Virus record (IMG/VR): IMGVR_UViG_3300009181_000080
Coordinates: 1-62,025 of that record
DNA length: 62,025 bases
Strand: one strand, 5' to 3'
From: a virus
Taxonomy: Duplodnaviria; Caudoviricetes
Of the stretch, positions 1 to 62,025 are shown one piece after another. The notes under the pieces were generated by a model. The model was not told the DNA's origin. It saw nothing but the letters and a program-made list of their open reading frames with translations, and did not search any database. The stretch's first letter is position 1. Each line of letters starts with the position of its first letter. A program made the translations under genes and the position numbers.

Positions 1-26
1 AATCTAATATAAGAGGGATATGCCAT

Positions 27-550
27 TCACTAGTATATCTGTGAGTGTTATATTCTTCTTTCCATTTCAAGACTTACTGCGTAAGTCTATTGATATCGCT
101 ATCGCTCATCAATGTATTGTTTTTTTTAATTGTTTTTGTTTTTAGATAGTATCATCCAGATTAATTGGTCACACTTTGCCCGCACTGGGCAAAGATAAGA
201 TCTGTAGCATCATCCGAGTAGCACAGTCACTTAGCGTTACAACATTACAGAGGCGGTTGTCCGGTACCTCGAGTTGTGTCTTTATACAACGGCGGTCCAC
301 AATATATACGCTAACATACTTGTGAACGTGTAGCATCACTGCTACGTCTTTTAGCCTTTAATTTTATTCAAACAATCAAACCGCGGCGATTAGCGATCTT
401 CGTCCTGTTAAGGATAGTGATTGAGTGCTCTTTACAGCAAAGAGTCTTCCGTCCCTGTGACCCGAGGTCCAGTTTTTATGGGCATCCGTGATTAGCTGAT
501 GCTAGCCTGTATACTGTATTTGTGTTACGAGCCGGACTTTGTGTCGGAAG
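27..550 (-). ncRNA. Candidate large structured non-coding RNA (alternatively an origin-like element) downstream of the GIY-YIG gene
   Basis: No ORF in the track and about 10 inverted repeats, e.g. 71-87 GACTTAC/GTAAGTC, 174-194 CTTTGCCC/GGGCAAAG, 330-345 GTAGCA/TGCTAC (GUGA GNRA loop on minus), 403-414 TCCT/AGGA (UAAC loop on minus), 428-444 CTCTTT/AAAGAG, 459-469 and 482-502. G-U pairs work in the minus sense. Boundaries are approximate. Confidence 0.6.
147..230 (-). repeat. Twin direct repeat GTGAC-N10-GGATGATRCTA (205-230 and 147-172) flanking a strong hairpin
   Basis: Minus strand reads gtgac-tgtgctactc-ggatgatgcta and gtgac-caattaatct-ggatgatacta. Period is 58 nt; the hairpin at 174-194 lies between the copies. 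Confidence 0.85.
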
Positions 551-556
551 TGATTG

Positions 557-985
557 TTAAAACTTATTTATAATGTGGGAGCCATGGACACGGACAGAGA
601 TCTGACCGTTATAATAATCTGTAGTTTCCAATACCTTACGGTTAAATTGTTCTCTTGCTTCTACATAACTGCATTCTGCTTTGCTTTTGCAGTAGTATAG
701 TATTTCTCTTGTAAACTTGTCAACACCCAATGTTTCCACGTCTTTGTTTAATTCTACGTTAGATCCATAATATGTTTGCCAATCCGAATCTACTTTGCTT
801 TTAATTCTCTTGCGTTTTTTCTTACCGTTTTTTAACTTTACTACCTTATACGACGTTTTACTAAATTTCGATAATTTTTTTCCAACATATTTCCTACCAG
901 ATATTGTATTTGTGATCAAATATACAAAACCAATACAGTTTTCGGGCAGAGATTCTACTGGGATATTTTCGTGTAGCCATGTCAT
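557..985 (-). CDS. Small GIY-YIG family nuclease (Seg-like catalytic domain only)
   Basis: GFVYLITN...KYVGKK, basic insertion, YYGS, REIL, conserved Glu (VEAREQ) and YYN. No C-terminal DNA-binding domain. Confidence 0.85.
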   Translation of the reverse strand: MTWLHENIPVESLPENCIGFVYLITNTISGRKYVGKKLSKFSKTSYKVVKLKNGKKKRKRIKSKVDSDWQTYYGSNVELNKDVETLGVDKFTREILYYCKSKAECSYVEAREQFNRKVLETTDYYNGQISVRVHGSHIINKF

Positions 986-991
986 CCATAG

Positions 992-998
992 TAGTTAT
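992..998 (-). promoter_or_regulatory. Putative late promoter variant (ATAACTA) for the GIY-YIG gene
   Basis: Minus-strand gcATAACTActatggATG; one mismatch to the ATAAATA motif seen before structural genes. Confidence 0.4.
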
Positions 999-1016
999 GC
1001 CTATTTACCACGGCGC

Positions 1017-1871
1017 CTAACATAATTGCACCTCACGTTGCCATTGGTTTGTAAAACTATTATTGCGTCCAGAACATGTTGCACGACACACAGGATGCGG
1101 ATCAGTGTTCCATGTCGCGGATACTTGTTCTAAAGTGACAAAGTTTGTTTGTGTACTGCCCAACCAACAGCATGGGCTAACACGGCCCTGTGCATCTATA
1201 TAGGTACTTTGTTCTTGTACTGCAATACATTGTATCGGACCCGTTTCCTGCCTGGGATCTTGCCACCCAACGGGAAACTCTAGTCCGTTAATATATGGGC
1301 GTTTACTAACTTTGGCACGGAACCAGGTAAATCCCAAGGAATGTGCAAATTCTGCACATTGGTCAACTTGATGTTGATTGTGTGCATACACTAGCATATC
1401 CCAGTGAGCATGGCCACCTGCATCAATAAATGCTGTTGCATTTTCAATTAATTTACCCCAATTACTGTTTTTACGGTATATGTGATTTGTGTCTTCTAGC
1501 CCATCTATACTGAACACAACATAGTCTCTAGGTTGATCGAGTAGTTTGCCAAGATGGGTCCACCATTTTTTTGTTTGTAATCCACCATTGGTATTCATTC
1601 CCAATGTAATCGTGGGATTAACACTTCTAAAGTATTTGTATATATCCACAGTATGTGCGCCTGCCGCCGGATCGCCATAATTGCCGCACATAAACATTTT
1701 ATCCAACTGTTGGATAAATCCTATATTAAACTTATCTTTAATTTGCTCAACAGTTAAGTGATGTTTAAGTGCTTTGTTGAAAGCAGGATCTGTTTCGCGG
1801 GCACACAGCGGACATGCCAATTGGCAAACATCCGTTGGTTCTACATGCAGTACCTTAGGTGATATCAACAT
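1017..1871 (-). CDS. Radical SAM protein with C-terminal SPASM/twitch-like domain
   Basis: CQLACPLC (CxxxCxxC), GNYGDP, TNG, FSIDG; C-terminal C...IDAQGRVSPCC...CRATC. Confidence 0.9.
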   Translation of the reverse strand: MLISPKVLHVEPTDVCQLACPLCARETDPAFNKALKHHLTVEQIKDKFNIGFIQQLDKMFMCGNYGDPAAGAHTVDIYKYFRSVNPTITLGMNTNGGLQTKKWWTHLGKLLDQPRDYVVFSIDGLEDTNHIYRKNSNWGKLIENATAFIDAGGHAHWDMLVYAHNQHQVDQCAEFAHSLGFTWFRAKVSKRPYINGLEFPVGWQDPRQETGPIQCIAVQEQSTYIDAQGRVSPCCWLGSTQTNFVTLEQVSATWNTDPHPVCRATCSGRNNSFTNQWQREVQLC

Positions 1872-3624
1872 CGGTACTATACGAAGTAAATCCGTTTTCT
1901 TTTACAACGTGTAAGGTATTATTTACACGACCGATTAATTCATCCTTGTGCGACACTAGCCAAATTGATTTGTTGGACTCCCTTGACATCTTCTTGAGTA
2001 TGGCCAACGAACTTTCAACACCCGAGCTATCTAATCCCGAATCAATCAACTCGTCGATAAACAATAAGTTGATAGGTTGGTACAGACTTTCCCACACATC
2101 ACGGAAACTCCAACTTAGCGAAAGGATCAATCTGTTGCGTTCACCTCTGCTTAAATTGTCAAAGTCTAAATCTCTGCCTAGCTCAGTGATGCTAACAGTC
2201 AGGTCATTATTAAACTTAATAGTATGTGGCAAACCAATGCGGTCTAAGTATTGTCCAAGTCGTGCATTTAGATAGCTTAGGTTTTGATCGATAATACGTT
2301 TACGTATAAATGAATCTTTGTTTGTTAACAGTTTAAGCAAGAACTCTTGATGTTCTTTAACATTTGTAAGGTCGTTGATAGTGTCGTATGTGATCTCCTC
2401 GACACCTTGCTCTTGCATTTCTACAATCTGCTCGGCATACGGATCTTGCTCTGCTATCTTTAAGGTCAACTGTTCCACTAAGTTATCAACGCTTGCTTGA
2501 TGGTGAATAGCATCGGATTCTTTTGTATAAAACGTTTCGGGCTTGGCACCTAATTTACCGAGCGAAGTGGTGGCATTTATTAATTCTGCAACTAACTCCG
2601 AATGGGTGCCGGCTGCTGTCCTGGCAGTATCTAATTCTTTTTTCTTGTCATCTAATACTTGTTCATGTTTAGTATCGTGGAACGATTGTCCGCAGGTGTG
2701 ACACTGATGATTTTCTAGGGTAGTAATTTCTTTGATCAATCTAGTGATCGTTTTTTCTTCCCTTTGTAGATCTAATTTTGCTCGACTAGTGGCACTAGAA
2801 AGATCGTTTAAGTCTTTGCGTAATTGTTCCCACACAGCAAGATCTTTATGCAAGTGGATCTCCTGCACGATATCAATTTTTTGTAATTCCGCCGTGGCAT
2901 TTTCAATCTTTGTTATCTCTTCGGCATGCTTGGTAGTCCACAGTGTTTGCCTGCGTTTTAAGGCGTCAATTTGCTCTTGAATACGCACATTTGCGTCGGT
3001 AACTGCCTTGATACGGAACTCTTCTTGTGTTATAGAGTCCCGGGTTACCTTGGTCTGTTCTTTAAGTTTATCGGCTTTTTCGCTTAGTAATGTGATACCA
3101 AGCAATTGCTCAATGATAGTACGTTGATCATTTGCCCTCAATGCCAGGAATGGTTCTGTATAGGTGTTTAGTGCCACAACGTGCTTGAACATATCGTGGC
3201 TCATGCCTAACATGCGTTCTATGTCACCTTGTGTTTCCCTGCTATCGCCTTGGGCATCATCTGTGATTTCTTTTTCTTGATCACCCACCCAAAATTTCAT
3301 TATGTTAGGTTTACGTCCACGTTCAATACGATAGCTTTGTCCGTCTTTTTCAAAATCAATAGTGACCATCATACTTTTAGTATTGGTTTTATTAATTAAG
3401 TTATCTTTTTTGATGTTGGTTAACGCATTACCATATAACGCATAGCTTAATGCATTAATGATAGTAGTTTTACCTGTACCATTACGGGCACCGGAGTCGT
3501 CTCCTCCAAGGTCTAAGTTTTCACCTAGCACAAGTGTTAAGTCCTGTCGATCAAAATTGACCGCTTGGGTAGTATTACCCACACTCATAAAATTACGTAC
3601 AGTTAAGTCTTTTATTTTAAACAT
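1855..3624 (-). CDS. gp46: Recombination endonuclease ATPase subunit (T4 gp46/Rad50/SbcC-like)
   Basis: Walker A NGTGKT, coiled coil with CHTC zinc hook, LSRGE signature, LFIDE Walker B, SH switch; lies downstream of gp47. Confidence 0.95.
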   Translation of the reverse strand: MFKIKDLTVRNFMSVGNTTQAVNFDRQDLTLVLGENLDLGGDDSGARNGTGKTTIINALSYALYGNALTNIKKDNLINKTNTKSMMVTIDFEKDGQSYRIERGRKPNIMKFWVGDQEKEITDDAQGDSRETQGDIERMLGMSHDMFKHVVALNTYTEPFLALRANDQRTIIEQLLGITLLSEKADKLKEQTKVTRDSITQEEFRIKAVTDANVRIQEQIDALKRRQTLWTTKHAEEITKIENATAELQKIDIVQEIHLHKDLAVWEQLRKDLNDLSSATSRAKLDLQREEKTITRLIKEITTLENHQCHTCGQSFHDTKHEQVLDDKKKELDTARTAAGTHSELVAELINATTSLGKLGAKPETFYTKESDAIHHQASVDNLVEQLTLKIAEQDPYAEQIVEMQEQGVEEITYDTINDLTNVKEHQEFLLKLLTNKDSFIRKRIIDQNLSYLNARLGQYLDRIGLPHTIKFNNDLTVSITELGRDLDFDNLSRGERNRLILSLSWSFRDVWESLYQPINLLFIDELIDSGLDSSGVESSLAILKKMSRESNKSIWLVSHKDELIGRVNNTLHVVKENGFTSYSTDVDIT

Positions 3625-4363
3625 TTAAGTATTGTACTATTAAGTAGGTGGCAAAGTCAATGTGTGCTTGTTCATTCGGATGACCGTGTTTGCCAAACAG
3701 ATGAACATCCTTGGGTATATAATTTTTGGTAAGCGCATACGTGCCAAAACTAAAATTAAGTAAATCAAGGACATTAGGATCATTGTTAATATCTGAATAC
3801 AACGATGACAAAAACGGCGCGGTATAATCAATAAGCGGAGCTCCTGGCAGTACATCAACATTAGAAAATATTAGATATCTAATATTTCTACTTTTAAGTA
3901 ATCCGGTTAATGATATTAAGTCTGTTATTAAATTAGTTACTTCAGCTTCAGGAGAATAATGGTCAAGCCATTGTTTATAGTAGTTTTGAACAGATGAGTG
4001 TGCAAATTTATGTATATCTGGAATTATAGTATCTATTAACCCATTTGTAAAATCTAAATTAGACCAGTTAATAGCAATGGGATGAAAGTCCCCGTCAGTT
4101 TCTGTTGGTGGCAAAGAAGGTTGCCACAGCTCGGTTCTTGAAATAAAACTTAACCCTACTAGTGCTAATATATCTTCGTCAGCATGTTGATGTTGCAATG
4201 TAAGTAAGTCTCTAATAGATGATCTTATAATACGTCTATTACAACTTCCTGGAATTCCTGAATTTATTAACGTTGCATTAAAATATTCTGCAATTTTATC
4301 AGCGTAAACAGTATGTCCTTGTTTTGGTGCACCAAAACTACAAGAATTAGAATATACTATCAT
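3617..4363 (-). CDS. SGNH/GDSL-like hydrolase or acyltransferase
   Basis: N-terminal NSCSF (GDSF-like), G-S-x-N block, C-terminal GHPNEQAH; paralogous to 56620, 57514 and 59608. Confidence 0.65.
   Translation of the reverse strand: MIVYSNSCSFGAPKQGHTVYADKIAEYFNATLINSGIPGSCNRRIIRSSIRDLLTLQHQHADEDILALVGLSFISRTELWQPSLPPTETDGDFHPIAINWSNLDFTNGLIDTIIPDIHKFAHSSVQNYYKQWLDHYSPEAEVTNLITDLISLTGLLKSRNIRYLIFSNVDVLPGAPLIDYTAPFLSSLYSDINNDPNVLDLLNFSFGTYALTKNYIPKDVHLFGKHGHPNEQAHIDFATYLIVQYLNV
3631..3660 (-). promoter_or_regulatory. Sigma70-like promoter, 6 nt before the gp46 ATG (probably leaderless)
   Basis: Minus strand TTGACT-18 nt-TACAAT-acttaa-ATG, lying inside the 3' end of the SGNH-like gene. Confidence 0.55.
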
Positions 4364-4443
4364 ATATAATCTCTTTTGACTGCTTGGGTAGTATTACCCA
4401 CGCTCATAAAGTTTTTTACGGTTAACGTTTTTATTTTAAACAT
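4360..4443 (-). pseudogene. Relic duplicate of the gp46 5' end (27 aa mini-ORF)
   Basis: Translates MFKIKTLTVKNFMSVGNTTQAVKRDYI* versus gp46 MFKIKDLTVRNFMSVGNTTQAVN. Its TGA overlaps the ATG of the SGNH-like gene (ATGA). Confidence 0.9.
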
Positions 4444-4476
4444 ATCTGTCTACTATACACGATTATTTGGAAAAGA

Positions 4477-6060
4477 TTAATAGCCCATTGCCTGGGCGAC
4501 CTCTGGGTATAACTTAGCAAAACTTTCATTCCTGGCACTGTCAAGTTTTTTCATATACCTACAAAATTCAACGCCAGTTGACAGTGATGCATCGTTTAAA
4601 ATACCGATAGTGTTATCTATAAAACTTTGTAAGTGATCATTTGGCGCCTTGTATGCGATTAAACGGTGCAAAAGTAGATCTCTGGCCTCTTTGGTAACCG
4701 CGGATATGTTTAAATATTCTGGATAATATAATGTGCCACAATGCACAGATGTAAAATCTTGTGACCCAATCCAATTAAAAATCTCCGGCAAATAGTATAC
4801 GTTCTGTATATTGATAGCCAGGTGCAATGCTATTTCAACGGTACCGCCCTGCATGGCTAAGTATTTCTTAACATTTTCTTTAACCTCGGACCAATCTGCT
4901 CCCGACCGTTCATAATCAAATCTGCTATCTATGTTATCAATACTTATTGCTATTTCCATCCGTTTAAATTTAGAAAATAACTGTACATACTTCTCGGGAA
5001 ATATCGTACCATTTGTATTATAGTGTATAGAAATATCTTTTGATCGTCCCGATCTTACCAATTTGGCAATAAATTCAAAGTGCCGTTTGGACAGCATTGG
5101 CTCACCGCCCGCTAGATCAAAATATAAAATTCCAGACTCTGGATCTTCTAGTTCGTCCCATAATATAGGATTATCATTGTTTACCCATTTTCCCTGCTGG
5201 ATGGCTTTATACGCTGGGTGCGATTTTTTATCAATCATGCCTTTATTAAATCTGATTGCTTCCTCTGCGATCCGACTACTATTTCCAGAACTACAAATCC
5301 TACACTTCAGATTACATACATTGCCAAATGCCAGACTGACAAATTTTATATTTTTAAAATCTTCAATTTCCCAATCTGCATCATATGACTCTGGCATCCT
5401 GTGTTTTAATAATTGTCTTTTGCTAACAGTTTTATCTGCTTCTTCCTTCCAACAACGGGCACACCCGGGAGGTTTTTGTCCGCTTAAAAAATCTTGCCGT
5501 AACGTCCTCATGGCATTACTATAATATACTTCTTTGAGAGTATTTCTCTCAACATGAAACGGGACTCCGTCATTGGCAAATACGCCTCTATAGAAACAAC
5601 ACGGTTTAAATTCCCCCCTGGTAGTAATATCTAAGCTAATCCACGGTTGAGCACAAATAGTTTCCGGTAGATTAAGAATAGCAGAATATGTAATATCCGG
5701 ATAGGAGTTAGCATCCTCGCAATAATAAAACCCAATTGGGGGTATGTTGACCGACTTATTGACCCTCGCTTGTTCCAACATATCGGGAATACTGTAGTCT
5801 GACCCGACTACTAGAACAAAAAAGTTACCAATGTCAATAAAATCGAGACACTCTTGGAGCTTATTAAAAAAATATATTAGTTGCTGTTTATCTATATTAT
5901 TTTGACAAAAGAAAATAAATCTTTGATTATCTGCAAATGTTTCTTGTTTAAGATTGTATAACGTACGATATAACGACGACGAAGGCAGACTAAAAAAGTC
6001 CGCCACGTTGTAAATTTTATCAAATTGATATAATTTTTTTAATTCACCTTCAAAAGTCAT
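4477..6060 (-). CDS. Radical SAM protein with N-terminal twitch-like domain and an extra ~130 aa N-terminal domain
   Basis: CAQPW...KPCC...CARC precedes CNLKCRIC; AGGEP, YNTNGT, SIDN. Confidence 0.9.
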   Translation of the reverse strand: MTFEGELKKLYQFDKIYNVADFFSLPSSSLYRTLYNLKQETFADNQRFIFFCQNNIDKQQLIYFFNKLQECLDFIDIGNFFVLVVGSDYSIPDMLEQARVNKSVNIPPIGFYYCEDANSYPDITYSAILNLPETICAQPWISLDITTRGEFKPCCFYRGVFANDGVPFHVERNTLKEVYYSNAMRTLRQDFLSGQKPPGCARCWKEEADKTVSKRQLLKHRMPESYDADWEIEDFKNIKFVSLAFGNVCNLKCRICSSGNSSRIAEEAIRFNKGMIDKKSHPAYKAIQQGKWVNNDNPILWDELEDPESGILYFDLAGGEPMLSKRHFEFIAKLVRSGRSKDISIHYNTNGTIFPEKYVQLFSKFKRMEIAISIDNIDSRFDYERSGADWSEVKENVKKYLAMQGGTVEIALHLAINIQNVYYLPEIFNWIGSQDFTSVHCGTLYYPEYLNISAVTKEARDLLLHRLIAYKAPNDHLQSFIDNTIGILNDASLSTGVEFCRYMKKLDSARNESFAKLYPEVAQAMGY

Positions 6061-7073
6061 AGGTTTCTGTAAATGTCCAGTAATAAGCTCTTATTAAACT
6101 GTTCACTATCTATTGTGCTTAATTGGCTAAACACGATCTGATCTACGCTCTTAAAATCTATGTTACCTTGTATCTCATAATCAGTTAGCTCTGTCGTCTT
6201 GGCGGGGATTAGAGTTATCTCTCGGAGTTTATAAGTATCGATGAATGTTTCTTTGACAAAGGTAGCTTCTTCGTAACTGATGTCGATATCCAGATTTACC
6301 CTGACATGCATATTAGGTTTAAGCATCACTTCGGTGTGTTTCAACACATCGCTTAATTGGAATACACGATACATCGGTTGATTGGGCCACGCATGATATA
6401 CCGGATCCTTGTCCCATTCTAAAATTGTAAGTCCACGGTCATCGTCACCTGCGTCTGCATAGTTATGTGGAAAACAATTACCAATGTATGTTACATTGCG
6501 TTGTGTTTGGCGTTTATGAAAGTGTCCTGTAAACACATGCTCGAATCCCTGCATATCGTTGCCAGTGATCTCACCATGATCTGGCATAGCAACCATGGCA
6601 TTCATTAAATACCCGGGCAATTCAAAGTGCCCAAACATATACTTACCAGTTAGTTTCTTTAACTTTTTGTGGTCGTCCCCGACCAACCAAGGAGCAATAA
6701 CCACATCGCCATGAGTAGTCCAATCGTTGCAAATATGGATATTAGATAAGTGCTTGGCCCACTCCACACTTTGTACATCACGCTTGTCGCGATAATACAA
6801 ATCGTGGTTACCCGGAATGAAGTATGTTTGATCAAAGTTCTCATTGAGATGCTCCAACGCCTGTAAGCTATAATTTAATGTGACAATATTAATGGACGCA
6901 CGATTGTTGTGCCAGTCGCCAAGGAACATCGCAGTTTCGCAACCCTCTTCTCGGGCTTTGGCTGTCGCCCACTTAACGAAGCTTAAACAATCTTCGTTGT
7001 GTAAGGTACTATTTGACTTCAGACCAAAATGTATGTCTGTGAAGATTGCAGCCTTCTTAAATAGATTTGTCAT
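6057..7073 (-). CDS. gp47: Recombination endonuclease nuclease subunit (T4 gp47/Mre11/SbcD-like)
   Basis: Metallophosphoesterase motifs DIH, GDWH, GNHD, GHFE, GHFH; synteny gp55-gp47-gp46. Confidence 0.95.
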   Translation of the reverse strand: MTNLFKKAAIFTDIHFGLKSNSTLHNEDCLSFVKWATAKAREEGCETAMFLGDWHNNRASINIVTLNYSLQALEHLNENFDQTYFIPGNHDLYYRDKRDVQSVEWAKHLSNIHICNDWTTHGDVVIAPWLVGDDHKKLKKLTGKYMFGHFELPGYLMNAMVAMPDHGEITGNDMQGFEHVFTGHFHKRQTQRNVTYIGNCFPHNYADAGDDDRGLTILEWDKDPVYHAWPNQPMYRVFQLSDVLKHTEVMLKPNMHVRVNLDIDISYEEATFVKETFIDTYKLREITLIPAKTTELTDYEIQGNIDFKSVDQIVFSQLSTIDSEQFNKSLLLDIYRNL

Positions 7074-7079
7074 CTAAGC

Positions 7080-7108
7080 AGTATAAACTAAACGTGGGAG
7101 GAAATCAA
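7080..7108 (-). promoter_or_regulatory. Sigma70-like promoter, 6 nt before the gp47 ATG (probably leaderless)
   Basis: Minus strand TTGATT-17 nt-TATACT-gcttag-ATG. Confidence 0.6.
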
Positions 7109-7115
7109 ATTTTAT

Positions 7116-7994
7116 TTACTCATAGTTACCATCAGTACTACCAGATGATGTTTGTTGCCCTTGCCTTGTATAGCTCGGGGTTAAGTTATTCATTTCTAAA
7201 ATATCATCACGTAAATTCTGGTTGCGTTTTTCGATATTTAAGACACGAGTAAAACTGTTAGTGATAGCGGCGGTGTAATACGCAAACGGGTTCTGCGATT
7301 TAGATTCGTCAAACTGTAACCCAATTTGGCTTAACTGCAATAACGCTTGGCTACGCATTTCATCGTTATAAGTGTATCCACGCCAATTTGAACGAGTAGC
7401 ATATCGTTCACATAACTTAATAAACATATGGGCTAATTTATTGGTCATTTTTCCATGTTCTCTGGAAAACGCGCCGGTATCTAATCCGCCCTTCCAGTGA
7501 CTTTTGCCCACAACAATCAGTTCACCTGTAACGTTGACGCGATAATGAAAAAACGGAGGGAAATTACATTTAACATATTTGGTACTGCCGGAAATATCAA
7601 CATCTGCATCATCATCGTATTCGCTATGCGGGACACCTTCTTCCTCTAATAGCTTTACCGCGGCTTTTCGGGATTTAACATCATCAACAGGGATATGTTC
7701 CCAGGTCATGACTCTGAATACAACATCGCTGTCAGCGATGTCACGCAACTTGACTTCGAATTCATCTAGTTTACGTTTAACTCCATCGACGCTGGCTAAT
7801 TCGTGGGCTAATTTAGTTAAACGCTCTCCACGTGCTTTGCGACCAAGCATGATATTTTTTTTGTTAATTTTGCTTACATCCGGTAGTATCATATCATATT
7901 CTGAATCCACAGGATTTGGGTAACAGCAATATGTCGTTTTGCTTTTGTGAATTTCTTTTAATATGTCTTTGTTGTTTAAATAGTTATGGCGCAC
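7116..7994 (-). CDS. gp55: Late-transcription sigma factor (T4 gp55-like)
   Basis: NYLNNKDIL N-terminus and NWRGYTYNDEM...FDESKSQNPFAYYT...NSF resemble gp55; position upstream of gp47/gp46; GTG start with AAGGA RBS. Confidence 0.85.
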   Translation of the reverse strand: MRHNYLNNKDILKEIHKSKTTYCCYPNPVDSEYDMILPDVSKINKKNIMLGRKARGERLTKLAHELASVDGVKRKLDEFEVKLRDIADSDVVFRVMTWEHIPVDDVKSRKAAVKLLEEEGVPHSEYDDDADVDISGSTKYVKCNFPPFFHYRVNVTGELIVVGKSHWKGGLDTGAFSREHGKMTNKLAHMFIKLCERYATRSNWRGYTYNDEMRSQALLQLSQIGLQFDESKSQNPFAYYTAAITNSFTRVLNIEKRNQNLRDDILEMNNLTPSYTRQGQQTSSGSTDGNYE

Positions 7995-8018
7995 CTGTTA
8001 GTCCTTTAAAGTTAGCAC

Positions 8019-8048
8019 ATACTAACATATTTAATTCCGTAAGGTCAA
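8019..8048 (-). promoter_or_regulatory. Sigma70-like promoter for gp55
   Basis: Minus strand TTGACC-18 nt-TAGTAT with an extended TG. Confidence 0.55.
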
Positions 8049-8085
8049 CCTTTTTAAAAACATTATCTACGTCTATTATTCGTTC

Positions 8086-8093
8086 AATAAATA
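8086..8093 (+). promoter_or_regulatory. T4-type late promoter AATAAATA
   Basis: Resembles T4 TATAAATA; lies 20 nt upstream of the first structural gene; the same 8-mer precedes five other structural genes. Confidence 0.7.
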
Positions 8094-8113
8094 CTACATA
8101 ATAGGAAAATAAC

Positions 8114-9133
8114 ATGCCAGTGCTACCAAGTGGATATATGGGAAATACGTTGGGGTCGACCCTGCTAAGATCAGCATCCGAAGGTGCGTTTGGCAAAAAC
8201 GCTTTTGCCCGCACAAATTCTCAAAGTATGTTCCAATATTCAGGAGCATCGTCGACCTCGGGCGTAGCCGGCGCCTCTGTAACTTTTCCAAATGCATCAT
8301 CAGATTGGCGAGTACGGATAACACTACCCCCGAACGCTGACTATTTTGGACTTAAAGACGGTACAAACGCATTACTAAGCCCTCTGATAACTGAATCGTC
8401 GATCCCCAGCCAAGGGGGACTTGGCAGGATTATTGCTGATGGGATCGCCAAAGTCGGCGGTAATATCTTCGGGACAAACAGTACCTCCGGAAATAAAAGA
8501 GTTGGTGTAATATTTCCCTATACTCCGACTATATCAATGACCCATACTGCAAATTATGAACCACAAAAATTAGTGCATAATAATTATACACAGCATCATT
8601 ATACCAATTCCGACGTAGGGCCAATATCTATCACAGCTGAGTTCACAGTGCAAAATATCACAGAAGGGCAATACTTACTGGCCTGCATATACTTTTTTAG
8701 GACAGTGACCAAGATGTTTTTTGGACAGGATAAAAATGCAGGAAATCCTCCACCGATAGTATATCTAAACGGATACGGACAATATTACTTGCCCAATGTA
8801 CCGTGTGTGGTAACAAGTTTCCAACACACGATGCCTGCAGAGTGTGACTATATAGATATCCCCGAACCAACACTAACACAGCAAGGATACTATAACCCTA
8901 AGCTAGCAAACTATCGATTAAACAGCACTAGATTACCCACTACCAGTTCGATGGTAATATCAGTACAACCAATTTATAGCCGTTTGGCACAAAGCCAGGG
9001 CTTTAGTCTTGAAGATTTCTCAAGAGGCGCATTAATTAATCCAGTTGGATCTGCACTACCAAGTTGGGGTGGCGGAGCAAGTACTACTGCCAGCAAAAAT
9101 GTTAGTAATAGTAAAAACGGTGGATTCCTATAA
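8114..9133 (+). CDS. Baseplate/tail tube initiator-like structural protein
   Basis: DWRVRI, FPYTPTI and GNPPPIVYLNGYG...VPCVVTSF motifs; first gene of the baseplate cluster. Confidence 0.6.
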   Translation: MPVLPSGYMGNTLGSTLLRSASEGAFGKNAFARTNSQSMFQYSGASSTSGVAGASVTFPNASSDWRVRITLPPNADYFGLKDGTNALLSPLITESSIPSQGGLGRIIADGIAKVGGNIFGTNSTSGNKRVGVIFPYTPTISMTHTANYEPQKLVHNNYTQHHYTNSDVGPISITAEFTVQNITEGQYLLACIYFFRTVTKMFFGQDKNAGNPPPIVYLNGYGQYYLPNVPCVVTSFQHTMPAECDYIDIPEPTLTQQGYYNPKLANYRLNSTRLPTTSSMVISVQPIYSRLAQSQGFSLEDFSRGALINPVGSALPSWGGGASTTASKNVSNSKNGGFL

Positions 9134-9432
9134 TGGCGAACTATTCTCGTACGAGCCCGTATGCTAATACCCCAATTTGGGGAGAGTTCCTTGATCAGTG
9201 GCAAGGTATAGTGATACCCGCAGATCAGACCGACGCGGTTTATCAGATTGATAAACCATATAATTTTAGACCAGACAAGTTAGCATATGACATGTATCAA
9301 GATGCAGGGCTTTGGTGGGTGTTTGCTGTACGGAACCCCGATGTGATAATTGATCCAATATTAGATTTTACCACCGACAAGATCATATACGTGCCCACTA
9401 GAAAAGTAATACAACAAACTATCGGAACATAA
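9133..9432 (+). CDS. Baseplate wedge protein (gp53/LysM-like)
   Basis: RPDKLAYDMYQDAGLWWVFAVRNP...IYVP pattern. Confidence 0.8.
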   Translation: MANYSRTSPYANTPIWGEFLDQWQGIVIPADQTDAVYQIDKPYNFRPDKLAYDMYQDAGLWWVFAVRNPDVIIDPILDFTTDKIIYVPTRKVIQQTIGT

Positions 9433-9435
9433 TCA

Positions 9436-11847
9436 GTGGCAGCTAAATCAACTATCGTAATACCTCCGGTTGAGGACAAGCCGGGAACTACTAAACAAGT
9501 GTATTCTGCAGAGAATCCACCGCCCGCCGGTACATTTGTGATGCCACCCGGTGCCAAGTTGGCCACTGAGGCTGAAGCCAAACAATACTTTAATACAAAT
9601 GATACATTGCCCGGGGTTTTCGCTACATCAAAGGCCACAGATGGTACAGAGGTAATAACTATAAATCCGGCACCGTCTCCTGCTGCCACTAGTAATACGC
9701 CCGCCATTGGCGCACAAGCCAGCAAAGGTGGTAATTCGCCGGGAATTTGGTCTGGAGTTTCTCTGAATCCCAATATTCAATGGGCCGGCAATGGATTAAC
9801 GACCCCGCTAGTTGAAAATTATCCAATCAACAATCCATTGCATCAGTTTGCTTCCTACACGTATGCCATTAGCCTATGGAAATTAAGCATAACAGATCTT
9901 AATATGTTGATGGAGGCCACCACAGTTGAAGCAGCATTAGCGTGGAACCCCACAAAAATTAGTAGCAATTATACTTCCAGCTATGTTGTAGCTGAAGATA
10001 GTGGTCTGTATCCAGATCAGCGTGTTCCAAATACACTTGGCATTAATTATAATATACAATCCTTGTCTTTTGATTGTATTATCGCCCCGGGTAAGTTAAA
10101 CAGAGCCACAAACATGATCACCGGAGAGATGGAGGTCGTGGAATCAATTGGGTGTACCTTCCTTGATTCCCTTATTGAAGCGTCGTGGGACGGGAAAAAA
10201 TATGTTAATTATACGCAACAACCGTATATGATACAGATAGACTTCAATGGATACGATGATAACGGGAAAGAAATCTCAAAGTCAGACATGGCAATTTATA
10301 GGAAACGATTTCCCATTAAAATACTTGGATTAGAAATCGCTGTTGATAAGTCTGGATCAAAATACAAAATATCTTTCTGTCCAACAGGCGCAGGCGCATT
10401 TTTACCGGATAAAGTATATCTTAAAGAACAGGTAACGATTGTGGCATCGACAGTGGGGGGATTTTTTAGAAACTTGGCCGTTGCGATAAACAATTCTAAT
10501 AGAAGTTTAATAAAAAAAGGCTCAATGAAATTTGCTGATTCGTTTGTATTTAAACTGGATCCAATGATAGAATCAAGTTCCATAGCCAATGATAAATTTG
10601 TTGAGTTTAAAGATGCTAGTCCCGGAGTTAAAGGCGTAAAATTTGATAAAAGAGCATTTTCAATACCGGCTAAAACAGATCTCAGAGATATAATAACCAG
10701 GGTTATAGTGCAATCGGACTATCTTACCAAGGATCAAGGTATAGGAGTTGACACAAAAAAAGTAACAGGACTAGCAGAAATATATAATTTATTTAAAGTG
10801 ACATCAAAAATAAAATACTCAGGAATGGCGTATGATGGGTCTATGCATGACATGATAGTTGATGATGCTAGAAATGATATTCCTATAATGACAACCATAA
10901 ATATCTCGCAATATTCAACATATCAAAATCCACACCCGTCGGTACCCAGCGCCGCTGTTGACCCGAGTCCCTATACAGTTAAAAAGTATGATTATATCTA
11001 TACCGGTCACAATAACGATATTGAAAATCTTAGTATAAAATTTGATACTACTTACTATACAGCTTTCATGGCGGATACTTTCCAAGATGCGGCAGCGGCC
11101 ATTGGTCCAGACACAGCCAACGCACAAAAAATCACGGGACTATATCTTCCATTGATAACATTGGCAACTCAAGCTGATCGTTTAGGTATAAGTGCTCGAC
11201 CAAATTTGACGCCAGCGCGATACGTGCCTGAATCGATAAATCAAAACGTATCATCTCTTGGGACAAAGCCTGACGCACAGGCAGCCGCTGGTATAATGAA
11301 TACAGTTTATAAAGGGCCCGGCGGCGATATGCTGGTAGTAAACCTAGACATCGTGGGAGATCCAACACTGATTAAACAAGATGATTGGCTTTATATACCG
11401 GATCCAACAACACCCAAGTCATCACTTAATCAGTCCGACTTTGCATTAAAGTGGAATCACATACAGCAAGATCAAGCGCAAGTGGTAGTGGAGTTAAATA
11501 TAAACACTCCACTAGACATAGATTTAGATGTACCCAACGGACTTGGTAACCAGGGATTATATTTCCCAGCCCCGGGAGTATATAGATCCTTATTCAGCGG
11601 GAGATATTCGATTAACATGATAAAAAATACATTTGCCAACGGAAAATTTTCACAGTCATTGGAGTTAGTACGTTATATAAACGATAGTCTAACGTCTAGG
11701 GCTAATGACGCGGTGCGACTATCCGCTGCACAGCAAGCAAACGGTGTTAATAACAATGGATATAATGTTACGATTACAAATTCAGATGGTAGCACCACTA
11801 ATCCAGAATCTGGAGTAACTACACCACGAGCTGCAGCCGTACGATAA
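9436..11847 (+). CDS. Putative baseplate hub protein (gp27/VgrG-like)
   Basis: NPLHQFASYTY, YDYIYTGHN, LDIVGDP and FSGRY...FSQSLEL motifs; lies between the gp53-like and gp5-like genes. Confidence 0.55.
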   Translation: MAAKSTIVIPPVEDKPGTTKQVYSAENPPPAGTFVMPPGAKLATEAEAKQYFNTNDTLPGVFATSKATDGTEVITINPAPSPAATSNTPAIGAQASKGGNSPGIWSGVSLNPNIQWAGNGLTTPLVENYPINNPLHQFASYTYAISLWKLSITDLNMLMEATTVEAALAWNPTKISSNYTSSYVVAEDSGLYPDQRVPNTLGINYNIQSLSFDCIIAPGKLNRATNMITGEMEVVESIGCTFLDSLIEASWDGKKYVNYTQQPYMIQIDFNGYDDNGKEISKSDMAIYRKRFPIKILGLEIAVDKSGSKYKISFCPTGAGAFLPDKVYLKEQVTIVASTVGGFFRNLAVAINNSNRSLIKKGSMKFADSFVFKLDPMIESSSIANDKFVEFKDASPGVKGVKFDKRAFSIPAKTDLRDIITRVIVQSDYLTKDQGIGVDTKKVTGLAEIYNLFKVTSKIKYSGMAYDGSMHDMIVDDARNDIPIMTTINISQYSTYQNPHPSVPSAAVDPSPYTVKKYDYIYTGHNNDIENLSIKFDTTYYTAFMADTFQDAAAAIGPDTANAQKITGLYLPLITLATQADRLGISARPNLTPARYVPESINQNVSSLGTKPDAQAAAGIMNTVYKGPGGDMLVVNLDIVGDPTLIKQDDWLYIPDPTTPKSSLNQSDFALKWNHIQQDQAQVVVELNINTPLDIDLDVPNGLGNQGLYFPAPGVYRSLFSGRYSINMIKNTFANGKFSQSLELVRYINDSLTSRANDAVRLSAAQQANGVNNNGYNVTITNSDGSTTNPESGVTTPRAAAVR

Positions 11848-11867
11848 GAAAGTGATTAAATTTAAAT

Positions 11868-13271
11868 ATGTCAAGTGCTAGTAATACAAGAACTGGACCC
11901 GGACCGGGGGCAGTAACAGACCCAAAGATAACTGGTTATACTGTAACCCCGGGGCCATACGAAGCGACAGTAGTGGGCTACGGGGAAAATACCAGATCTG
12001 GACAATTGAAAGTTTATATAGCAGAACTGTGTGGACCCATGCCAACCGAAGAAGGTATCGCGGCACCGTATGAAACAGTATCTTATGCTAGTCCGTTCTT
12101 TGGAGTAACAGCCGACGCTAACACAGGCGAGCTACCACTGGATAAATCGATATTTGCCCCACAAAGTTACGGTATGTGGTTTGTACCACCGGACATTGGA
12201 AACACAGTATTAGTGATATTTTGCAACGGCGACAAGGGCAAAGGATATTGGTTTGCTTGCCCAGTGGTAACGCCTGACCATCATATGCTGCCGGGTATCG
12301 CCAGACATGTCGGGGGCAACGATAAGATTGTAATTGGCGACAGCCCTGCGGCAAAATATTTAACTAATACAAGTTATATTCCGGCTGCAGAATCAAGTAT
12401 CGGAAACCCACAAACTTTTGCACCCGACGGCCTGACGCAGGTACGTCGATATCTACATACTGCACAAGCAATGACGTTAGCGGCACAAGGATTAGATCGG
12501 GATCCAATACGTGGTGCTGTCAGTTCAAGCAGCCTTAGGGAAGCCCCGAGCAATGTGTATGGTATTAGCACGCCTGGCAGGAAATTAACACCCAGCGACC
12601 AAGACCCCACAAATCCAGAAATAGTATATGTCAGGAAAGGTGGTCATACATTTGTAATGGATGATGGAGACAAAGACGGAAACGATCAATTGATAAGATT
12701 ACGGACCACAGGTGGCCACCAGATCTTAATGAATGACAAAGAAAACGTATTGTATATCGCCAGTAATACTGGACAACAATGGTTAGAATTTAGTCCCGAC
12801 GGAGCAATTAACATATATGGGGCGGCTGGGATTAATATGCGTAGTAAGGGGCCGATGAATTTCCACAGCGATAGTGTAATTAATATGGATGCAAAAGCGG
12901 TTAATATAAGAGGATCGAATGGCATCAAACTTGATAGTTTAGCAGGCATCACGGTTGAGGCACTTGGTCTGGTTAAAGTATCTGCAGGCGCGTCATTGAG
13001 TTTGGTTGGATTGGGTATGGTAAATTTGCAGGCCGGTGGCATATTAAAGGTAGGCGCGCTGGGCGCGGTGACTATAGATGGGGCAACTGTTGGGCTAAAC
13101 TGCGGTGCCCCGCCAACACCTATCCCGGCTATCCCGGCTATACCAAAAGGACATCCCGATGCGGATCACGATGGACTGCATTGGGTCGCTGGCGCAAAAT
13201 CAGTACAGTCTATTTGTACAGTGGTACCGGGGCATGAACCCTGGGCCAGACCAGCACCAAAGAAAAAATAA
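11868..13271 (+). CDS. Baseplate central spike (gp5/VgrG OB-fold plus beta-helix)
   Basis: GQLKVYI, YGMWFVPPDIGNTVLV, GGHTFVMDDG, RLRTTGGHQILMND, beta-repeats and a C-terminal HEPW. Confidence 0.8.
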   Translation: MSSASNTRTGPGPGAVTDPKITGYTVTPGPYEATVVGYGENTRSGQLKVYIAELCGPMPTEEGIAAPYETVSYASPFFGVTADANTGELPLDKSIFAPQSYGMWFVPPDIGNTVLVIFCNGDKGKGYWFACPVVTPDHHMLPGIARHVGGNDKIVIGDSPAAKYLTNTSYIPAAESSIGNPQTFAPDGLTQVRRYLHTAQAMTLAAQGLDRDPIRGAVSSSSLREAPSNVYGISTPGRKLTPSDQDPTNPEIVYVRKGGHTFVMDDGDKDGNDQLIRLRTTGGHQILMNDKENVLYIASNTGQQWLEFSPDGAINIYGAAGINMRSKGPMNFHSDSVINMDAKAVNIRGSNGIKLDSLAGITVEALGLVKVSAGASLSLVGLGMVNLQAGGILKVGALGAVTIDGATVGLNCGAPPTPIPAIPAIPKGHPDADHDGLHWVAGAKSVQSICTVVPGHEPWARPAPKKK

Positions 13272-13936
13272 TGGATTACGGACAACAACAAGCCTCGCAG
13301 TATCCAATACCGGACCCAGTACCATTGAGTTGGCTTGGTCGTACTACAGTACCCCCGATCCCGCCATCGTGGATAACAATTGACACGCTTACCCCAACAC
13401 AAATTAGGAATCTAATGGCACAGATCGCATATGATGCCAGCGACTGGGATTATACAACAATTGGAGGCGATAACGAACTAGGTAGGTATCAACTTGGTAC
13501 GCAAACACTAGAAGATTACGGCTTGCTTGCAGCCGGATCAAATACAGCATACGGTACGAGTTGTGTAAACTATCAGCATTGCTGGAGACCCACGGCGATA
13601 CGTAAAAATACCAATTCCTATGCGAGTTATATTTCACATATTACATCGTTGCAACAGTTTTTGCTTAACACATTGTCCCAAGAGCAGTTGGCAGCACAGA
13701 TAATATATGATTTATACAACGATCTGTTAAAAAATGGTGGTATCGTTGATACCGACACCGCAGATGTAATCGCAGGAATGCTGTATGTAGCATGGACTAG
13801 CGGTGCCGGCTTAACCCCCGATACGATAAATCCAATTGGAACCGGCGCATATGCTTGGAGGTTTTCCGGTGCCGACACAGATAACTATAGCAAATATAAC
13901 AGCGGCCGCTATACAGTACTATACCTAAGTCAATAA
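13271..13936 (+). CDS. Lysozyme-like fold baseplate protein
   Basis: LGRYQLGTQTLEDYG resembles the GxYQ lysozyme-like motif; directly follows the gp5-like gene. Confidence 0.5.
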   Translation: MDYGQQQASQYPIPDPVPLSWLGRTTVPPIPPSWITIDTLTPTQIRNLMAQIAYDASDWDYTTIGGDNELGRYQLGTQTLEDYGLLAAGSNTAYGTSCVNYQHCWRPTAIRKNTNSYASYISHITSLQQFLLNTLSQEQLAAQIIYDLYNDLLKNGGIVDTDTADVIAGMLYVAWTSGAGLTPDTINPIGTGAYAWRFSGADTDNYSKYNSGRYTVLYLSQ

Positions 13937-13939
13937 ATA
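13932..13939 (+). promoter_or_regulatory. Late promoter AATAAATA
   Basis: Exact motif 6 nt before the ATG at 13946. Confidence 0.7.
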
Positions 13940-13945
13940 CATATT

Positions 13946-14320
13946 ATGTCTACATATAACGGCTTTAGCACATTGCAAAATACTAAAAAATACAAACTAA
14001 CAGATTTTGAATTAGTTAAGCAAGATTTAATTAATTATTTCAATATACGTAAGGGCGAAAAGCTGATGAAACCAGACTTTGGCACAATAATATGGGATAT
14101 GTTATTTGAGCCAATGGACGAAACTACACAACATATCATAACACAAGACATAAACAGGATAATTGGGTATGATCCTCGCCTGACAGTTAACCAGGTGGCC
14201 GTACTCGATAAAGACACTGGATATCTAATAGAGATCACGCTGACCTACATCCCCTCCAATCAAACTGAGTTAATGACTCTAAACTTTAATCGTACTACCA
14301 ACAAGTTATTTGTTAATTAA
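13946..14320 (+). CDS. gp25: Baseplate wedge subunit (gp25-like)
   Basis: LINYFNIRKGEKLMKPDFGTIIWDMLFEP...YDPR. Confidence 0.9.
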   Translation: MSTYNGFSTLQNTKKYKLTDFELVKQDLINYFNIRKGEKLMKPDFGTIIWDMLFEPMDETTQHIITQDINRIIGYDPRLTVNQVAVLDKDTGYLIEITLTYIPSNQTELMTLNFNRTTNKLFVN

Positions 14321-14340
14321 CAGACCTTATTATTTTGCCT

Positions 14341-14348
14341 AATAAATA
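14341..14348 (+). promoter_or_regulatory. Late promoter AATAAATA
   Basis: Exact motif upstream of the ATG at 14371. Confidence 0.7.
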
Positions 14349-14370
14349 CATTATATAGGTAAAAATACAT

Positions 14371-17300
14371 ATGGCTCAAACAACGCGGCAAACAAACCTT
14401 TTAGTCCAGCAAGATTGGACTAAAATCTATCAGACGTTTACAAACGCAGATTTTACCAGTTACGATTTTGAAACTCTCCGTGGGGCGATGATTAATTATA
14501 TCAAGTCCTACTATCCGGAAACTTTTAACGACTTCATTGATAGCTCAGAATATCTGGCTCTGATAGATATGATCGCATTTTTGGGGCAAAGTTTAGCTTT
14601 CCGTACAGATTTAAATGCACGTGAAACGTTTATTGATACTGCCCAACGTCGCGACAGCATATTAAAATTAGCAAGGATGTTGAGCTATAATCCACACCGC
14701 ACTACAGCGGCCAGTGGTTTATTAAAATTTGATAGTGTAAGTACAACAGAAAAGCTAATAGACAGCAATGGCTTTGATTTATCTAATACTGTCGTACATT
14801 GGAATGATCTAAGCAACGATAGTTGGCTAGAACAATTTACTTCCATTATCAATGCTTCGTTGGTATCCAGTGAAACGATTGGTAAGCCGGGCAACAGCCA
14901 AAAAATTAATAATATACAAACTGATGAATATAGTATTTCATTGGATCCTAACACATTACCAGTAGCTGGATTTTCAACTAAGATACAAACAAATTCAGTT
15001 GAATTTGAAGCGGTTAGTGCAACTACCGTTGGTCAAAGTTACATTTACGCAGATGATCCTGCTAAAACTGGACAATTTAATATCTTGTATCGTAACGACA
15101 ATGCTGGTAACGGCAGTGGTAATACTGGATTCTTTGTTTATTTTAAACAGGGAAAACTAAACACCACAAGATTTACTATCACAAACACGATACCAAATAA
15201 TTATGTTACAGTCGCAACAAATAATATAACTAATTCTGACCATTGGTTATATTCGTTAAACGCTGCCAATGCGCCAGACACAAAATGGACACCTGTTCCT
15301 GCATTGCCCGGTATAAATGTAATTTTTAATAACCTGACAGAAAAAAACTTATATCAAGTTAACACAAAAAACAATGATCAAGTTGATTTAGTGTTTGGTG
15401 ACGGCAATTTTGCAAACATACCACGCGGACAATTTTTATTTTTCTATCGCACAAGCAACGGAGTAACATACAGCATCACTCCAGATGATATGACAGCCGT
15501 GACCATTGGATTTAGCTATGTTAGCAAAAATAATACTCTTGAAACTTTATCTGTCAGAGCTAGTTTAAAGTATACAGTAACCAATGCCAATGCGGCGCCG
15601 AGTGTATCTAGTATTAAAAGTTTAGCCCCCCAGCAATATTATACACAGAATCGTATGATAACTGGGGAAGATTATAATATTTTCCCACATACAAAATTTG
15701 ACAGCATACAAAAAGTTAAAGCAGTTAACCGTACTAGTTCAGGGGTCAGCATGTATCTTGATGCGATCGACCCAACTGGTAGTTATTCAAGCACAAATAT
15801 ATTTGGTGACGACGGAGTTATATCAAATGTTGTTACTACAGGAAGTAGTACATTTACTTTTGTAAACACAAATGATATTTACACTACAATTTATAATAAA
15901 GTTATTCCAATTATAAATTCTACAGAAACACAGAATTATTATTATGCAACATATCCACGTTATAATAGTACGTATGCAAACGTCATATTTACTCAAGTTG
16001 GCAATACTACCGTTAGCAGTACTGGTTACCTAACTTACAATGGCAATACATTAGTGATTGGCGAAACTGGCAATTTAAAATATGTTATGCCCGGCGCCAG
16101 CCTAAGATTTTCAGCAAACACAGGAAAATATTTTACCGCCCAACATGTACTGGCCACCGGAACTGCACTGAATGCAGGAGAGACTACTACATTCTGTGCG
16201 GCAGTCACTAAAACTATCGCGAATGTAAATTACGAAACTCCAAACTTAATAACATTAGGAACAAATGTGCCAACTGGCGCAGTATTAAGTGATACTGGGT
16301 TATTAGGTAACAACTGTATCATCCCTGTATACAAAAATGATTTAACCACTACATTAGTATCGGTGATGGTAAGCCAAATACAAGCTAAAGTTAACTTTGG
16401 TATAACATATGATCAAGTTAATCAAGTTTGGATCAACATACCTCCAAACAGCATTGGTAGTAGTACCAGCTGGATAATTAAATTTAGATTCGTACAAGGC
16501 GTATATCAAATTGAGTATAAATTGTTAAAGTATATATTTGGAAGCACATCAAGCACTAGTTTTTACTTTGATCCATCAACTCGTGTATATGATTCTATAA
16601 ACGGATCTAACATTACCGATTCTATCAAGATCTTAAAGATTAATCCTAAACCTAATTCTGCAAATGTTGCATTGGGTGCCGACATATCGTGGCAGGTGTA
16701 CAATAACATAACAGAATCGGACGGATATGTTGATACTGGTAACGTACTAGTTAAAAGTAAATCTACTCAGATGTTAAATGTTCCCGATGATCCCGATTTG
16801 TATACTACTGTAGCAGATGGCCTAGCTACCAGAACAGGATTGTATTTCCATTATAAACATAATGCCCCGGCGCGCAGTCGTATTGACCCTACCCCAATTA
16901 ATATTATAGATTTGTACATATTAACATCGGCATATGCATCGTCGTATATGTCGTGGTTACGCGACATAACTGGTAAAATCACTGAGCCCTTGCCACCTAC
17001 ATCTAGTGCGCTTGAGGTAGAGTATAGTGAGTTACATAACTATAAAGCAGTAAGCGATTCGATAGTTTATAACTCAGCTAAATTTAAACCGTTATTTGGA
17101 GAAAAAGCAGATCCAGCGGTGCAGGCAAGATTTCAAATTGTAAAAAATATATCGGTTGGTATGACAGACAATGAAATAAAAACACAAGTAATTTCTGCAA
17201 TTGACACGTATTTTGATGCAACTAACTGGGACTTTGGGGATACATTTTATTTTAGCGAATTGGCAGCATATTTACATTCGTCATTGGCTCCAAATATTTC

Positions 17301-17475
17301 CAGTGTATTGATTATTCCTGCAAACAACGAATTAGTGTTTGGTAACTTTTTTCAAATTAATGCGGAACCGTGGGAAATCATTGCGTCGGCTGCAACAGTC
17401 AATGACATTGATGTTGTATCGGCAATCACATCTGCACAATTAAATCTTGGTAATCCATTGCAAGGTACATTTTAA
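14371..17475 (+). CDS. gp6: Baseplate wedge protein (gp6-like)
   Basis: SYDFETLR, NARETFIDTAQRRDSILKLARMLSY, FGDG and QNRMITGEDY; follows gp25. Confidence 0.85.
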   Translation: MAQTTRQTNLLVQQDWTKIYQTFTNADFTSYDFETLRGAMINYIKSYYPETFNDFIDSSEYLALIDMIAFLGQSLAFRTDLNARETFIDTAQRRDSILKLARMLSYNPHRTTAASGLLKFDSVSTTEKLIDSNGFDLSNTVVHWNDLSNDSWLEQFTSIINASLVSSETIGKPGNSQKINNIQTDEYSISLDPNTLPVAGFSTKIQTNSVEFEAVSATTVGQSYIYADDPAKTGQFNILYRNDNAGNGSGNTGFFVYFKQGKLNTTRFTITNTIPNNYVTVATNNITNSDHWLYSLNAANAPDTKWTPVPALPGINVIFNNLTEKNLYQVNTKNNDQVDLVFGDGNFANIPRGQFLFFYRTSNGVTYSITPDDMTAVTIGFSYVSKNNTLETLSVRASLKYTVTNANAAPSVSSIKSLAPQQYYTQNRMITGEDYNIFPHTKFDSIQKVKAVNRTSSGVSMYLDAIDPTGSYSSTNIFGDDGVISNVVTTGSSTFTFVNTNDIYTTIYNKVIPIINSTETQNYYYATYPRYNSTYANVIFTQVGNTTVSSTGYLTYNGNTLVIGETGNLKYVMPGASLRFSANTGKYFTAQHVLATGTALNAGETTTFCAAVTKTIANVNYETPNLITLGTNVPTGAVLSDTGLLGNNCIIPVYKNDLTTTLVSVMVSQIQAKVNFGITYDQVNQVWINIPPNSIGSSTSWIIKFRFVQGVYQIEYKLLKYIFGSTSSTSFYFDPSTRVYDSINGSNITDSIKILKINPKPNSANVALGADISWQVYNNITESDGYVDTGNVLVKSKSTQMLNVPDDPDLYTTVADGLATRTGLYFHYKHNAPARSRIDPTPINIIDLYILTSAYASSYMSWLRDITGKITEPLPPTSSALEVEYSELHNYKAVSDSIVYNSAKFKPLFGEKADPAVQARFQIVKNISVGMTDNEIKTQVISAIDTYFDATNWDFGDTFYFSELAAYLHSSLAPNISSVLIIPANNELVFGNFFQINAEPWEIIASAATVNDIDVVSAITSAQLNLGNPLQGTF

Positions 17476-20400
17476 TGTCATTGATTAACACTATTAATTT
17501 TTTACCCGAAGTATTCAGATCGCCAACCAATCAACGATTCCTTGGTGCAACCTTAGACCACTTATATCAACCTGATGACAACCAGCCAATTAATGGATAT
17601 ATCGGTAGAACATTTAGCCCAACTTATAAGGTCGATGACAATTATCTAAGTGAGATAACAACTGAAAGAAAAAATTATCAACTTGAAGCAAGCGTTACTG
17701 TAACAGATAAAAACCGTAACGTACTTTTCAATTCAGGCTACGTTGATCTATTAAATGCTATTAGAAGTTATGGTGGAATAACAACGAACCAACAGCGATT
17801 ATTTTCATCGTCTAGCTACAGTTTTAACGGACATTTTAACTACGATAAATTTGTAAATTACTACGATTACTATTGGCTACCGGACGGTCCCGCTGCGGTC
17901 CCTGTGTCGGCCAATGGTGTGTCATATAGTGGTACATATAAAGTAACAAGAAACACGGCGATCAACGGATATATATTTTCAAATTCCGGCACACACCCCA
18001 ATACGCAGTTAACACTGGCACGTGGTGGAGTATATACATTCGAAGTAGATCAACCGGGATATAAATTTTGGATACAAAGTTTACCAGGAACAGCCGGAGT
18101 GAATCCGATCGTTCCTACGTTGACCACACGCCAAGTATTAGGAGTCACTAATAACGGGGTAGCTACTGGTAGTATACAGTTTAAGGTACCGTTATCATCC
18201 GCACAGAATTTTTACACCGGGATGGAAATAGCCGACACCGTTAATGCGGCAGTAAACATCCATTATACTGACATACAAAATCAATTATTAAGTACTTTTT
18301 TAGCAAGATTTCCAACTGGACTAGATGGTATAAGTAATCCTATTCTATTGCAGAATGCGACTTTTATCCTGACCAGCAATGATAAAGACGATTCATATTG
18401 GACAACACCCAACTTACCGATTGGTTTCACTGGCACAGATAGATCTGTTAATAAAGCAGGAGATATCATTGCTGACAACTTACGTCCCGGGGTATGGCAA
18501 ATTGATTTAGTGCCCACAGGTAATGACTACTTAATCCAAATTTCCAGTAAGATCGTAGTACCTAGTTTACAACGTGTATTAGTTGGGTCAGGCATTATTA
18601 ACGGATCAAAACAATTTTGGTTAGACACTAATCTAGATTATAAGTTGATGCCACCTATAACGGCCATTGAGGATTATCTATACTATCAAGATGAGAGCAA
18701 TCCTGATTTTACTGGATCGATTAAACTGGTAGACAACTCTACATCAACGATCGACATTGATACGGATATCATTGGTAAAAAATCATACGTAAGTCCAACT
18801 GGAGTAGTATTTACTAATGGATTAAAAGTTCAATTTGATACTACGGTGACTCCGGCTACATATGCAGGAAAAAGTTATTATGTTGAGGGAGTTGGTAGCG
18901 GTATTTCACTAATATCAGTCGATCACTTAGTGGTGCCGGAAGCATATGGCGCAAATATAGACACAACGGTTGATTATATTACTATTAGTCGCGCAAGCAT
19001 TGACAGGAATCCGTGGACTCGATTTAATCGTTGGTTCCACAAAGATGTGATTTTTGCAACAGCAGAATACAATGGCTCGGATATTGATCTAGGGCCTAAT
19101 TTGCCTGCCCGCAGACCAATCATTGAGTTTGATCCAAATCTACAATTATTCCAATTTGGAAAGGTAGCTAAATCACCAGTTGATTATATTACGTTTGAGG
19201 TAACTGATGCATTTAACAATGTTGAGGGCCAAGCTGCCGCAACTGTTGATGGCCGTACATTAGTGATTGGTGATAAAGTAATTTTTGCCAATGATTATAA
19301 TATTTCTGTCCGTGGCAACGTCTACGAAGTGGTACCCGTTGGTATCACCGGCATCGGAACGTATCTAACCTTAGTTAAAACAGCCGACGATCCAATCTTA
19401 GCCGGCGAACTAACATTGATAAAAAGCGGAAGCCATGCTGGAAATACGTATGCGTTCAATGGCACCACGTGGTACCAGTGCCAAGTTAAGACAGATGTTA
19501 ATCAAGAACCGTTATTTGATCTAGTAGACCTCAATGGATATAGTTTTAGCAATACTACTGTGTATCCTGATAGTGATTTTACTGGAACTCGATTTTTTGG
19601 ATATAATCGTAGCGGCACGGGCACTGATGATACAGTATTAGAGTTTCCGTTAACCTATAGAACTTTTAACAACATTGGCGATATTGTTTTTAAAAATTAC
19701 TACGACTCCGACACTTTTACCTACACCTTGGATAGAACATCTACTACCGTTAATTGTAACACCGGCTACCTAGTAGAGACGCAAAATAATAAAACACTGA
19801 ATAATTGGGTAACATGTTTAGAACCCACAACACAATCACAGCTCTTTACTAAATTCTTTGACAATACCGTTGTAACAATAAATGATGTAGAGAAAGCATT
19901 TGTACAAATTGATATACTACCCACGGATGAGACAGTAATACCTCATCTGAAAGTGTATATAAACAATAAGCTATTAACACAATATATTGATTACGAAATT
20001 ACAAAATACGGTATCTATGATATTGTGTTATTTACAACTATGCCGGTTGTCAACGATAAAATTGACGTTGAAATTATTAGCGATAGTGTCAGTGCGCTTG
20101 GCAATTATACAGTACCATCTAATTTAGATATTAATCCGCTAAATGAAAATTTTAATACTATCACGCTGGGGCAACTCAGAACGCATTATAATAAACTAAT
20201 TGAAAATACAACTATTAGTAGAACCGGCACTATTCCACTAAGAGATAATTATTTAAAAGATCGTGCCGGCACTCTATTACAGCATAATTCGCCGTTAATA
20301 TATGCGATGACCTTTTTAAATGATCCAGTGGTTAATTTTAACAACGGATTAGACCTAGCGAGAAAAGAATATGCAAAATTTAAAAATAAGTTTTTAAGTC

Positions 20401-23400
20401 TGTGTTCTACTCTTCCGGGAATTAATTATAACGATCCAGCGGCCGGAGTTGACATGATATTATTAAATATCAATTCGGTCAAGAATATTAGTTTTCCTTG
20501 GTATTATAGTGATATGGTACCACAAGGTGGCAATTATCAAACTATTACCTATAACGTATTAAACGCCCGGCAAACACAATATGAAATAACTTCAATTTTT
20601 GATGCCACTGTATTGAGCAATCGTGCAATATTAGTATATGCCAATGGAGTACAACAGCAAGTTAATGTAGATTATATATTCAGCACACAAACACCATCTA
20701 TTTTATTCACAGAGCCGTATCCAGTTGGAACAGAATTAGTTATACGTGATTATGTAAATACTGATGGTAATTTTATTCCCGAAACTCCGTCAAAATTGGG
20801 ATTATACCCAAAGTTTGTCCCGGAAATTTATTTTGACGATACGTATATCACCCCAACTGATATGATACGGGGTCACGACGGATCATTGACACCAATATTT
20901 GGAGATTTTAGAGATCAGTTTTTAATTGAATTAGAAAATAGGATTTATAATAATATTAAAGTTGATTATACAAAAAATCAAATTAATCAATACAATATTA
21001 TTCCGGGAAAATTTAGAAATTCAGAATACTCACTGACAGAATATAATAGGATATTAGGTAGAAATTTCTTAGCCTGGTGTGGTAATAATCACATTGACTA
21101 TAGAACTAATCGATCATACAATATCAATGATTCGTGGACATGGAATTATATTAATTCGATGGACATAATCGATGGGTCGAGATTACAGGGAAGTTGGAGA
21201 GCTACATACTACCATTGGTTTGATACCGATAGCCCACACCTGAGACCGTGGGAAATGCTTGGCATATCATCAAAACCAAGTTGGTGGGAAACAAGATACG
21301 GTCCGGCTCCCTACACTAAAGGTAATACTTTATTATGGTCGGACCTTGAAGCTGGCTATGTATGGAACGATAATGCCCCGTATTACGACGACAAGTTTGC
21401 AAGACCGAATCTTACAAAATTTATACCAGTGGATACTTCGGGAAATTTAGTTTCCCCAGCAAGTATTCCACTAGTTAAACAAATAAATGGGGCCGGCTCC
21501 GGAATCGCCTTTGCAGTTGGACAACAAGGTCCAGCTGAAGTGGCGTGGCGCCACAGTAGCGATTATCCATACGCAATACAATCGTTATTATCGTTGACAA
21601 CCACCGCAGAGTATTTTAGTACGCAGATAGATACAAATAAATTTAAACCAAGTCTGTTAACAGGTCAATTTACTACAAGCGGCAATCAAAAAATTAATCC
21701 TTTGTTACTAGTATCCAATGGACAGACAGTAGATGGCGAAATACAAAGGACAAGCGGTTATCTAAATTGGATTGGCGATTATATTAGAAATTTAGGTATA
21801 GATCCTACGGAAAAATTAAAAGATTATTTTTCCATGGTCGATGTTCAATTAAATTATAAAGTTGGCGGATTCACTGATAATAAGATGCTAACAGTTATTG
21901 CCGAGCAAACAAGTCCGACGTCAAGAAGTCCCGGCGTGATTATACCGGAATCAAATTATAAAATTTATTTAAACAAATCATCACCTGTTGCCAGGCTTTC
22001 GTATAGTGCTGTTATAGTAGAAAAAACAGACAATGGATATTCTGTGTCTGGATACGACTTATTGAGCCCGTTTTTCGTGGTTGATCCAAGTATTGCAAAC
22101 AACAAATACGAGATTCTATCACTTGTTGGCACAGATGTAAAAATTTATCAGGATGGCCACAATAGACCTATTACTATGCCGTATGGCACGGAATTTACGT
22201 CTAAACAACAAGTAGTTGATTTTTTAATTAGCTATGAAAGATCTCTAGTCAAACTAGGATTTATTTTTAAAGAATTTAATACAGATTTACAAGAAGAGCA
22301 GAATTGGAAATTAAGCGCCAAGGAGTTTTTATACTGGAGCCAACAAGGGTGGGAAACTAATAGCATTATTGTGCTGAATCCAATATCTACAAAACTAACA
22401 CTAGTATCTAATAGATCTATCGTAGACGAAATTACTAATCTGTCAAATGGTAACAGGATACTTGATCAAAATTTCTTACCAATTAAAAGTAATACATTTA
22501 ACATGGTCAGGGTAGATTCGCCAGCGGGCAATACTTGCGAAATTGCTACACTCGACGGGTCATTTATTTGCCATGCTAAATTAAATCTAATACAGCACGA
22601 GCATGTATTGATATTTGACAACCAAAGCGATTTTGGGGATATCATTTATATTCCTTCTCAGGGAACACGTCAATTCCGATTAAAACTAACTGGATATAAA
22701 ACCGGCGGCTGGACAGGTGCATTGGATGCACCTGGATACATATATAATGACCCAATATTAGATAAGTGGCAGGCCGGTAAAGATTATCGTACAGGTGATC
22801 TAGTTACATACAATGGATTATATTATACTGCAACCTATAATATTCCAGCCGCTGACACATTCTCAACAAAACTATGGTCAAACATCAGTAAATCAAGTAT
22901 ACAAACAGGGTTGCTACAGAACTTTTCTCTTAATGCCCAACAATTTGAAAATATCTACGACGTAGATCGGCCACCATCAAACGAAACGTTCCAGGCCTTT
23001 AGTTCCGGCTTATTAGGATTCAGACAGCGACAGTACTTAACAGATTTAGGTATTAGTATACCAACACAAACAAAATTTTATCAGGGATACATTAAAGAAA
23101 AAGGTTCCTTGAACGCTATCACTGCACTCACTTCTGGTAACTTTAATAATGTAAGTGGTAATTTAAGTATCTATGAAGAATGGGCATTTAGGACTGGTAC
23201 TTACGGCGGCATACACAGTAACACGTTTTCAGAATATATACTCAATCAGTCTGATTTTAAGGATAGACCGGTTGTTGCCCTACAAATAACAGATAATTAC
23301 AACACAGGTAATGTGATAGCAAACCTGATGTTGGCAAATGTATATAACTCGAGCAATTTATCGTCCACGAGCAATTCTTTATATTCTAATAGAACAGTTA

Positions 23401-26400
23401 ATTTTTATCCAGACGATGTCCCAACAGTTGGGTATGTTAATTTAGATGATGTTGATAGCAGTATTTTTGACCTATCTCTATACACCGGGGATACCTCTTC
23501 GTACACAGACGGCACAAAAATTTGGACCGCTAAAAAACCCAACGGTAACTGGGACATACTACGCGCAACAGATACTGGATTAACAGCAACAAAATTAACT
23601 TATTCGTTGGATTACAACGGAGTATTTAAATTTGATGATGTACATACGTTCTCAATTGGCGATACTTTTATATTAAATAATTTCCACCCAAAATACAATG
23701 GTTTATACACCGTTATTAATAGCCCCACAAGCTCTTCAGTCACAGTCACTGTCAGTGACATAAAGTTAATAGCGACGCAACCAAGTCCAATACAATACTT
23801 AATACGATCCAGTCCGTTGTCGGGCGCTGGCAACGTATATTCGTTGCCAACGGCCAGGGTAACAACAGCAAATGTCTTAATTGAAAAATTACGATCACAA
23901 GATCAAAATATTACTTGGCAAGAAAACGAAAAAGTATGGGTCGATAACGCAACAACAACTGGATGGGGAGTATATGCTCACTCTACATCGGATGCGATAT
24001 GGGTAGCACAAACCCCCGACGCACAGTATCATGGAGCAACGGCAAATACTTTCTTAGGTAGATCATTGCGTATTAGTAGTGATACAAAATACGCATACAT
24101 TGGTGATCCAATAAACAATAAAGTTTATGCTGATGTAATCGTCCCGGGTACAGCAGTAAGTGCAAACATTACCAAGAGTGAAACAGGATTTGGCTCTGTC
24201 ATTGAATCTCAGGGTAATTTATTGGCCATTGGATCAAGAGCAAATATTACACTGTATAGACATCAATCTAATACTGTAACACTTATACAAACATTAGCAT
24301 CGTCAAATGTGTCCAGTAATGTATCTAGCATCTCAATGCCCGCCGATGGAAGTAGGATTTATGTAGGCGGGAATAATATTGTTGAAACTTGGCGGCCAAT
24401 AGTAGTTACCGTTTTAAATACTTCTGCATCTGCGGCAGTATGGGCCGGCAACATAATTACACAAACAGCATCGGGCGCATCCGGCAAAGTACTCAGTACA
24501 TCCAGCGGCAACGTAATCACGTTATATAATGTTTCGGGTACATTTGTTAATAGTGGATCAAATCGTAACATAGTACGAGATGCATCAAATCTATCAATGA
24601 ATGTAACTTCAATTTCTTCGAGACTAGCTGACCCGGCCTGGGCCAATGTACAATACGAGTGGACTGCAAAAATTACAAGCGTGGCCAGTGGCGGCGCTGT
24701 TGATTTTGGTAACGTAGTTAAAGTCACAAATAACGGAACAACTCTTTTTGTATCGGCACCTGGTGCTACTGCAAGTGCGACGGCGTTAGCCGGTCAGGTA
24801 TATGTTTATACAATATCCGGGAATACTGCCACAGCAAATACTACTTTATCATCGTCATATACGAGGTCCATGGGTTACTTTGGGCGTTCGCTAGCAACGG
24901 ATCATAATGGTAATATATTCATTGGGGCGCCAGGCAATCTACCGGGGGTAACTACCGGGTACGGTACAGTTGAACGTTTTATATCCAATCGTACAACCGG
25001 TGCGTGGGATCATGGACAAACTATATTCCATCCAAACGGAACTCAATACTATGGTAATTTTGGTGTTAGCATTGGACTTGGCAATAATTCTAAGTCACTA
25101 ATAATAGGTAGTGCAAATATTGCACCACTAAGTGTAGTTCCTGGCTTTTCCGCAGTATATGTTTATGAACCAATTGTTAATTCTACTATCGCAAATGATC
25201 TTAGTACATACATATATGTTGATCAAATTGGAGCTGACCGTGGAACTACTAGCGATCAGTATGGTAGATATTTAGATATAGTTGGTAATACACTTGTTAT
25301 TGGAGCACCGTACTATAGCGAACTATACGCAAACGCCGCAGTAAAAACATCTTACGCTGGCACATTTTATGCATTTAATAAACCCACAAATAACACAGTG
25401 TGGAATAGAATTAGAGAACAACAACCCAAGGTTGATATTGATACCATTGGCAGAACACTCATTTATAACAAAATGACAAATAATGTATTAGCGGCACTTG
25501 ATTATATTGATCCTGCTAAAGGGAAAATATTAGATTTTGCGGCTGCAGATATTGATTATCGACAAATAGTAGATCCTGCCACTTATAATGTGGGCGGTAC
25601 TGCGAGTGCAGCCGACTTACATTGGGGACCAAAAGAAGTAGGTAAGATTTGGTGGAATCTGAAAAATACTCGTTATATAGATTACGAACAAGATTCTTTA
25701 ATATACAGATTAGCCAATTGGGGAAGGTTATTTCCGGGGGCCAGTGTTGACGTGTACCAATGGGTAGAAAGTAATGTTCTGCCAAGTTTATATATAGAAC
25801 GTGGCGGCGAAGGAACTCCATTATACGAAGATGATAGTAATTATAGCACGTATGGATATGTTACCGCCTCGGGTGCTGTGAATGTAAAGTATTACTTTTG
25901 GGTAATCAACATAAACACCGTTAATACCCGCGCCGGCAAACAGAATAGTATTGCTGGATTAACAGTGGCAATAAAAGATCCAAAAACACAAGGTGTACCA
26001 TACGCCGCAGTATTAAAAGACAATTCCGTTGCACTATATAATGTGTCCGATACGTTAGTTGGACAAAATAGTGTGGCAAATTTTACTAAAGTAAAAGCGG
26101 AAGGAAATTTAATACACAACGAGTATGCGCTGGTACAAGAAGAAAACCCGCAGAGCAATATACCAATTAGTATACTAGAAAAATTAATAGACAGTTTAGC
26201 GGGAGTTGACCAAACCGGTAATATAGTGCCAGATCCTGCGTTAAAAATTAGCCAACGGTATGGATTGGCTATACGTCCACGCCAAACGATGATAGTCAAT
26301 AACGGAGTAGCACTATCAAATTATCTAACATTGGTAAATTTGTATCTTAAAGAATATCCGGTAACAGACCGTAAAGTATTAACAACATTAAAATTACAAG

Positions 26401-28880
26401 AAATAGCACCAACAGCAGATTCTGGTGAGTGGGATGAAACGATATCATACTACTATGAGTTGGATTATCTTGACACTACTGCATTATCGGTTGGCTATAA
26501 TGTATTAGTATTATTTGACATTAATAATCAAAATAAATGGGCGATATATACGCTAGGTAGTAATGGAGTTTTTGTATTATCTAGTGTACAGGCTTATAAG
26601 ACAGATTTGTACTGGTCATATGTTAATTGGTATAACAGCTCTTATGACCCAACGTCGATCCCGGATGTAACCGTTGACACCATCCTCGACCTTGGAAAAT
26701 TAGTACTACAATCGGATACTTATATTTTAGTTTTAGATTCTGGTAATGGCAAATTTGCAGTTTACTATGTTGACGCCACTTTAAATCTCCAATTGGTTGG
26801 GGTTGAAGATGGAACATTACAAATTAGTACCGACACAATACCAGGTGTTGAATTGCGTAATATATTACATGCGATCCAGCAAGACATTTTAATCGATGAT
26901 TTAGCGGATAAATTTAATAAAGTATTTTTTACTATGATTAAGTATATCCTGTCAGAACAAAAAAATATTGATTGGGCCTTCAAGACTAGCTTTATCACGG
27001 CAATACAACGTATACGCAAGTTAGAACAATTCCCAACTTACATTCCCGATAATCAAGATTTCTATCTAAAGTATATGGAAGAAGTTAAACCATATCGAAC
27101 AGTTATACGAGAATTTGTTGTTGACTATGTCGGCACCGACGTATATGGAAGTGACATAACTGACTTTGATTTACCTCCATATTATGATAGAGCGATGCAA
27201 GTATATCGTAGTCCCAGTGGGGAACAATCATATGATGGCGCTTTATTAACATCTGGTCTTTATTCCCAATGGAGTAATAACTACAAATACAAAGTAGTAG
27301 ATATTATCATAGAAGATAGTGGACAGGGCTATATTATTCCGCCACAAGTAGTTATCCAAGGCGCCGCAGCAAGTCATGCCAACGCTTATGCAATACTTGA
27401 TTCTTCTGGCGGCGTATCTCGCATCGTTGTTGTTGATGGCGGCAAGGACTATGTAACTACACCAAACGTAACTATAAATGGTGCAGGGACCGGTGCAAAA
27501 GCCCACGCAATTTTACGTAACATCTACACCGGTAATAATAACGGCCACAATGTGGTCAGAAGTATCAAAACTAGTATTAAACTTGACCGTACTACTTACA
27601 CCAATCCTAACACATTTGTGTTTTGGGAGACATTAACTAGTGCCAATGTTGGACAAACAATCGCCGCAAATTGCTTTATCGTATTAAAAGATAGTATATA
27701 TAAACTATCTAATACTCATACAATATCTGCTAATATAACGTTCCCGATATCGTTTGTGTCAAACATAAACGCAAATAGTTTTACAAATTCAAGCGATCGT
27801 ATTGTTGCATATAGTGGCGCCAATGTAGATTTATCATTGACAACATCTGGTATTGACTATCCCGGGGTAACAGTAGATGGTAACACGTTCATTGGCGGCA
27901 GCATTGATTCATATATCACAAGTTTATATCAAGATAATTTGGGAATCAATCCTGATACTATCATAGTTGATGGTGGTCGATATGTATCAACTTTTAGTAG
28001 CCATGCACCAGAAGAACTTGTACCAAGCGTAACATTTGACAGCTTAAACATGGTTGTAACCACTAAAATAAAAAGTAATACAACCACAATGAGTTATCGT
28101 ATCCTGCACGACATGAATACTGATGCAACAGCCGGATTAATTTTAAATTTATCCGGAAATGTGTCATCGGTATATACTACCGATGACATAGTACAATATA
28201 ATGTTCTTGGAAATATACGGTCAAGTTCAGTGGCAAATATTACAAGTTCAACCACCCAAATAGTTGTAAAATACACAGGATCTGCAGACACATTATTCGG
28301 CGCTTCGTCGGAATATGGAAATATATTCATTGCCGGCGTTGACTCGGGGTTATACGTAACCAGCGTCCGCAAAATTAAAAGCCCAAAATATTACGGTATC
28401 AGCGCGGCCCATACTACGACTTTGGCAAGCAATTTAAGTATCACGGACAGTAATATCCGTGTTGTAGATGCATCTAAATTAACCTCGCCGAATCCAGCAT
28501 TACAGAAACCTGGGGTTGTGTTTATCAATGGTGAAAAAGTTCATTTTTACACTGTTGATTTAACAAATAATATCCTAGGTCGGATACGAAGAGCAGTTGA
28601 CGGCACCGGCACACCACAAGTACATATCGCTGGTAGTTCTGTTGTGGACACCAATGAAATTGAAACTATCCCCGGTGGTATGACAGTACACGCCACTACT
28701 TGGTTGGATCTCGTGCCATTTCCTGAACAGCAAATTGTTACAAACACAGGTGTAACCATTGCGGATAATTTTGGTAATATAATTAGCACTACTGGACCAT
28801 TCCAGGGTGCAGTAACAAGCGGAATTGGGCTAGAAAATAGCTCAACTATACAGTCAATTTTCATTAAAAATTTGCAATAA
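17475..28880 (+). CDS. Giant virion structural protein (3801 aa; baseplate-associated, with a beta-propeller/FG-GAP-like region)
   Basis: Uninterrupted 11.4 kb ORF coupled to gp6; repeats FG.S...IGAP/VSAPG around 24.0-25.4 kb; EVKPYRT and G.GY..PP.V.I motifs. Confidence 0.8.
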   Translation: MSLINTINFLPEVFRSPTNQRFLGATLDHLYQPDDNQPINGYIGRTFSPTYKVDDNYLSEITTERKNYQLEASVTVTDKNRNVLFNSGYVDLLNAIRSYGGITTNQQRLFSSSSYSFNGHFNYDKFVNYYDYYWLPDGPAAVPVSANGVSYSGTYKVTRNTAINGYIFSNSGTHPNTQLTLARGGVYTFEVDQPGYKFWIQSLPGTAGVNPIVPTLTTRQVLGVTNNGVATGSIQFKVPLSSAQNFYTGMEIADTVNAAVNIHYTDIQNQLLSTFLARFPTGLDGISNPILLQNATFILTSNDKDDSYWTTPNLPIGFTGTDRSVNKAGDIIADNLRPGVWQIDLVPTGNDYLIQISSKIVVPSLQRVLVGSGIINGSKQFWLDTNLDYKLMPPITAIEDYLYYQDESNPDFTGSIKLVDNSTSTIDIDTDIIGKKSYVSPTGVVFTNGLKVQFDTTVTPATYAGKSYYVEGVGSGISLISVDHLVVPEAYGANIDTTVDYITISRASIDRNPWTRFNRWFHKDVIFATAEYNGSDIDLGPNLPARRPIIEFDPNLQLFQFGKVAKSPVDYITFEVTDAFNNVEGQAAATVDGRTLVIGDKVIFANDYNISVRGNVYEVVPVGITGIGTYLTLVKTADDPILAGELTLIKSGSHAGNTYAFNGTTWYQCQVKTDVNQEPLFDLVDLNGYSFSNTTVYPDSDFTGTRFFGYNRSGTGTDDTVLEFPLTYRTFNNIGDIVFKNYYDSDTFTYTLDRTSTTVNCNTGYLVETQNNKTLNNWVTCLEPTTQSQLFTKFFDNTVVTINDVEKAFVQIDILPTDETVIPHLKVYINNKLLTQYIDYEITKYGIYDIVLFTTMPVVNDKIDVEIISDSVSALGNYTVPSNLDINPLNENFNTITLGQLRTHYNKLIENTTISRTGTIPLRDNYLKDRAGTLLQHNSPLIYAMTFLNDPVVNFNNGLDLARKEYAKFKNKFLSLCSTLPGINYNDPAAGVDMILLNINSVKNISFPWYYSDMVPQGGNYQTITYNVLNARQTQYEITSIFDATVLSNRAILVYANGVQQQVNVDYIFSTQTPSILFTEPYPVGTELVIRDYVNTDGNFIPETPSKLGLYPKFVPEIYFDDTYITPTDMIRGHDGSLTPIFGDFRDQFLIELENRIYNNIKVDYTKNQINQYNIIPGKFRNSEYSLTEYNRILGRNFLAWCGNNHIDYRTNRSYNINDSWTWNYINSMDIIDGSRLQGSWRATYYHWFDTDSPHLRPWEMLGISSKPSWWETRYGPAPYTKGNTLLWSDLEAGYVWNDNAPYYDDKFARPNLTKFIPVDTSGNLVSPASIPLVKQINGAGSGIAFAVGQQGPAEVAWRHSSDYPYAIQSLLSLTTTAEYFSTQIDTNKFKPSLLTGQFTTSGNQKINPLLLVSNGQTVDGEIQRTSGYLNWIGDYIRNLGIDPTEKLKDYFSMVDVQLNYKVGGFTDNKMLTVIAEQTSPTSRSPGVIIPESNYKIYLNKSSPVARLSYSAVIVEKTDNGYSVSGYDLLSPFFVVDPSIANNKYEILSLVGTDVKIYQDGHNRPITMPYGTEFTSKQQVVDFLISYERSLVKLGFIFKEFNTDLQEEQNWKLSAKEFLYWSQQGWETNSIIVLNPISTKLTLVSNRSIVDEITNLSNGNRILDQNFLPIKSNTFNMVRVDSPAGNTCEIATLDGSFICHAKLNLIQHEHVLIFDNQSDFGDIIYIPSQGTRQFRLKLTGYKTGGWTGALDAPGYIYNDPILDKWQAGKDYRTGDLVTYNGLYYTATYNIPAADTFSTKLWSNISKSSIQTGLLQNFSLNAQQFENIYDVDRPPSNETFQAFSSGLLGFRQRQYLTDLGISIPTQTKFYQGYIKEKGSLNAITALTSGNFNNVSGNLSIYEEWAFRTGTYGGIHSNTFSEYILNQSDFKDRPVVALQITDNYNTGNVIANLMLANVYNSSNLSSTSNSLYSNRTVNFYPDDVPTVGYVNLDDVDSSIFDLSLYTGDTSSYTDGTKIWTAKKPNGNWDILRATDTGLTATKLTYSLDYNGVFKFDDVHTFSIGDTFILNNFHPKYNGLYTVINSPTSSSVTVTVSDIKLIATQPSPIQYLIRSSPLSGAGNVYSLPTARVTTANVLIEKLRSQDQNITWQENEKVWVDNATTTGWGVYAHSTSDAIWVAQTPDAQYHGATANTFLGRSLRISSDTKYAYIGDPINNKVYADVIVPGTAVSANITKSETGFGSVIESQGNLLAIGSRANITLYRHQSNTVTLIQTLASSNVSSNVSSISMPADGSRIYVGGNNIVETWRPIVVTVLNTSASAAVWAGNIITQTASGASGKVLSTSSGNVITLYNVSGTFVNSGSNRNIVRDASNLSMNVTSISSRLADPAWANVQYEWTAKITSVASGGAVDFGNVVKVTNNGTTLFVSAPGATASATALAGQVYVYTISGNTATANTTLSSSYTRSMGYFGRSLATDHNGNIFIGAPGNLPGVTTGYGTVERFISNRTTGAWDHGQTIFHPNGTQYYGNFGVSIGLGNNSKSLIIGSANIAPLSVVPGFSAVYVYEPIVNSTIANDLSTYIYVDQIGADRGTTSDQYGRYLDIVGNTLVIGAPYYSELYANAAVKTSYAGTFYAFNKPTNNTVWNRIREQQPKVDIDTIGRTLIYNKMTNNVLAALDYIDPAKGKILDFAAADIDYRQIVDPATYNVGGTASAADLHWGPKEVGKIWWNLKNTRYIDYEQDSLIYRLANWGRLFPGASVDVYQWVESNVLPSLYIERGGEGTPLYEDDSNYSTYGYVTASGAVNVKYYFWVININTVNTRAGKQNSIAGLTVAIKDPKTQGVPYAAVLKDNSVALYNVSDTLVGQNSVANFTKVKAEGNLIHNEYALVQEENPQSNIPISILEKLIDSLAGVDQTGNIVPDPALKISQRYGLAIRPRQTMIVNNGVALSNYLTLVNLYLKEYPVTDRKVLTTLKLQEIAPTADSGEWDETISYYYELDYLDTTALSVGYNVLVLFDINNQNKWAIYTLGSNGVFVLSSVQAYKTDLYWSYVNWYNSSYDPTSIPDVTVDTILDLGKLVLQSDTYILVLDSGNGKFAVYYVDATLNLQLVGVEDGTLQISTDTIPGVELRNILHAIQQDILIDDLADKFNKVFFTMIKYILSEQKNIDWAFKTSFITAIQRIRKLEQFPTYIPDNQDFYLKYMEEVKPYRTVIREFVVDYVGTDVYGSDITDFDLPPYYDRAMQVYRSPSGEQSYDGALLTSGLYSQWSNNYKYKVVDIIIEDSGQGYIIPPQVVIQGAAASHANAYAILDSSGGVSRIVVVDGGKDYVTTPNVTINGAGTGAKAHAILRNIYTGNNNGHNVVRSIKTSIKLDRTTYTNPNTFVFWETLTSANVGQTIAANCFIVLKDSIYKLSNTHTISANITFPISFVSNINANSFTNSSDRIVAYSGANVDLSLTTSGIDYPGVTVDGNTFIGGSIDSYITSLYQDNLGINPDTIIVDGGRYVSTFSSHAPEELVPSVTFDSLNMVVTTKIKSNTTTMSYRILHDMNTDATAGLILNLSGNVSSVYTTDDIVQYNVLGNIRSSSVANITSSTTQIVVKYTGSADTLFGASSEYGNIFIAGVDSGLYVTSVRKIKSPKYYGISAAHTTTLASNLSITDSNIRVVDASKLTSPNPALQKPGVVFINGEKVHFYTVDLTNNILGRIRRAVDGTGTPQVHIAGSSVVDTNEIETIPGGMTVHATTWLDLVPFPEQQIVTNTGVTIADNFGNIISTTGPFQGAVTSGIGLENSSTIQSIFIKNLQ

Positions 28881-28883
28881 ATA
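28876..28883 (+). promoter_or_regulatory. Late promoter AATAAATA
   Basis: Exact motif upstream of the ATG at 28904. Confidence 0.65.
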
Positions 28884-28903
28884 TATAAAAAGGTAGAGGC
28901 ACA

Positions 28904-30109
28904 ATGACAATACAAATTACCGGGTTACCACTCCAACCAAGTTTACTGGATAGTACATTTATCCCAGTGGAAATATCTAATGTGACTGGGCGTGTCGCTG
29001 CCACTGCTATTAAATCATATGTCGGCACAATTTTTAGCTCGCTTACATCCACGGGAACAATTACAGCCGGCGCTGACGTTACGATCACTGGAAATTTGAT
29101 ACAAAGTAGCACAGGATATCATACGATACCATCAGGGAGTACAGCCCAGCGACCGGTAAGCCCAGCCGCAGGGATGATACGTTATAATTCAACGATCTCC
29201 AGCTATGAGGGATATGGTGCAGGTAGCCAATGGTCAAGTTTAGGCGGTGTTAAATCAGTTGATGGTAAAGCATACATTATAGCAGAAACAAGTCCCGGGG
29301 CAGGCGATGATGTCGTTCGTGTTTATGCAGGTAACTCTGGGACGAGTACGCAAGTATTATGGGCGAGCACATCAAATGTCAAGATTATTCCAACAACCGC
29401 ATCAACTAATGCCACAAGTGGCGCATTACAAGTAGCCGGCGGCACTGGTATAAGTGGTAACTTATACGTTAGTGGTATAGTCGGTATTACCGGAACGTCA
29501 TCATACACAGGAGCGGCAACCTTTTCGTCGACGATCGGCGTTACCGGTGCGGCAACTTTAAGTTCAACACTTGGCGTCACTGGGGCAACTACCCTGGCGG
29601 CACTGACAGCGACATCGATAACAATACCATCTATCACTAAAAATGGAACAAACAATAGCGGGGATATCGGACAGAGCAACAATGTTTTTAATACAGTTTA
29701 TGCCACAACATTCAATGGCGTATCGACTACAGCCAAATATGCGGACTTGGCAGAAAATTATACATCAGATAATCTTTATCCAGCTGGGACGGTTGTGATA
29801 TTTGGAACAGATGCTGAAGTAACAATAAGTACCCAAGAAAACGATATTAAGGTTGCGGGTGTTATATCAACTAATCCTGCACATTTAATGAATGGAGATA
29901 CCCCGGGCGTGCCAGTGGCATTAACTGGTAGGGTTCCGTGTCGTGTAACCGGTGATGTAAGACGCGGAGATCTTATGGTAACTAGTTCAATTCCCGGTAC
30001 AGCGAAATCTAACAATAATCCTCCAATTGGTGCGGTAATAGGTAAAGCCCTGGGCAATCATACCGGTTCCGACATTGGGATAATTGAAGTTGTAGTCGGT
30101 AGGGTTTAG
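28904..30109 (+). CDS. Tail fibre/spike protein with C-terminal peptidase G2-like intramolecular chaperone
   Basis: GSTAQRP...GMIRYNS; TNATSGALQVAGG; C-terminal YADLAENY...VAGVIST...VALTGRVPC...IGKAL. Confidence 0.75.
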   Translation: MTIQITGLPLQPSLLDSTFIPVEISNVTGRVAATAIKSYVGTIFSSLTSTGTITAGADVTITGNLIQSSTGYHTIPSGSTAQRPVSPAAGMIRYNSTISSYEGYGAGSQWSSLGGVKSVDGKAYIIAETSPGAGDDVVRVYAGNSGTSTQVLWASTSNVKIIPTTASTNATSGALQVAGGTGISGNLYVSGIVGITGTSSYTGAATFSSTIGVTGAATLSSTLGVTGATTLAALTATSITIPSITKNGTNNSGDIGQSNNVFNTVYATTFNGVSTTAKYADLAENYTSDNLYPAGTVVIFGTDAEVTISTQENDIKVAGVISTNPAHLMNGDTPGVPVALTGRVPCRVTGDVRRGDLMVTSSIPGTAKSNNNPPIGAVIGKALGNHTGSDIGIIEVVVGRV

Positions 30110-30112
30110 ACT

Positions 30113-30120
30113 AATAAATA
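30113..30120 (+). promoter_or_regulatory. Late promoter AATAAATA
   Basis: Exact motif; its closeness to 30122 suggests the real start may be the ATG at 30146. Confidence 0.65.
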
Positions 30121-30121
30121 T

Positions 30122-30817
30122 ATGAATAATCAGAGCGACCAAAATATGAATAATGATATACAAAGCAAATCTACCGAAACTAATAAAGATACGCAGAGTA
30201 AACCCAATGAATCATCGGGGATTTATCTCAGGGGTCACATTAAAATATATGATCCAGAATCTGGGGAAATTTATATCGATAAAAGCAATGCGATCCATTA
30301 TGAGAATTTCTCGATCGCGTTGGCTAATTCCATTGGAAATAAAAGCCAAAACTTTATATACGAAATGAATTTTGGAAATGGCGGGACATCCGTTGATCCA
30401 ACTGGTATTATCACATATCTTCCAACCAACACGGTGGGACAAAACACAAATTTGTATAATCCAACTTATAGTAAAATAGTCGACAATACAGCGATCGCTA
30501 ATCCAGATCCAGTTAATAATAAGATAGCAGTGACACATATTCCGGGTACTGTTTATTCGGATATTTTAGTTAGTTGCCTTTTAGATTACGGTGAGCCAAG
30601 CGGGCAGTCTGCATTTGATAATAGCCAGACTATTAACGGAGACTACGTATTTGACGAATTAGGTTTGCGAGGGAAAAGCACAGATAATACAACAGGATTA
30701 TCATCCACTGGTTTGTTACTAACACATGTTGTGTTCCACCCAGTACAGAAAGCACTTAATAGACTTATTCAAATTGACTATACTGTGCGTATACAAACAT
30801 TAACTAACCTAAGTTAA
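30122..30817 (+). CDS. Virion structural protein (baseplate/fibre attachment)
   Basis: GHIKIYD...NAIH, FGNGG, FDELGL and THVVFHPVQK...IDYTVRI; structural context. Confidence 0.6.
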   Translation: MNNQSDQNMNNDIQSKSTETNKDTQSKPNESSGIYLRGHIKIYDPESGEIYIDKSNAIHYENFSIALANSIGNKSQNFIYEMNFGNGGTSVDPTGIITYLPTNTVGQNTNLYNPTYSKIVDNTAIANPDPVNNKIAVTHIPGTVYSDILVSCLLDYGEPSGQSAFDNSQTINGDYVFDELGLRGKSTDNTTGLSSTGLLLTHVVFHPVQKALNRLIQIDYTVRIQTLTNLS

Positions 30818-30829
30818 ATTGGATAAAAT

Positions 30830-32467
30830 ATGAGCTATATAATTAATAAATCCGACGGTAGTACTTTAGTAACCCCAACAATGCCCTCTGGAGTATTATT
30901 AGATGGTACAGCAGATACCAGCACCGGATTGACATTAATCGGACGTAATTATACTGGATTTGGTGAAGTACAAAATGAAAATTTCGTTAAATTATTGGAA
31001 AACTTTTCAGCTGACACCCCACCGACTACCAGTGTAAATGCCGCCTTACCGTTGATCGGAACATTATGGTGGGATAGCGGAAATAATCTTTTAAAAGCCT
31101 ATGACGGTTATACCTTTATACAAGTAAATGGTCGCCTTGTGGCCAATACGGCTCCAATCGCAAAGAACATCGGTGACGAGTGGTGGGACACTATAAATGC
31201 ACAAATAAAAATATGGAATGGAACCAGTTGGTTTGTAATAGGACCATCAACCACCGCGGCACAGGGTAGAAGTGGCACTATCGTTGAGAGTATCATAGAT
31301 ACGTCGTCGGTACCGCAACTGGTGGTAAGTCATTATTCCAACGGTAATTTAATATCGATTTCCAGTAACGTTTCGTTTACCCCAAACGTGGCTATCACTG
31401 GATTTAGTACTATTAATAAAGGTGTTAATATACCTAGTAATAGTAAATTTAGTGGAACAGCGACTAATAGTGAAACAGTCGGGGATTTATCGCCTACTGT
31501 GTTTGCACGGCAAGACAGAAATCAAACGTTTGCTGGCGATGTTGGTGTAACTGGTAATTTAGCATTTAGTAATGCTAATATCAGTGTTGCAAATAGTTCT
31601 CTAGTTGCACAAAACAAAAACTTATCCGGCAATATTGAAATATACTCTAATTTACCAACTGTTGGTAATACTAAAACATTTACGATTGTCGGATCAAGTG
31701 GATTGGGATATGTATATGGAGATCCGATCTCAGCAAAAGGTATTTCAACAAAAGGGTATGTTGATACGACTCTGGCCGCCGCCATCGCAACAATCGGAGC
31801 AACATCATCGGCACAAACAGCCCTTGTTACACAATTACGATTAGATACTTTTTCTAATATAGCAAATGTTATAGTTTTAACAAATGCCAATTTAGTATCG
31901 GTGCGTACCGGTATTAATTCTAATGTTGCAAATTTATCCACGAACTTAACAACGATTAGTGCAAGTCTAACAGCAAATATGGCCAGCGTGATACAGCAAG
32001 TTGGCTACGTAAATACCGCCTTGACGTTGTTGGCACCAGTCACAGATCCAACTTTTATCGGAACTGTACAAGTCCCGCTTGCAAACCCATCTTCAAATAA
32101 TTCTATAGCCGCATCAACACAATATGTAGATACTCGTGCATTTATAATGCAAAGAGATTATACTACACAAATTACTAATCTAACAAATTCTACAGCAACA
32201 AATTTATATAATGCCACGGTAATAAAAGCTAATATTATTGCGCCAGCATTCCAAATCTCAGGAAACACATATCCAACATCAGTCACGCCACCAGCCGGCG
32301 ACAATAGCAGTAAAATAGCAACCACTGCCTTTATAAGCTCAGCTATCACCTCAAATAAATTTAACTATACTGTGGCAAATGGTACGCCGGGACAAACATC
32401 AAGCATAATTTTTAGTACAAATAATAACGCCTCTAACGATGGTGACTTTTGGTTTACAATAGGATAA
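30830..32467 (+). CDS. Tail fibre protein
   Basis: N-terminal domain (G..Y.G.G...NENF..LLENF, GxLWW) shared with 34783 and 36719; TKGYVD, IATTAF, C-terminal GDFWF. Confidence 0.75.
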   Translation: MSYIINKSDGSTLVTPTMPSGVLLDGTADTSTGLTLIGRNYTGFGEVQNENFVKLLENFSADTPPTTSVNAALPLIGTLWWDSGNNLLKAYDGYTFIQVNGRLVANTAPIAKNIGDEWWDTINAQIKIWNGTSWFVIGPSTTAAQGRSGTIVESIIDTSSVPQLVVSHYSNGNLISISSNVSFTPNVAITGFSTINKGVNIPSNSKFSGTATNSETVGDLSPTVFARQDRNQTFAGDVGVTGNLAFSNANISVANSSLVAQNKNLSGNIEIYSNLPTVGNTKTFTIVGSSGLGYVYGDPISAKGISTKGYVDTTLAAAIATIGATSSAQTALVTQLRLDTFSNIANVIVLTNANLVSVRTGINSNVANLSTNLTTISASLTANMASVIQQVGYVNTALTLLAPVTDPTFIGTVQVPLANPSSNNSIAASTQYVDTRAFIMQRDYTTQITNLTNSTATNLYNATVIKANIIAPAFQISGNTYPTSVTPPAGDNSSKIATTAFISSAITSNKFNYTVANGTPGQTSSIIFSTNNNASNDGDFWFTIG

Positions 32468-32470
32468 ATT

Positions 32471-33559
32471 ATGTCAACTGATGAACGTGGCATATTCTTT
32501 AAAAGAAACGGCGTATGGCAACAGGTAATTGATCCAAAATTTAATAGAGGTTTAATTTGGAGAGATCTTAAATCCGGATATGTCAAGGTCAATGGAGCGT
32601 GGCAGCAATTTTATCCAAGTGCCGGAGTCCATGTAGTAATATGCCCCGGAGAATCTGAATTTCAAGTACCCCCTGGAATAAATCAAGTCACTGTTAATGT
32701 AACCGGCGGAGGCGGAGGCGGTGGTGGCGGCACAGCGGTTGGAGATCCGCCTAGTGCCGGCGGTGGAGGCGGATCGGCTGGTGGAGTTTTAGGTCAAGTA
32801 ATTGATGTAGTACCAAATACAACGCTTCGTTTAATAGTTGGCGCCGGCGGCGCAGGTGCAGCTGATATAGGTGAAACGTCAGACGCTCCCGACGGCGCCG
32901 ATGGCGGCGACAGTCGTATAACAGGATATTACAAGAAAGATAATGTAACTATTCCTGTTTATGTCACAAAGGTTGAAGGCAAAGGCGGTAAAGGCGGCGT
33001 AGGTGGATTTAGTGTAAAACATGTAACCGGCCCCAGCGGCGGAGGTGGTGGTAAGATTATTTGCACTAAATTATTTGAGCTTGGTTTGATGAGCGAAGAG
33101 ATATATTTAGCGGACCAAGCATTTGGATCAGAACTAGTTAAATCTCGACCAGACATCTATAATGGATACCGTGCCTGGGCAGAGATAGTAGTAGATTGGA
33201 TGGACGGACACGGTCCTAAGATGATGCCTTGGATGACCGACGAACAATTTAGTATAGCGGCAATGAATTGGTCCAGACACTGGGCCGTGGATATTGCAAC
33301 TCCGTGGGCAGAAGAAATGGCCCGAGAAATGGGAATTAAAGATGTTGGTAGTTTAACTGGTAAGATGATTATGGCTGCAGGAATACCAGTATGTAAATTT
33401 GTGGGTGTGTGGCAACGAAAATTTGGACCCAGTAAAAAACCAACTGGATTTGTTAAAGGTGCGATGCTTATAGCAATATTTGTTATGTTTAAACTTGTTG
33501 CTGAATTTGGCAGATTAATTGAACCGGGAGTAAAAATGTATCACGGGAGACACATATAA
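32471..33559 (+). CDS. Glycine-rich tail protein with C-terminal GG-KIICT (CFI-box-like) module
   Basis: YVKVNGAW, FQVPPGI...GGGGGGGG...IVGAGG; GGGGGKIICT...GYRAWA; hydrophobic C-terminus. Confidence 0.65.
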   Translation: MSTDERGIFFKRNGVWQQVIDPKFNRGLIWRDLKSGYVKVNGAWQQFYPSAGVHVVICPGESEFQVPPGINQVTVNVTGGGGGGGGGTAVGDPPSAGGGGGSAGGVLGQVIDVVPNTTLRLIVGAGGAGAADIGETSDAPDGADGGDSRITGYYKKDNVTIPVYVTKVEGKGGKGGVGGFSVKHVTGPSGGGGGKIICTKLFELGLMSEEIYLADQAFGSELVKSRPDIYNGYRAWAEIVVDWMDGHGPKMMPWMTDEQFSIAAMNWSRHWAVDIATPWAEEMAREMGIKDVGSLTGKMIMAAGIPVCKFVGVWQRKFGPSKKPTGFVKGAMLIAIFVMFKLVAEFGRLIEPGVKMYHGRHI

Positions 33560-33981
33560 TGGGAATATCACTTCAAGAGTATCTAAGAAATAGAGAAGCA
33601 TGTAGTATCTGCTTAGAAGATGGTCATGCAGAACACTGTATCACCACTTTACTGAGCAGATTAGATACTTGCTTAATCTATAATGCTATAGAACATAATA
33701 ATGATCCATGGGACAACGCCGATGGTTTGTTACTACGCAGACTTCGTGTAACAATGAGCGAAGAACAAGTAGTTGATTATTATATACGATCCGAAGCATT
33801 AGTCAGAAAAATTAAAGATATACACGGAAATAGCGTACCTTATTGGACAGCATTTTATAAAAAATATGTCTATGATATTGTTGTTGCATTACGAGGCAAC
33901 GATATATTAACAGCGGTTAATAAAATATACACTATGTTAATTAAGCTAGAAAATACAGAAATAGTTATAGAAGTATTATAA
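33559..33981 (+). CDS. Hypothetical protein, stand-alone CFI-box-like domain
   Basis: CLI..A...L.LRRLR...VVDYY...LVRKI pattern; translationally coupled to the upstream gene. Confidence 0.5.
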   Translation: MGISLQEYLRNREACSICLEDGHAEHCITTLLSRLDTCLIYNAIEHNNDPWDNADGLLLRRLRVTMSEEQVVDYYIRSEALVRKIKDIHGNSVPYWTAFYKKYVYDIVVALRGNDILTAVNKIYTMLIKLENTEIVIEVL

Positions 33982-33990
33982 GGAATAATT

Positions 33991-34737
33991 ATGGCTACAG
34001 GAGATGGCGGAGTAGGTGGATTACCGGGTGGATTGCCCGGCGGGTCAACTACTACTGATATTGGCGGCGCCGGCGGCGACTCCCCATTTGGATACGGAGG
34101 AACTACGTCCCTTACAGAACCCAATGGTACCGATGGACAGGGATCCGGCGCAGGTGGGGCTGGCGGGAGCGCACCTGCTGCCCCGGCGTTAAACCGCTCC
34201 ACCGGTGGTAGTGGATCCGATGGAGCGATCGAAATAGCCTGGGGGTATCCGACTATACCCTCAATGATAGCATACCCAGAAAGTACAGCACCCGGACATA
34301 CAAGCACAATTGCCGGCGGTGGACTGGTAATAATTACAGATCCCGGCGGTGGCGGAGACGGTGGATGTTGTGTTATTTCATCTGCACTAGCAGAAAAACA
34401 AATATGGTCCAACCGTGATAAATTTGAGCTGATTGATTGGTGTGAAAAATATCTACATAACACCTGGTGGGGAGAAACTTTTAGACGTGGTTATCAAGTT
34501 TTAGGCTCTAAGATCGTCGTCCCAAATATGAAACGTAATGATTCTTTGTGGTCAAAATACATTACTTGGGCATTTAATAATGGTACTAAATTAGTCCGAG
34601 GCAAGAATTTTGAATTGATTTCTCTTCCAAGCAGTATTATCTGGATTTCCGCATTTATGATTGTTGGGGCTATAGTTACTAAAACTTATGCAACAAAATG
34701 TTGGGTTAATTTATATAAAAGAAAAGCGGGCAAATAA
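33991..34737 (+). CDS. Glycine-rich tail protein with C-terminal GG-CCVIS (CFI-box-like) module
   Basis: GGAGGDSPFG...GAGGAGG...GSDGAIEIAW; GGGGDGGCCVISSAL...RRGY; hydrophobic C-terminus; AAGGA RBS. Confidence 0.65.
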   Translation: MATGDGGVGGLPGGLPGGSTTTDIGGAGGDSPFGYGGTTSLTEPNGTDGQGSGAGGAGGSAPAAPALNRSTGGSGSDGAIEIAWGYPTIPSMIAYPESTAPGHTSTIAGGGLVIITDPGGGGDGGCCVISSALAEKQIWSNRDKFELIDWCEKYLHNTWWGETFRRGYQVLGSKIVVPNMKRNDSLWSKYITWAFNNGTKLVRGKNFELISLPSSIIWISAFMIVGAIVTKTYATKCWVNLYKRKAGK

Positions 34738-34782
34738 CAAATGAACAGTTTTAGCTAAGTATACTATAAAGAGAAGAAAAAT

Positions 34783-36705
34783 ATGCCGTATACCGTTATA
34801 AAATCAGATGGATCACTATTACCTACTATTAATGATGGTCTAGTAGACATAACCAGCACAAGTCTAAGCCTGCCGGGCCCACAATTTGTGGGGTATGGTA
34901 ATTATCTCAATCAAAATTTAGTTTATTTGTTGGAGAATTTTGCATCAGCAGGTCGTGCTCCAAATAATAGTACAGTGGGACAATTATGGTACAACAAAAC
35001 TAGCCAAACGTTACAGGTATATACAGGTAGCACTTTAGGATATCTACCAGTGGCAGGTGTCACTAATTCCGGTACGGCACCGGGATCATCTAAAACTGGA
35101 GATATTTGGTTTAATACCACAACAGATCAAACTTTTTTATATGACAATGGTACATTCAAACTGGTGGGGCCTCAATATACAAAACAGCAAGGGGCCACTG
35201 GCGCAGTTGGTGTTACATTAAACGACGGAGTAACGCTTGGGCAAACACACGATGTAATACAAATACGGTTTGGCGATGTAATTTTAGCGATACTTAATAA
35301 AGATGCCTCCTTCCAACCAACGCCAGCGATCGCAGGATTTTCGACGATTAATTCAGGGCTAACATTAAACAGCACCATAGTCAATAGATCAATGAACACT
35401 GGTATCACTGGGAATGTGTCCGGGAACTTAACTGGTGATGTAGTGGGAAACACAGCAGGTATACACACCGGCAATGTAATTGGTAGTGTAACCGGCAATG
35501 TTGTGGCAACTATAGTAACAACTGATACACTAACTGGAAATTTAACTGGCAATGTTGTGGCAACCACCACGTCGTCAACAAACCTCAGTTCAAGTAATGC
35601 TCAGCTAACCGGCGGCAGTATGACTGGTGCTAGCAATGGATCATTTACTACCTTGCAGGGAACAAATTTTAGTACGGGCAACGCCCAAATTACCGGCGGC
35701 ACAGTCGTGGGTATAACAAATTTATCCTCTACAACATTGGAAGCCACTAATTTTAGTTCAGGCAACGCCGTTATAACAGGTGGCAGTGCCACTGGATTAG
35801 CAAGTATCGGGACCACAGCGTTGACAGTAACTAGATCAACTGCCACCACAGCCGTAGTGACCAATTTTAGTTCGGGAAATGCCCAAATTACTAGCGGTAA
35901 TATCACAGGCTTAATAAACCTAACATCTACAAACGGTACTTTTACGAATTTAAGCGTGGCTAATTTGGCTATATCAAGTGGTACCACTATTAATACGTTG
36001 GGAAGTTTCATTGATTTAATTGGAACAAACCTTACATCTGGTAATGTCTTGATAAGTGGCGGAGCAGTTAATAATGTCACGATGAGCAACCTCACTGCAA
36101 GCTCGGTATCATTATCATCCGCAACGGCCACCACACAAGCGGTAACTACTAATAACACTACTTTAGCAACTACAGCATTTGTGCATTCTGTATTACCCGC
36201 GAGGGCAATCGTTATGTGGGGTGGAATAGTAGCGGATATTCCAACCAATTGGCAATTATGCAATGGACAAAACGGAACCCCGGATCTGCGCGATAGATTT
36301 GTAGTTGGTGCCGGTAACCAATATACTCCTAGACAGATTGGCGGCAACGCAAGTATAACCCTCACGGAAACGCAAATACCGGCACACGTTCATACATTTA
36401 CGATCGCCGGCAATACCGCCGCAGCCGGTGCCCATAACCATATATTACACGACCCGGGTCACGTACATACCACTGGACAAATCATTGATACGTCAATAGC
36501 CGGGATATACACACAGCAAACCGGTGGCACCACCGGAGTTTCATACAGAACAGGAAATGTCATAGCTGGAGTAACAATGGATAGCGTAAGTAACCATATA
36601 CACAGTGTAACTTTAAATGATGTGTCAAACACAACGGGTGGCGATCAACCTCACGAAAATCGCCCACCATATTATGCACTATGTTACATACAGAAGATGA
36701 CTTAA
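34783..36705 (+). CDS. Tail fibre protein with tail-collar domain and HxH tip
   Basis: Shared N-terminal domain; TNFSSGNAQITGG repeats; IVMWGG...WQLCNGQNGTPDLRDRFVVGAG; HVH/HNH/HIH; PHENRPPYYAL. Confidence 0.85.
   Translation: MPYTVIKSDGSLLPTINDGLVDITSTSLSLPGPQFVGYGNYLNQNLVYLLENFASAGRAPNNSTVGQLWYNKTSQTLQVYTGSTLGYLPVAGVTNSGTAPGSSKTGDIWFNTTTDQTFLYDNGTFKLVGPQYTKQQGATGAVGVTLNDGVTLGQTHDVIQIRFGDVILAILNKDASFQPTPAIAGFSTINSGLTLNSTIVNRSMNTGITGNVSGNLTGDVVGNTAGIHTGNVIGSVTGNVVATIVTTDTLTGNLTGNVVATTTSSTNLSSSNAQLTGGSMTGASNGSFTTLQGTNFSTGNAQITGGTVVGITNLSSTTLEATNFSSGNAVITGGSATGLASIGTTALTVTRSTATTAVVTNFSSGNAQITSGNITGLINLTSTNGTFTNLSVANLAISSGTTINTLGSFIDLIGTNLTSGNVLISGGAVNNVTMSNLTASSVSLSSATATTQAVTTNNTTLATTAFVHSVLPARAIVMWGGIVADIPTNWQLCNGQNGTPDLRDRFVVGAGNQYTPRQIGGNASITLTETQIPAHVHTFTIAGNTAAAGAHNHILHDPGHVHTTGQIIDTSIAGIYTQQTGGTTGVSYRTGNVIAGVTMDSVSNHIHSVTLNDVSNTTGGDQPHENRPPYYALCYIQKMT
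35578..36062 (+). repeat. Degenerate coding repeats TN(F/L)S(S/T)GNA.I(T/S)GG
   Basis: About five copies visible in the 640 aa fibre. Confidence 0.75.
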
Positions 36706-36712
36706 ATAAATA
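36705..36712 (+). promoter_or_regulatory. Late promoter AATAAATA
   Basis: Exact motif 6 nt before the ATG at 36719. Confidence 0.7.
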
Positions 36713-36718
36713 TAAAAT

Positions 36719-38776
36719 ATGGCTTACTCAATACAACTATCCAACGGAACAACACTAGTACCAGGCGGTTTATCTGATGGTACGGTTGATACTACACATT
36801 CTAGCTTAATACTGGTCGGAGCAAATTATGCTGGGTACGGACAATTTATTAATGAAAATTTTATTAGGTTATTAGAAAATTTTTCATTTTCGTCGAGTCC
36901 CGCAAACCCACTTAGAGGGCAATTATGGTGGGATACTGTAAACAATATATTAAAAGTATATTCTGGTACGAGCTGGAAGATTTCAACAGGAGCCACAGCC
37001 GCCCCTTTTGTAAGTCCGCCCGGCGACTTAAGTACAACAGGTGGTGATCTTTGGTTTGATAGTACTAATTCGCAACTTAAAGTATATACCGGAAATAACT
37101 GGGTCACAGTTGGGCCAACAGCAACCCCTGCAACAGGCGATACTGGAGCATTTCCGGCTTTAATGGCAGACAGTTCATCAAGTGAACAAAACGCAAGCCA
37201 CATCGTTATACAATTCAGATTTAGTGGTAAAATTTATGCGATACTCGCAAAAGAAACATTTGCATGTAATTTGGCAGGTTTTAGTACAATTAAGGCAGGT
37301 TTAAATTTTAGTACAATCGAAGCTCCGCGGTGGGTATTAAATACCCAAGATGTTGAGGCAAATCCAAGTACCTTAGTCCAGCGCGACACTGGCGGCGGCA
37401 TAAAAGCAGTAACCGTTAATGCCACAACAATAGTCGCTTCAAGTTCGGTAAGTGCTCCTTCTTTTATCGGACCGGTGCAAGGCGATGTAACTGGCAACGT
37501 ATCGGCAACAAATATGTCAGTATCCGGTACTATCAATGCCGGGGAAGTAAAGGTTGGTAGCACAACGGTAGGTACATCTGGTTTTAGCGGTACTATATTA
37601 TCTGCATCACAACCAAACATTACCACCATTGGTACACTAACGTCGTTAAACGTAACTGGTGCGACACAAGTTGCGGCAATCACCTCTAGTGGCACGGTGA
37701 TAGCGTCGACCGTTAATGCCGGTACTATTGGTAACACAAGTACCACACTAACTGGAACATTAAGCACAGCGGCACAACCAAACATTACATCTATTGGTAC
37801 ACTGACCAATTTAACTGTTACCAACCCTATTGTTGGAACATTAAGCACAGCGGCACAAACTAATATCACATCAATTGGTACACTAACAGATTTAATAGTT
37901 AGCGGAACAATAAGCGGCACATTAAGTACAGCGGCACAACCAAATATCACATCGGCCACTGGATTAATTACAGTTGGGGCTATCACCACAGGTGAATGGC
38001 GATCTACGCCAATTGCCCCGGGATTCGGCGGAACCGGTATCAATAATGGGTCAAATACATTAATACTACAAGGTGGTTCCTATACACTAAATCAAACGGT
38101 AACAGCCAATGCATCTCCGACATTTTTTGGAACTAACTTTAGCCAAATTCCAACAACGGCATTAATTAACCGTGACGTCACAGTTACAGCTGGTACTGGC
38201 ATGAGTGGTGGGGGCTCGATGAACTTAGGCGGTTCTGTTACATTGACCAACGCAGGTGTAACAAGTGTAGTATCGGGCACAGGTGTTGGGGTAAGTGGAG
38301 CGACCGGTAACGTTACGGTCAGTATTGGACAAGCGGTTGCTACTTCAAGTAGTCCAACATTTGCCGCGATGACATTAACTGGCGGATTAACTGCAGGCGG
38401 CAACATCGGTGTAACAGGTACATTAACAGTAACCGGAGCGATCCGTGCCACGGACAATGTTACAGCATATTACTCAGATGATAGATTAAAAAATCGTTTG
38501 GGAACGATTGAAAATGCCCTTGATAAGGTGGATCAGCTAACAGGATTCTACTACGAAGCAAATCAAACAGCACAAGATTTAGGATACACAGTCAAACGAG
38601 AAGTTGGTATATCGGCGCAGGACGTACAAAAAGTATTACCAGAAATTGTGACTGCCGCACCGATTGACGACAAGTATTTAACCGTGTATTATGATAGACT
38701 AGCACCCTTATTAATTGAAGCGATCAAAGAGTTAAGGGCGGAAGTAAATGACATCAAGCGTAAGCTGGGGTCATAA
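36719..38776 (+). CDS. Tail fibre protein with C-terminal peptidase S74 chaperone
   Basis: Shared N-terminal domain; YYSDDRLK...GISAQDVQKVLPEIV...LLIEAIKEL. Confidence 0.88.
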   Translation: MAYSIQLSNGTTLVPGGLSDGTVDTTHSSLILVGANYAGYGQFINENFIRLLENFSFSSSPANPLRGQLWWDTVNNILKVYSGTSWKISTGATAAPFVSPPGDLSTTGGDLWFDSTNSQLKVYTGNNWVTVGPTATPATGDTGAFPALMADSSSSEQNASHIVIQFRFSGKIYAILAKETFACNLAGFSTIKAGLNFSTIEAPRWVLNTQDVEANPSTLVQRDTGGGIKAVTVNATTIVASSSVSAPSFIGPVQGDVTGNVSATNMSVSGTINAGEVKVGSTTVGTSGFSGTILSASQPNITTIGTLTSLNVTGATQVAAITSSGTVIASTVNAGTIGNTSTTLTGTLSTAAQPNITSIGTLTNLTVTNPIVGTLSTAAQTNITSIGTLTDLIVSGTISGTLSTAAQPNITSATGLITVGAITTGEWRSTPIAPGFGGTGINNGSNTLILQGGSYTLNQTVTANASPTFFGTNFSQIPTTALINRDVTVTAGTGMSGGGSMNLGGSVTLTNAGVTSVVSGTGVGVSGATGNVTVSIGQAVATSSSPTFAAMTLTGGLTAGGNIGVTGTLTVTGAIRATDNVTAYYSDDRLKNRLGTIENALDKVDQLTGFYYEANQTAQDLGYTVKREVGISAQDVQKVLPEIVTAAPIDDKYLTVYYDRLAPLLIEAIKELRAEVNDIKRKLGS
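37590..37955 (+). repeat. Coding repeats GTLSTAAQPNITSIGTLT
   Basis: Four copies; ggaacattaagcacagcggcacaa is identical at ~37754 and ~37835. Confidence 0.85.
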
Positions 38777-38808
38777 GTATTGCAATAACTTATTAGGATA
38801 TACATACT

Positions 38809-39786
38809 ATGGCATATGCCGCCACCGGTTTAATTGAAGCCACAGACTATAACAACTTTTTAAACGGATCAAACCAACTCAATGCGGTTTGGAGCACCGG
38901 GACAGGAAATGCCGGGTATGGCCAAACCGCATTGAGCACAGTATCTGCCGCTGGCACAGTGACTGCCGCGCAGTGGGCTTCATTGATCAATACGCTAAAC
39001 AGTACGCTAACCCATCAATCTGGATCTGGATCTGGCATTAGCGCAACCACAGTTGGCACCACGATCAACTATCTATCAACACTTGGTACTAATATCAATA
39101 CATCATATACTAACAGATTAAACAAAGCAACAAACGGAACTACATTAACTGGGACTGTATATAGCCCTGGGTTCTCACAAGCCAACTCAACCAGCGCATA
39201 CCAAGGTACATTTACTAGGACGATCGCATTTGCATCCGGCAACGCCGCAAGGTATTTCTTTAATGCCGGCGGCTATATTAATTTTATCACAACCTCTGCG
39301 GTTAATAATGATGCCACAAGTCGCTCAGCGGATATGGTCACGCTAATTGGTACAAATCTAGGAAATTTTACAGGATTTGGCGCAGCGGGAAATAGTGGTC
39401 GATCGGGCACCGGTGGCACACTAACTAGTAACGTGACTGGTACAGGTTATTATGGCTTAACTGCATCTGAGGTCAGCTTATCGTATATCAACGCAACAAG
39501 TGTTACATATTCGGGAGATTGGGTCGCATTGAACTATTGGACTAGTGCCCAAAACGCCAGTGGCAATGGAGACAAAGGTAGCACGATATATATTAAAGGA
39601 TACTTCAACTCTGGGGCACAGTCTACATATGCGGCACCACCATCCAATGTTGTGGGTACTGGCACAAGGACTGTCAATACTACAACAGAAGATAGTGTTA
39701 ACGTGACATGGAATCATAGGATTGATGTAGTGTATCCTGAATCTACAAATTTAACTAATACGTGGGGAACGGTTACAATAACATGA
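38809..39786 (+). CDS. Virion structural protein, paralogue 1
   Basis: GLIEATDYN, GYGQT, VTAAQW, ARYFFNAGG; preceded by an ATAAGTA late-promoter variant at 38773-38779. Confidence 0.7.
   Translation: MAYAATGLIEATDYNNFLNGSNQLNAVWSTGTGNAGYGQTALSTVSAAGTVTAAQWASLINTLNSTLTHQSGSGSGISATTVGTTINYLSTLGTNINTSYTNRLNKATNGTTLTGTVYSPGFSQANSTSAYQGTFTRTIAFASGNAARYFFNAGGYINFITTSAVNNDATSRSADMVTLIGTNLGNFTGFGAAGNSGRSGTGGTLTSNVTGTGYYGLTASEVSLSYINATSVTYSGDWVALNYWTSAQNASGNGDKGSTIYIKGYFNSGAQSTYAAPPSNVVGTGTRTVNTTTEDSVNVTWNHRIDVVYPESTNLTNTWGTVTIT
39658..39708 (+). repeat. 51 bp exact direct repeat, copy 1
   Basis: actggcacaaggactgtcaatactacaacagaagatagtgttaacgtgaca, identical to 40695-40745. Confidence 0.95.
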
Positions 39787-40862
39787 GCTATCAAAGTGGT
39801 GGATTAATCGAAGCAGCTGACTATAATCTAATCATCAACGGCGCCAACGGCGACGGTGGATTTACTGGTGTTAATACTTTATGGAGCACTGGTGATACAG
39901 GGTATGGCTATGGACAAACAGCGATATCCACCGTTAGTAGTGGCACCACTGTCACCGCCTCACAGTGGGCGACATTAATAAACGCAATAAATGCCATGAA
40001 CGCACACAACTACCAAACATCGTATAGCAGTAATGGTATACCTGTGCCTGTAACCGGTAATGTTATTACCTATTTAAGCACGGTGCGCGACGCGCTGGCG
40101 CAGGCCGATATCTACCGCGACAACCCGCGACTCATTACGTCCACAGTAGTTGGCACGACTATCACAAAAACTTTTACCCTGGCTAATACCACCAATAGTG
40201 CCACCATTCCTATGTATGTAAGGATTAAATTTGAAACCACTCAGAAAGCGAGGTACTTTTTTAATTGCGGCGGATTTTTTAATCTTCGTATTGTTGATGC
40301 CGTTAATAACGATGGGTCTCTTCGTAGTGCAGATATATGTACAGTAATGAAAACAAACTTTGCTGGTGTTAACTACTTCAGATCAAGGACAAATGGTGGT
40401 TACACTGGCGCAGGGCCAGTGACGTTAGCATCACGTACAGACTATGGATACTATAATCTATCCCCTACCAATGGCTACACTAGGCTAGTTAAGATAGGAA
40501 CTAGCAGTAGTCCCTATTCAACTGATGCGGTCACACTGTGGGGGAGGACACTAATGCCGCCGGGACAAACAGGCGGCACCGGCGCTGGAAACAACAATGC
40601 CAATGGCAGTAACGGGTCTGCAATATTACTTTACATGCAGTTAAGCGTAGGCTCACAGCCGGCATATCCGGAACCACCATCCAATGATCCGGAGACTGGC
40701 ACAAGGACTGTCAATACTACAACAGAAGATAGTGTTAACGTGACAATAAAATATAGGATAGATACTGTGTATCCTGAAGCTACAAATTTAACTAATTCTT
40801 GGGGAACTGTAACCATTGATAATCCCAATGGAGCCGTAACCGACGATACTACTGTACTATAG
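39783..40862 (+). CDS. Virion structural protein, paralogue 2
   Basis: Same motifs (GLIEAADYN, GYGQT, VTASQW, ARYFFNCGG). Start reassigned to the ATG at 39783 (ATGA overlap, aligns with paralogue 1). Confidence 0.7.
   Translation: MSYQSGGLIEAADYNLIINGANGDGGFTGVNTLWSTGDTGYGYGQTAISTVSSGTTVTASQWATLINAINAMNAHNYQTSYSSNGIPVPVTGNVITYLSTVRDALAQADIYRDNPRLITSTVVGTTITKTFTLANTTNSATIPMYVRIKFETTQKARYFFNCGGFFNLRIVDAVNNDGSLRSADICTVMKTNFAGVNYFRSRTNGGYTGAGPVTLASRTDYGYYNLSPTNGYTRLVKIGTSSSPYSTDAVTLWGRTLMPPGQTGGTGAGNNNANGSNGSAILLYMQLSVGSQPAYPEPPSNDPETGTRTVNTTTEDSVNVTIKYRIDTVYPEATNLTNSWGTVTIDNPNGAVTDDTTVL
40695..40745 (+). repeat. 51 bp exact direct repeat, copy 2
   Basis: Identical to 39658-39708. Confidence 0.95.
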
Positions 40863-40867
40863 TAATT

Positions 40868-41182
40868 ATGAGTGAACTTGAAACCTTATCCGACGAAATT
40901 AAGCAGGCCACTGACTACCAAGTTAATAAACGTATCCTGCGGGAAAAGATACAAACGGATCTACACTTTACCCACAACGGTGGATTATTTAAAGTGACTC
41001 CGGAACTATTGGCATTCGTGTCAACTTGGTCCGCAGATGAATTGTGCATTGAGGATACTTATCACAATCCAATACAAATTGCTAGAAATGAATTTTTAAT
41101 CCAAGCACAACAGCATTATCAACAAGTAATGAATACATGGCATCAACAACATGCTGAACTTAGAAAAATGCGAAAAGTCTAA
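40868..41182 (+). CDS. Hypothetical protein (possible fibre assembly factor)
   Basis: Compact ORF at the junction of the tail and modification modules; function inferred from position only. Confidence 0.55.
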   Translation: MSELETLSDEIKQATDYQVNKRILREKIQTDLHFTHNGGLFKVTPELLAFVSTWSADELCIEDTYHNPIQIARNEFLIQAQQHYQQVMNTWHQQHAELRKMRKV

Positions 41183-41972
41183 GGGTATCGTTTTATTTGC
41201 ATTTAACACCGATGTCGATTATGTCGCGATTGCTGATCGTGCCAGTAGATTAATCGCACATAACTTAAAACTGCCCATAACACTGATCACAGATATTACC
41301 AGCGATCCAAAATTTAAGTACGATCAAATCGTGCGTATTGAGAACGATACTGAAAATTTTAGATACGATCAAACCCACGAGACTTTACCTTGGAAAAATT
41401 TTGGTAGATACCTAGCGTATGAGTTAAGCCCGTACGATGAAACTATTTTAGTTGATACTGATTATTTGATACTAACCGATAGTTTATTGAAACTACTTGA
41501 TACAGGATTTGACTATAAATTAATGCACCATAGCGTAACGCCCGTTGGTCCCAGCTACGAAATGATGGGGGAAACTAGCCTTCCGTATGTTTGGGCAACC
41601 GTGGTACTATTCAGGAAAACCAAACGGGCTAGATTATTCTTTAATCTCATTGGACGTATACAACGAAACTATCGCTACTACAGAGCATTATATAATATAA
41701 GAGAACCCAACTATCGCAATGACTATGCATTTGCCATCGCAAATATTATTTTATCCGGATATAGCATAAACGAAGATCAAGGTATTCCATGGAGATTATT
41801 TACTATAGAAGAAAAAATTAAATCTATAGTGTTGGATGACCATTTTTTACGTATTCGACATACCGATAATGCGATCGTGATGCCCTATCAAGATATACAT
41901 ATAATGGATAAAGAGTATTTACAAAGCAAAGATTTTGGACAAGTAGTTGAGGCGATCTGTGGACCAATTTAA
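41151..41972 (+). CDS. GT-A fold glycosyltransferase-like protein
   Basis: SPYDETILVDTD (DxD), YRNDYAFAIA, HIMDK. Confidence 0.7.
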   Translation: MLNLEKCEKSKGIVLFAFNTDVDYVAIADRASRLIAHNLKLPITLITDITSDPKFKYDQIVRIENDTENFRYDQTHETLPWKNFGRYLAYELSPYDETILVDTDYLILTDSLLKLLDTGFDYKLMHHSVTPVGPSYEMMGETSLPYVWATVVLFRKTKRARLFFNLIGRIQRNYRYYRALYNIREPNYRNDYAFAIANIILSGYSINEDQGIPWRLFTIEEKIKSIVLDDHFLRIRHTDNAIVMPYQDIHIMDKEYLQSKDFGQVVEAICGPI

Positions 41973-42792
41973 AGAACAACAGGGTTTTGTGACATTCGCA
42001 TTAAATTCGGACCAAACAAATTATCTTGAATTAGCATACCTACAAGCACTAAACATCAAAGCAACCCAACAGCTGAATAGCTACGCAGTTATTGTTGATA
42101 GTAATACCAACAAGCTGATGACTGCTAAACACCGCAAGGTATTTGACTATATAATCGTATGTCCGCCCACTGATAAACCATTTGGTATAGAACCATATGT
42201 GGGAAACCTAACACCGTTCAAAGAAACTATAAAACTTGAAAGCGATCTATTATTCACACGGAGCATAGATCATTGGTGGACAGCATTTAGGTTAAAGAAT
42301 ATTTGTTTAAGTAGTGGGGCAAAAAATTATCGTCAACAGGCATCACGTGTACGAAAGTATAGGAAATTATTTGATGATAACAATTTACCAGACATATACA
42401 ATGGACTGATGTATTTTCGTTATACGCAAGAGTCGGTGAACTTTTTTAATACAGCAAAGCAAGTATTCAATAATTGGGATACTATCAAAGATACTTTAAA
42501 AAATTGCAGGGAAGATACGCCAAGTACCGACGTGTTATATGCTATCACAGCATTATTGATTGGCGAAGAAACATGCACTGCACCTAGCTTGGATTTTATA
42601 AATTTTGTACATATGAAATCCGGTATGCAAGGGTGGAGTGATGCAAGGAGTTGGATTGAAACGGTATTAAATGAACGAGACTGTGACGTCATGCGGATCA
42701 ATAATTTAAATCAGTATGACCCAGTCCATTATTACGATAAAACGTATGCCACAGAGGAATTGATCAAATATTATGAGTCCCGAAGAGCTTAA
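41959..42792 (+). CDS. GT-A fold glycosyltransferase-like protein (paralogue of 41151)
   Basis: TPFKETIKLESD, YNGLMYF, STDVLYA, FVHMK. Start reassigned to the GTG at 41959 (GAGG RBS). Confidence 0.65.
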   Translation: MDQFKEQQGFVTFALNSDQTNYLELAYLQALNIKATQQLNSYAVIVDSNTNKLMTAKHRKVFDYIIVCPPTDKPFGIEPYVGNLTPFKETIKLESDLLFTRSIDHWWTAFRLKNICLSSGAKNYRQQASRVRKYRKLFDDNNLPDIYNGLMYFRYTQESVNFFNTAKQVFNNWDTIKDTLKNCREDTPSTDVLYAITALLIGEETCTAPSLDFINFVHMKSGMQGWSDARSWIETVLNERDCDVMRINNLNQYDPVHYYDKTYATEELIKYYESRRA

Positions 42793-43123
42793 GGAATTTT
42801 GTGCCGGCATAAAAGAAATAATACCACCGGTCATTGAGTATAGATTCCACTACGATGATAACGGTGCAATTACTATGTGCTCAATGGTTGGCCATCCCAA
42901 CTCCACTCAGTACATCGTAGTTACTAGAGAAGAGTATGATCGATATTTTGATTATACTATCGTCAATAATCGATTGAAAAAGATAGACAGGGATGCTGGA
43001 TATCGTGTACAATTAGAACGCAGCACTAGAGGATATCCAGTAGTAAGAAACCATGCCGGACTCTTGCTTGAACCAACCGAACCATTTAATGATATAGAAT
43101 ACTATGCCCGTAGAAATAATTGA
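42773..43123 (+). CDS. Hypothetical protein
   Basis: Fills the operon, overlapping both neighbours. Confidence 0.6.
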   Translation: MSPEELKEFCAGIKEIIPPVIEYRFHYDDNGAITMCSMVGHPNSTQYIVVTREEYDRYFDYTIVNNRLKKIDRDAGYRVQLERSTRGYPVVRNHAGLLLEPTEPFNDIEYYARRNN

Positions 43124-43994
43124 TGTAGCAGACCTAGATTGCATATACTTAACATATGATGAACCTAAAAAAGAAGAATTTTGGATAAAAATCCAAAATA
43201 TGGTGCCGTGGGCAAAAAGAGTTGACGGAGTTAAAGGAAGCGATGCAGCACATAAGGCAGCAGCAGCCGCAAGCGATACCAAACGTTTTATTCTTATCGA
43301 CGGCGATAATATTCCCGATCCTAGTTTTTTTAATCTGCAATTAGCTTTAACTGATAGTAATAAAGATTGTGTATTCCGGTGGAAGGCACGCAATATCATC
43401 AATGGTCTTATGTATGGGAATGGCGGGATGAGTTCGTGGACTAAAGATTTTGTTGATAATATGAAAACACACGAAGCTAGCGACGGCAGTGCGGAAAACG
43501 ATGTAGAGTTTTGTTTTTATCCTAACTACTGGGCAATGAACGATTGTTATAGCACTACCTATCCCAATGGTTCGGCTTTCCAGGCATGGCGAGCTGGATT
43601 CCGTGAAGGCGTAAAAATGTGTTTGGATCGTGGTGCTAAACCTACCCTACAAGAATTTGAAAGCCGGGTGCATAGTCGTAACTACGATCATCTATGTATC
43701 TGGCAAAGTATAGGTGCCGATGTAGAGCATGGTCAAGAAGCGATAGATGGAGCCAGGGCTGGTACTTATTATACTATGCTGACTGGGTGGGATTACAAGC
43801 TAGTCCAGAACTTTGATGAGCTTAAAAAGATGTGGGAAATCATTACACAAGAAAATGCCAATGGAACTATATCACGTGCATTGTGTAGTAGATTAGGGTT
43901 ACCAATTGTCGACATGGATGCAGACGAAAGCCGATTCTTTAAACATCATTATAAGAGTCAGTTTAAAAATCAAGGGCCAATGGTGCGAGAATAA
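43104..43994 (+). CDS. GT-A fold glycosyltransferase-like protein
   Basis: YLTYDEP, GVKGSDAAH, FILIDGD (DxD), YGNGG, AWRAGFREGVK. Confidence 0.7.
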   Translation: MPVEIIDVADLDCIYLTYDEPKKEEFWIKIQNMVPWAKRVDGVKGSDAAHKAAAAASDTKRFILIDGDNIPDPSFFNLQLALTDSNKDCVFRWKARNIINGLMYGNGGMSSWTKDFVDNMKTHEASDGSAENDVEFCFYPNYWAMNDCYSTTYPNGSAFQAWRAGFREGVKMCLDRGAKPTLQEFESRVHSRNYDHLCIWQSIGADVEHGQEAIDGARAGTYYTMLTGWDYKLVQNFDELKKMWEIITQENANGTISRALCSRLGLPIVDMDADESRFFKHHYKSQFKNQGPMVRE

Positions 43995-43996
43995 TC

Positions 43997-44521
43997 ATGA
44001 TAAACAAAATTAAATTAGATTACGATATTTCTAAGTTCCTAACAGCTGATTACACCCATCATGAGGGTAGCTGTATTAGCCATCAAGTCCACGAACTAAC
44101 AGACATACATGAGAAATATGGTGGTTTCCCAAAGACTTACATATACGAAAATACATTGATACATCAGCTCTGGTGGGATAAATCTCAAATTAACTTTGGG
44201 GAACTTGGTAAGCAATTAGGTATGGAAGTAATCACTGTTAGTACTATTCTACAGCCGCCTGGCTGTATAATCCCACTTCATAGAGATACATTTTTTCAAA
44301 TTAATAAACAGTATCCCAATAAGACAGAAACTAAAGTTCGCGCTAATATTTTTTTAGAAGATTGGAAACTTGGACAGTTCCTTCAATACAACGATGAAGT
44401 ATGTAGTCACTGGCAAGCCGGAGAAGGATTTTTGTGGGATTCGTCTGTTTTACATTTAAGTGCTAATGCTGGCATGCAAGACAAATATACATTACAAGTG
44501 TCGGGATTCCTTGGTGTTTAA
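43997..44521 (+). CDS. 2OG-Fe(II) oxygenase/cupin-like hydroxylase
   Basis: PGCIIPLHRD (HxD) ... LHLSANAG ... LQVSG. Confidence 0.75.
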   Translation: MINKIKLDYDISKFLTADYTHHEGSCISHQVHELTDIHEKYGGFPKTYIYENTLIHQLWWDKSQINFGELGKQLGMEVITVSTILQPPGCIIPLHRDTFFQINKQYPNKTETKVRANIFLEDWKLGQFLQYNDEVCSHWQAGEGFLWDSSVLHLSANAGMQDKYTLQVSGFLGV

Positions 44522-45464
44522 AGTTATTCCTGCAGACCGTGCTATATGGAATCAAAATGAATTAATTGATTTTCTAATAGAGCACCAACATACCGATATC
44601 GTATTGTCCACTAATAATGAAGGCCCTGATTGCGCTATACTTGGATTGTATACACTACTAGATAAATTTAATTTTAAATCAGTTAGTATACACACAGCCA
44701 ATCCATTGGAAAAAAGCAATAAGTATAATATTATATCTAAAAGTTTACTATGGGCCCAGGTAAGAAAACCAATTGATGCAAAGTATCATATATGGACACA
44801 GGACCGAGTATTTTCTGCTTATTATGGCAGGCCATTATGGCATCGGATGGGTTTAGCCTCACATTTAAAAACACAACACAATGATATTTCGTATATTAAT
44901 CTTAGGGGAGATTATCATCTTGACGAATCTCGCCGCACCTTCGAATTAACTGATCTATTTTTTAATGCACCAGACCAACTATTAAATTTTTCTAACATAT
45001 CCAGCCAATTGCCGTTAATGGTCGAAACAATAGATGGATACACACCGGGTGTGACTGATACGTCGGGATTCACTGATCAACTAGTAGAGTTTTATACTAA
45101 GGTATTAATTGATATAGTAGCAGAAACATTTACGTCGGGTAATACATTTTTCCCAACAGAAAAAACATTTAGACCGATACTAATGAAAAAACCTTTTATT
45201 GTCATGGGACCTATTAATTATCTGATATACCTGAGACAAATGGGGTTTAAAACATTTTTTGAATATTGGGATGAAGAGTACGATGGGTACGGTCCCAGGA
45301 TTAAATTTCAAAAAATTATAAAATTAATTGATGACCTGTCGAACAAACCTAAAAGCGAGTTATACAGTATGTATCAAAGTATGCAACCTATATTAGAACA
45401 TAACTACAATCTACTGGTATCAAAAACTTACAATAGAAATATAAAATTAGTCAATGACAAATAA
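44514..45464 (+). CDS. GT-B-like ('TEK' family) glycosyltransferase-like protein
   Basis: IDIVAET...PTEKTFRPILMKKPF...LRQMGFKTF...DEEYD...LEHN. Start reassigned to the GTG at 44514. Confidence 0.6.
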   Translation: MFKVIPADRAIWNQNELIDFLIEHQHTDIVLSTNNEGPDCAILGLYTLLDKFNFKSVSIHTANPLEKSNKYNIISKSLLWAQVRKPIDAKYHIWTQDRVFSAYYGRPLWHRMGLASHLKTQHNDISYINLRGDYHLDESRRTFELTDLFFNAPDQLLNFSNISSQLPLMVETIDGYTPGVTDTSGFTDQLVEFYTKVLIDIVAETFTSGNTFFPTEKTFRPILMKKPFIVMGPINYLIYLRQMGFKTFFEYWDEEYDGYGPRIKFQKIIKLIDDLSNKPKSELYSMYQSMQPILEHNYNLLVSKTYNRNIKLVNDK

Positions 45465-46842
45465 ATCAGACTTTATGGCAAGCGCAGAGTTTATGAAGGA
45501 CAATCTGGGTCCTGCACTTTGTCTTGCTAAATGGAAACAAGTAAGTTTGCATCTTCCCACAGGTCTTAACAATTCATGTTACCATCCACCTTTACATCAG
45601 ATTGATGCTACTGCTTTAAAGGACAACCCCGGTGCATTACATAATACGGAACATAAAAAGAAACAACGTGTTATGATGCTTAAACAAGAAAAACCCAGCG
45701 AGTGTAGCTATTGCTGGAATATGGAATCAACCGGTAATCTAAGCGATCGCCACTATCGGTCGGGTGAGCCATGGGCCGCTATTGACTATGAAGCAATTAA
45801 AAATTCAACAGGAAATGAAGATGATGTTATTCCGTCGTACGTCGAAGTTAACTTTAATCACAATTGTAATCTTAAATGTAGTTATTGCAGTCCACAGTTT
45901 AGTTCGAGCTGGATGCAAGAAGTTGACAAACTTGGAGGGTATCCCACTACTACTATTCATAATGACCCTAGTCATTTTGTTGGAAGGAATCGTCCTATAC
46001 CACATTCCCACGATAACCCATATGTCGAAGCCTTTTGGGAATGGTGGCCTAAGTTATATTCCTCTCTAAAACACTTCCGCATGACCGGTGGCGAACCACT
46101 AATGGATAAAAATACCTATAAGGTATTTGACTATGTATTATCATTTCCCAATCCCGAACTACATCTAGATGTGACTAGTAACTTCAGTGTTGAACCACAA
46201 TTGTGGAACAAATATATTGATTATGTTAAACGATTGTGTAACACACAAATTGAACATTTTATGCAGTATGTTAGTTTAGATTCAGGTATTCCTGCCCATG
46301 CTGAATACATACGTAACGGGTTAAGTTTTGCAAGAGTTCAAAACAGAGTGAATCATTTTTTGTTTGATATCCCTTATCGTAATAGCCTAACATTCATTAT
46401 TACCATGAATAATTTAAGCGTATTAGGGTTACAGCAACAGCTAGAGTGGATATTGAGATTGCGTAAGCAATACAGCACAACATATCAGCGTGTGTGGTTT
46501 GATACACCAGTATTACGTAAACCGGAATGGCAAAGTTTACAGATACTTCCCCCTATATATGTGGGAGTGTTAGAACGGGTAGCAGATTGGATGGAACTTA
46601 ATCTAGAAACGCCCGATATCCCATTCCAGGGGTTTAAGGACTATGAAGTACAACGGTTACGCAGAGATATAGCCTGGATGAAGGACGGTTGCAATCTAGA
46701 TCCAGTATATGTTAAACTACATAGAGGAAACTTTTATCGTTTCTTTAATGAACACGACAAACGTCGTAATACTAACTTTTTAGAAACTTTTCCCGAAATG
46801 TTTGAATTTTGGAACGAATGCAAGTATCATGCCAAACAATAA
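45454..46842 (+). CDS. Radical SAM protein with N-terminal twitch-like domain
   Basis: CLAKW...SCYHP...CSYC, then CNLKCSYC and TGGEP. Confidence 0.9.
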   Translation: MTNKSDFMASAEFMKDNLGPALCLAKWKQVSLHLPTGLNNSCYHPPLHQIDATALKDNPGALHNTEHKKKQRVMMLKQEKPSECSYCWNMESTGNLSDRHYRSGEPWAAIDYEAIKNSTGNEDDVIPSYVEVNFNHNCNLKCSYCSPQFSSSWMQEVDKLGGYPTTTIHNDPSHFVGRNRPIPHSHDNPYVEAFWEWWPKLYSSLKHFRMTGGEPLMDKNTYKVFDYVLSFPNPELHLDVTSNFSVEPQLWNKYIDYVKRLCNTQIEHFMQYVSLDSGIPAHAEYIRNGLSFARVQNRVNHFLFDIPYRNSLTFIITMNNLSVLGLQQQLEWILRLRKQYSTTYQRVWFDTPVLRKPEWQSLQILPPIYVGVLERVADWMELNLETPDIPFQGFKDYEVQRLRRDIAWMKDGCNLDPVYVKLHRGNFYRFFNEHDKRRNTNFLETFPEMFEFWNECKYHAKQ

Positions 46843-47869
46843 AATAGGGTACCTGGATTATAAAGATTTATTAAACATATTACCAGGGCATAAAAAAAGA
46901 TTGTTAGATATTAGCTGTCTATCAATTGATCAAATCCTTAAATCAATTGATCAATTAAACAGTAATTTTGATACAGTAGTATTAGCTAATGTTGACCCTT
47001 GGTTTCATAATGACACTGAAGAACAAATATTTGATCATCCAAAATTATCAAACAAATTTGTGTTCTTACAAACACAGCAATATGATAATAGTTATTTAGG
47101 AAATCACAAATGGCATATTAGTTTTCCTGCATGGTATATTAATAGAATACTACCCAAAAATAATCAGTTTAAGGCAAAGCCCAAAAATTTAAATTATGGA
47201 TTTGGCTCACTGAATAACAGGCCGGCATTGCATAGGTTATTACTTGGCATAGAATTAAACAACAGAAATTTATTAAAAAATATTGTATTTACGCAAAACA
47301 ACTCTCATATATTAAGTGGAGAGACAGCAGTAGAATATACGCCAGGAAAAATTGATCCTAGATTTTATCAAGATGAAGCATGGTTAAACAGTCAACCGGG
47401 GTTCCAAGCGTATAAAAAATTGTTACCAATATTGTGGCAAAATCAACCAATTGAAAATCGGCAAGATGTTTATCATTATGCCGAAACTGATACATATTGT
47501 AATATAACAACAGAAGCCGCTACTGAACATATTCCTTATAACTGTAGTATCAATTTGCCAGAAATTAGTGAAAAAAGCCATAAACCTTTTATTAGTGGAC
47601 AAATTCCTGTATACTTAGCAGCACAAGGGCATAACACATATCTTAAAGATTTAGGCTACGACCTCTTTGATGAATTGTTACCTGCTAATTTTGATAATTA
47701 TAATACACTTAGTAAAATTAATTCTATAGTTAATTTAATTGAGCAAGGGAAAGAGTTCATTGAACAAATTTATTTTGATAATATTAACAGAATTAAACAC
47801 AATTATAAATTAATATCTGAGCAAACAACGGATAAGATTATTTTAAAAAGAATCCAGGATTTATTATGA
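46829..47869 (+). CDS. GT-B-like ('TEK' family) glycosyltransferase-like protein
   Basis: LNNRPALHR, NITTE...SEKSHKPF...LKDLGYDLF...IKHN; AT-rich. Start reassigned to the ATG at 46829. Confidence 0.6.
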   Translation: MPNNKIGYLDYKDLLNILPGHKKRLLDISCLSIDQILKSIDQLNSNFDTVVLANVDPWFHNDTEEQIFDHPKLSNKFVFLQTQQYDNSYLGNHKWHISFPAWYINRILPKNNQFKAKPKNLNYGFGSLNNRPALHRLLLGIELNNRNLLKNIVFTQNNSHILSGETAVEYTPGKIDPRFYQDEAWLNSQPGFQAYKKLLPILWQNQPIENRQDVYHYAETDTYCNITTEAATEHIPYNCSINLPEISEKSHKPFISGQIPVYLAAQGHNTYLKDLGYDLFDELLPANFDNYNTLSKINSIVNLIEQGKEFIEQIYFDNINRIKHNYKLISEQTTDKIILKRIQDLL

Positions 47870-47920
47870 TGACCAAGTATCTTATACATTGTGCTAAATG
47901 AATATATTCATCAACACGTA

Positions 47921-47949
47921 TTGCATTACCAAAGATTAAATAATACACT
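47921..47949 (+). promoter_or_regulatory. Sigma70-like promoter, 8 nt before the ATG at 47958
   Basis: TTGCAT-17 nt-TACACT in the only sizeable gap of the operon. Confidence 0.55.
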
Positions 47950-47957
47950 ATACTTAA

Positions 47958-49478
47958 ATGCCTAGACAACAAAACGAAACAGATTCGGAATACAAACGCA
48001 GGGTAGTTTGTATTGGCGATGGCTCGGCACTAGCAGAAGAACGGTCAAAAATCCAAGCAATAAAGCATAATCTTGTTTACCGAGGTATATTAGATAATTC
48101 AACACTCTTAGATGATGGATGTTATCATACTAGTATATACGATATTACTCTAATAGAATTACAAAATAAAATTAACGATGATGTTAAAATCATCGTTCTT
48201 GACATTGATGAGACATATTATAAATCCGTAACAGAATACTACAATACTATTAACATGGGGCAGGCACTACAAAACACGGCAGAAGTAGAATTTATAAATC
48301 AAAAAATGCAAAATCCGTTTGTGCAATTGGTTGATGAAAATAAAACTTTTTGTATTATGCCGTTTGTGGCATTATATAAAGATGGAAGTAAATCTAGAGT
48401 TTGTTGTTATATGTCATCCCCGGTTACCACTACTTACACAGACTTTAATACAGATCCCGCTCTTAATAAAATTAGAACCGATTTGTTATTGCCTAATCGA
48501 CCAATTGAACAATGTAAGTATTGTTATAATCTTGAAAATAATAATGTAATAAGTCCCAGGCAAACATATACAATTAATTGGACATATAAATTAAATTTAA
48601 AATCCTTTGATGATGTAGTACGCCGTACTACATTGTTAGATTATGATATCCGATTAACTAATAAATGTAATTTACTTTGTCGTTCGTGTGCGCCGGGTGC
48701 AAGCCATTTAATAGGTAAAGAATATTTTAAAATAGGATTAACTAATACTAATATAGGATTAAAGACGGTCGAATCATACGATATCATTGATTTAACAACG
48801 GTTCGTCGTGTATATGTTGCTGGCGGTGAACCTACGATTGATACTGAATTTTTTAAATTTTTACAAAAATGCATCGACTTAAATAAACTTGATTTTGAAT
48901 TTATTATTAATACAAATGCCGTAGTTACTAGCCAAAAATTTCTTAATCTAATTAAACATTTTACAAATTTAAAATTTGAAATTAGTTTAGACGGATTTGA
49001 CGAGATTAATCATTATGTTCGATGGCCGAGTAATTGGGAAAAAATAAAAACAAATATAATAAAATTAAATCAAGTTAGCGACGGAAGAATTTCGACAAAT
49101 ACTGTAGTATCAATTTACAATATAGGTAGACTTTACAAATTATTTGAATTTTTAGAAAATACATATCCTATTGCTCAACGGCATTTATCTATTTTAGTGA
49201 ATCCGGACGTACAGCAAGCATATAATTTTCCAGATAAAAAATTTGCGTTAGATGATTTAGAAAAAATGAAATTGTTAAGAACATATCAAATTGATGCAAC
49301 GTTTAAAAGTAAAGTAGATTACTTAATTACAGAAATAACTAACTCGGACATAAATTTTGATCTCTTAGAGAAATTTTTTAAATTCAATGATAAATTAGAT
49401 ACATCAAGGGGTGTTAAACTATACGACTATATACCGGAGCTAGAAGCATGCCGAGAATCAATAACGAAACAGATTTAG
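47958..49478 (+). CDS. Radical SAM protein with N-terminal twitch-like domain; starts with a copy of the next gene's N-terminus
   Basis: CIMPF...VCC...CKYC, CNLLCRSC, AGGEP; MPRQQNETDSEYKRRV resembles MPRINNETDLEYKRRV of 49448; AT-rich. Confidence 0.9.
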   Translation: MPRQQNETDSEYKRRVVCIGDGSALAEERSKIQAIKHNLVYRGILDNSTLLDDGCYHTSIYDITLIELQNKINDDVKIIVLDIDETYYKSVTEYYNTINMGQALQNTAEVEFINQKMQNPFVQLVDENKTFCIMPFVALYKDGSKSRVCCYMSSPVTTTYTDFNTDPALNKIRTDLLLPNRPIEQCKYCYNLENNNVISPRQTYTINWTYKLNLKSFDDVVRRTTLLDYDIRLTNKCNLLCRSCAPGASHLIGKEYFKIGLTNTNIGLKTVESYDIIDLTTVRRVYVAGGEPTIDTEFFKFLQKCIDLNKLDFEFIINTNAVVTSQKFLNLIKHFTNLKFEISLDGFDEINHYVRWPSNWEKIKTNIIKLNQVSDGRISTNTVVSIYNIGRLYKLFEFLENTYPIAQRHLSILVNPDVQQAYNFPDKKFALDDLEKMKLLRTYQIDATFKSKVDYLITEITNSDINFDLLEKFFKFNDKLDTSRGVKLYDYIPELEACRESITKQI

Positions 49479-50797
49479 AATATAAACGCAGAGTAATCGA
49501 TATAAAGTCGGAGTCTTTCTGCGGAGCCAAATGGTACAATGCCACTATATGGTTGGGTAGCGGTATGACCACAAGTTGCCATCACCCCTTGCCACATAAG
49601 GTCCCGGTAGAGGATGTGCTGGCCAATCCCAAGGCATTGCATAATACACAAAAGAAAAAGATGGAACGCGAGCAGATGCAAAAAGGCGAACGGCCATCTG
49701 GGTGCGAATATTGTTGGAAGATAGAAGATATCGGACGAGACAATATAAGTGATAGAGTATATAAGACAGTTATATACTCTGATGAGGATTTAGATTATGC
49801 ATATACTACACCGCCAGGCACGGACATAGATTTACAGACCCTTGAAATCGCTTTTGACCGTACTTGCCAATTTGCTTGTAGCTATTGTAACCCTGCGTTC
49901 TCAACTACATGGGTCAAAGATATCAAACAAAATGGCCCGTATACTAATCTAGTATCTGATGGCAGGAACCACTTCACACACCCACACACCAGTAGCCAAT
50001 TGTATAAAGTAAACGAAGTCAATCCATATATAGAAGCGTTCTTTAAATGGTGGGAATCGGATCTCCATAGGACGTTGCAGGAACTACGGATAACTGGCGG
50101 TGAGCCATTGATGTCGGGTCATACATGGAAATTATTAGATTGGTTTAAAACCAATAAAGGTCGTAGTAATACACGTCTGGCAATTAACAGCAATCTTGGG
50201 ACCGATGTTGATATAGATAGGCTACTTGAAAACACACGAGATGTAGTATTTGATCTATATACCAGTAACGAAGCAGTTGGGCTACAAGCTGAATATATAC
50301 GCGATGGGCTAGTATGGCAAGATTGGGCGGATAACATGGAGAAGCTAATGCAAAGTAATCAATTGCGCGGCCTACATGTTATGTGTACCATCAACGCATT
50401 ATGTTTGGATAGCTTACCTACATTACTCGACATCATCGTCCAATGGAAACAAGAGAATGGCGATGACTTCCCTAACTTCTCGCTAAATATATTACGCTTC
50501 CCTAGTTTCCAAAGTCCCTTGGTATTACCCGACGATATACGCACGGAATACAAAGATAATTTACAAATTTGGTTTGACAACAATAAAGATAACGAGTTCC
50601 TCCATCAGATGGAACTTAATCAAGTCCAACGATTAATAGATTATCTTGATGTAGTTAAAACTCCACACACTGGATCGGCGGAACGATCAGTATTACAGCA
50701 AGACTTTAAACAATTTTATGTACAATACGATCAACGTCGAAATAAAAGCTTCACAACAACATTTCCTAAATTAGCAGATTGGTTTAACTCATTATGA
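49448..50797 (+). CDS. Radical SAM protein with N-terminal twitch-like domain
   Basis: CGAKW...SCHHP...CEYC, CQFACSYC, TGGEP; closest paralogue is 45454. Confidence 0.9.
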   Translation: MPRINNETDLEYKRRVIDIKSESFCGAKWYNATIWLGSGMTTSCHHPLPHKVPVEDVLANPKALHNTQKKKMEREQMQKGERPSGCEYCWKIEDIGRDNISDRVYKTVIYSDEDLDYAYTTPPGTDIDLQTLEIAFDRTCQFACSYCNPAFSTTWVKDIKQNGPYTNLVSDGRNHFTHPHTSSQLYKVNEVNPYIEAFFKWWESDLHRTLQELRITGGEPLMSGHTWKLLDWFKTNKGRSNTRLAINSNLGTDVDIDRLLENTRDVVFDLYTSNEAVGLQAEYIRDGLVWQDWADNMEKLMQSNQLRGLHVMCTINALCLDSLPTLLDIIVQWKQENGDDFPNFSLNILRFPSFQSPLVLPDDIRTEYKDNLQIWFDNNKDNEFLHQMELNQVQRLIDYLDVVKTPHTGSAERSVLQQDFKQFYVQYDQRRNKSFTTTFPKLADWFNSL

Positions 50798-52110
50798 CAG
50801 ATAATATAGATAATTACTACAAAAACTACAACTACGGTGCCCGCAAGCCCATATACATTAAAGAGGAAGAACTACGCACAGACCAACTTGATCGACTAAT
50901 TAAAAGCGATCAGTTCTGCATGATCCCGTGGATACATATGCATGGCTTTCCTGATGGTCGCGCATATCCTTGTTGTTTAAGTGAACCACAGCATCCGATT
51001 GGTGACTTGAAAAAGAATACCATGCGGGAGATTTGGAATCAAGATCCCCTGAAACAAATGCGTGTTAATATGCTTAACAATAAACCTTGCAAAGAATGTA
51101 CAAAATGTTATGAGCAAGAAAAGAGTAATTTGTTTAGTATGCGGGAAAGCAGTAATAAAAACTTTGGTCATCTAGTAAAGCTAGTCGACGATACCAAACC
51201 CGACGGCACACAAGAAGATTTTAAATTACGTTACTATGATATTCGATTTAGCAATCTATGTAATTTTGCATGTCGTACTTGTGGCAGCATCTTCAGTAGC
51301 AATTGGTTTAAAGATGAAAAAGCCGCAGGGTGGGATCCACAACACCCAATGGTGATGTATGCCGGCAAAGATGAGCATGATATGTGGGAACAGATGCAAG
51401 AACATATTCCGCATCTTGAACAGATATATTGGGCCGGCGGCGAACCATTGATCATGAAGGAACATTGGAAAGTATTAGATGAACTAGTTAAACGGAAAAT
51501 GTTCCATGTTCGTTTGATCTATAATACAAACTTCAGCGAACTTAAATTTAAAGGGCGCGATGTCCTTGAAATGTGGAAACTGTTTGATTGTGTTAGTGTT
51601 GGTGCCAGTTTAGATGGAAACTATGAACGCGGTGAATATATTCGTAAGGGCCAGAACTGGAAAGAAACTGTGGAAAACAGAGAACGTATGTTACAGATAT
51701 GTCCCAACGTTGATTTCTATGTCAGTAGCACCGTTAGTATGATGAATGTACTGCATATCACAGACTTTCATAAAGAGTGGGTTGAACTTGGCTTACTACG
51801 TCCAATGGATTGGAACATCAACATACTACAGCATCCATTCCGTTATCGTGTGGATGTGCTACCACAGCATTTAAAAGAGCAGGCAAAAGCAAAACTAGAA
51901 GAACATATCAAATGGCTAGAGCCTTTAGATACGTTATCGAGAGCCACAAGCGGGTACAAAGGTATTATTAATTTTATGATGCAACAAGATGGCACAAATC
52001 AATTATCGGAATTTTTTAGAAATAATAATACTATAGACAGAGTGCGTAACGAAGATTTCTTTAAAGTATTCCCTGAACTCATTGACCTGAAAAACTATGC
52101 CCCTACCTAA
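50794..52110 (+). CDS. Radical SAM protein with N-terminal twitch-like domain
   Basis: CMIPW...YPCC...CTKC, CNFACRTC, AGGEP, YNTN. Confidence 0.92.
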   Translation: MTDNIDNYYKNYNYGARKPIYIKEEELRTDQLDRLIKSDQFCMIPWIHMHGFPDGRAYPCCLSEPQHPIGDLKKNTMREIWNQDPLKQMRVNMLNNKPCKECTKCYEQEKSNLFSMRESSNKNFGHLVKLVDDTKPDGTQEDFKLRYYDIRFSNLCNFACRTCGSIFSSNWFKDEKAAGWDPQHPMVMYAGKDEHDMWEQMQEHIPHLEQIYWAGGEPLIMKEHWKVLDELVKRKMFHVRLIYNTNFSELKFKGRDVLEMWKLFDCVSVGASLDGNYERGEYIRKGQNWKETVENRERMLQICPNVDFYVSSTVSMMNVLHITDFHKEWVELGLLRPMDWNINILQHPFRYRVDVLPQHLKEQAKAKLEEHIKWLEPLDTLSRATSGYKGIINFMMQQDGTNQLSEFFRNNNTIDRVRNEDFFKVFPELIDLKNYAPT

Positions 52111-53314
52111 AACAATTTGTATGTTACCTTGGATCAGCATCGAAACCAGTCCAATTGGATCTGTGCGTCCTTGCTGTTTAGCCACAGACGAAATCACTAA
52201 ACCCAATGGTGAAAAGTTTGATCTGAACGTAGATACGTTAAGCACTATATATCGCAGTGAGTATATGCAAGATCTACGTAAACGATTCCGTGCTGGGGAA
52301 AAGCCCGAAACTTGTAAAAGATGTTGGGAAGAGGAAGATGCGGGCCGCACAAGTAAGCGTATGCATACACGGGTTAGGTTCAAACACGAAGTAGATAAAG
52401 TAGATTTCGCCAACGATAACCCGGATCAGCTTTGGTTTGTTGATTTAAAGTTAGGTAATATCTGCAATTTAAAATGTCGTATATGCGGCTCGTGGTCCAG
52501 TAGTTCGTGGGCACAAGAAGAAATGGGTTATATAAAACATGTTCCTGATCGCAAGCAACACATAGCCTATACTTGGTTACAGCAAGGGCAATGGCCACGT
52601 AATAAAAATAGCGATACTTTTTGGAATGACATGAAAGAGATGCTACCCCAAGTTCGTTATTTTGAGTTTACTGGTGGCGAACCATTTATGATCCCCGAGC
52701 ACTTTGAGCTACTACAATATGCCGTGGATCAAGGATACAGTAAAAATATTGAAATCCACTACAATACCAACGGCACACAATGGCCTGAAAAGTACATACA
52801 CTTATGGCAAGAGTTTAAGTATGTTGAAATAGCATTCAGTATCGACAATATAGGCGCACGATTTGAATACGAAAGATTTGGTGCCAAATGGCATGAAGTA
52901 GAAGAAAACATCGCAAAGTTCCAAGCATTGCGTGATAGATCAAATAACATAACTACCCAAGTATGCATGACGATTAACACACAGAACGTTTACTATCTAG
53001 AAGAATTATGCCACTGGGTATCACGACAAAATTTTAACTACGATTACTTTAATATGTTACATGATCCTAAACATCAAAACATTGGATCAATGACACAGGC
53101 CGCTAAGGACTTAGTCATTGCAAAATTAGAGTCTGGAAGTTTTAAAACAAAACATAAAGTAGAAATTGATCGGATCATACAGTTTATTAAAAATGGTAAT
53201 ACTGGAGACGGGAATAAGTTTTTATTTGATATGAAGCGTGCCGACGAATTTAGAAAACAAAGTTTCATGACCACACATCCAGAAATAGCAAGAGCCATGG
53301 GTTATGAAGATTAG
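52097..53314 (+). CDS. Radical SAM protein with N-terminal twitch-like domain
   Basis: CMLPW...RPCC...CKRC, CNLKCRIC, TGGEP, YNTNGT; C-terminal PEIARAMGY resembles that of 4477. Confidence 0.92.
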   Translation: MPLPKTICMLPWISIETSPIGSVRPCCLATDEITKPNGEKFDLNVDTLSTIYRSEYMQDLRKRFRAGEKPETCKRCWEEEDAGRTSKRMHTRVRFKHEVDKVDFANDNPDQLWFVDLKLGNICNLKCRICGSWSSSSWAQEEMGYIKHVPDRKQHIAYTWLQQGQWPRNKNSDTFWNDMKEMLPQVRYFEFTGGEPFMIPEHFELLQYAVDQGYSKNIEIHYNTNGTQWPEKYIHLWQEFKYVEIAFSIDNIGARFEYERFGAKWHEVEENIAKFQALRDRSNNITTQVCMTINTQNVYYLEELCHWVSRQNFNYDYFNMLHDPKHQNIGSMTQAAKDLVIAKLESGSFKTKHKVEIDRIIQFIKNGNTGDGNKFLFDMKRADEFRKQSFMTTHPEIARAMGYED

Positions 53315-54284
53315 ATTGGTTAATTTTTACGGGAATAATAACTTAACAGTGCCAGCACACGAAGGTAACATAAAGGACTGGTTTGATATAGAATTTTTTG
53401 ATAGACAAACTACGTACGATAAAGCCAATACGGTCTTTATAATGAATAATTATCAATATTTAGAAAATAAACCATATATTGATAAGTTGATAGAAAACGG
53501 ACACAAATTCGTATCGGAGAATTTATGTGAATCAAGTTTGATCGAAGAACAATTTAGAAATCATCCCAACGTTTTACATTTTTATTGTGCTAATGAGGAA
53601 GCAGAGCACAATACAAATATACATCCAATACCGATGTTTTTTTGGTATCGAGAAAGTAGAAGCTTCCGGGATTACAAACAATTAATCAGGCTTGTTAATA
53701 TCGATAAAAAATTCGTTAATAAAAAATTTTTATTATTAATGAATCTTGCTAAACCCTTTAGAGATAACATATACAATAAATTTCTTCCTATTCTTGATGA
53801 TGCGATTTATAGTTACGTAGGCAAAAATAAACACCCACCCGGTGACATACCGCGAGATACGTTTGAATGGGATCGATTTATAAATATAGATTGGTACAAT
53901 CATACAGAGTTTAGTGTGGTGGTAGAAACTAATATATCGATGTCAAACGACCGTATTTTTATCACAGAAAAAACAATGAAGCCAATAGCATTGCGTCATC
54001 CGTTTGTATCTTTAAGTTGCCCCGGGACACTACGGTTACTTAAAAAATCTGGATTTGAAACCTTTGAGAATTTATTTGATGAATCGTATGACTTATCTGT
54101 TTACCCAAATGCAAATATAGATTCAATATACACACAAGTAAAAGATTACAATCACGTTGGATACGATTTCCTTACACAACAAAAGTTAGAACACAATCAT
54201 AATTGGTTCTATAACGAGCAAGAAATAACTCGTAGATTCACCAACGATATCGTTAATCCGATATTAGAGTTTGTAAATGGATAA
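53304..54284 (+). CDS. GT-B-like ('TEK' family) glycosyltransferase-like protein
   Basis: FSVVVET...FITEKTMKPIALRHPF...GFETFENLFDESYD...LEHN. Confidence 0.6.
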   Translation: MKIRLVNFYGNNNLTVPAHEGNIKDWFDIEFFDRQTTYDKANTVFIMNNYQYLENKPYIDKLIENGHKFVSENLCESSLIEEQFRNHPNVLHFYCANEEAEHNTNIHPIPMFFWYRESRSFRDYKQLIRLVNIDKKFVNKKFLLLMNLAKPFRDNIYNKFLPILDDAIYSYVGKNKHPPGDIPRDTFEWDRFINIDWYNHTEFSVVVETNISMSNDRIFITEKTMKPIALRHPFVSLSCPGTLRLLKKSGFETFENLFDESYDLSVYPNANIDSIYTQVKDYNHVGYDFLTQQKLEHNHNWFYNEQEITRRFTNDIVNPILEFVNG

Positions 54285-55566
54285 ACCGGATACACTATGC
54301 ATGGCTCCGTGGACACATACCTATCTAAGTCCACAAACTGAACGACGCATGTGTTGTGCGTCACGGGAGCCCGCACAAAATTTCCAACAGTATATAGATA
54401 CCAGTGCAGGGACTGGCAAGTATATACCTATCACACTGGACGAACATTGGAACAGTGATCATATGCGCTCAGTGAGAAAACGTATGATGTCCGGTGAAAC
54501 ACTACCTGAGTGCGAAGTATGCAATGATAAGCTATTAAACACTGATGTTTACCGAAGTTATTTTAATCAATTGTTTGGACATAAATATTTAGACGCGATG
54601 GCAAATACCGATAATGATGGTTCCACAACTGTCAGACCCGTATCATGGGATTATCGTTTTAGCAATCTCTGTAATTTTAAATGCCGTATGTGCGGTGATA
54701 TGCTGTCCAGTGCGTGGGAAAGCGAACAACGCCAACACGATATGATCGATTACTCCAATCCAAAAAACAACTGGATGATCCCTGCAGTAAAACAACAAAT
54801 TGAAAAGTTTCAAGACACCCAAATTGAAGCAGAATTTTCCCAAGCAGTAGAAGAACACAGAGTAGAAGAAGTATATTGGGTAGGTGGCGAACCGTTGATG
54901 TATGAACAACATTGGCGATATATGAAACGCATCATTGAACTTGGAGACGGAAAAAATGTTTACGCTAGATATAATACAAATCTCAGTAGGATTGATTATC
55001 GTGGTATTAATTTGTATAGGGACATACTATCTGGGATTCGTGACTGGCAAATCTGTGCGAGTATTGACGGAACGGGAAGAATTGGCGAGTATATTAGATC
55101 AGGTCTTGATTTTGATCAGTGGCTTAAAAACTTCCGTCAAGGAGTTGAACACAGCCGTAACCGCCGCCAGATGCGTATGGACTTCACTCTTACTACACCG
55201 GGACTCTTTGAAGTACAAAAAATACAATCGCTTGCCCAAGAGCTAGGCGTCGAGGTTCTGGCAAAAGTAGTGTTTAGTTTTAGTCCGGATATCATTATGT
55301 CACCGCTAGCACTACCCCGGGAAATATTACATCCTTGGGTAGACGAAATTAAGCACTCCATTGATAAAGGAGCTCTACATGACATACTGGTACAACTTAA
55401 AACTAGACCTACTTTTGCTGAACAATGGCCCAATGAATATCAAGATGGGTTGATACGTGGCAAAGAACGTATTTTAAAACTTGAACAAATACGTAAAGAT
55501 GTATATACTATGAGTGATATACTAGCCAAAAGGCCGCAAGTACTAGAATGGTGGAACTCAATTTGA
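54277..55566 (+). CDS. Radical SAM protein with N-terminal twitch-like domain
   Basis: CMAPW...MCC...CEVC, CNFKCRMC, VGGEP, YNTN. Confidence 0.92.
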   Translation: MDKPDTLCMAPWTHTYLSPQTERRMCCASREPAQNFQQYIDTSAGTGKYIPITLDEHWNSDHMRSVRKRMMSGETLPECEVCNDKLLNTDVYRSYFNQLFGHKYLDAMANTDNDGSTTVRPVSWDYRFSNLCNFKCRMCGDMLSSAWESEQRQHDMIDYSNPKNNWMIPAVKQQIEKFQDTQIEAEFSQAVEEHRVEEVYWVGGEPLMYEQHWRYMKRIIELGDGKNVYARYNTNLSRIDYRGINLYRDILSGIRDWQICASIDGTGRIGEYIRSGLDFDQWLKNFRQGVEHSRNRRQMRMDFTLTTPGLFEVQKIQSLAQELGVEVLAKVVFSFSPDIIMSPLALPREILHPWVDEIKHSIDKGALHDILVQLKTRPTFAEQWPNEYQDGLIRGKERILKLEQIRKDVYTMSDILAKRPQVLEWWNSI

Positions 55567-56645
55567 AACAAGTTAATGTTGTACTACGTAACCCCCTGGA
55601 CAAGCAAGATCAGATCACATATATAATTGATGTCAATGATACACCAATGGCCAATAATTGGTATACCGCACTACAAGACATACTTAGACAAAATAAGTAT
55701 CTAGAGAAGAACTTTTGCTTTTTAGGATTTCCAGATAGTGCCCGTAACCTTGATTTTATATGCGACGAATTAAACTGGGCCCGCGATCAAATTAATAGTT
55801 TTTTTGATAAAGACGATTATTACATTGATGAAGTATATACTCCATACTTTATGCGTAATAGTAAAACCCTAGCACCAAATCAATCTGCTATGAATTTGTT
55901 ACATAATAGGTTTGAACATTTACAGGGAACCGTAGAGAATTTAAGTGACTGGTATAAACGTGCAGACTACCAAACAAAATTTGCCATACGTCAATTAAAC
56001 AATCTATGCCACGAAGCAGAGAGTTTAATGTTGAGTCAACGTAAGCAACAAGAATTGCCTGAATGGGTTCGCCCAAGCCAAATCACAACATTTTTAAATG
56101 TACAGAGACTAGAATTTCCTACAGAACTTAAAACAACGTTTGATGAAACTAGATTTGATAGGAAGTTCGGCGAAGTGTATTTGCATTGGTCACAGATTGG
56201 CAAGACATTATACGAAGTATATCGCGATGAACAAGGTGTAGATATTGATGATGCTACGTGCGACGCTATTACCCATCTACATTTATATAGCGGGGAATTT
56301 GATATAGAATGGGCACAGGATGTTGTATTCAATGGTCCGCATCCGTGGCACACTAAAGAAATGTCTGGCTTTCGTGATTGGCTAGTACGCAATGGATTTG
56401 ATCCGCTAGATACAAAATATAACTATGGATATCACCCAGTTGGGCAAGTTGATTTACAGACTAGTTTTGGAACAAGCGATTTTAAAATGGTATGGCCTAT
56501 ACTGAGTAAATATCTTGACATATATCAAATTACAGCCGGTGCTGCAACAGCAACATTTGACTACACCTGGTCCGACCCAGACTACTATGAACAACAAATT
56601 AACAGGATGATACCAGGATATGATTATAGTAGCGGCCGGCGATAG
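55548..56645 (+). CDS. Hypothetical protein of the radical SAM cluster
   Basis: Long ORF overlapping both neighbours; LHNRFE...LNNLCHE His/Glu pairs may bind metal. Confidence 0.65.
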   Translation: MVELNLKQVNVVLRNPLDKQDQITYIIDVNDTPMANNWYTALQDILRQNKYLEKNFCFLGFPDSARNLDFICDELNWARDQINSFFDKDDYYIDEVYTPYFMRNSKTLAPNQSAMNLLHNRFEHLQGTVENLSDWYKRADYQTKFAIRQLNNLCHEAESLMLSQRKQQELPEWVRPSQITTFLNVQRLEFPTELKTTFDETRFDRKFGEVYLHWSQIGKTLYEVYRDEQGVDIDDATCDAITHLHLYSGEFDIEWAQDVVFNGPHPWHTKEMSGFRDWLVRNGFDPLDTKYNYGYHPVGQVDLQTSFGTSDFKMVWPILSKYLDIYQITAGAATATFDYTWSDPDYYEQQINRMIPGYDYSSGRR

Positions 56646-57444
56646 TTTTATATTTGGAGCCGAGTTAGCCGATCAAATTGCCGGACGTAATAGTAATTCA
56701 ACTATACCGGCATTATTGGCTAACACTAAAAACGCTGAGTATTCGTGTGTTGCAGAATCCGGCAACGCAAACAATGCGATATCCAGACAGGTAATGAACT
56801 ATTGCGAATCAAATAAACATAAACAGTTATTTGTATTTGTTATGTGGACATTTACAAATCGATATGAGTTTAGATTTAATTATAATACGGGTAGGCGCAG
56901 TAGTCCGTGGTACAGTATGAATTTGTGGGATATAGTTGACGATGTCGCTAGTATTAAAAAAGAATTTGTAAATTTCAATTCTAACGTGCTTGAATCACAT
57001 ATTAATAATAAACGATTATTACATAGAACCGGGTTAACTGAGTTTGTAAAAACTTTTTATAAACATGTTGGTAACAATGAATATTATGAAATATATTCAA
57101 CACTTAAAGAGATTTTGTTTTTACAACAATACCTTGAATTAAATAACATTCCTTTTATATTTTGTCCTGCAGATTTCTATTTAGAGAATAATGAAGTTTA
57201 TCAACGTCATAGTGGAGATGAAACCATTTTTTCGATATACAAACAAATTAAATGGGACAAATGGTATACTTTCCCTGCAGGAACTAGTTCTAACGAAACG
57301 TGTGGCCCAAGAGGTTTTTACCAGTGGGCAGTAGAGAATAAGTATAGTATGGGTACTACGCATCCTCTAGAAGAAGCCCACCAAGACGCCGCAAAATTAA
57401 TCCAAGGAAAATTCAATGAAATGGTTGAAAAATTGGTACAATAG
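56620..57444 (+). CDS. SGNH/GDSL-like hydrolase or acyltransferase
   Basis: AGDSFIFG, GNAN, WTFTNRYE, HPLEEAH. Confidence 0.75.
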   Translation: MIIVAAGDSFIFGAELADQIAGRNSNSTIPALLANTKNAEYSCVAESGNANNAISRQVMNYCESNKHKQLFVFVMWTFTNRYEFRFNYNTGRRSSPWYSMNLWDIVDDVASIKKEFVNFNSNVLESHINNKRLLHRTGLTEFVKTFYKHVGNNEYYEIYSTLKEILFLQQYLELNNIPFIFCPADFYLENNEVYQRHSGDETIFSIYKQIKWDKWYTFPAGTSSNETCGPRGFYQWAVENKYSMGTTHPLEEAHQDAAKLIQGKFNEMVEKLVQ

Positions 57445-57517
57445 GATTGTACTAGAAATTCGTTATCGCAAGAAGCTTAAAGAATTACGTAAAAGAGATC
57501 CGTTTATCTACAAATGA
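57416..57517 (+). CDS. Small basic peptide, 33 aa (MKWLKNWYNRIVLEIRYRKKLKELRKRDPFIYK)
   Basis: Translated by hand; bridges the gap between two SGNH genes; AAGGA upstream; TGA overlaps the next ATG. Confidence 0.75.
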   Translation: MKWLKNWYNRIVLEIRYRKKLKELRKRDPFIYK

Positions 57518-58170
57518 TTAAACATATATTGGCAGTTGGTGATAGTTTTACCTATGGGGAAGAACTTGATAATAGAGATAATGCTTATCCATACTATCTG
57601 GCTAAAGGACTAAAGGCCAATGTAGTTAATTTGGCGATTCCGGCTGGCGGCAACGACCAAATGGTAAGAAAAGTGATTAACTATGTAGTCAGTGGGGATC
57701 CAATTGATTTAGCTATTATCGGGTGGACAAGTCCCGGGCGTATGGAGTTTGCAGATGCCGCGGGAACATATGATATATGGCCTGGATATTCGGGACCAAA
57801 GTACAATGACATGGAATGGCGTCTAGAACTACTACAAAATATTAATAAGCATCATGATCCAAGGTACTTATATGAAAAATATATAGTTAATGTGATACTA
57901 CTACAGAGTTTTCTCAAAGAACGTAATATAAAATATTGCATGATTACTACAGCCGCTAATGAATACTATCATAAAACGATGTATAACGATGATCAGGCAC
58001 TACCAAAATTAATAGATCAGCAATACTATTTGGGATGGCCAAACGAAGGCATGGCAGAGTGGACGAATGGATGTAAGCGTGGCCCCAGTGGTCATTTTCT
58101 CGAAGAAGGTCACAGGAAGGTGACAGCAAAACTTTATGAACATATTAGGAATCTCGGCTGGCTTTCATGA
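57514..58170 (+). CDS. SGNH/GDSL-like hydrolase or acyltransferase
   Basis: VGDSFTYG, GGND, WTSPGRME, GHFLEEGH. Confidence 0.78.
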   Translation: MIKHILAVGDSFTYGEELDNRDNAYPYYLAKGLKANVVNLAIPAGGNDQMVRKVINYVVSGDPIDLAIIGWTSPGRMEFADAAGTYDIWPGYSGPKYNDMEWRLELLQNINKHHDPRYLYEKYIVNVILLQSFLKERNIKYCMITTAANEYYHKTMYNDDQALPKLIDQQYYLGWPNEGMAEWTNGCKRGPSGHFLEEGHRKVTAKLYEHIRNLGWLS

Positions 58171-59611
58171 CGCAGCCGCAACAGTAATAAACACCTCGGG
58201 TAAAATCTTATTTGCTGGACATAGCGAACGCTACAGCAAAACTAAGAATGATCCCAACTTCTGCCAGGGGTTGCTCGACGATATCTCGATTTATGGACCG
58301 GAGATAGTCGCGTATTATGAACGCCCGTGGGCCAAACAATTACGTAGACTGTATAGTGGAGAAGGGATAGAATGGAACAAATTTACTGTACAGCAAATAT
58401 TAAAAAAACAGCTTGGTGGACAAATTGTCCCGGATCATGTCTATACATTTAATCATCATCTGAGCCATGCCGCAGGCGGCTTCCAAACGAGCACATTTGA
58501 TAAGGCCACAGTGGTGGTCATTGATGCGATAGGTGAATGGGACACTATTAGTATTTGGGCCGCCCAATATATAGATGGCACAGCAGAATATAAAAAATTA
58601 TGGGGACAAAAATATCCCCATAGCATTGGGTTATTTTATAGTGCAATGACGCAACGAGTAGGATTAAAGCCCAACGAAGACGAATATATATTAATGGGAA
58701 TGTCTGCGTATGGAAAGTCAAAATATTCCAGCCGAATGAAAGACCGGCTTATAGAGCATGAAGGGGATATTACCTTTAAACAAAATTTACATATAGGTGC
58801 GGATATGCCATATTTAGATGGTGTACATCTGATGGACATCGCGTCTTCGGCACAAAAGCTATGTGAAAACTTAATATATAATGTAATGCGTAGGGCTAAA
58901 GACTTTAATTGGAGTAGTAATTTAGTATACAGTGGCGGTGTAGCATTGAATTGCTTAGCCAATAAAAATCTTGGAGACTACTTTGATAAAATTTGGATCA
59001 TGCCTTGCCCTGGTGATGCAGGCAGTAGCCTTGGTGCGGCCGCACTACATTATGGCAAGCGACTTACTTGGGACGATGCTTTTCTGGGGCATAACATTCC
59101 TGGTCCGTATCCAGTTAATGCTTTGCTTGACAGTTTACTTGTGGACAAGATTGTTGGTGTGGCAAGTGGCCGCGCAGAGTTCGGACCACGGGCATTGGGC
59201 AATCGTAGTTTGTTAGCAGATCCGCGGGGACAAGATATTAAGGATAAAGTAAATGAAATTAAACGAAGACAAAAATTCAGACCGTTTGCTCCGGCGATAC
59301 TTGCCGAGCAAGTTCACGAGTATTTTGATATGCCACGTGGTTTTATGGATAGTCCTTATATGCAGTCCGTTGGAGTATGTAAATATCCGCTTTTATTCCC
59401 TGCTATCACTCATCATGATAATACTAGTAGGGTGCAAACTGTTGCTAAAGATGGATCGGGACTCCGGGAACTATTGGAAAAATGGTTTGTTGTAACAGGA
59501 TGTCCTATGTTACTCAACACAAGTCTTAACATCCGCGGCGAACCCATGGTAAATGATCGCAATGACGCAGATCGATTTGAACAACTATACAGTATAAAGG
59601 TTTGGTCATGA
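58136..59611 (+). CDS. O-carbamoyltransferase (NodU/CmcH/TobZ family)
   Basis: ILGISAGFHDAA, HHLSHA, DAIGE, SGGVALNC, GDAG, EFGPRALGNRS, FRPFAP, LLNTSLN. Confidence 0.95.
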   Translation: MNILGISAGFHDAAATVINTSGKILFAGHSERYSKTKNDPNFCQGLLDDISIYGPEIVAYYERPWAKQLRRLYSGEGIEWNKFTVQQILKKQLGGQIVPDHVYTFNHHLSHAAGGFQTSTFDKATVVVIDAIGEWDTISIWAAQYIDGTAEYKKLWGQKYPHSIGLFYSAMTQRVGLKPNEDEYILMGMSAYGKSKYSSRMKDRLIEHEGDITFKQNLHIGADMPYLDGVHLMDIASSAQKLCENLIYNVMRRAKDFNWSSNLVYSGGVALNCLANKNLGDYFDKIWIMPCPGDAGSSLGAAALHYGKRLTWDDAFLGHNIPGPYPVNALLDSLLVDKIVGVASGRAEFGPRALGNRSLLADPRGQDIKDKVNEIKRRQKFRPFAPAILAEQVHEYFDMPRGFMDSPYMQSVGVCKYPLLFPAITHHDNTSRVQTVAKDGSGLRELLEKWFVVTGCPMLLNTSLNIRGEPMVNDRNDADRFEQLYSIKVWS

Positions 59612-60297
59612 AAATTATTGTAGGTAGCAGCTGGGGGGTTGGCACATTCGAGCGTGGCGGAAAATTGTCCGGACCGGGTATAGCACAATATTTAAATTTA
59701 CATGATGGGGTGATTAATTTATCAATTGGAGCTCATAGCAACTACTACTTACTGAGATCATTAGATAAATTTTTACAGCGGTTTACCCCAAATAACGACG
59801 ATACATTTTTTTGGATAGTAAATAGTCCGCTCATCAACGATGATCGGCACGGACTTGATGGGATTTGTAATGCTACCACAACAAACTTATACGATGCGAT
59901 ATTGGATAAATTATATGCACAGTTTGATCTTGCTAATCAATTGGCCAAACGGTCTAATATTATCATACACTTAATTGGCGGACTATGTGATTTAGACACA
60001 GTTGATATTGAGAAATTTTCTAATTTAAAAATTAAAGTGCCGAGCTGGGGTAAATTATGCGATGATTCCTATGCCGGTTGTATTTTTTCCTTTGGTGGAT
60101 TTGATAAACTACAGATACAAGTAGAAAAACATAATCAAAATTTATTGCCCGAGTTCACTAAATTACAAACAACAGCATATAAAAAGCGTCGTAGCATGGC
60201 ATTACTACATACTTTTTTTGAAGCAAATCATCCAACACAGGCTGCACACATAAAATTAAGAGATTTTTTGTATCCAGAACAGTCACACCTATTATAA
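59608..60297 (+). CDS. Divergent SGNH-like protein
   Basis: IVGSSWG, GAHSN, HPTQAAH. Start reassigned to the ATG at 59608. Confidence 0.55.
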   Translation: MKIIVGSSWGVGTFERGGKLSGPGIAQYLNLHDGVINLSIGAHSNYYLLRSLDKFLQRFTPNNDDTFFWIVNSPLINDDRHGLDGICNATTTNLYDAILDKLYAQFDLANQLAKRSNIIIHLIGGLCDLDTVDIEKFSNLKIKVPSWGKLCDDSYAGCIFSFGGFDKLQIQVEKHNQNLLPEFTKLQTTAYKKRRSMALLHTFFEANHPTQAAHIKLRDFLYPEQSHLL

Positions 60298-60309
60298 CGG
60301 AGAACTACA

Positions 60310-61170
60310 ATGACACAACGTATTTTAATTATGGGATTACCCGGAGCGGGCAAAACGACCTTGGCCAAGGAGCTTAAACAGTATTTAGAAGTACACGGCG
60401 ATTTAGCAAAAATCAATCCCGGGCGAATGCTAAATTATGAAGGAATCCCGGGCCCTAAATTTATGACGGTCGGTGTAGATTGGTTCAATGCCGATGATAT
60501 TCGTAGAAAATTCAATGACTGGGACTTTAGCAAAGAAGGTCGTATACGTCAAAGTTTACGTATGTTGCAATTTGCATTAGAGTGCTCGGGAGAATTTGTA
60601 ATTTGTGACTTTGTTGCTCCACTAGTTGAAATGCGTAATAACTTTAAAGCAGATTGGACTATATGGGTAGACACTATCCGAGAAGGTCGCTATGCTGATA
60701 CTAATGCTGCCTTTATTGAGCCTGAAGTATACGACTTCCGTGTAATAGAACAAGATGCTAAGAAGTGGGCTGAGTTTATTGGTAACCATATCATTGAGAA
60801 TCAACGTCGTCCTGTATTTGATTGGAAAAAAGAAACTGTGCAGATGTTGGGTCGCTGGCAACCCTGGCACGAAGGGCATCGCGCCTTGTTTGATCGTTTA
60901 ATAGCACGTACAGGGCAGGTAGTCATCCAAATAAGAGATGTACAGGGATGGCAAGGCAGTAACCCATTTGAAGTAGAAAAAGTCAAAGCATTTATTAAGC
61001 GTGACCTAGATCCAATCTACCAAGGGAAGTACGAAATACAAGTAGTGCCCAACATTATACATATTGGTTGGGGTCGTGGGGTGGGGTATACAAGCGGTGA
61101 AGAAACGTTTGATGAGAAAGTAACGGACATCAGTGCCACAAAGATTCGTAGGCAATTAGGTCTAAAATGA
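60310..61170 (+). CDS. APS-kinase-like P-loop domain fused to an HxGH nucleotidyltransferase
   Basis: GLPGAGKT, NADDIR, DFSKEGR; GRWQPWHEGH; ISATKIR. Confidence 0.8.
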   Translation: MTQRILIMGLPGAGKTTLAKELKQYLEVHGDLAKINPGRMLNYEGIPGPKFMTVGVDWFNADDIRRKFNDWDFSKEGRIRQSLRMLQFALECSGEFVICDFVAPLVEMRNNFKADWTIWVDTIREGRYADTNAAFIEPEVYDFRVIEQDAKKWAEFIGNHIIENQRRPVFDWKKETVQMLGRWQPWHEGHRALFDRLIARTGQVVIQIRDVQGWQGSNPFEVEKVKAFIKRDLDPIYQGKYEIQVVPNIIHIGWGRGVGYTSGEETFDEKVTDISATKIRRQLGLK

Positions 61171-61289
61171 TATACCAATTGGTCACTGGATTATTGTTAG
61201 CCACGGTATTATTTTTTTGTATTATAGGATTGTGCATTGGCCTTGGAAAACTAGCCGGCTATTTTAGTCCATATAAAAATATTAAATAG
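61167..61289 (+). CDS. Small membrane protein, 40 aa
   Basis: Translated by hand: MIYQLVTGLLLATVLFFCIIGLCIGLGKLAGYFSPYKNIK; ATGA overlap with the upstream gene; one hydrophobic helix. Confidence 0.55.
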   Translation: MIYQLVTGLLLATVLFFCIIGLCIGLGKLAGYFSPYKNIK

Positions 61290-62025
61290 GAACCGCTTGC
61301 CGTAATCTAAGATCAAATTTATACGGTGCGATAAATTGATAACGGTTACACATTAGTTGCAATTGATCTTTAAGATTCTCCCATTCTTTTTTAACAAAAT
61401 TGGGATCGTTAAAAGTATAGTAGTTATGCTCTAGTATAGGTTGCATTGCCAGTAGCATAGATTTTTGTTCATCGGATGTTAGTTTGGAAATGTTTTTAAG
61501 TATTTTGGTGATAGCTTGTAAACGTTTGATAGGATCTTCTATGGTGTCATAGCTTTCATCCCAGAAGTCACCAAACGTTTTAAATCCGTAACTGCGTAAA
61601 TATTCTAAGTTATATGCACAGCCAACAAGTATAAATGGCATACGTAATACGATAGGTTTAAATATCTTTTCTGTTAGATGTGTTTTACTTTGAAAGAAAC
61701 AAGTTTCTGTTACTAAAAATATAAAACTTTCCATTAGCTTACTAACGGGACTTAGCAACATACTTTGGTTGGGAATATAGGTTTCATCTTCAAAGTCGAT
61801 CCGTAACTCCGGTAACTGCGTGATGTTTGCGATAGCCTCATGTACTAGTTCCTTGGGTAGATTGTAGTCATCGATCGCATTTAGTAAATTACTTTCAAAC
61901 CTACCACCATCGGGGCAATTTTTACTGTAACTAACATGCCCATGGTTAAGTAAGTTATGTTTGTATAGTTCATTGACCAGTAAACTCCTATACACCCGCC
62001 GGTTACTGGTCAAACGATTAAAGGT
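61282..62025 (-). CDS. GT-B-like ('TEK' family) protein, 5'-truncated by the window edge
   Basis: FLVTET...HLTEKIFKPIVLRMPF...GFKTFGDFWDESYD...LEHN; the frame is open to 62025. Confidence 0.65.
   Translation of the reverse strand, partial: TFNRLTSNRRVYRSLLVNELYKHNLLNHGHVSYSKNCPDGGRFESNLLNAIDDYNLPKELVHEAIANITQLPELRIDFEDETYIPNQSMLLSPVSKLMESFIFLVTETCFFQSKTHLTEKIFKPIVLRMPFILVGCAYNLEYLRSYGFKTFGDFWDESYDTIEDPIKRLQAITKILKNISKLTSDEQKSMLLAMQPILEHNYYTFNDPNFVKKEWENLKDQLQLMCNRYQFIAPYKFDLRLRQAVPI

Follow-up and report, generated by a model that had tools for sequence, protein, structure and literature searches.

Concertedly varying twin heptamers in the 3' domain of a predicted structured RNA of giant freshwater phages

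A twin motif on the minus strand of the window (the whole stretch of phage DNA that was analysed, 62,025 nucleotides) is, as judged from comparative analysis, the 3'-terminal domain of a structured RNA, non-coding and ~440 nt long, which runs from ~507 to 65 and whose carriers are giant (about 350 kb) freshwater T4-like phages (Table 1). Each half of the motif, hereafter unit 1 and unit 2, contains a heptamer, and it is this heptamer, taken for a fixed flank in a preliminary description of the locus, that is the variable, specificity-like segment. The two heptamers are identical to each other in 130 of 130 distinct variants, and in 122 of 122 in the tree set. Because the copies always change together, they probably constitute one shared "address" for a partner.

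The two GUGAC-N10-GGAUGAU copies lie on the minus strand exactly as first written down, at 230 to 209 and 172 to 151, with the described 8-bp hairpin (H2) in between. When at most one mismatch was allowed, the twin pattern had two matches on the two strands of the 62,025 bases, both of them the twin locus itself, against 0.16 expected (SD 0.42, 100 shuffles), and two of the 100 shuffles also gave two. Recurrence in other contigs is a stronger argument against chance than these shuffle statistics: the exact pattern is present in 63 further viral-contig stretches and the twin domain is known from more than 200 viral contigs. Five matches were found in bacterial genomes, every one on 1.5-4.5 kb contigs of metagenome bins, and these are probably phage DNA; the search of 50,697 cultured phage records returned no DNA match for positions 1-560. 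The T-rich tract noted earlier at 114-146 is likewise present and reads as an A-rich spacer on the RNA strand; in most relatives its place is taken by a small UUC-loop hairpin (alignment of 37 loci).

Table 1. Position of the features of the RNA and of its upstream gene in the window.
Feature	Position	Strand	Description
Terminal hairpin	70..88	minus	AGACUUAC-GCA-GUAAGUCU; covarying stem (alignment, RNAalifold)
Hairpin with internal loop	89..113	minus	AUUGAU-GA-GC-GAUA-GC-GAU-AUCAAU; GA/GAA internal loop, GNRA-type loop
A-rich spacer	114..150	minus	UUC-loop hairpin in most relatives (alignment)
Heptamer 2	151..157	minus	GGAUGAU, preceded by invariant UCU
Core 2	158..167	minus	CAAUUAAUCU; variable, terminal bases track those of core 1
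GUGAC of unit 2	168..172	minus	Immediately 3' of H2
Unit 2, whole	151..172	minus	GUGAC-CAAUUAAUCU-GGAUGAU; plus-strand reading ATCATCC-AGATTAATTG-GTCAC
Central hairpin H2	174..194	minus	CUUUGCCC (194->187), loop AGUGC, GGGCAAAG (181->174); compensatory changes
Hairpin 1	202..226	minus	CUGUGC (226->221), loop UACUC+GGAUGAU (220->209), GC(U)ACAG (208->202)
Heptamer 1	209..215	minus	GGAUGAU, preceded by invariant CUC
GUGAC of unit 1	226..230	minus	Final C opens the hairpin 1 stem; variants GUGGC, GUGAA, GUGAU, AUGAC
Unit 1, whole	209..230	minus	GUGAC-UGUGCUACUC-GGAUGAU; plus-strand reading ATCATCC-GAGTAGCACA-GTCAC
Conserved UAACGCU	233..239	minus	Immediately 5' of unit 1 (alignment)
Best-conserved middle-domain core	252..293	minus	GCCGUUGU...AGGUACCGGACAACCGCC; near-invariant alignment columns
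Two variable middle-domain hairpins	295..346	minus	About 346->328 and 327->295; compensatory stem changes (37 loci aligned)
Polynucleobacter-1 motif (RF01718)	370..507	minus	5' domain of the RNA; cmscan 115.3 bits
Upstream neighbour gene	557..985	minus	142-aa stand-alone SegE-type GIY-YIG protein; PF19835, E 9.1e-31

The 5' domain of the RNA is the Polynucleobacter-1 motif, at the same locus and on the same strand, and found with the twin wherever tested. The whole Rfam model (1-141) was covered by cmscan with an E-value of 2.6e-24 and a score well above the gathering score of 37; the model stops 140 nt short of the twin, which at 147-230 lies outside it and within the same conserved RNA. About 300 nt more of conserved structure follow the motif. 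In all 20 of the twin loci tested, Polynucleobacter-1 precedes the twin on its own strand. Conversely, the twin is present in 52 of 52 loci retrieved through the Polynucleobacter-1 pattern alone, counting those with sufficient downstream sequence (49 were detected by script and three, of type GCAUAAU, by eye). Across relatives, a Polynucleobacter-1 loop alternates between GNRA tetraloops and a UURACM hexaloop. Besides this family and a chance match to mir-145, no Rfam family was found in positions 1-700 at E-values up to 10.

Conservation extends through the middle domain, where a 17-mer of the core retrieved at least 119 viral-contig stretches. Hairpin 327->295 was recovered by RNAalifold (80 sequences) and hairpin 346->328 was read from the alignment only, and some relatives carry an extra hairpin of up to about 90 nt inserted before UAACGCU. 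On the 3' side of the twin, the hairpin at 89-113 conserves GAGCG...GCGAA and its outer stem covaries, and the terminal hairpin is likely the 3' end of the RNA. The single-sequence fold of 100-370 had a z-score of -1.42, single-sequence folds of the 130 twin regions disagreed among themselves, and a scan for promoters and terminators gave chance level only. Coding readings of the twin (mini-ORFs, sense-plus-stop codon, take-off/landing) were rejected, as frames are lost and core and linker lengths vary. What we took to be resemblances of the region to group I introns, RNase P and hammerhead RNAs had no match in Rfam.

The twin locus is placed between convergent gene blocks, with the GIY-YIG protein, a radical SAM protein and baseplate genes as neighbours. 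Relatives of the phage encode a permuted tmRNA besides about 28 tRNAs. The cluster of the GIY-YIG protein has 58 members among 64 loci. Homologues occur in 472 cultured phage records, the closest of which (phage Melnitz) shows no large gap behind the gene. The protein is a syntenic neighbour and a candidate partner at most. Contigs of four metatranscriptome runs from four studies cover 168-588 without mismatch, as well as 113-145 and the upstream gene, and leave 1-112 uncovered; as contigs that carry no information on strand, ends or level, they lend weak support to transcription. In a table of Weinberg et al. (2010; PMC2864571), Polynucleobacter-1 is rated likely cis-regulatory and assigned to Burkholderiales and fresh water. 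Loci of the window type have convergent genes after the RNA, so that it does not act as a 5' UTR in them.

Within the twin domain, H2 is the most regular element, with 93.3% of cells paired over 71 sequences. One of its pairs occurs as UA (40), AU (9), GC (5), GU (5) and CG (3), and its U-G pairs (16 at the basal pair) are compatible with the minus strand only. Unit 1 is structured as well: the 5' half of core 1 is one side of a covarying stem that holds heptamer 1 in its loop. The duplex of core 1 with the linker behind heptamer 1 scored -3.21 for cognate and -2.29 +/- 0.12 for non-cognate combinations (z -7.7, n = 117), and the fold of unit 1 reached -5.32 kcal/mol (non-cognate: -3.87 +/- 0.15 kcal/mol), where 5.3 pairs rather than 3.7 spanned the heptamer. 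A count over fixed columns of a MAFFT alignment gave a poor value for hairpin 1 (42.6% paired), because its register moves between relatives. In unit 2, 3' of H2, no stem was detectable around heptamer 2. Tests of four nearby segments as pairing partners of core 2 gave cognate versus non-cognate z-scores of just -1.3 to -2.8, and a distant candidate from a sliding scan (z -6.1, a Polynucleobacter-1 hairpin loop) was discarded since the pairs listed lack convincing complementarity.

These results bear on the proposal that two guides are framed by kink-turns built from a C-like (GGAUGA) and a D-like (GUGA) box, in the manner of a C/D RNA or an IS110 bridge RNA. Its RNA-level view of two equivalent short segments around a hairpin is retained here; the role of the cores as guides is not, for core 1 pairs inside the RNA, an outcome that the preliminary description had itself named as incompatible with guides. 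In the first 63 loci, variable cores did lie between fixed-looking flanks. However, on aligned homologues the flank GGAUGAU varies: as a C-like box it loses its second GA in the AUAAU types and changes its GG to AG, GA or GC, and the D-like box reads GUGA, GUGG or AUGA in variants and never CUGA. As far as the sequence goes, GUGA and GAUGA could form tandem G-A pairs with an adjoining U-U, and no arrangement of GUGA with the GA of the heptamer was read that yields the stem-bulge order of a kink-turn beside hairpin 1 or H2. Moreover, neither the L7Ae family (PF01248) nor the IS110 family (PF01548) was found in four phage records, two of them 99-100% complete, the neighbours of the locus are the GIY-YIG, radical SAM and baseplate genes, and no complement of the loops occurs in five phage records (the window and four contigs of relatives, one genome being 99% complete), which does not agree with a box C/D guide. 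This reading is largely refuted, and we find it scarcely credible.

The heptamers themselves carry the clearest signal. Eleven types were recorded (GGAUGAU, AGAUAAU, GGAUGAA, GGAUAAU, AGAUGAA, AGAUGAG, AGAUGAU, GAAUGAU, GGAUGAG, GAAUAAU and GCAUAAU), giving a consensus NNAURAN in which positions 1 and 5 are purine-only (position 5 being A in 39 of 130 distinct variants) and A3, U4 and A6 are invariant. Identity of the two copies was also observed when any seven letters were allowed (135/135 distinct variants), and it holds too in four variants outside the regular expression. At positions 1, 5 and 7, the mutual information between heptamers 1 and 2 is as high as the entropy itself, and all other columns between -400 and +150 stay at or below 0.56 bits with the heptamers. 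On a tree built without the heptamer columns, the type changed at least 29 times, compared with 66.7 changes for shuffled labels. Concerted variation reaches beyond the heptamer, as the base before each preceding triplet, and partly the neighbouring bases too, always agree between the two units of one phage and vary from phage to phage. Four differences between the units are fixed (C/U, U/C, C/U and G/A), all of them transitions, so that a single G/U-containing strand could conceivably pair with both units.

Identity of this kind might have no function and result from recurrent conversion or slippage events at short direct repeats. Rearrangements do occur in this region: unit 1 and H2 are both missing from L067, a natural variant, yet by our reading its breakpoints lie away from the heptamers, and the unbroken identity spans about 7-10 nt only. 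Importantly, the triplets CUC (unit 1) and UCU (unit 2), which lie centrally in the concerted zone, are unlike each other in all 130 distinct variants, and the base after the heptamer is alike in both units in just 13 of 130. The persistence of distinct triplets argues against gene conversion, and we regard functionless homogenisation as highly improbable.

The twin copies could also be DNA sites, that is, direct repeats for a sequence-specific DNA-binding protein of the iteron, operator or packaging type beside an A+T-rich tract, and an iteron or origin had been put forward as the alternative to an RNA. Iterons are identical within a replicon and different between replicons, as the heptamers are, and both the A/T-rich tract at 114-146 and the position of the locus between convergent gene blocks would suit such sites. 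Against this, there are two copies only, and they belong to the gene of a structured RNA whose hairpins show compensatory changes and G-U pairs that fit one strand alone; a covarying stem surrounds heptamer 1. Conservation does not extend to the A+T tract, a hairpin standing in its place in most relatives, and in the 99%-complete relative the cumulative GC skew reaches no extremum at the locus. So many variants are, in addition, hard to reconcile with a co-evolving protein. This reading accordingly retains only a slight chance.

The explanation that we tentatively put first, at somewhat less than even confidence, is that the twin heptamers represent a recognition loop present in duplicate, both copies being read by a single trans-acting partner. 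By the mechanism that we infer, the RNA would display one short "address" twice to this partner, and selection for both copies to fit it would maintain their identity. Most likely, a loop-presented 7-mer would base-pair with a short complement met twice, on two sites or on two molecules; the alternative partner would be a symmetric (dimeric) RNA-binding protein. Three observations favour a nucleic acid over a protein, namely the 11 heptamer types together with independent concerted variation of the flank, the restriction of unit differences to transitions, and the absence of any heptamer-tracking residue in the two neighbouring proteins. The C-U-C-R and C-U-R-R before the heptamers, which we take to fit the YUNR pattern of a U-turn, point in the same direction. 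On the other side, the purine-only positions 1 and 5 and the fixed A3, U4 and A6 look more like a structural or protein constraint than like free guide-target pairing.

Searches for such a partner covered the RNA itself and the five phage records. Inside the RNA, comparison with shuffled controls and the mutual information columns from -400 to +150 revealed no cognate-specific complement of the heptamer. The five records contain no site complementary to the loops at 13 or more of 14 positions other than the opposite strand of the locus itself, and no match to the predicted common partner (heptamer complement plus GGG); 12-13-mers complementary to the loops occur at chance level. The genome of the phage itself shows no enrichment of the heptamer or its complement (GGATGAT has 13 occurrences in the window, where 7.3 +/- 3.2 are expected), and no further sites of three pyrimidines plus heptamer were found in a twin context in the five records, the few others having unrelated flanks. 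Several individual candidates were examined and rejected: a 13-nt match in the relative G001 sits within a coding frame; complement-bearing hairpins in G001 and G004 are not homologous; anticodon loops of phage tRNAs do not track the heptamer; the sole strong duplex with tmRNA (T-arm) is peculiar to the G001 core; and no residue of the two neighbouring proteins covaries with the heptamer (maximum mutual information 0.38 of about 0.95 bits). Genes for CsrA and reverse transcriptase are absent from four phage records.

That neither an outside nor a cis complement was found would also fit a contact of the units with one another, or of both with a common element of the RNA, that by its nature demands identical sequences and needs no outside partner, as in a symmetric tertiary module or a short parallel like-with-like stretch. 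In parallel register the units would oppose A-A, C-U, U-C, C-U, the heptamer with itself and G-A, all of them like-with-like or same-class pairs, and the remainder of the RNA resembles a compact fold; a Polynucleobacter-1 loop exchanges tetraloop and hexaloop. However, we know of no long parallel like-with-like helices in natural RNAs, and an antiparallel contact between the heptamers would not impose identity. We assign this possibility a small probability, and a comparable one to twin processing sites, at which one sequence-specific endoribonuclease would cut both units and free a ~58-nt piece (H2, GUGAC and core 2) as a small RNA. Identical sites do flank a stable hairpin at constant spacing, in phages that process many RNAs, such as their tRNAs and, in relatives, the permuted tmRNA. 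Nevertheless, a sequence-reading nuclease leaves the 11 heptamer types unexplained unless the enzyme co-varies; the GIY-YIG neighbour shows no co-variation, no nuclease candidate is linked to the locus, and the metatranscriptome contigs give no ends.

Known systems offer partial parallels to a recognition loop displayed twice. CsrB and RsmZ are protein-sponge RNAs whose GGA loop motifs are bound by both faces of the CsrA dimer. The twin resembles them in its repeated short purine-rich loop motifs, with two sites some tens of nucleotides apart, and the window loop UACUCGGAUGAU is similar to RUACARGGAUGU, which we take to be the SELEX consensus of CsrA. Unlike the invariant, many-copied GGA of a CsrA/RsmA sponge, the GGA of the twin gives way to AGA in 46 of the 130 distinct variants and to GAA or GCA elsewhere, the RNA has two sites only, and no CsrA gene was found in the four phage records. 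Antisense loops (ColE1 RNA I/II, CopA/CopT) and anticodon-type U-turn loops likewise present 6-7 nt behind a Y-U-N-R-like turn and differ in loop specificity among close relatives; their complementary partner is known and is encoded opposite them or at another site, whereas the hallmark of the twin is identity and our searches returned no partner. The boxB loops of lambdoid nutL and nutR also occur as two copies per genome, which agree within one phage and diverge from phage to phage. A single phage factor reads them, and the nut sites follow the N protein. In contrast to the twin copies, which lie 58 nt apart in one large RNA and have far more variants, nut sites belong to two separate transcripts. 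GOLLD and ROOL, ornate RNAs of phages and bacteria (bioRxiv 10.1101/2024.12.08.627333), are likewise large, highly structured, function-orphan RNAs of phages with tRNA clusters, and have no sequence or Rfam relation to the twin RNA. A catalogue of viral structured RNAs (PMC10690425) might include the twin region in its lists.

A bolder version of the address would make the twin heptamers the programmable element of an RNA machine, 7-14 nt per lineage and written twice, for the guide-like seizure of two complementary host or phage nucleic acids. We consider this version unlikely; if it is true, giant phages would possess an RNA-guided system of a new class, marked by identity-type instead of complementarity-type covariation. 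Polynucleobacter-1, an orphan motif of 140 nt since 2010, now appears as a single domain within a far larger phage RNA. Hundreds of contigs share this RNA, and they come from giant freshwater phages equipped with tRNA sets and a tmRNA of their own. Its twin loops provide a rare, clean evolutionary signal, that of sites which drift and are yet kept identical, and would mark the contact between the RNA and its partner. Searches for structured RNAs that score complementary covariation alone would miss a constraint of this identity type.

Allowing at most one mismatch, the twin pattern occurs at two places only in the window, units 1 and 2 of the twin domain (chance expectation 0.16 ± 0.42), and the preliminary description of a twin motif around a hairpin is thus borne out; it lies 147-230 bases from the start of the window, a whole viral contig rated 18% complete by CheckV. 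Each unit consists of GUGAC, a 10-nt core and a closing 7-mer, hereafter the heptamer. GGAUGAU, taken in that description for a fixed flank, is variable: parsing of 161 loci gave 130 distinct variants with eight heptamer types, and variants missed by the regular expression together with a third scan added three, making 11 types with the consensus NNAURAN. Heptamers 1 and 2 were identical in 130/130 distinct variants, in all four regex failures with variant flanks, in 122/122 aligned sequences, and in 135/135 variants with both 7-mers left fully free (159 of 238 loci parsed, the remaining 79 being lost to a strict flank anchor).

At positions 1, 5 and 7 the two copies share all of their entropy as mutual information (0.94, 0.89 and 1.01 bits), and all other columns between -400 and +150 stay at or below 0.56 bits. 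An intramolecular module that itself requires identity would also keep its copies matched; we rate such a module as less probable than the reading favoured below. When the twin columns were left out of the tree, at least 29 changes of heptamer type were required, compared with 66.7 under shuffled labels. The figure may be inflated by recombination, but even so 11 types with matched copies need at least 10 double changes. Concerted change also extends, partly or fully, to the base just 5' of the triplet that precedes each heptamer, to the next two bases 5', and to the second position 3' of the heptamer. Neutral homogenisation would likewise yield matched copies, but inside this concerted zone unit 1 keeps the triplet CUC and unit 2 the triplet UCU (130/130), and the base that follows the heptamer remains G in the former and A in the latter. 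Blind homogenisation by gene conversion is therefore unlikely, the neutral account has the lower odds, and heptamer identity must be under selection.

Features of the RNA and its genomic surroundings. Numbered domains follow the 5' to 3' order in the alignment of 37 loci; positions refer to the window unless a fetched stretch (L number) is named.
Feature	Position	Strand	Remarks
Whole RNA	~507->65	minus	
1. Polynucleobacter-1 motif	507->370	minus	5' end; RF01718, full-length, 115 bits
Hairpin loop in domain 1	397-420	minus	
2. Two covarying hairpins			
3. Almost invariant core			GCCGUUGU...AGGUACCGGACAACCGCC
4. Inserted hairpin			optional
5. UAACGCU			
6. Twin domain	147-230	minus	
Unit 1	230->209	minus	GUGAC-UGUGCUACUC-GGAUGAU
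Central hairpin	194->174	minus	CUUUGCCC-AGUGC-GGGCAAAG; after a linker 3' of unit 1
Unit 2	172->151	minus	GUGAC-CAAUUAAUCU-GGAUGAU
7. Small UUC-loop hairpin			A-rich spacer in its place in the window
8. Conserved hairpin	89-113	minus	GA/GAA internal loop, 2-bp GC clamp, GNRA-type loop
9. Terminal hairpin			last
Radical SAM gene	1017-1871	minus	CX3CX2C at start; PF04055 match
Locus with unit 2 only	L067, anchor 8517-8533	+	
tRNA cluster, G001	L264:13608-19963; L265:89-7992		
tRNA cluster, G003	L283-L284		
tRNA cluster, G004	L270-L271		
Permuted tmRNA, G001	L264:7900-8233		
Permuted tmRNA, G003	L283:11681-12075		
Permuted tmRNA, G004	L271:8643-9014		

In the central hairpin, 93.3% of cells are paired across 71 sequences, one of its positions being UA in 40, AU in 9, GC in 5, GU in 5 and CG in 3. 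Its basal U-G pairs are compatible with the minus strand only; protein sites at the DNA level are given lower odds. Core 1, through its 5' half, pairs with the bases immediately 3' of heptamer 1 (cognate duplexes -3.21 versus -2.29 ± 0.12 for non-cognate ones, z -7.7; isolated unit-1 folds -5.32 versus -3.87 ± 0.15 kcal/mol, with 5.3 versus 3.7 pairs spanning the heptamer), which places heptamer 1 and the preceding (A)CUC in a loop of ~9-12 nt. Fixed-column pairing of hairpin 1 is poor (42.6%) because the register shifts between relatives. No pairing partner of core 2 was found. In both units, base -3 could pair with the base that follows the heptamer (C-G in 125/130 variants for unit 1, U-A or U-G in 124/130 for unit 2), so that a closing pair around each heptamer is possible from the sequences; unit 2 has no supported stem beyond this candidate pair. 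Among ~190 variants, a single natural one retains unit 2 only, with unit 1 and the central hairpin lost.

The preliminary description had proposed two guide segments of C/D or bridge type; core 1 pairs within the RNA, and L7Ae and IS110 recombinase genes, like those for CsrA and reverse transcriptase, are absent from four records, so that this reading falls back to lower odds. In the best-supported reading, to which we give not quite an even chance, the RNA would display two copies of one short address, read by a single trans-acting partner that both copies must fit. This reading is one we infer, since no third sequence explaining heptamer identity was found in the RNA, in the 62,025-nt window or in four contigs of relatives, one of them a 99%-complete genome; phage tRNAs, tmRNA and the two neighbouring proteins likewise offered nothing to explain it. 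The partner may be a nucleic acid, perhaps from the host. Between the units there are four fixed differences, each a transition, and one G/U-containing strand could therefore pair with both. The positions restricted to purines and the unchanging A3, U4 and A6 would fit a symmetric protein better, whereas the number of variants, the transition-only differences and the U-turn-like context would be best explained by a nucleic acid. Twin processing sites, cut alike in one transcript, are also held less probable than a shared address.

The twin domain belongs to a larger RNA. An exact twin-pattern scan of the viral-contig collection gave 63 stretches, and Polynucleobacter-1 lay just upstream on the same strand in 20/20 of those tested, all drawn from the stretches without a match to the strict core regex; in the window it ends 140 nt upstream of unit 1. 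Conversely, a Polynucleobacter-1 pattern independent of the twin sequence matched at least 120 stretches, and among 63 new loci the twin was present in 52/52 with enough downstream sequence (49 found by script, three by reading, these having GCAUAAU in both units). The 17-base core of the middle domain matched at least 119 stretches, and conservation is unbroken along the whole RNA. The 5' domain belongs to RF01718; window positions 1-700 matched no other Rfam family, and the twin domain is in none.

In the Polynucleobacter-1 loop, GNRA tetraloops (GCAA, GAAA, GCGA, GAGA, GUAA) alternate with a UURACM hexaloop across the window and its relatives, a switching typical of a tertiary contact. Insertions of ~30-90 nt with extra hairpins occur at one fixed point between the conserved core and UAACGCU in five loci (L011, L029, L030, L054, L063); the window, like many other loci, lacks them. 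The 5' strand of domain 8 is often UGAUGAGC, hammerhead-like in look, with two strands only present.

Synteny runs from a gp46-like SbcC ATPase through at least one radical SAM protein (one to three, with no gp47/Mre11-like gene there) and a GIY-YIG protein to the RNA. The gene of the GIY-YIG protein (142 aa, stand-alone, SegE-type, PF19835) is part of the core set of this phage group, and homologues occur in 472 records of cultured phages; in the closest cultured relative no large gap for the RNA lies behind it, and the RNA region has no DNA-level match in cultured phages. In most loci, the window type included, convergent genes follow, among them one for a T4 baseplate-hub-like protein. In a subset, a same-strand gene lies downstream, and the RNA could there be a 5' leader; this gene begins soon after the terminal hairpin in L003, L009, L034, L072, L073 and others, mostly AGAUAAU types.

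Two relatives of 345 and 355 kb are rated 99-100% complete. The former, G001, and two incomplete relatives, G003 and G004, carry large tRNA clusters and a permuted, two-piece-type tmRNA gene, in which the acceptor/T-arm piece with CCA precedes the coding piece (tags ANDEQFALAA, ANDEVFALAA and AANDELFLAAA, in the order G001, G004, G003). G001 (99% complete) has 28 tRNAs, almost a full set, with three CAU-anticodon tRNAs among them. Five matches to the RNA region in bacterial genome bins (Flavobacteriales, Bacteroidetes, one unclassified), all on contigs of 1.5-4.5 kb (L178-L182), are probably of phage origin and were binned with bacteria. Six metatranscriptome runs contained part of window 1-560, and contigs from four such runs, from four studies, covered 168-588 without mismatch, as well as parts of the upstream gene; being unstranded and open to DNA carry-over, they give a weak hint of expression.

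In the literature searched, including the text of one structured-RNA catalogue, we found no description of the twin domain. The boxB hairpins of nutL/nutR, Csr-type sponges and antisense kissing loops resemble it in their paired recognition loops, but it lacks the features that define each of them. The orphan Polynucleobacter-1 motif thus becomes a domain within a large RNA carried by phages; like-with-like covariation is an unusual feature of this RNA.
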